Of a DNA stretch of 21,287 bases, positions 1 to 21,287 are shown piece by piece. A model generated the notes under the pieces. The model was given only the letters and a program-made list of their open reading frames with translations. It did not search any database and was not told the DNA's origin. The translations under genes were made by a program, and so were the position numbers. Every line of letters begins with the position of its first letter. Position 1 is the first letter of the stretch. Origin of the DNA: Chiloscyllium plagiosum (taxonomy: Eukaryota); assembly GCF_004010195.1 (NCBI RefSeq), contig NC_057719.1, positions 2,799,317 through 2,820,603 of the forward strand, in the 5' to 3' direction.

Positions 1-1
1 G

Positions 2-287
2 TCAGAGAGAGCAAAAGCAATTTCGGCTTTCGTAATGACAAATGGGCTATATCAGTTCAAAGTTATGCCATTTGGAATGAAAAACGCTCCAGCCACATTT
101 CAGAGACTAATAAGGTCATTGCCAGGTTACCCAATTGTGAGGTGTACATTGATGACCTGGTGATTGTCAGTCACTCATGGAAGGAACATTTATAGCATTT
201 ATTGGACTTGTTCGATCAGCTTTGAAAGGCAGGTTTGGTGGTAAACCTAGCTAAAAATGAATTTGCCAAATCCCAAGTCACTTTCCT
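2..287 (+). mobile_element. Degraded Ty3/Gypsy LTR-retrotransposon reverse transcriptase fragment
   Basis: Manual translation gives SAFVMTNGLYQFKVMPFGMKNAPATFQRL, a frameshift, then NKVIARLPNCEVYIDDLVIVSHSWKEHL*HLLDLFDQL*KAGLVVNLAKNEFAKSQVTFL. It has the MPFG..NAP.TFQ and YIDD motifs of Gypsy RT, two stops and one frameshift. It ends abruptly at the CR1 junction. Confidence 0.9.
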
Positions 288-289
288 TT

Positions 290-1142
290 TGACAAGAAGA
301 TCCTCTGTTCTCATCATCCAAATTTACACATCACCCGCAACAACTGCTCCTTAAACAGTCTCCACATGTCTGATGTGCCCTTTCTGTGGAACAATTCCTC
401 CCAATCTGTTCTTCCCAACTCCTGTCTGATAGCGTCATAATTTCCTTTTCCATAATTAAATATTTTCCATGGTAACTGCTCCTTTCCCTTTCCATGGCTA
501 TGGTAAATGTGAGGCAGTTGTGGTCACTGTCACCAAAGTGTTTTCCCACTGCGAGATCTGACACCTACCCTGGATCACTGCTGAGCACCAAATCCAAAAT
601 GGCCTCTCCCCTCATCAGCCTGTGTACATTCTGTGTAAGGAAACACTCCTGAACACACCTGACAAAAACAGCTCCATCGAAACCATCTGTACTAAGGAGG
701 TTCCAATCAATATTGTGAAAGTTGAAGTCACCCATAACAACAACTGTCCTACATCTGCACTTTTCCAAAATCAGCCAGCCTGCATTCTTCAATCTCCCTA
801 CTGCTATTAGGAGGTCTGTAGAAGACCCCCAATGAGGTGACTACTCCCTTGCTGTTCCTAATTTCCACCCATACTGACTCAGTAGACAAATCTTCCTGAA
901 CAACCTTCATTACAGCTGTGATGCACTCTCTGATTAATAATGCTACACCCCCTCCTCTTTTTCCACCCTCCCTGTTCTTCTTAAATGTTCTAAACCCTAG
1001 AACATCTAGCAACCATTCCTGCCTCTGTGAAACCCACGTTTCCGTAATGGCCACAACATCACAGTCCCAAGTACTGATCCATGCTCTAAGTTCGTCACTC
1101 TTATTTCTGAAATTCCTTGTGTTAAAGCAGACACACTTTAAC
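290..1142 (-). pseudogene. CR1 ORF2 AP-endonuclease domain, disrupted
   Basis: ORF track 749..1201, 565..792 and 331..564 carry ITETW, GGGVAL, FYRPP, GDFN, LDLV and DSDH across different frames. Confidence 0.85.
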
Positions 1143-1257
1143 CGATCCCTTTGTTCTATCACATGAAAAACCTTCCCGATAGATTTAATACATCCTGTCA
1201 CTGCCTCATCTACAACTATCCTCCCCGCTTACATTTTCCCACCTCCACCCCTTCCAA

Positions 1258-2170
1258 ACTAGTTTAGACCCTCCCAAATCACTCGAGTAAATCTCCCACC
1301 CAGGACATTTCTGCCCCTCTAATTCAGGTGCAACACATCCTTCATGTACATGTTCCACCTTCTCCAGAAGGCATCCTATTGGTCTAGTTATCTGAAGTCT
1401 ACCCTCCTGCACCAGCTGGGCAGCCACATGTTAAGCTGCACTCGCTGCCTGTTCTTTACCTCATTGTCTCGTGGCACCAGTAGCAAACCTGAGAACTCTA
1501 CTGTACTCGTCCTGTTCTTCAACTTCAATTCCAGCTGTCTGTAGTCACTTTTCAGATCCTTTCCTGGCTATGTCATTGGTGCCAATATGTACCACGATTT
1601 CTGGCTGCTCGCCCTCCCCCTTTAGAATCTTGTTAACCCGATCGACAACATCCTGGACCCTGGCACCAGGGAGGCAACATACTTTCCGGGAGTCCTGTTC
1701 CTGACCACAAAATCTCTCGTCAATCTGTTTAACTACTGAGTCCCCTGCCAATAGCGCTTTTCTATTCTCGCCTCCCTTCCCTTCTGAGCCTCAGTGCCAG
1801 AGACCTTACAACTATGGCTTTCCCCTAGTAGGCCGTCCCCACCAGCAGTATCCAAAACTGTATACTTATTGCTGAGGGTAATGGCCACAGGGGATCCCTG
1901 CTCTGTCTGTCGGTTCCCTTTCCGCCCCCTGACTGTAACCCAGCTGTCCTTATCCTGCGCCTGAGTAGTGACCATGTCCCTATATATTCTCTCAATTTCC
2001 CTCTCAGTCTCCCAGATGATCTGCAGTTCATCCAGATCCAGCTCCCTAACTCGGTTTTCAAGTTGCTGGATTTGGGTGCACTTCCCACAGATGTGGCCAA
2101 CAGAGACATGTGTAGTGTCTCTCACCAGCCACATTCTGTAGGAGGAACATGCAACTGCCCTAACATCCAT
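1258..2170 (-). pseudogene. CR1 ORF1 (zinc-finger/coiled-coil plus SGNH esterase), frameshifted
   Basis: ORF track 1733..2170 has Cys motifs, a coiled coil and SNKYTVL. ORF track 1545..1751 has GDSVV...CLPGA...VHIGTND. Confidence 0.8.
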
Positions 2171-2325
2171 AACCCGCTACTCTGAAAGTCCACACAGTAT
2201 TAAACAAGGAAGACAAAAAAAAATTCAGAGAAACTCACCGAGTCTACAGACTCTGGAGTTGGCTGGGAGGGAGACCCTACAGTGCAGGGTCTCGGGTTTT
2301 ACATCACACCCACTTAAAAAAAAAC

Positions 2326-2486
2326 ATTTACCTTCCTAGCAGGCTCCACTTCTTCCATTCTGATTCCGCCAAACTCGGAAAGGCCGCTGGCACGCAAACG
2401 TAGGTCCCTTTATAGAAACCTTCCCTTCCCAGCAGGCTCCGCTACTTCCGCTCTCCGCTCCCACCACCCAAACTTGAAAAGGCTGG
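2326..2486 (-). repeat. Two diverged ~95-bp monomers in the CR1 5'UTR
   Basis: CCTTCCTAGCAGGCTCCACTTCTTCC...CCAAACTCGGAAAGGC compared with CCTTCCCAGCAGGCTCCGCTACTTCC...CCAAACTTGAAAAGGC. Confidence 0.7.
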
Positions 2487-2688
2487 AGCGAAGAATGGAA
2501 GAAGTGGAGCTTCATGAACTGATATATTCGGGCCGTGGCTAAACTCGAGAGACTACACTTCTATTGTTTCCCAACCGTCCTTCTCACCTAACCAAAAATA
2601 AGTCAATGTGGAGACTTGGAAAGGTAAGGTTTTTTTTTATTTTTTTTCTCATTTATTCAATCTCTCTTGGTAATGTAGAGCAGAGGGG

Positions 2689-3590
2689 ATGGAGGCTCGA
2701 GCAGTTGTATGCTCGCCTTGCAGGATATGGGAGCTAAGGGTTACCCTGCTGACGTCTCCTGTGAGAAGAGCACCCAGCTCCAGCTCCTCACAGACTGTGT
2801 TAAGGAATTAGAGCTGGAGGAACTTTGGATTATTCAGAGGCTGAGGGGGGGATAGAGAGGAGGTATAAGATGGAAGTCACATCTAACTTATAGGACAAAA
2901 GTAGCTGGGTGACTGTCAGGAGAGGAGAAGGGAATATGCAGACAGTGCAGGGACGTCCTGTGGCCGTTCCCCTCAATAATAGGTGTACCATTTTGGATAC
3001 TGTTAGGGTGCGGGGAATCTACCAGGGGAGGGAGGGTACCTAGGTGTATGGCACTGAACCTGGCCCTGTGCTCATAGGGGGAGAATAGGAAAGCAATAAT
3101 GAGAGGAGATTCAATCATGAGAAGAACAGACAAGTGATTCTGTGATCGCGAACAAGACTCCTGCATGGTGTGTTGCTTCCCAGGTGTCAGGGCCAGGGAT
3201 GTCTCGGATGGAGTCTACAGGATTCTTCAGGGGCAGGGAGAGCAGCCAGGAGGCATGGTACACATTGGTACCAATTATATAGATAGGGAAAGGGAGGAGA
3301 ACCTGCAAAGAGAATACAGTGAGTTAGGTTGGAAGCCATAAGACAGGACGAGCAGAGTAGTAATCTCAGGATTGTTACCAATGCTATGTGCTAGTGAGGT
3401 TAGGAATAGAGAGCGAATGCAAATGAACACGTGGCTGCAGGGCTAGTTTAGGAGGAATGGCTTCAGATATGTGGATCATTGGGATACCTTCTGTGGAAGG
3501 TGGGACATCTACAAGAAATGGGTTGCATTTGGACTGGAGGGGCACCAATATCCTGGGTGGCAAGTTTGCTGGAGCTCTGCGTGAACTAGA
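2689..3590 (+). pseudogene. CR1 ORF1 (SGNH esterase type), many frameshifts
   Basis: Colinear with the ORF1 at 1258-2170: N-terminal CxxC, SWVTVR, NRCTIL, GDS, VCCFPG, VHIGTN, GLHL. Confidence 0.75.
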
Positions 3591-3689
3591 TTGGCAGGGG
3601 TGTGGGAACCTGAGCTCCGGATCAGATGATGGAATCAATAGTGAAGAGCCAGGCACTTGATATGGCAAAGGTGCAGTCAGTATGATGGG

Positions 3690-6530
3690 TTGAGGTGTGT
3701 CTATTTTAATGCATGAGTATCAGGAATAAGGGTGACAAACTCAAAACTTGGATCAGCACTTGGAACTATGATGCTGTGGCCATTATGGAGACTTAGATAT
3801 CACAAGGGCAGAAATGGTTGTTAGATGTTCCAGGGTTTGCATGTTTCAAAAGGAATGGAGGGGAAGATAAAAGAGGTGGGTGAGCAGCATTGTTAATCAG
3901 GGACAGTGTCCCAGTTGCAGAAATGGAGATCTTCGAGGAGGATTTGTCTACAGAGTCAGTGTGGGTGGAAGTCAGAAACAGGAAAGGAGCAGTCACTTTA
4001 TTGGGAGTTTTATATCGGCCCCGCAAAGGCAACAGAGGCACAGAGGAGCAGATTGGGCGGCAGATTTTGGAAATGTGCAGAAGTAACAGGGTTGTTGTCC
4101 TGGGTGACTGTAACTTCCCTAATATCGATTTGAACCTTAGTTCATATAGTTTGGATGGAGCAGTTTTTGTCAGATGTGTCCAGGAAGGGTTCCTGATGCA
4201 ATACGTAGATAGGCCAACTAGAGAAGAGGCCATATTGGATTTGGTGCTTAGCAACAAACCAAGCCAGGTGTCATATTACTCGGTGACAGAGCATTTTAGT
4301 GATAGTGATCACATCTCCCTGACCTTTACTATTGTTATGGAGACAGATAGGAGCAGACTGTATGGGCAAGTATTTAACTAGGGGAAGGGGAATTACAACG
4401 CAATTAGGCAGGAACTGGGGCAACTAAATTGGGAACAGATGTTCTCGGGGAAATGCACAATAGAAATGTGGAGATTGTTTAGGAAGCACCTGCTGATAGC
4501 GCTAGTCAGGTTTGTCCTACTGAGCAAGAAAGGGATGGTAGGTTGAAAGAATCTTGGGTAAAAAGAGATGTGGAAAATCAGATCAAGAGGAAGAAGGAAG
4601 CTTACTTAAGGTTGAGAAGCAAGGATCAGATGGAGCTCTAGAAGGTTACAAAGTAGTCAGGAAGGAACTGAAGAATGGACTTAAGAGAGCTAGAAGGGGG
4701 CATGAGGAAGGTTTAGTGGGTAGGATTAAGGAAAACGCTGAGGAATTGTACACTTATGTGAGGAACAACATCATGGCCAGAGTGAGGATACTGCCAATCA
4801 GGGTTAGTGGAGGGAACTTGCGCGTGGAATTGGAGAGAGTCTGGGAGGTTCTTAATGAATACTTTGCTTCAGTATTCACTATTGAGAGGGACGTTGATGT
4901 TTCTGAGGACTGCGTGAAACAGACTGAATAACCTAGAACAGGTTGATATTAGGAAGGAGGATGTGTTGAAAATTTTGAAAAATGTAAGGGTACATAAATC
5001 CCCTGGACCAGACGGGATATACCCTAGGTTATTACAGAAAGTGAGGGAAGAAATTGCTGCGCTTTTAGTGATGATCTTTGTGTCCTTTCTGCCCACTGAA
5101 GTAGTGCCAGATAATTGGAGGGTGGCAAATGTTATTCTCTTGTTCAAGAAAGGGAAGAGGGATAATCCAGGGAATTACAGACCAGTAAGTCTTACATCAG
5201 TGGTGGGCAAAAGTAGATTAGATTAGATTAGATTATTTACAGTGTGGAAACAGGCCCTTCGGCCCAACAAGTCCACACCGACCCACCGAAGCGCAACCCA
5301 CCCATTCCTCTACATTGGAGAGTACTGGAAAGGATTCTGACAGGCAGGATTTAAGATTACTTGGAAAGCCATAGTTTGATTAGAGATAGTCAGCATGGCT
5401 TTGTGAGGGGCAGGTTATGCCTCACAACGTCAATGAATTCTTTGAGGATGTGACAAAAACATGTTGATGAAGGTAGAGCAGTGGATGTGGTGTACATGGA
5501 TTTTAGCAAGGTGGTAGGCTCATTCAGAAGGTAAGGAGGTATGGGATACTGGGAAACTTGTTTGTATAGATACAGAATTGGCTGGCCCATAGAAGACGGT
5601 GGTAGATGGAAACTATTCACCCTGGAGCTCGGTGATCAATGGTGTTCCGCAGGGATTGGTTCTGGGACCTCTGCTCTTTGTGACTTTTATAAATGATTTG
5701 GATGAGGAAGTGGAAGGGTAGGTTAGTAAGTATGCCAATGAAACGAAAGTTGATAGACTTGCGTATAGTCTGGAGGGCTGTTGTAGTTTGCAACAGGACA
5801 TTGACAGGATGTGGAACTTGGCTAAGTGGCAGGTGGAGTTCAACCTGGAAAAGTGTGAAGTGATTCACTTTGGAAGGTCAAATTTGAATGCAGAATACAT
5901 GGTCATAGGCAGGATTCTTGGCAGTGCGGAAGCACAGAGGGATCTTGAGGTCCATGTCCATAGATCCCTCAAAGTTGCCATCCAGGTTGTGAAGAAGGCG
6001 TATGGTGTGTTGGCTTTCATCAACAGGGAGATTGAGTTTAAGAGCCACGAGTTTATGCTGCAACTCCATAGAATCCTGGTTAGACCACACTTGGAATATT
6101 GTGTTCAGTTCCTGTTGCTTCATTATAGGAAGGATGTGTAAGCTTCAAGACGATGCAGAGGGGATTTACTAGGATGCTGCCTGGACTGGAGGGCATATCT
6201 TATGAAGGAAGATTGAGGGAGCTAGGGTTGTTCTCATTGGAGCAAAGGAGAATGAGAGCTGACTTGATAGAGGTATACAAGAAGTTGAGAGCCAGAGATG
6301 AGTGGATATCCAGGGACTTTTTCTCATGGCGGAATCATTTATCACAAGGGGCATAACTTTAAGGTGATTGGAAGAAGGTTTTGGGGAGATATCAGAGGTA
6401 GGTTCTTTACACAGAAAGTGGTGGGTGCATAGAATGCACTGCTAGCAGTGATATTAGAGTCAGGTATATTAGGGACATTTAAGTAACTCTTGGATAGGCA
6501 CATGGAAGTTAGTACAATGAAGGGTATGTA
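3690..6530 (+). pseudogene. CR1 ORF2 (APE endonuclease plus reverse transcriptase), disrupted
   Basis: ORF track pieces 3890..4381, 4554..4931, 4963..5226, 5788..6141 and 6153..6356 appear in canonical CR1 ORF2 order. Confidence 0.9.
5214..5315 (-). mobile_element. 5'-truncated HE1-type SINE/CR1 3' end with (TCTAA)n tail, inserted in CR1 ORF2
   Basis: TAGATTAGATTAGATTA...TACAGTGTGGAAACAGGCCCTTCGGCCCAACAAGTCCACACCGACC is nearly identical to 13217-13325. It interrupts LTSVVGK|VLERIL. Confidence 0.85.
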
Positions 6531-7232
6531 GGTTCGGCTGATCTTAAGAGTAGGGTAAAAGGCTGGCACAACTTTGAGAGCCAAAGGGCCTGTACTGTTC
6601 TATGTTTGGGATTCATGGGTCCTTGGCAGTATGAATTAGAAGTTGGCTAAATGAGAGGAAACATAGATGGAATAGATGGGGCATTTCTCAGATTGGAGAA
6701 GTGTTAAAAGTGATGTTTCCCAGGGGTCACTGTTGGTGCCCTTGCTTTTTCTGATTTCTATTAATAATGTAGGCATGGTTGTATGGTTCACATGATACTA
6801 AGCTAGGGAGCATGATGCTGAACAACGTCAGGGAGACAGTAATAGGTTGGTTAAATAGGCAGACAACTGGCAGATGAGTTTCAATGTTGAAAAATGTCAG
6901 GTAGGGAATTTTGGTAGAAGAAGCAGAGGCACAATACAGGCTCAATGGTTCAGCTTTAAGGGAAATGCAGAAGCAGAGGGACCTTGGGGTTCATGTGCAT
7001 GATTCTCTGATTATGGCCAGGCAAGTTTAAGCAGTTGTCAAGAAGGCCTTTAGGATCTTTGGGTTTATAAATAAAGGCAAAGGGTATAAAAGCAAAGAAC
7101 TAATGTTAAACCTGTACAAATCATTGGTCAGAATACATTTGGAGCATTGTGTTCAGTTTTGGGTACCTTATTTAAGTAAAGTTAAAAATCACACAACACC
7201 AGGTTATAGTCCAACAGGTTTAATCGGAAGCA

Positions 7233-7267
7233 CACAAGCTTTCGGAACGACGCTCCTTCATCAGGTG
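7233..7267 (-). ncRNA. Minimal type-I hammerhead ribozyme motif, core intact
   Basis: The minus strand reads CAC CUGAUGA A GGAGC GUC GUUCC GAAA GC UU GUG. Stem I is CAC/GUG, the core is CUGAUGA/GAAA, stem II has 5 bp, stem III is the palindrome AGCU, and the NUH triplet is CUU. Confidence 0.72.
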
Positions 7268-7468
7268 ATAGTGGAGGGCTCGATCGTAACACAGAATATA
7301 TAGCAAAAATTTACAGTGTGATGTAACTGAAATTATACATTGAAAAATTGATTGTCTGTTAAGCCTTTCATCTGTTAGAATACAGTGATAGTTTCACTTC
7401 TTTCATGTGTAAATCACAAAACCCTTTTTTTAAAGTTGCATGTGTGTTAGGATTGAGCCCTCCACTAC

Positions 7469-7503
7469 CACCTGATGAAGGAGCGTCGCTCCAAAAGCTA
7501 GTG
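7469..7503 (+). ncRNA. Hammerhead motif copy with G12->A mutation (probably inactive)
   Basis: CAC CTGATGA A GGAGC GTC GCTCC AAAA GC TA GTG. GAAA has become AAAA at 7493. Confidence 0.6.
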
Positions 7504-7518
7504 TGCTTCCAATTAAAC

Positions 7519-7984
7519 NNNNNNNNNNNNNNNNNNNNNNNNNNNNNNNNNNNNNNNNNNNNNNNNNNNNNNNNNNNNNNNNNNNNNNNNNNNNNNNNNN
7601 NNNNNNNNNNNNNNNNNNNNNNNNNNNNNNNNNNNNNNNNNNNNNNNNNNNNNNNNNNNNNNNNNNNNNNNNNNNNNNNNNNNNNNNNNNNNNNNNNNNN
7701 NNNNNNNNNNNNNNNNNNNNNNNNNNNNNNNNNNNNNNNNNNNNNNNNNNNNNNNNNNNNNNNNNNNNNNNNNNNNNNNNNNNNNNNNNNNNNNNNNNNN
7801 NNNNNNNNNNNNNNNNNNNNNNNNNNNNNNNNNNNNNNNNNNNNNNNNNNNNNNNNNNNNNNNNNNNNNNNNNNNNNNNNNNNNNNNNNNNNNNNNNNNN
7901 NNNNNNNNNNNNNNNNNNNNNNNNNNNNNNNNNNNNNNNNNNNNNNNNNNNNNNNNNNNNNNNNNNNNNNNNNNNNNNNNNNNN
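7519..7984. other. Assembly gap (466 N)
   Basis: Run of N. Confidence 1.
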
Positions 7985-8181
7985 CATTGTTAACAGCTAA
8001 CCCGAGAATGCAACTTTAAAAAAAGGGTTTTGTGATTTACACATGAAAGAAGTGAAACTATCACTGTATTCTAACAGATGAAAGGCTTAACAGACAATCA
8101 ATTTTTCAATGTATAATTTCAGTTACATCACACTGTAAATTTTTGCTATAAATTCTGTGTTACGATCGAGCCCTCCACTAT

Positions 8182-8213
8182 CACCTGATGGAGCGTCGCT
8201 CCAAAAGCTAGTT
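8182..8213 (+). ncRNA. Degenerate hammerhead motif copy
   Basis: CAC CTGATG GAGC GTC GCTCC AAAA GCTA GTT. It has a 3-nt deletion in the core and G12->A at 8203. Confidence 0.45.
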
Positions 8214-8563
8214 TGCTTCCAATTAAACCTGTTGGACTATAACCTGGTGTTGTGTGATTTTTAACTTTGTCCACCCCAGTCCAACACCGGCATCTCCAAA
8301 TCATTATTTAAGTAAGGTTGTTAAAAGCCCTAGAAGAGACAGAGCAAAGGAGATTTACCCAAATGATACCAGGACTGAGACATTTTCGATATAAGGAAAG
8401 ATTAGATAAATTAGGCTTATTCTCCTTGGAGCAGAGAAGATTAACAGGTGATTTTTTTTGACATGTTCAAAATTATGAACAATTTTGACAGGACAAAAAA
8501 GGATATTCTGCTTCACTAGTTAGTGTGGCAGTAACTAGGGATCACAATTTCAAGATTGTCAAC

Positions 8564-8787
8564 GTTAAAAATCACACAATACCACCATACAGTCCAACAG
8601 ATTTATTTGGAGTGTTGCAACTGCAATCCTGTTGCTATAAATTCTGTGTTGTATGCTTCTGCTCCATAACCACCTGAAGAAGCAGCTCTTCGAAAGCTAG
8701 TACCTCCAAATAAACCTATTGGACTATAACTTGGTATTCTGTGATTTTTAACTTTGTCCATTCCAGTCCAACTCCGGCACCTCCAAA
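8564..8787 (+). mobile_element. Short Penelope-like insertion (older relative of family 1) with inverted arm, degenerate hammerhead and 14-bp TSD
   Basis: 8564-8611 is an inverted copy of ~8705-8753. The motif CAC CTGAAGA...C GAAA GCTA GT lies at 8671-8702. It has the same tail as 8269-8303. TSD TCAAGATYGTCAAC at 8550-8563 and 8788-8801. Confidence 0.78.
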
Positions 8788-9152
8788 TCAAGATCGTCAA
8801 CAAGAGAATTAGGAGTGAGATGAGGAAAAACGTCTTAGAGAGTTATTCGGATTTGGAATGCACTGCCTTGGAGAGAAGTGGACGCGGATTCCATATGATT
8901 CTGCAAAAGAGATCTGGATATTTATTTGAAAGTGATAAATTCAGAAGGCTATGCAGATAGGGCTGGAGAAAGGGACTAGCTGGGTATCTCTTTCAGGAAC
9001 CGGTGCAGACATGATGCATCAAATGGCCTCCTTTTGTACCATAAAATTCCATGATTCTAACTCAAGACACCAGTCCTGTTTGAGCTGAAATCTCAAACTT
9101 TCAGCAATTCTCTACTCTGTGGCAACCACTCACCCTTTGACTATCTCACGTT

Positions 9153-9772
9153 TGTCACAAAGCTCCTCTCTTTTTTTCTTAAAGCTGCTCCTTGGCTCAA
9201 GGAGACTCTGTCCTTGACATTTTTCAGAGGGGCAATAAACCTGGCCGGGCTCCAATCAGTCTGGTTTGGTACAGAGATGAAAAGAATTTTGAGAGGCCTT
9301 TTGTTTATATGTAAACAGATCAGACTTCAGGCCAAAGTGGTCATACTTTATAATGAAAGGGCAGTGGTCAGCTCTTGAGCTGAGCCAAGCCGAGCAGTTT
9401 TTAGTTCAGTCTTGAGGTGGTTGGAAGCTCTCTCTCTCATCTCTGCCCTTCAACTTCAACCTGTAAGCATGTGTTCCACATTTACTGGTTTTTAAAAGGA
9501 GTTTGCTTATTGGGACTGTTGTGTATATTCGAAACAGCATAATTAAATCTAGTTGGATAGTTTGAGTTCTATCGAGGTTCTTTATTATGTTCTTTGTGTT
9601 TCATTGTGCAATTTTGTGAATACATTTTTTGTCTGTTTTAAAAGCTAGTAATCAACCTAGCTATCTTACTCTGGGTAATTTTCACTGGACACTTACTGAA
9701 ACAAATTGCAAATTTATGGTCTGGGACTGCTTGCTGAAGAATGTTTTGAGTGGTCTAGCCTCGTCCATAACA
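9153..9772 (+). mobile_element. Solo LTR (Gypsy-type likely)
   Basis: Termini TGTCAC...ATAACA, with 4-bp direct repeat CGTT at 9149-9152 and 9773-9776. It is 620 bp, non-coding, with an internal (CT)n tract. Strand is inferred weakly. Confidence 0.72.
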
Positions 9773-9776
9773 CGTT

Positions 9777-10310
9777 GTTCCAAAATAAATATTTCTGATT
9801 AAATCCTTCTTCTGTATTACCAAGTAACACATCCACTGTTCATTGAGATATCTTTTCTGTTTCCCTCAGCCTTTGCATTGAGCCAGTTCTTATCATCGGT
9901 GACTTCAACCTCCATCTTTACTTAGCCTTGTGTTTACTGCCTCCCTCTCCCTTTTAAATGTGTTCCTCCACATAAATCCTCCTACTCATATTCAGCTGTC
10001 CAAAGTCTTATCACCTCATGTGCCCGCTTGTATCATTTTAATTATTGACAAGGTAATCTTTCTTACAACAATAATTTGCTTCTATCAATCTCTGCAGACA
10101 TTTTAAAAGAATTGTGCTCCTCAATTTGTGAATTTAAAAATTCCGGACTATCCACTGGCCTATAAACACTTCAGCAACTATCAATTTGCTAAACAACAGC
10201 CTCTCTAGCAACATTGGCCCCAGTCGAATAATACCCACATTGTTGGCCCCAGTATACCTTAATTTCTACTCCCCCAACAGATTTCAACAATTTTGGCTAA
10301 CACTGTTTTA
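9777..10310 (+). mobile_element. Highly degraded LINE (L2-like) endonuclease remnant; probably continues left of the LTR (~9061-9148)
   Basis: CTTATCATCGGTGACTTCAACCTCCAT translates to LIIGDFNLH at ~9890-9916, followed by a PTH motif at ~9980. Boundaries are uncertain. Confidence 0.5.
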
Positions 10311-10327
10311 AAAATCAACAATCTAGA

Positions 10328-11590
10328 TAGAGAATCGAATCACAAAATTGTTGAAGTGCAGAGGCCATTTGGTCCACAATATCTGCACTGGCTTCCAATG
10401 AGGATTATCAATTAGTGCCGTTCGCTTGCTTTTCCCCATAACCTTGCATATTACTTGAATAGAAACATCATCCAGAATACCTCAGTTAGCTCTGCCTTTA
10501 ACATACTTCTCGGCAGTGCATTTCAGTTCTGAACTATCTGACATGTTAACAAATGTTTTCTCACATCACATGTGCTACGTTTGCATATCACAATATGTGC
10601 CCTCTCACCTGGATCTCATCAGGCAGGAACAGTTTCTCCCTATCCAGATCTTTCATGATTTTGACTTTTGTTTTGATCAGAACTCCTCTTCAAGAACACT
10701 CCTAACCTCTCTAATATATCCTCCATAACTGAAGTTTCTCAACCTCAGAACCATTTTTGTGCAGGTAGTTCTTGTATAAAATGTGTTTTGGCAGCACTAT
10801 TTGGCTGTACCGTCACTAAAGAATTAGGAACGGTATTTTCAAAAATGCTTACCGCTGATCACAATAGTGCAATTTCAGTGGTGATTGTTTTGCATTCTTC
10901 GTTCTGCGCATATGCCTATGTCCCTGCGCATGCACTGCTATCAGTTGCCGTCAGAGCATGTGAGAGGTACAGTACTAGACATTGAGCAGCATCTCAAAAA
11001 TTAAACTAGTAAATGTTCACTGCTCTCCCTCTGAAACAAGAATATTATTGTATAATTCCTGTATAATTCATGCAGGACTACATTACTCTTATGACAATGT
11101 AGAACACAGCAGAGTAGCAGTTTGTTCAGTAAGAAATCATCTGGCACCCTATGAACAGCTTCTTCAAGACAGAAGAAAAAGGGGAAAGCAGCAAAAACAG
11201 GATGCCTTTTTTAAACCTACTCTCAAGAAACAGTCAAAGACAATCAACGACAGCCACCACTTCAGCAACCATAACTGCACCTGAAGGTGGTGATGATGAT
11301 GACCCTCTATCCCTGCATTAACAATATTTTTTCAATGCAATGTGTTAAATTTACTTTTGTTTCATTAATAAATATGATTCAAACCTTCATTCAGGCTATG
11401 CTATACTTTTTGTTAGGCTTTTGGGTGATTTTTGAATGATCGTTAGTGATATTTTTTGCTGGTCTGCCCCAACTTCACTTTTCCCATAGGCCCCATTATT
11501 TCTATTGAGGGATTTTCTATTAAGCAAGGTGTTGCTGAAATGCAACTACAGCATTACATAACTACCTGCAAATCTCTTCTGCAAACTCTG
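10328..11590 (-). mobile_element. Old CR1 3'-end fragment (10328-10761 and 11569-11590), interrupted by a DNA transposon
   Basis: Antisense CR1 tail features AGAATC...GAGGCCATTTGGTCC. The sequence CCATTTTTGT|AAATCTCTTCTGCA (reverse complement of QKRFTKM) is split by 10762-11568. Confidence 0.6.
10762..11568 (+). mobile_element. Non-autonomous Tigger/pogo-like (Tc1-mariner) DNA transposon derivative
   Basis: TIR CAGGTAGTT at 10762-10770 and AACTACCTG at 11560-11568, inserted at a host TA position. The internal peptide NVEHSRVAVCSVRNHLAPYEQLLQDRRKRGKQQKQDAFFKP resembles the Tigger transposase C-terminus (KQ..LD.FFK). Confidence 0.68.
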
Positions 11591-11593
11591 ATT

Positions 11594-12045
11594 TAATTTG
11601 ATTTATTGTAGACACACGTACCTAACTACAGTGAAAGGCTTTGTTTTGTAAGGAGTACAGCGGATCATTGCTAACAAGGACATACAGATCATGTGGTGCT
11701 TAAACATGGCAAGGCATACAGGTTACAATGCACAGGAAGTATGCAAAGCAAGATCAACATTATTTGAAGTTCAAGAATCCATTCACCAGCCTAATGACGG
11801 CAGGAAAGAAGCTGCTCTTGAATGTGTTGGTGTATCTTCAAGTTTCTGCATCTTCTGCCTGATGAAGAGCTTGTAGGATAGCATTTCCAGGCTGAAATGG
11901 GTCTTTGATGATGTTGGTAGCCTTTCCTTAGCAGTAAGTGTAAATGGAATCCATGGATGGGAAGTTAACTTCCATGATGGTCTAGGATGTGCACACAACC
12001 TTTGTAGTTTATGGTACTGGACAGAGAAGTTGCCATATCAGACCG
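11594..12045 (-). mobile_element. Rex1/Babar-type LINE 3' end, degraded
   Basis: The antisense of AAGAAGCTGCTCTTGAA...CTTCTGCCTGATGAAGA gives S(S)GRRCRNLK...HIQEQLLS, resembling the LPSGRRYR..TTR.KNSFFP C-terminus. AATAAATCAAATTAA-type 3' end at ~11594-11607. Confidence 0.55.
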
Positions 12046-12049
12046 GTAC

Positions 12050-12560
12050 ACACGTGGAGAGTATCTCCAATACGTTCACATTTTTCCTACAGTATGACAC
12101 CCAGAATTGTATACAATACTCTAACTGAGGTCTAGCAAGTGTCTTGCTTTTGTACTCTCTGCTTCTATCAATAAAGCCCAGAATACTGTATGCTTTATTA
12201 ACTGCTCTATTTATCCAGTTGCCTTCAATAATCATTGCAAGCAGACAGCCAAGTTGCTCTGCTGCTGCACAATTAAGCACGGTAACTCCTGATGTGTATT
12301 GATTACCCATGTTCTTCCTTCCAAAATGCATCACCTCACACTTCCCTGCATTGAACTTCATTTGCCATCCATGCGCCCAATCCATCAACGTATCTGTACA
12401 CTTTTGAAGATCAGCATCATCTCCCTCACAATTTACAATGCATTCAAGTTTCATATCATCTGCAAACCTTGAAACTATCCCTTGCGATACCAAGATGTAG
12501 ATGATTAATATACATCAGAAAAAGAAAGGATCTGAATTCTAACCTGTGGGGAACATTAGA
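12050..12560 (-). mobile_element. Old CR1 RT fragment
   Basis: ORF 12038..12493 contains SRFADDMKL, WQMKFNAGKCEVMHFG and RPQLEYCIQFW. Confidence 0.85.
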
Positions 12561-12735
12561 TTAGAGTTCTGATCCTTGGTTTTCCTAATGTATACTCAAT
12601 TACAAACTTCACCACAAACATTCCTCCAGATCGAAAAATACCAATTGATCATTATACGATATGTCAGCACTTGGAAAGAATTGATGAATCAGGATATTTT
12701 TGAAGAGGCATCCAGCAGTGCTGATATTGGTAATG

Positions 12736-12939
12736 GGAGAAAGTGAGGACTGCAAATGCTGGAGACCAGTGTCGTGAGTGTGGTGCTGGAAAAGCATTGC
12801 AGGTCAGGGAGTATCCGAGGGGCATGAGAATCGACATTTCGGGCATAAGCCCTTCATCAGGAATATTTGAAACGTCAATTCTCCTGCTCCTCCGATGTTG
12901 CCTGACATGCTGTGCTTTTCTAGCAACACACTCTCCTCT
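12736..12939 (-). mobile_element. Penelope-like palindromic mini-element (family 2) with hammerhead motif and 15-bp TSD
   Basis: 12775-12840 is an inverted match to 12869-12934. A tail at 12736-~12774 is present on one side only. TSD CTGATWTTGGTAATG at 12721-12735 and 12940-12954. Confidence 0.78.
12829..12864 (-). ncRNA. Minimal type-I hammerhead ribozyme motif (family 2)
   Basis: The minus strand reads AUUC CUGAUGA A GGGC UUAU GCCC GAAA UG UC GAUU, with a GUC cleavage triplet. The opposite arm keeps the palindromic stem III as GAAACGTC at 12869-12876. Confidence 0.7.
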
Positions 12940-13216
12940 CTGATTTTGGTAATGTACTTGCAATGGTTTCAATGGATTTTAGCAAGACATCGGAAAGGCT
13001 CCAACATGCAGACTTCAAGAAAGTTAAGAACCAGTGGGATCTAAGGCAAAGTGTCATGTTGAATCCAAACCAGCTTATGCAGGAAGCAGAGGATGATGGT
13101 AGAGGCATGTTTCTGTGACCAGAAATCAGTTCCAGTGGGGTTCCACAGGGCCCATTACTGAGGTCCTTACTGTTTGTGGTCTACTATGATGATATGGACA
13201 GAAATGTAGGGATATG

Positions 13217-13521
13217 ATTAGATTAGATTACTTACTTACTTACAGTGTGGAAACAGGCCCTTCGGCGCAACAAGTCCACACCGACCCGCCGAAACGCAAA
13301 CCACCCAGACCCAATCCCCTACATTTACCCCTACGGGCAATTTACCATGGCCAATTCACCTAACCTGCACCTTTTTGAACTGTGGGAGGAAACTGGTGCA
13401 CCCGGAGGAAACCCATGCAGACACGGGGGGAATGTGCAAACTCCACACAGTTGCCTGAGGTGGGAATTGAACCCAGGTCTCTGGCACTGTGAGGCAGCAG
13501 TGCTAACCACTGTGCCGCCCA
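13217..13521 (-). mobile_element. HE1-type V-SINE (tRNA head, V domain, CR1-like tail)
   Basis: The minus strand reads GGCGGCACAGTGGTTAGCACTGCTGCCTCACAG, B-box GGTTCAATTCC, V-domain TGTGTGGAGTTTGCACATT...GGGTTTCCTCCGGGTGC, and a (GTAA)n(TCTAA)n tail. Confidence 0.92.
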
Positions 13522-13856
13522 CTTAAGAAGTTTTGGATGACACAGTAATTGGTAGAGTGGCAAAGTGTTAGAAGATAGTTGTAAACTGGAGAAGGATGTT
13601 AATGGACTGGTCAGGTGGGCAAAGCAATGGCAAATGAAATTCAATCTAGAAAAATGAGACAATGCACTTGGATAGGGCTAACAAAGAAAAAGGTTACACA
13701 ATATAAATGGTAGGACCCTGGAAAGTCCTCAGGATCAGAGGAACTTTGCCGTGCATATCCTTAGAATCCTGAATGTACTAGAGCTGGTAGATAAGAAGGC
13801 AAGGCATATGGGGTATGCCCTAATTAGCCAAAGCATAGAATACAAGAACAGTTAAT

Positions 13857-15681
13857 AGAACATAGAACAATACAGCACAGAACAGGCCCTTCGGCCCACG
13901 ATGTTGTGCCGAACTTCTAACCTAGATTAAGTACCCATCCATGTACCTATCCAAATGCCGCTTAAAGGTCGCCAATGATTCCGACTCTACCACTCCAACG
14001 GGCAGCGGATTCCATGCCCCCACCACTCTCTGGGTAAAGAACCTACCCCTGACATCTCCCCTATACCTTCCACCCTCCACCTTAAATCTATGTCCCCTTG
14101 TAACACTCTGTTGTACCCGGGGAAAAAGTTTCTGACTGTCTACTCTATCGATTCCTCTGATCATCTTATAAACCTCTATCAAGTCACCCCTCATCCTTCG
14201 CCGTTCCAACGAGAAAAGGCCGAGAACTCTCAACCTATCCTCGTACGACTTCCTCTCCATTCCAGGCAACATCCTGGTAAATCTTCTCTGCACCCTCTAC
14301 AAAGCTTCCACATCTTTCCTAAAGTGAGGCGACCAGAACTGCACACAGTACTCCAACTGTGGCCTAACCAAAGTCCTGTACAGCTGCAACATCACTTCAC
14401 GACTCTTGAATTCAATCCCTCTGCTAATGAACGATAATACTCCATAGGCCTTCTTACAAACTCTATCCACCTGAGTGGCAACCTTCAAAGATCTATGTAC
14501 ATAGACCCCAAGATCACTCTGTTCCTCCACCTGACTAAGAACCCTACCATTAACCCTGTATTCCGCATTCTTATTTGTTCTTCCAAAATGGACAACCTCA
14601 CACTTGGCAGGGTTGAACTCCATCTGCCACTCCTCAGCCCAGCTCTGCATCATATCTAAGTCCCTCTGCAGCCGACAACAGCCCTCCTCACTGTCCACAA
14701 CTCCACCGATCTTCGTATCATCTGCAAATTTACTGACCCACCCTTCGACTCCCTCATCTAAGTCATTAATAAAAATTACAAACAGCAGAGGACCCAGAAC
14801 TGATCCCTGCGGAACTCCACTTGTAACTGGGCTCCAGGCTGAATATCTGCCATCTACCACCACTCTCTGCCTTCGACCGGTTAGCCAGTTTTCTATCCAA
14901 TTGGCCAAATTTCCCTCTATCCCATGCCTCCTGACTTTCCACATAAGCCTACCATGGGGAACCTTATCAAATGCCTTACTAAAATCCATGTACACTACAT
15001 CCACTGCTCTACCCTCATCCACATGCTTAGTCACCTCCTCAAANNNNNNNNNNNNNNNNNNNNNNNNNNNNNNNNNNNNNNNNNNNNNNNNNNNNNNNNN
15101 NNNNNNNNNNNNNNNNNNNNNNNNNNNNNNNNNNNNNNNNNNNNNNNNNNNNNTTCACACTCTCCTCTTTTACAATACGGTCCCACTCGTTCGTAGATAC
15201 TGAAGAGAAGTACTTGTTCAAGACCTCTCCTATCTCTTCCGACTCAATACACAGTCTCCCACTACTGTCCTTGATCGGACCTACCCTCGTTCTCGTCATT
15301 CTCAGGTTTCTCACATACGCATAAAATGCCTTGGGGTTATCCTTGATCCTATCCGCCAACGATTTTTCATGCCCTCTCTTAGCTCTCCTAATCCCTTTCT
15401 TCAGGTCCCTTCTGGCTATCCTGTATCCCTCCACTGCTCTGTCTGAATCCTGTTTCCTCAACCTTATGTAAGCCGCCTTCTTCCTCTTTACCAGACATTC
15501 AACCTCTCTCGTCAACCAAGGCTCCCTCACACGACCATTTCTTTCCTGCCTGATAGGTTCATACATATCATGGACAAGTCGTATCTGCTCTTTGAAAAAG
15601 TTCCACATTTCCACCACATCCTTCCCTGACAGCCTATGCTCCCAACGTATGCTCCTCAAATCCTGCCTTACAGCATCGTAA
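13857..15681 (-). mobile_element. Young 5'-truncated CR1 LINE (ORF2 C-terminal part), TSD TTAAT, internal assembly gap
   Basis: ORFs 15039..15659, 14297..15034 (GVPQGSVLGP, FADDT) and 13922..14293; the last two are separated by a single in-frame TAG. Tail (GTTCTAT)n. TTAAT at 13852-13856 and 15682-15686. Confidence 0.95.
15044..15153. other. Assembly gap (110 N)
   Basis: Run of N. Confidence 1.
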
Positions 15682-16199
15682 TTAATCTGTAACTGTATAA
15701 AATGCGGGCTAGTTCACAGCTGGACTACTGCTTCCCACTGAGTAAAAAGAATGCACTTGTTCTGTATAGGGTGCAGAGGAGATTTACCAAGATTCTTCCC
15801 GGGTAGATATGGTTAGGTTGCTTCCCTTTGTGCAGAGCCAGAGACCAGAGGGCATTATCACTATCGCATGATATAATGATCACTGTCTCAGGGTAAGGGG
15901 TTATTCACTGAAAACAGAGATGGGGGGAGGAATTTCTTCTCAGATGGTAGTGCATCTGTGGAATTCTTTACTAAAAAGATCTGGTGGGGCACAGTCGAAG
16001 CTGAGAGACAGTTTTTAAATCAGCAAGAAAATCAAAGAATATGGGGTAAAGACAAGTGGGGTTGAGGAGATTATTAGTTCAGTCAAAATCTCACTGAGCA
16101 TCAGAGCAGTCTCAACAGACTGAATGGCCTAATTCTGCTGCTACCTCTTCTGCAATTGAGAGTCTTTCCCTTTTGAGAGAAGATACCTTGACTATTCCT

Positions 16200-16920
16200 G
16201 AACCACCTTCTCTTTGCTGGTAGCCCTTTGTTAAACCAGTTTTTTTTCCATTAACCTTTTGTTTCAGTCTTTCTGGCTATTCTTGTTCCACTGCAGTCAA
16301 GTCTCCTTAGTTGATTATTCTTACTCTGAATTGTCTGTTGTTCTTTTTGATTGTAATCCTATATCTTATGATATAATGATCATTATCGCTGAAATATTCC
16401 CACTTCCAAACACTGAATTTACTTGGCCACCTCATTTCCAAGAACCAGATCCAAAAGTGCTTCTTGTTTGATTGGACTCAACGCATACTGCGTTAGGAAT
16501 TTTTCCTGAACACAATCTAGTAACATTTGTTCCACTCTACCTTTAATGCTACCACAGTCCCAGTCTACATTCAGTTAGAGTCTCCAATTATAACTTATCT
16601 ATAATAATCGCCACTAATTTCCTCTACAACATTGCCACTAATTGGTGGTCTACAGACAATGCCACACAACTTTCGTCCGTTTTTGTTTCCTTAGCTCTAG
16701 CTAGACCAATTCTGTGCTTCAATCCGGCAGGACATTATTCTCCAGCATTGCAATGCTTTCCTTAACCAAGACCGCTCCCCTTCTTCCTTTTCAATCTTTT
16801 CTGAACACCTTATATCAAGGAATGTTTTCCACCAAATCCTGCCCTTCCTCGAGCTAGGCCTCCATTATCACAGCATCACACTTTCACATGCTAATCTAGG
16901 ACTGCAATTCCCTAGCCTTG
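16200..16920 (-). mobile_element. Degraded CR1 endonuclease fragment
   Basis: The antisense reads include VYRPPISG, QENS.TQYALSPIKQEALLDLVLGNEVAK and SDNDHYII. Confidence 0.7.
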
Positions 16921-17396
16921 TTTATTATTTTATTTACTACTGAGAACTTAAAACATTATAGGGTAGTACTTTCTACCTCTAGAACTGCTCAATATTTAAT
17001 GATCATCCATGTAAGATAATCCCTATCACCTTCACTGCCAATAATAAATGCAAAGACGGTCATAATAATCAAAACCTTTCAGTTACCTGTCTGCTTTTTT
17101 CACAGCCCTTAAGGTCAAGCTTCCTGGAAAATAAAATGTTCTCATCCTTAAACTAATATCTTGACATGGATTCCATTCTGTCTCATGCAAGATCTCCTGC
17201 AATGTTCATTAGATTCACCTTCTGCTCACACAAATCTAGTCTAATGGATCTGTTCATCACTCAATCTCCCTAGCATCTTATAATTAGAGATAATGTTACC
17301 ATTTACTTAAAAGAAATCTACTCTTGCTTCCTCTATACTGATAAACTACCACTCAATTCCAATCTCAATTTCCTTCCAAAGTTCTTAAATGCTTGG

Positions 17397-17830
17397 TGAT
17401 CATGCTGACAGTTTAAAAAGACTATTTTGTCCTGGGTTTTTTTGAAGAGAAGTTGTAAAGGCAGAGGTATTGAACTGCCTACTGGAGACTGCCTGGAGAC
17501 TGCCAAAGTAAACAACTTAAGAGGCCTTTAGGTCTTTTTTATAAGAGAAGTTGGAGTAATGGAAGCAGCTTGAGTGGAAGCGGCCAGTTCACACAGATGC
17601 GGCTTTTGAGTTTTTTTTAGCTAAAGCATCAAAAGCTATTTGAGAACCCAGAAGAGTTGGAAGCGTCAGTGAATGATTCCGAGCTGCTACTTTCACTGAA
17701 ATTTCTCAATGTTATTTTCTTCTGGATTGGAGAACTGCGTGTGTTTATGAGATGTTACTATGTTAGAACAGTTGATTAGTAACAGGTACTGTATCTATTA
17801 TTCAGTTAAGTTTTCCAATAGTTATTATAA
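17397..17830 (+). mobile_element. Possible truncated LTR fragment
   Basis: Shares short motifs (GTAAACA, GAGGCCTTT) and overall composition with the 9153-9772 LTR. No TSD or CA end was found. Confidence 0.3.
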
Positions 17831-18924
17831 ATTCAGAGTGAGACTAAGTCTGCGAGCCTGTCAAATGCAGATTATCTAAACCCCATTTCTGGCAGATTCC
17901 ATTACTGCTGCCATGGGATTAGGGGTGAAATATGGTTCAAATAGATGGGAAAATCCCTACTCAGTATGAACATTTAAACATTTTAACAGCCATAACTTGG
18001 AAAATGCGAATCTCACAGTGGAAGTCTAAATGCCTTTTTATTGGGGGGGGGCATTTTATTCTATTAATCATGTTTAAACTTGCCTTAAAGCTAGATTTTA
18101 ATTAATGCAGCCAGAACTTCAGTGTTTACAGTAGTGACAGACTATAGAACCTACAGAAGAAAAAGGGAAGATCCATGTGGCTCCTCTGAATTCTGCACCG
18201 ATGCAGGCAGCCAAGTAGGTAATAGATTATATTACCTAGCTCACATGAAGACCTTTCTGGTATAAAAGAAGGCTACTTAAAAAAAGAGATAAAGCACTGT
18301 CTACTTGTGAACAATAGAGATAGGACAGGAGCAGGTGCATTCAGCAGGAGCCGTAGTCAGATAGCAGAAATTACCAGAAGAAAGGAGAAGATTTATCTTG
18401 AGAGCAGAATACATCAATAAAAATATAAGCTACATCAACATGTGATAGTGCAGAAATGCAATGAATGAGGAGAGAACTGTCTATCCACATAGAAGAAAAG
18501 CAGATGAGCTCAGGTCCACATGACAGACAATCTGCATCACTGAGAAAAACAAGTGAGGTGAGAACAACACAGCAAGGCTTAAGGTATATGTACATGTGTT
18601 GTGGTGATGTTGATGGGTGGGTGGGGGAGGAGGAGGAGGAAGAGGAAGAAAGGGGCATAAAACTGATCACAGTAAGAGCAAGATCAAACCAATCAGAGCA
18701 GCAGCTACCCAAAGAAAGACACTGCCAGATTTGACAATGTCAACAAAAATGATGTCAGCACAAAGCACAGAGCAGATTGATAGGTACTAAGTCTTTTCCT
18801 CCACTATAAAGCTATATGAAGGAAAGGTTAAAAGTGCTCAATTCGTTTTTTAAAATAAATATTAACCATTGTCTCCTTGACTTAAATTTAGGATAAGAGA
18901 ATTGAACTAAAGGCATTACCAGGT

Positions 18925-19258
18925 GGGTGCTGGGAAGGAAACTGCTTAAATACTTACCTTCGAAGGCCACAGCCCTTTTCCTATCCAGGAGCAGCGGGAG
19001 GCACAGCAGAGGTGACGTGGAAACCAGGAGGGTCCTGATAAGGTAAGGACTTAGGATATATTTCGGCAGGGTTTAGACCCAAGGAACTACACATCTCGTA
19101 TCTCCCTCCCGCCTCCCTCTCCTCTAACCAGAAAAAAAAGACTCTAAGGTAAACTTTTTATCTTTCCTTTTTATTTCTTTTTCATATATTTAAGTGCATT
19201 GTTTGGTTTTAGTTAGTTAATATAATGCTAAGCTTACAATGGCAGGGGACCTCAGACT
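18925..19258 (+). mobile_element. 5'UTR and first codons (MAGDLR) of another CR1 family, cut off by the element starting at 19261
   Basis: Colinear with the 5'UTR at 2521-2691: GATATATT.CGG...ACTACAC...CTAACCA, A-run, AAGGTAA, T-rich tract, then ATG at 19239. Confidence 0.6.
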
Positions 19259-19260
19259 TT

Positions 19261-21287
19261 GATTTTGAGTGCGAGCGCCAGCGGAGGCAAGACAAAGCCG
19301 GAACACTGCAGCTAAGGTAAGGCAGTCTTTTTTAAAAAAAATTACTTACCAGTAGCGGACAGCGGTGTTTTCCCTTTCACAGAAGGAGAGGGAGCAGCGG
19401 GGGAAGTGATGAGGACCAGAGGGGCAGCCGGGAAGGAAAGTAGTGAGTATAAATACTCACCCTTCGACGCCAACGGCCATTTTGAGTGCGAGCACCAGCG
19501 GAGGCAAGACGAAGCCGGAACACTGCAGCTAAGTTAAGGCAGTTTTTAAAAAAAAATTACTTACCGGTAGCGGACAGCGGTGTTTTCCTTTCACAGAAGG
19601 AGCGGGAGCAGTGGGGGAAGTGACGAGGACCAGAGGGGCAGCGGGGAAGGAAAGCAGTGAGTATAAAAGCGCGCAGGAGAGGAATAGTTATTGCAGAGCA
19701 GAGCAATAGTTATTGGGACTCGATAGTTCGGGGCACAGATAGGCGGTTTTGTGGGGGCGAGAGAGACTCACGTTTGGTATGTTGCCTCCCAGGTAGGAAG
19801 AGAGCTGAGGATGTTAGACAGGCTTTCAAGGAGCTAGGTTGGAAGCTCAGAGTTAGAACCAACAGAGTTGTTGTCTCTGGTTTGTTACCCGTGCTACGTG
19901 ATAGAGAGTAGAGGAATAGGGAGAGAGAACAGTTAAATGCGTGGCTACAGGAATGGTGCAGGAGGGAGGGATTCCGGTATCTGGATAACTGGGGTTCTTT
20001 CTGGGGAAGGTGGGACCTCTATAAACAGGATGGTCTACACCTGAACCTGAGGGGCACCAGTATCCTTGGGGGGATGTTAGCTAGTGCTCTTGGGGAGGGT
20101 TTAAACTAACTCTGCAGTGGCATGGGAACCTAGACTGTAGCTTTAGGGTGCAGGACCTGGAGTGTAGGGAGGTTAGGAACATGGCATCAATCTCAAAGGA
20201 GGTGCCTGTAAACAGGAAAGTGGCTTGAAGTGTGTATACTTCAATGAAAGAAGTTTACGAAATAAGGTAGGTGAACTTGCAGCGTGGGTTGGTACCTGGG
20301 ATTTCGATGTTGTGGCTATGGGAGACATGGGTAGAACAGGGACAGGATTGGCTGTTGCAGGTTCCAGGGTTTAAGTGTTTTAGTAGGGTCAGAGGTGGGG
20401 GTAAAAGAGGGCGAGGTGTGGCACTGCTTGTCAAAGATAGGACGATGGAAAGGACGATGGAAGAAGTCTCGCCATCTGAGGTAGTTTGGGCTGAGGTTAG
20501 GAACAGGAAAGGTGAGGTCACCCTGTTAGGAGTTTTCTACAGGCCTCCTAATAGTCCTAGAGACGTAGAAGAAAGGATTGCGAGGACGATTCAGGAAAAG
20601 AGTGAAAGTAATAGAGTGATTGTTGTGGGGGACTTTAACTTTCCAGATATTGACTGGGAAAGTTATAGCTCGAGTTCGTTAGATGGATCGGTGTTTGTCC
20701 AATGAGTGCAGGAGGTTTCCTGACACAATATGTAGACAGGCCAACAAGAGGTGAGGCCATACTGGATTTGGTTCTGGGTAACGAACCAGGCCAGGTGTTA
20801 GAATTGGAGGTAGGTGAGCACTTTGGGGACAGTGACCACAATTCAGTGACTTTTACTCTAGTGGTGGAGAGGGATAAGTGTGCACTGCAGGGCAAGAGTT
20901 ATAGCTGGGGGCAGGGAAAGTATGATGTGGTGAGGCACGACTTAGGATGCGTGGCTTGGAAAAGTAGGCTTCAAGGGAAGCGCGCCATTGATATGTGGAG
21001 CTTGTTCAAGGAGCAACTATTGAGTGTCATTGATAAGTATGTACCTTTCAGGCAGGGAGGAAAGGGTCGTGTGAGGGAGCTGTGGTTTAATAAGGAATTG
21101 GAATCCCTTGTTAAAGGGAAAAGGGCGGCCTATGTAAAGATGAGGCGTGAAGGTTCAATTGGGGCGATTGAGAGTTATAAGGTAGCCAGGAAGGACCTGA
21201 AGAGAGAGCTAAAAGCAGCAAGGAGGGGACATGAAAGGACCTTAGTTGGTAGGATTAGGGAAAACCCTAAGGCTTTCTACAGGTATG
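19261..21287 (+). mobile_element. CR1 LINE with tandem 5' monomers, internally deleted ORF1 and ORF2 endonuclease; runs off the window
   Basis: ORF1 remnants DSIVRG, VCCLPG, VSGLLP and DGLHLN. ORF2 runs from ~20225 (LKCVYFN, ETW, FYRPP, GDFNFP, LDLVLG, SDH, IRENPKAFY). Confidence 0.92.
19262..19667 (+). repeat. Tandem ~217-bp GC-rich 5'UTR monomers (about 1.9 copies)
   Basis: ATTTTGAGTGCGAGC starts at 19262 and again at 19479. The units align closely through GTGAGTATAAA (19443 and 19657). Confidence 0.92.

What the first reader, a model, noticed from the sequence alone, without database searches (positions are those of the whole stretch)
7168..8315. Palindromic, hammerhead-bearing, apparently non-coding retroelement inserted with a 12-bp TSD
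Seen: ~260-bp inverted arms (7178-7441 and 8008-8268), an extra same-strand unit at 7443-7518, three hammerhead-like cores and the TSD TTATTTAAGTAA. Removing the insert restores the host CR1 sequence. Established: Penelope-like elements carry minimal type-I hammerheads in their pLTRs and form inverted or tandem pLTR structures. Inference: this is a non-autonomous, retrozyme-like PLE derivative of sharks, because even with the 466-N gap it is too short for RT plus GIY-YIG.
Basis: partly seen in the sequence, partly recalled or inferred. Interest (0 to 1): 0.72.

Follow-up and report, generated by a model that had tools for sequence, protein, structure and literature searches.

The report
Truncated fold-back Penelope retroelement copy
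This is a real but ordinary insertion: the cut-down, mirror-image end pieces of a very common jumping gene of sharks (a Penelope-like retrotransposon), laid down in a pattern already described for this class, rather than a separate ribozyme-driven RNA element.

Summary
The anatomy is real: a 12-bp target duplication inside an old CR1, a 264-bp inverted arm, an inner direct unit, a 466-N gap, and a direct unit with a 35-nt unmirrored tail. This matches the published insertion pattern of endonuclease-bearing Penelope-like elements.

The repeat is very high-copy. Its 3' ends pile at two sites about 36 nt apart in three runs. Protein evidence ties it to a coding family: a bamboo-shark gene model joins this repeat to a Penelope-type RT, shark relatives carry RT, a Neptune-type zinc-finger linker and GIY-YIG (53, 57), and the tail reads in frame into that ORF's start (59).

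The retrozyme reading fails its tests. There is no tandem array, the hammerhead is the minimal type, and only 1 of 3 cores is intact, the antisense one (3, 28). Gap content, the left junctions and expression remain untested.

Verdict: a dead, truncated, 5'-inverted copy of a shark Neptune-type element. The scan has already found this pattern on other DNA of the same genome.

The parts
7168..7179 (+). Left target-site duplication, TTATTTAAGTAA (11 of 12 A/T)
   Evidence: exact, only two copies in the window
7180..7441 (-). Inverted, tail-less, 5'-truncated pLTR/3'-UTR arm (match starts at 7178, overlapping the TSD by 2 nt)
   Evidence: 96.6% to 8008-8268
7233..7267 (-). Intact minimal type-I hammerhead core: CUGAUGA, extra A, 5-bp helix II, GAAA, palindromic AGCU, UH, 3-bp helix I
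   Evidence: only descriptor hit in the window, 0 in 200 shuffles
7443..7518 (+). Inner direct pLTR fragment starting 29 nt upstream of its hammerhead core and running into the gap; diverged from both arms
   Evidence: 7 mismatches in 76 nt to the left arm
7469..7503 (+). Broken hammerhead (GAAA>AAAA)
7519..7984 (.). Assembly gap, 466 N; true length and content unknown
   Evidence: the window's other gap appears about 310 nt too short
7985..8268 (+). Direct 3'-UTR/pLTR unit; family sequence right up to the gap edge
   Evidence: summed contig depth 0.35 million at 7985-8018 in X2
8182..8213 (+). Broken hammerhead (3-nt deletion, GAAA>AAAA, helix I G>T); most family contigs carry the intact letters
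8269..8303 (+). 35-nt tail without a mirror; reads in frame into the family ORF start (A of the inferred ATG at 8303)
8304..8315 (+). Right target-site duplication
6900..7167 (+). Host: decayed CR1-type LINE ORF2, left of the insertion (extent examined, not its full length)
8316..8549 (+). Host: same CR1, right of the insertion
8550..8801 (.). Second, older fold-back insertion of a related family in the same CR1: short inverted arm, direct unit with decayed core and tail, 14-bp imperfect TSD (8550-8563 / 8788-8801, 13 of 14 identical)
   Evidence: also held by organism B (pieces 23 and 24)

Best explanation
A dead-on-arrival, 5'-truncated and 5'-inverted insertion of an autonomous, high-copy shark Penelope-like retrotransposon of Neptune type. 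Mechanism: (1) a tandem or partial-tandem source is transcribed, and its RT/GIY-YIG protein binds the RNA near the pLTR/ORF-start junction (from the literature; family ORF shown here only through proteins). (2) The endonuclease makes staggered nicks 12 nt apart in an AT-rich stretch of an old CR1 (TSD shown; enzyme inferred). (3) Reverse transcription starts at two internal sites about 35 nt apart, one giving the tailed direct unit and one the tail-less inverted arm (two 3'-end clusters shown family-wide; the two start sites are shown in vitro only for the anole element). (4) The two cDNAs stop early and are joined head to head (inferred). The arms are near-identical and share a minority family variant, so they come from one template or one subfamily; the inner unit differs and comes from another pLTR (upstream pLTR of the source, a template jump, or a later nested insertion). 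(5) The hammerheads are passengers of the pLTR; two of the three have decayed, so this copy is not expected to release a unit RNA (inferred).
For: Architecture equals the published one: adjacent inverted 5'-truncated copy, partial tandem, 30-40 bp tail (PMC8557442); two direct plus one inverted pLTR, 9-10 bp TSD, 31-bp tail in Adineta (PMC3846280); 71,215 / 49,480 / 11,191 contigs laid from X2 / X9 / X15; summed depth falls from 9.3 million (8223-8256) to 0.35 million (7985-8018) in X2 against 13-18 for flank contigs; loose 3' ends at 8265-8268 and 8302-8304 in all three runs, with AT-rich, low-agreement continuations; family loose-end consensus carries an intact core. Link to a coding element: P0001 (Chiloscyllium punctatum gene model) holds the antisense pLTR plus tail (77% over 53 aa), a Penelope-type RT and a sense pLTR peptide; shark RT relatives at 79-88%; P0107 has DKG, RT, CxxxxCxxC linker and C-terminal GIY-YIG region. 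The tail frame matches the 14 residues before the ORF Met of P0128 (8 of 14 identical; 4 of 200,000 anchored shuffles; 2 of 20,768 window 14-mers reach the score, both tails). Loose ends after 8304 begin GACTA in three runs, consistent with ATG at 8303.
Against: No DNA sequence of a full element was obtained: the pLTR-to-ORF link rests on two automatic gene models. P0001 is probably spliced and could join separate loci; P0128 comes from an unnamed organism. Unanchored, the tail/P0128 match is weak (13 of 300 shuffles). The depth gradient is not a copy number and partly reflects other subfamilies that share only the 3' end. Only 18 of 1,732 loose-end rows and 15 of 286 joint rows were displayed. 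The gap is unknown, and the inner unit's origin is unresolved. The Pfam copy used gave no GIY-YIG hit for P0002 or P0003 and a sub-threshold one for P0004; the domain call rests on P0005 (above cut-off) and on aligned motifs.
Confidence: 0.72

Rival explanations
1. The direct part (7443-8303) is a copy of an internally deleted, non-autonomous mini-element: two direct hammerhead-bearing pLTRs about 0.7 kb apart, mobilised as a unit by the Neptune protein, possibly through a self-cleaved unit-length or circular RNA.
For: Two sense cores lie 713 nt apart at the nominal gap size (D7); the inner unit starts 29 nt upstream of its core and is diverged from the right unit, as separate pLTRs of a source could be. 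Internally deleted and cargo-carrying derivatives in the same layout are known in Adineta, and pLTR-derived retrozymes are reported in vertebrates, including one chondrichthyan.
Against: Both sense cores are broken; no tandem array at the locus; the hammerhead is the minimal PLE type, not the canonical retrozyme type; family depth shows a 5'-truncation gradient rather than a fixed unit. No second copy with the same internal junction could be looked for.
Confidence: 0.12
2. The gap is badly underestimated and holds most of a Neptune ORF, making this a near-full-length copy in the Pen2a_Av layout (inverted pLTR, pLTR, ORF, pLTR plus tail).
For: The order of parts is the same as Pen2a_Av. The window's other gap (110 N) stands where a paralogous CR1 has about 420 nt, so N counts here are unreliable.
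Against: It needs over 2.6 kb (881 aa) against 466 N; the one calibration shows an error of about 310 nt, and assumes no deletion in that CR1 copy.
Confidence: 0.08
3. The flanks, TSD and outer arms are real, but the inner part (interior of the arms, the inner unit) is a collapsed or chimeric assembly of other family copies.
For: The contig breaks inside a very high-copy repeat; the arms differ at 1 of 181 nt in 8008-8188 but at 6 places in 8189-8221; such structures are known to trouble short-read assemblies.
Against: The outermost 43 nt of the arms have no differences either, so divergence does not simply track distance from the flanks; a second fold-back insertion of the same plan 250 nt away is supported by contigs of organism B and, on its right side, by a 0-mismatch contig of X2.
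Confidence: 0.08

Closest known systems
Insertion units of endonuclease-bearing Penelope-like elements (Pen2a_Av and Pen2 derivative of Adineta vaga, PMC3846280; general scheme in PMC8557442)
   Same: Inverted 5'-truncated pLTR next to a direct pLTR, second direct pLTR with a 30-40 nt tail, short TSD.
   Different: Here the inverted arm reaches further upstream than the adjoining direct unit and matches the distal unit better; the span between the direct units is a gap.
Poseidon of Anolis carolinensis (PAc, PMC11167929)
   Same: Two 3' end sites one tail apart, AT-rich targets, minimal hammerhead in the pLTR.
   Different: The PAc ORF starts at hammerhead stem II; here the inferred ORF start is at the end of the tail, about 118 nt past the core. 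The shark relatives have the CX2-5CxxC linker that Penelope/Poseidon lack.
Minimal hammerheads of metazoan PLEs (PMC4209133)
   Same: Extra base between 9 and 10.1, G10.1-C11.1, palindromic 15.2-16.2, short helix I; opposite-strand pairs 100-700 bp apart were already noted in Schistosoma and linked to truncated PLEs.
   Different: 5-bp helix II and 3-bp helix I; no shark example in the supplement file that could be searched.
Non-LTR retrozymes of animals (PMC7229834; bioRxiv 10.64898/2026.07.22.740005)
   Same: Type-I hammerhead, non-coding, 300-nt scale, pLTR-related.
   Different: Those are head-to-tail tandem repeats with at least two complete, typically canonical, hammerheads and abundant circular RNA; this is a TSD-flanked fold-back with one intact antisense minimal core.

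Membership tests
EN+ Penelope-like element insertion (Neptune type) | pLTR with a minimal hammerhead | tested here: met
   Intact in the left arm and in the family loose-end consensus; G at 8203 in 60-83% of summed depth
EN+ Penelope-like element insertion (Neptune type) | Inverted 5'-truncated copy adjacent at the 5' end | tested here: met
   (assembly only; the inner junction was not checked with reads)
EN+ Penelope-like element insertion (Neptune type) | 30-40 nt tail at one end | tested here: met
   35 nt; two 3'-end clusters in three runs
EN+ Penelope-like element insertion (Neptune type) | Short variable TSD in an AT-rich target | tested here: met
   12 bp, 11 of 12 A/T; surrounding 60 nt only 62% AT against 57% for the window
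EN+ Penelope-like element insertion (Neptune type) | Family ORF with RT and C-terminal GIY-YIG adjoining the pLTR | tested here: met
   Indirect, at family level, through gene-model proteins P0001, P0128, P0107; no DNA of a full element seen
EN+ Penelope-like element insertion (Neptune type) | CX2-5CxxC linker between RT and EN (Neptune and Nematis) | tested here: met
   In shark relatives P0105, P0107, P0108, P0133; criterion from PMC8557442. No tree against named Neptune references was built
EN+ Penelope-like element insertion (Neptune type) | ORF present in this copy (autonomy) | not testable with these tools
   Gap 7519-7984; no genome held
Animal non-LTR retrozyme | [quoted passage not shown] | tested here: not met
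   Tandem Repeats Finder reports nothing at the locus; caveat: the gap could hide one short tandem junction
Animal non-LTR retrozyme | [quoted passage not shown] | tested here: not met
   Both sense cores broken; criterion
Animal non-LTR retrozyme | Canonical type-I hammerhead with 6-bp helix I and loop interactions | tested here: not met
   Minimal type, 3-bp helix I; no Rfam hammerhead match at E up to 10
Animal non-LTR retrozyme | Abundant unit-length linear and circular RNA | tested here: inconclusive
   Raw RNA run X22 laid 0 reads, which the tool marks as no test; X15 is RNA by guess only
Plant LTR retrozyme | Type-III hammerhead in LTRs and 4-bp TSD | tested here: not met
   Type-I topology, 12-bp TSD (criteria)

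The most novel reading that the evidence does not exclude
7443-8303 is a copy of a shark mini-element: a Neptune deletion derivative bounded by two direct hammerhead pLTRs about 0.7 kb apart that spreads as a fixed unit through self-cleaved, possibly circular, RNA. It would be an animal counterpart of the plant LTR-retrozyme layout and a missing link between PLEs and retrozymes, here inserted with the usual inverted arm.
Probability: 0.12. Interest if true: 0.5.

Novelty: new member of a known kind. Interest (0 to 1): 0.17.

Why it matters
As read here it matters little: one more dead copy of an abundant shark Penelope-like family. It adds modest detail. The family is Neptune-type, its ORF appears to start at the end of the tail, and the two 3'-end clusters show the anole 'two RT start sites' signature in a second PLE clade. 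The arms' common template and unequal lengths fit priming from both nicked strands, which is an open point in PLE transposition. If the gap revealed a fixed two-hammerhead mini-element, it would bear on how retrozymes arise from PLEs.

Tried and rejected
No genome is held for this window, so no copy count or genomic search for full elements was possible. Exact DNA-pattern scans found nothing in viral contigs or metagenome contigs. Rfam gave no hammerhead match; its 17 hits are all below gathering score. No RNA holder was listed, and the raw single-cell RNA run X22 laid 0 reads of about 6% read, which is no test; nothing follows on expression or circles. Cluster look-up for P0001 could not be made. 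No PDB sequence match for P0001. Free folding of the left core, alone or as two copies, gave helix II but not the dimeric hammerhead fold, so dimer activity is not supported by that calculation. No shark description of this family turned up in paper searches or in the supplement files that could be searched; Repbase and Dfam were not available, so this is not evidence that it is unnamed. No host exon was identified: 20 of the window's ORFs were scanned with Pfam, and the 5 with hits were RT or endonuclease pieces of LINEs. The idea that sense-strand cores are lost through selection in a host intron was therefore left untested. DNA-transposon/MITE reading rejected: arms of unequal length with a one-sided tail, 5'-truncation gradient, link to an RT. 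Whether organism B has the first insertion could not be read from the rows displayed.

Full report
1. Observation. The 12-mer TTATTTAAGTAA occurs exactly twice in the window, at 7168 and 8304. Between them lie a left arm (7178-7441) that is the reverse complement of 8008-8268 at 96.6% over 264 columns, an inner direct unit (7443-7518, 90.8% to 8156-8228), a 466-N gap (7519-7984) and a direct unit (7985-8303). Three of 20,000 random draws of two 40-nt stretches shared a 12-mer. With 7180-8315 removed, the flanks read as one decayed CR1 ORF2 and align across the junction with a younger CR1 copy in the window.

Two details change its meaning. First, the last 35 nt of the right unit (8269-8303) have no mirror. 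Second, only one of the three hammerhead cores is intact. The left, antisense core has CUGAUGA, an extra A, a 5-bp helix II, GAAA, palindromic AGCU and a 3-bp helix I; it was the only descriptor hit in the window, against 0 in each of 200 block shuffles. The inner core has GAAA>AAAA; the right core has the same change, a 3-nt deletion and a helix I change.

2. The family. No genome is held, so I used public runs. Of 24 runs listed, 20 hold part of 7986-9000, from organisms coded A to D. Four were laid on 7985-9000: 71,215 contigs from X2, 49,480 from X9 (62% read), 11,191 from X15 and 0 reads from X22. Summed depth in X2 is 9.3 million at 8223-8256, 2.2 million at 8121-8154 and 0.35 million at 7985-8018, against 13-18 for contigs in the unique flank. 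The tool warns that this is not a copy number, and part of the gradient comes from subfamilies that share only the 3' end; it still shows a very abundant repeat that thins towards its 5' side and continues to the gap edge. Among the 18 loose-end rows shown (of 1,732), 3' ends pile at 8265-8268 and 8302-8304 in all three contig runs, followed by AT-rich sequence of low agreement (about 0.36), which is what many independent insertions with and without the tail would give. The family consensus upstream of 8214 carries an intact core, and G at 8203 makes up 60%, 73% and 83% of depth, so the lesions belong to this copy. One X2 contig crosses the right junction without mismatch, with 23 nt inside the element.

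3. Link to a coding element. A 40-aa antisense frame of the left arm found 1 protein among 3 candidates: P0001, a Chiloscyllium punctatum gene model. It holds the antisense pLTR with tail (77% over 53 aa to 8307-8152), then a Penelope-type RT unrelated to the window's CR1 RT, then a sense pLTR peptide (12 of 13 identical to 7450-7488). Its RT part found 31 proteins of similar length at E up to 1e-60, those named being from C. punctatum, Scyliorhinus torazame, Heptranchias perlo and Mustelus asterias, and 102 longer ones at E up to 1e-20. [quoted passage not shown] P0128 begins with 14 residues ahead of the Met that aligns with the N-terminus of full-length P0002 and P0114. These 14 residues match the window's tail frame 8261-8302 at 8 of 14. 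Anchored at that place, 4 of 200,000 shuffles reach the score, and 2 of 20,768 stop-free 14-mers of the window do, namely the tails of this insertion and of its neighbour. Unanchored, the match is weak (13 of 300 shuffles). Loose ends after 8304 begin GACTA in three runs, which puts an ATG at 8303. So the repeat is most likely the 3' UTR, pLTR and tail of an autonomous Neptune-type element. This rests on automatic gene models, not on a DNA sequence of a full element.

4. Comparison with print. PMC8557442 (passages; supplement searched but cut when stored) describes 5'-truncated partial tandems, an adjacent inverted copy and a 30-40 bp tail. PMC3846280 (passages; lead from an earlier scan note) describes two direct pLTRs plus one inverted, 9-10 bp TSDs, a 31-bp tail, a deletion derivative and cargo capture in the same layout. 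PMC11167929 (parts 1-2 of 4) shows both strands nicked and extended, AT-rich targets, two RT start sites that define the tail, and no need for hammerhead cleavage in vitro. PMC4209133 (parts 1-2 of 4; one supplement file not searched) defines the minimal hammerhead and notes opposite-strand pairs 100-700 bp apart. Retrozyme criteria come from PMC7229834 (passages) and bioRxiv 10.64898/2026.07.22.740005 (parts 1-3 of 5). The preprint reports retrozymes in one chondrichthyan; its supplements were not seen and may list this family. PMC6155905 (passages) added nothing on sharks.

5. Mechanism. The best reading is target-primed insertion by the family's own protein: nicks 12 nt apart, cDNA started at the two sites one tail apart, early stop, head-to-head joining. 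The TSD, tail and end clusters are shown; the enzymatic steps are taken from the anole work or inferred. The arms differ at 1 of 181 nt over 8008-8188 and share a G at 8025 that is the minority letter in the family, so they come from one template or subfamily. The inner unit differs from the left arm at 7 of 76 nt and is shorter than it, so the arm was not folded back from the inner unit. The inner unit may be the upstream pLTR of the source, a template jump, a nested insertion or an assembly chimera; I cannot choose. The gap size is soft: the other gap (110 N) sits where a paralogous CR1 has about 420 nt after removing a short insert. A full ORF needs over 2.6 kb, so it is unlikely but not excluded.

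6. Against and unexplained. Six of the seven arm differences fall in 8189-8221, the hammerhead (P about 0.001 under random placement; the window was chosen after seeing the data). One locus cannot separate CpG-rich mutability, homogenisation of the inner arms and assembly effects. The left and inner junctions were outside the laid stretch. Expression and circles are untested.

7. Verdict. Real, Penelope-like, ordinary in kind. It works like, and by the tested features belongs with, insertion units of endonuclease-bearing PLEs. It fails three tested criteria of animal retrozymes. Earlier scan notes on other pieces of the same genome reached the same class; they were used as leads only.

Noticed in passing
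window 8550-8801: Second, older fold-back insertion of a related pLTR family in the same CR1, 250 nt downstream, with tail and 14-bp imperfect TSD. Organism B holds it at the same place, and contigs that skip it (8561 to 8813) exist in X2 and X9, probably paralogous CR1 copies.
   Followed up: partly
window 12776-12933: Third decayed fold-back of a different hammerhead-bearing family (core on the minus strand at 12860, 4-bp helix II); no TSD of 7 nt or more found at its ends.
   Followed up: partly
window 8189-8221 and 7225-7260: Six of seven differences between the two arms fall in the hammerhead; both sense cores are broken and the antisense one is intact.
   Followed up: partly
window 15044-15153: 110-N gap inside a young CR1 ORF2 copy where a paralogue has about 420 nt, so gap sizes here are underestimates or the copy has a deletion.
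   Followed up: yes
window 19262-19667: 214-bp unit in 1.9 tandem copies, 93% identical, just upstream of a CR1-like element.
   Followed up: no
window 5215-5316 and 13210-13510: Two copies of a SINE-like repeat with a TTAGA microsatellite end, each inserted in a CR1-type sequence.
   Followed up: no
window 23-192: Fragment resembling a Gypsy-type LTR retrotransposon RT (tblastn to P0080; the family label is my recall).
   Followed up: no
window 12510-12593: Imperfect hairpin of about 84 nt that draws sub-threshold microRNA matches in Rfam.
   Followed up: no
P0111, P0096, P0103: Database gene models in which Penelope-type RT pieces are fused to host genes (epsin 2 in Heptranchias, collagen XX and a vomeronasal receptor in amphibians); probably annotation artefacts.
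   Followed up: no
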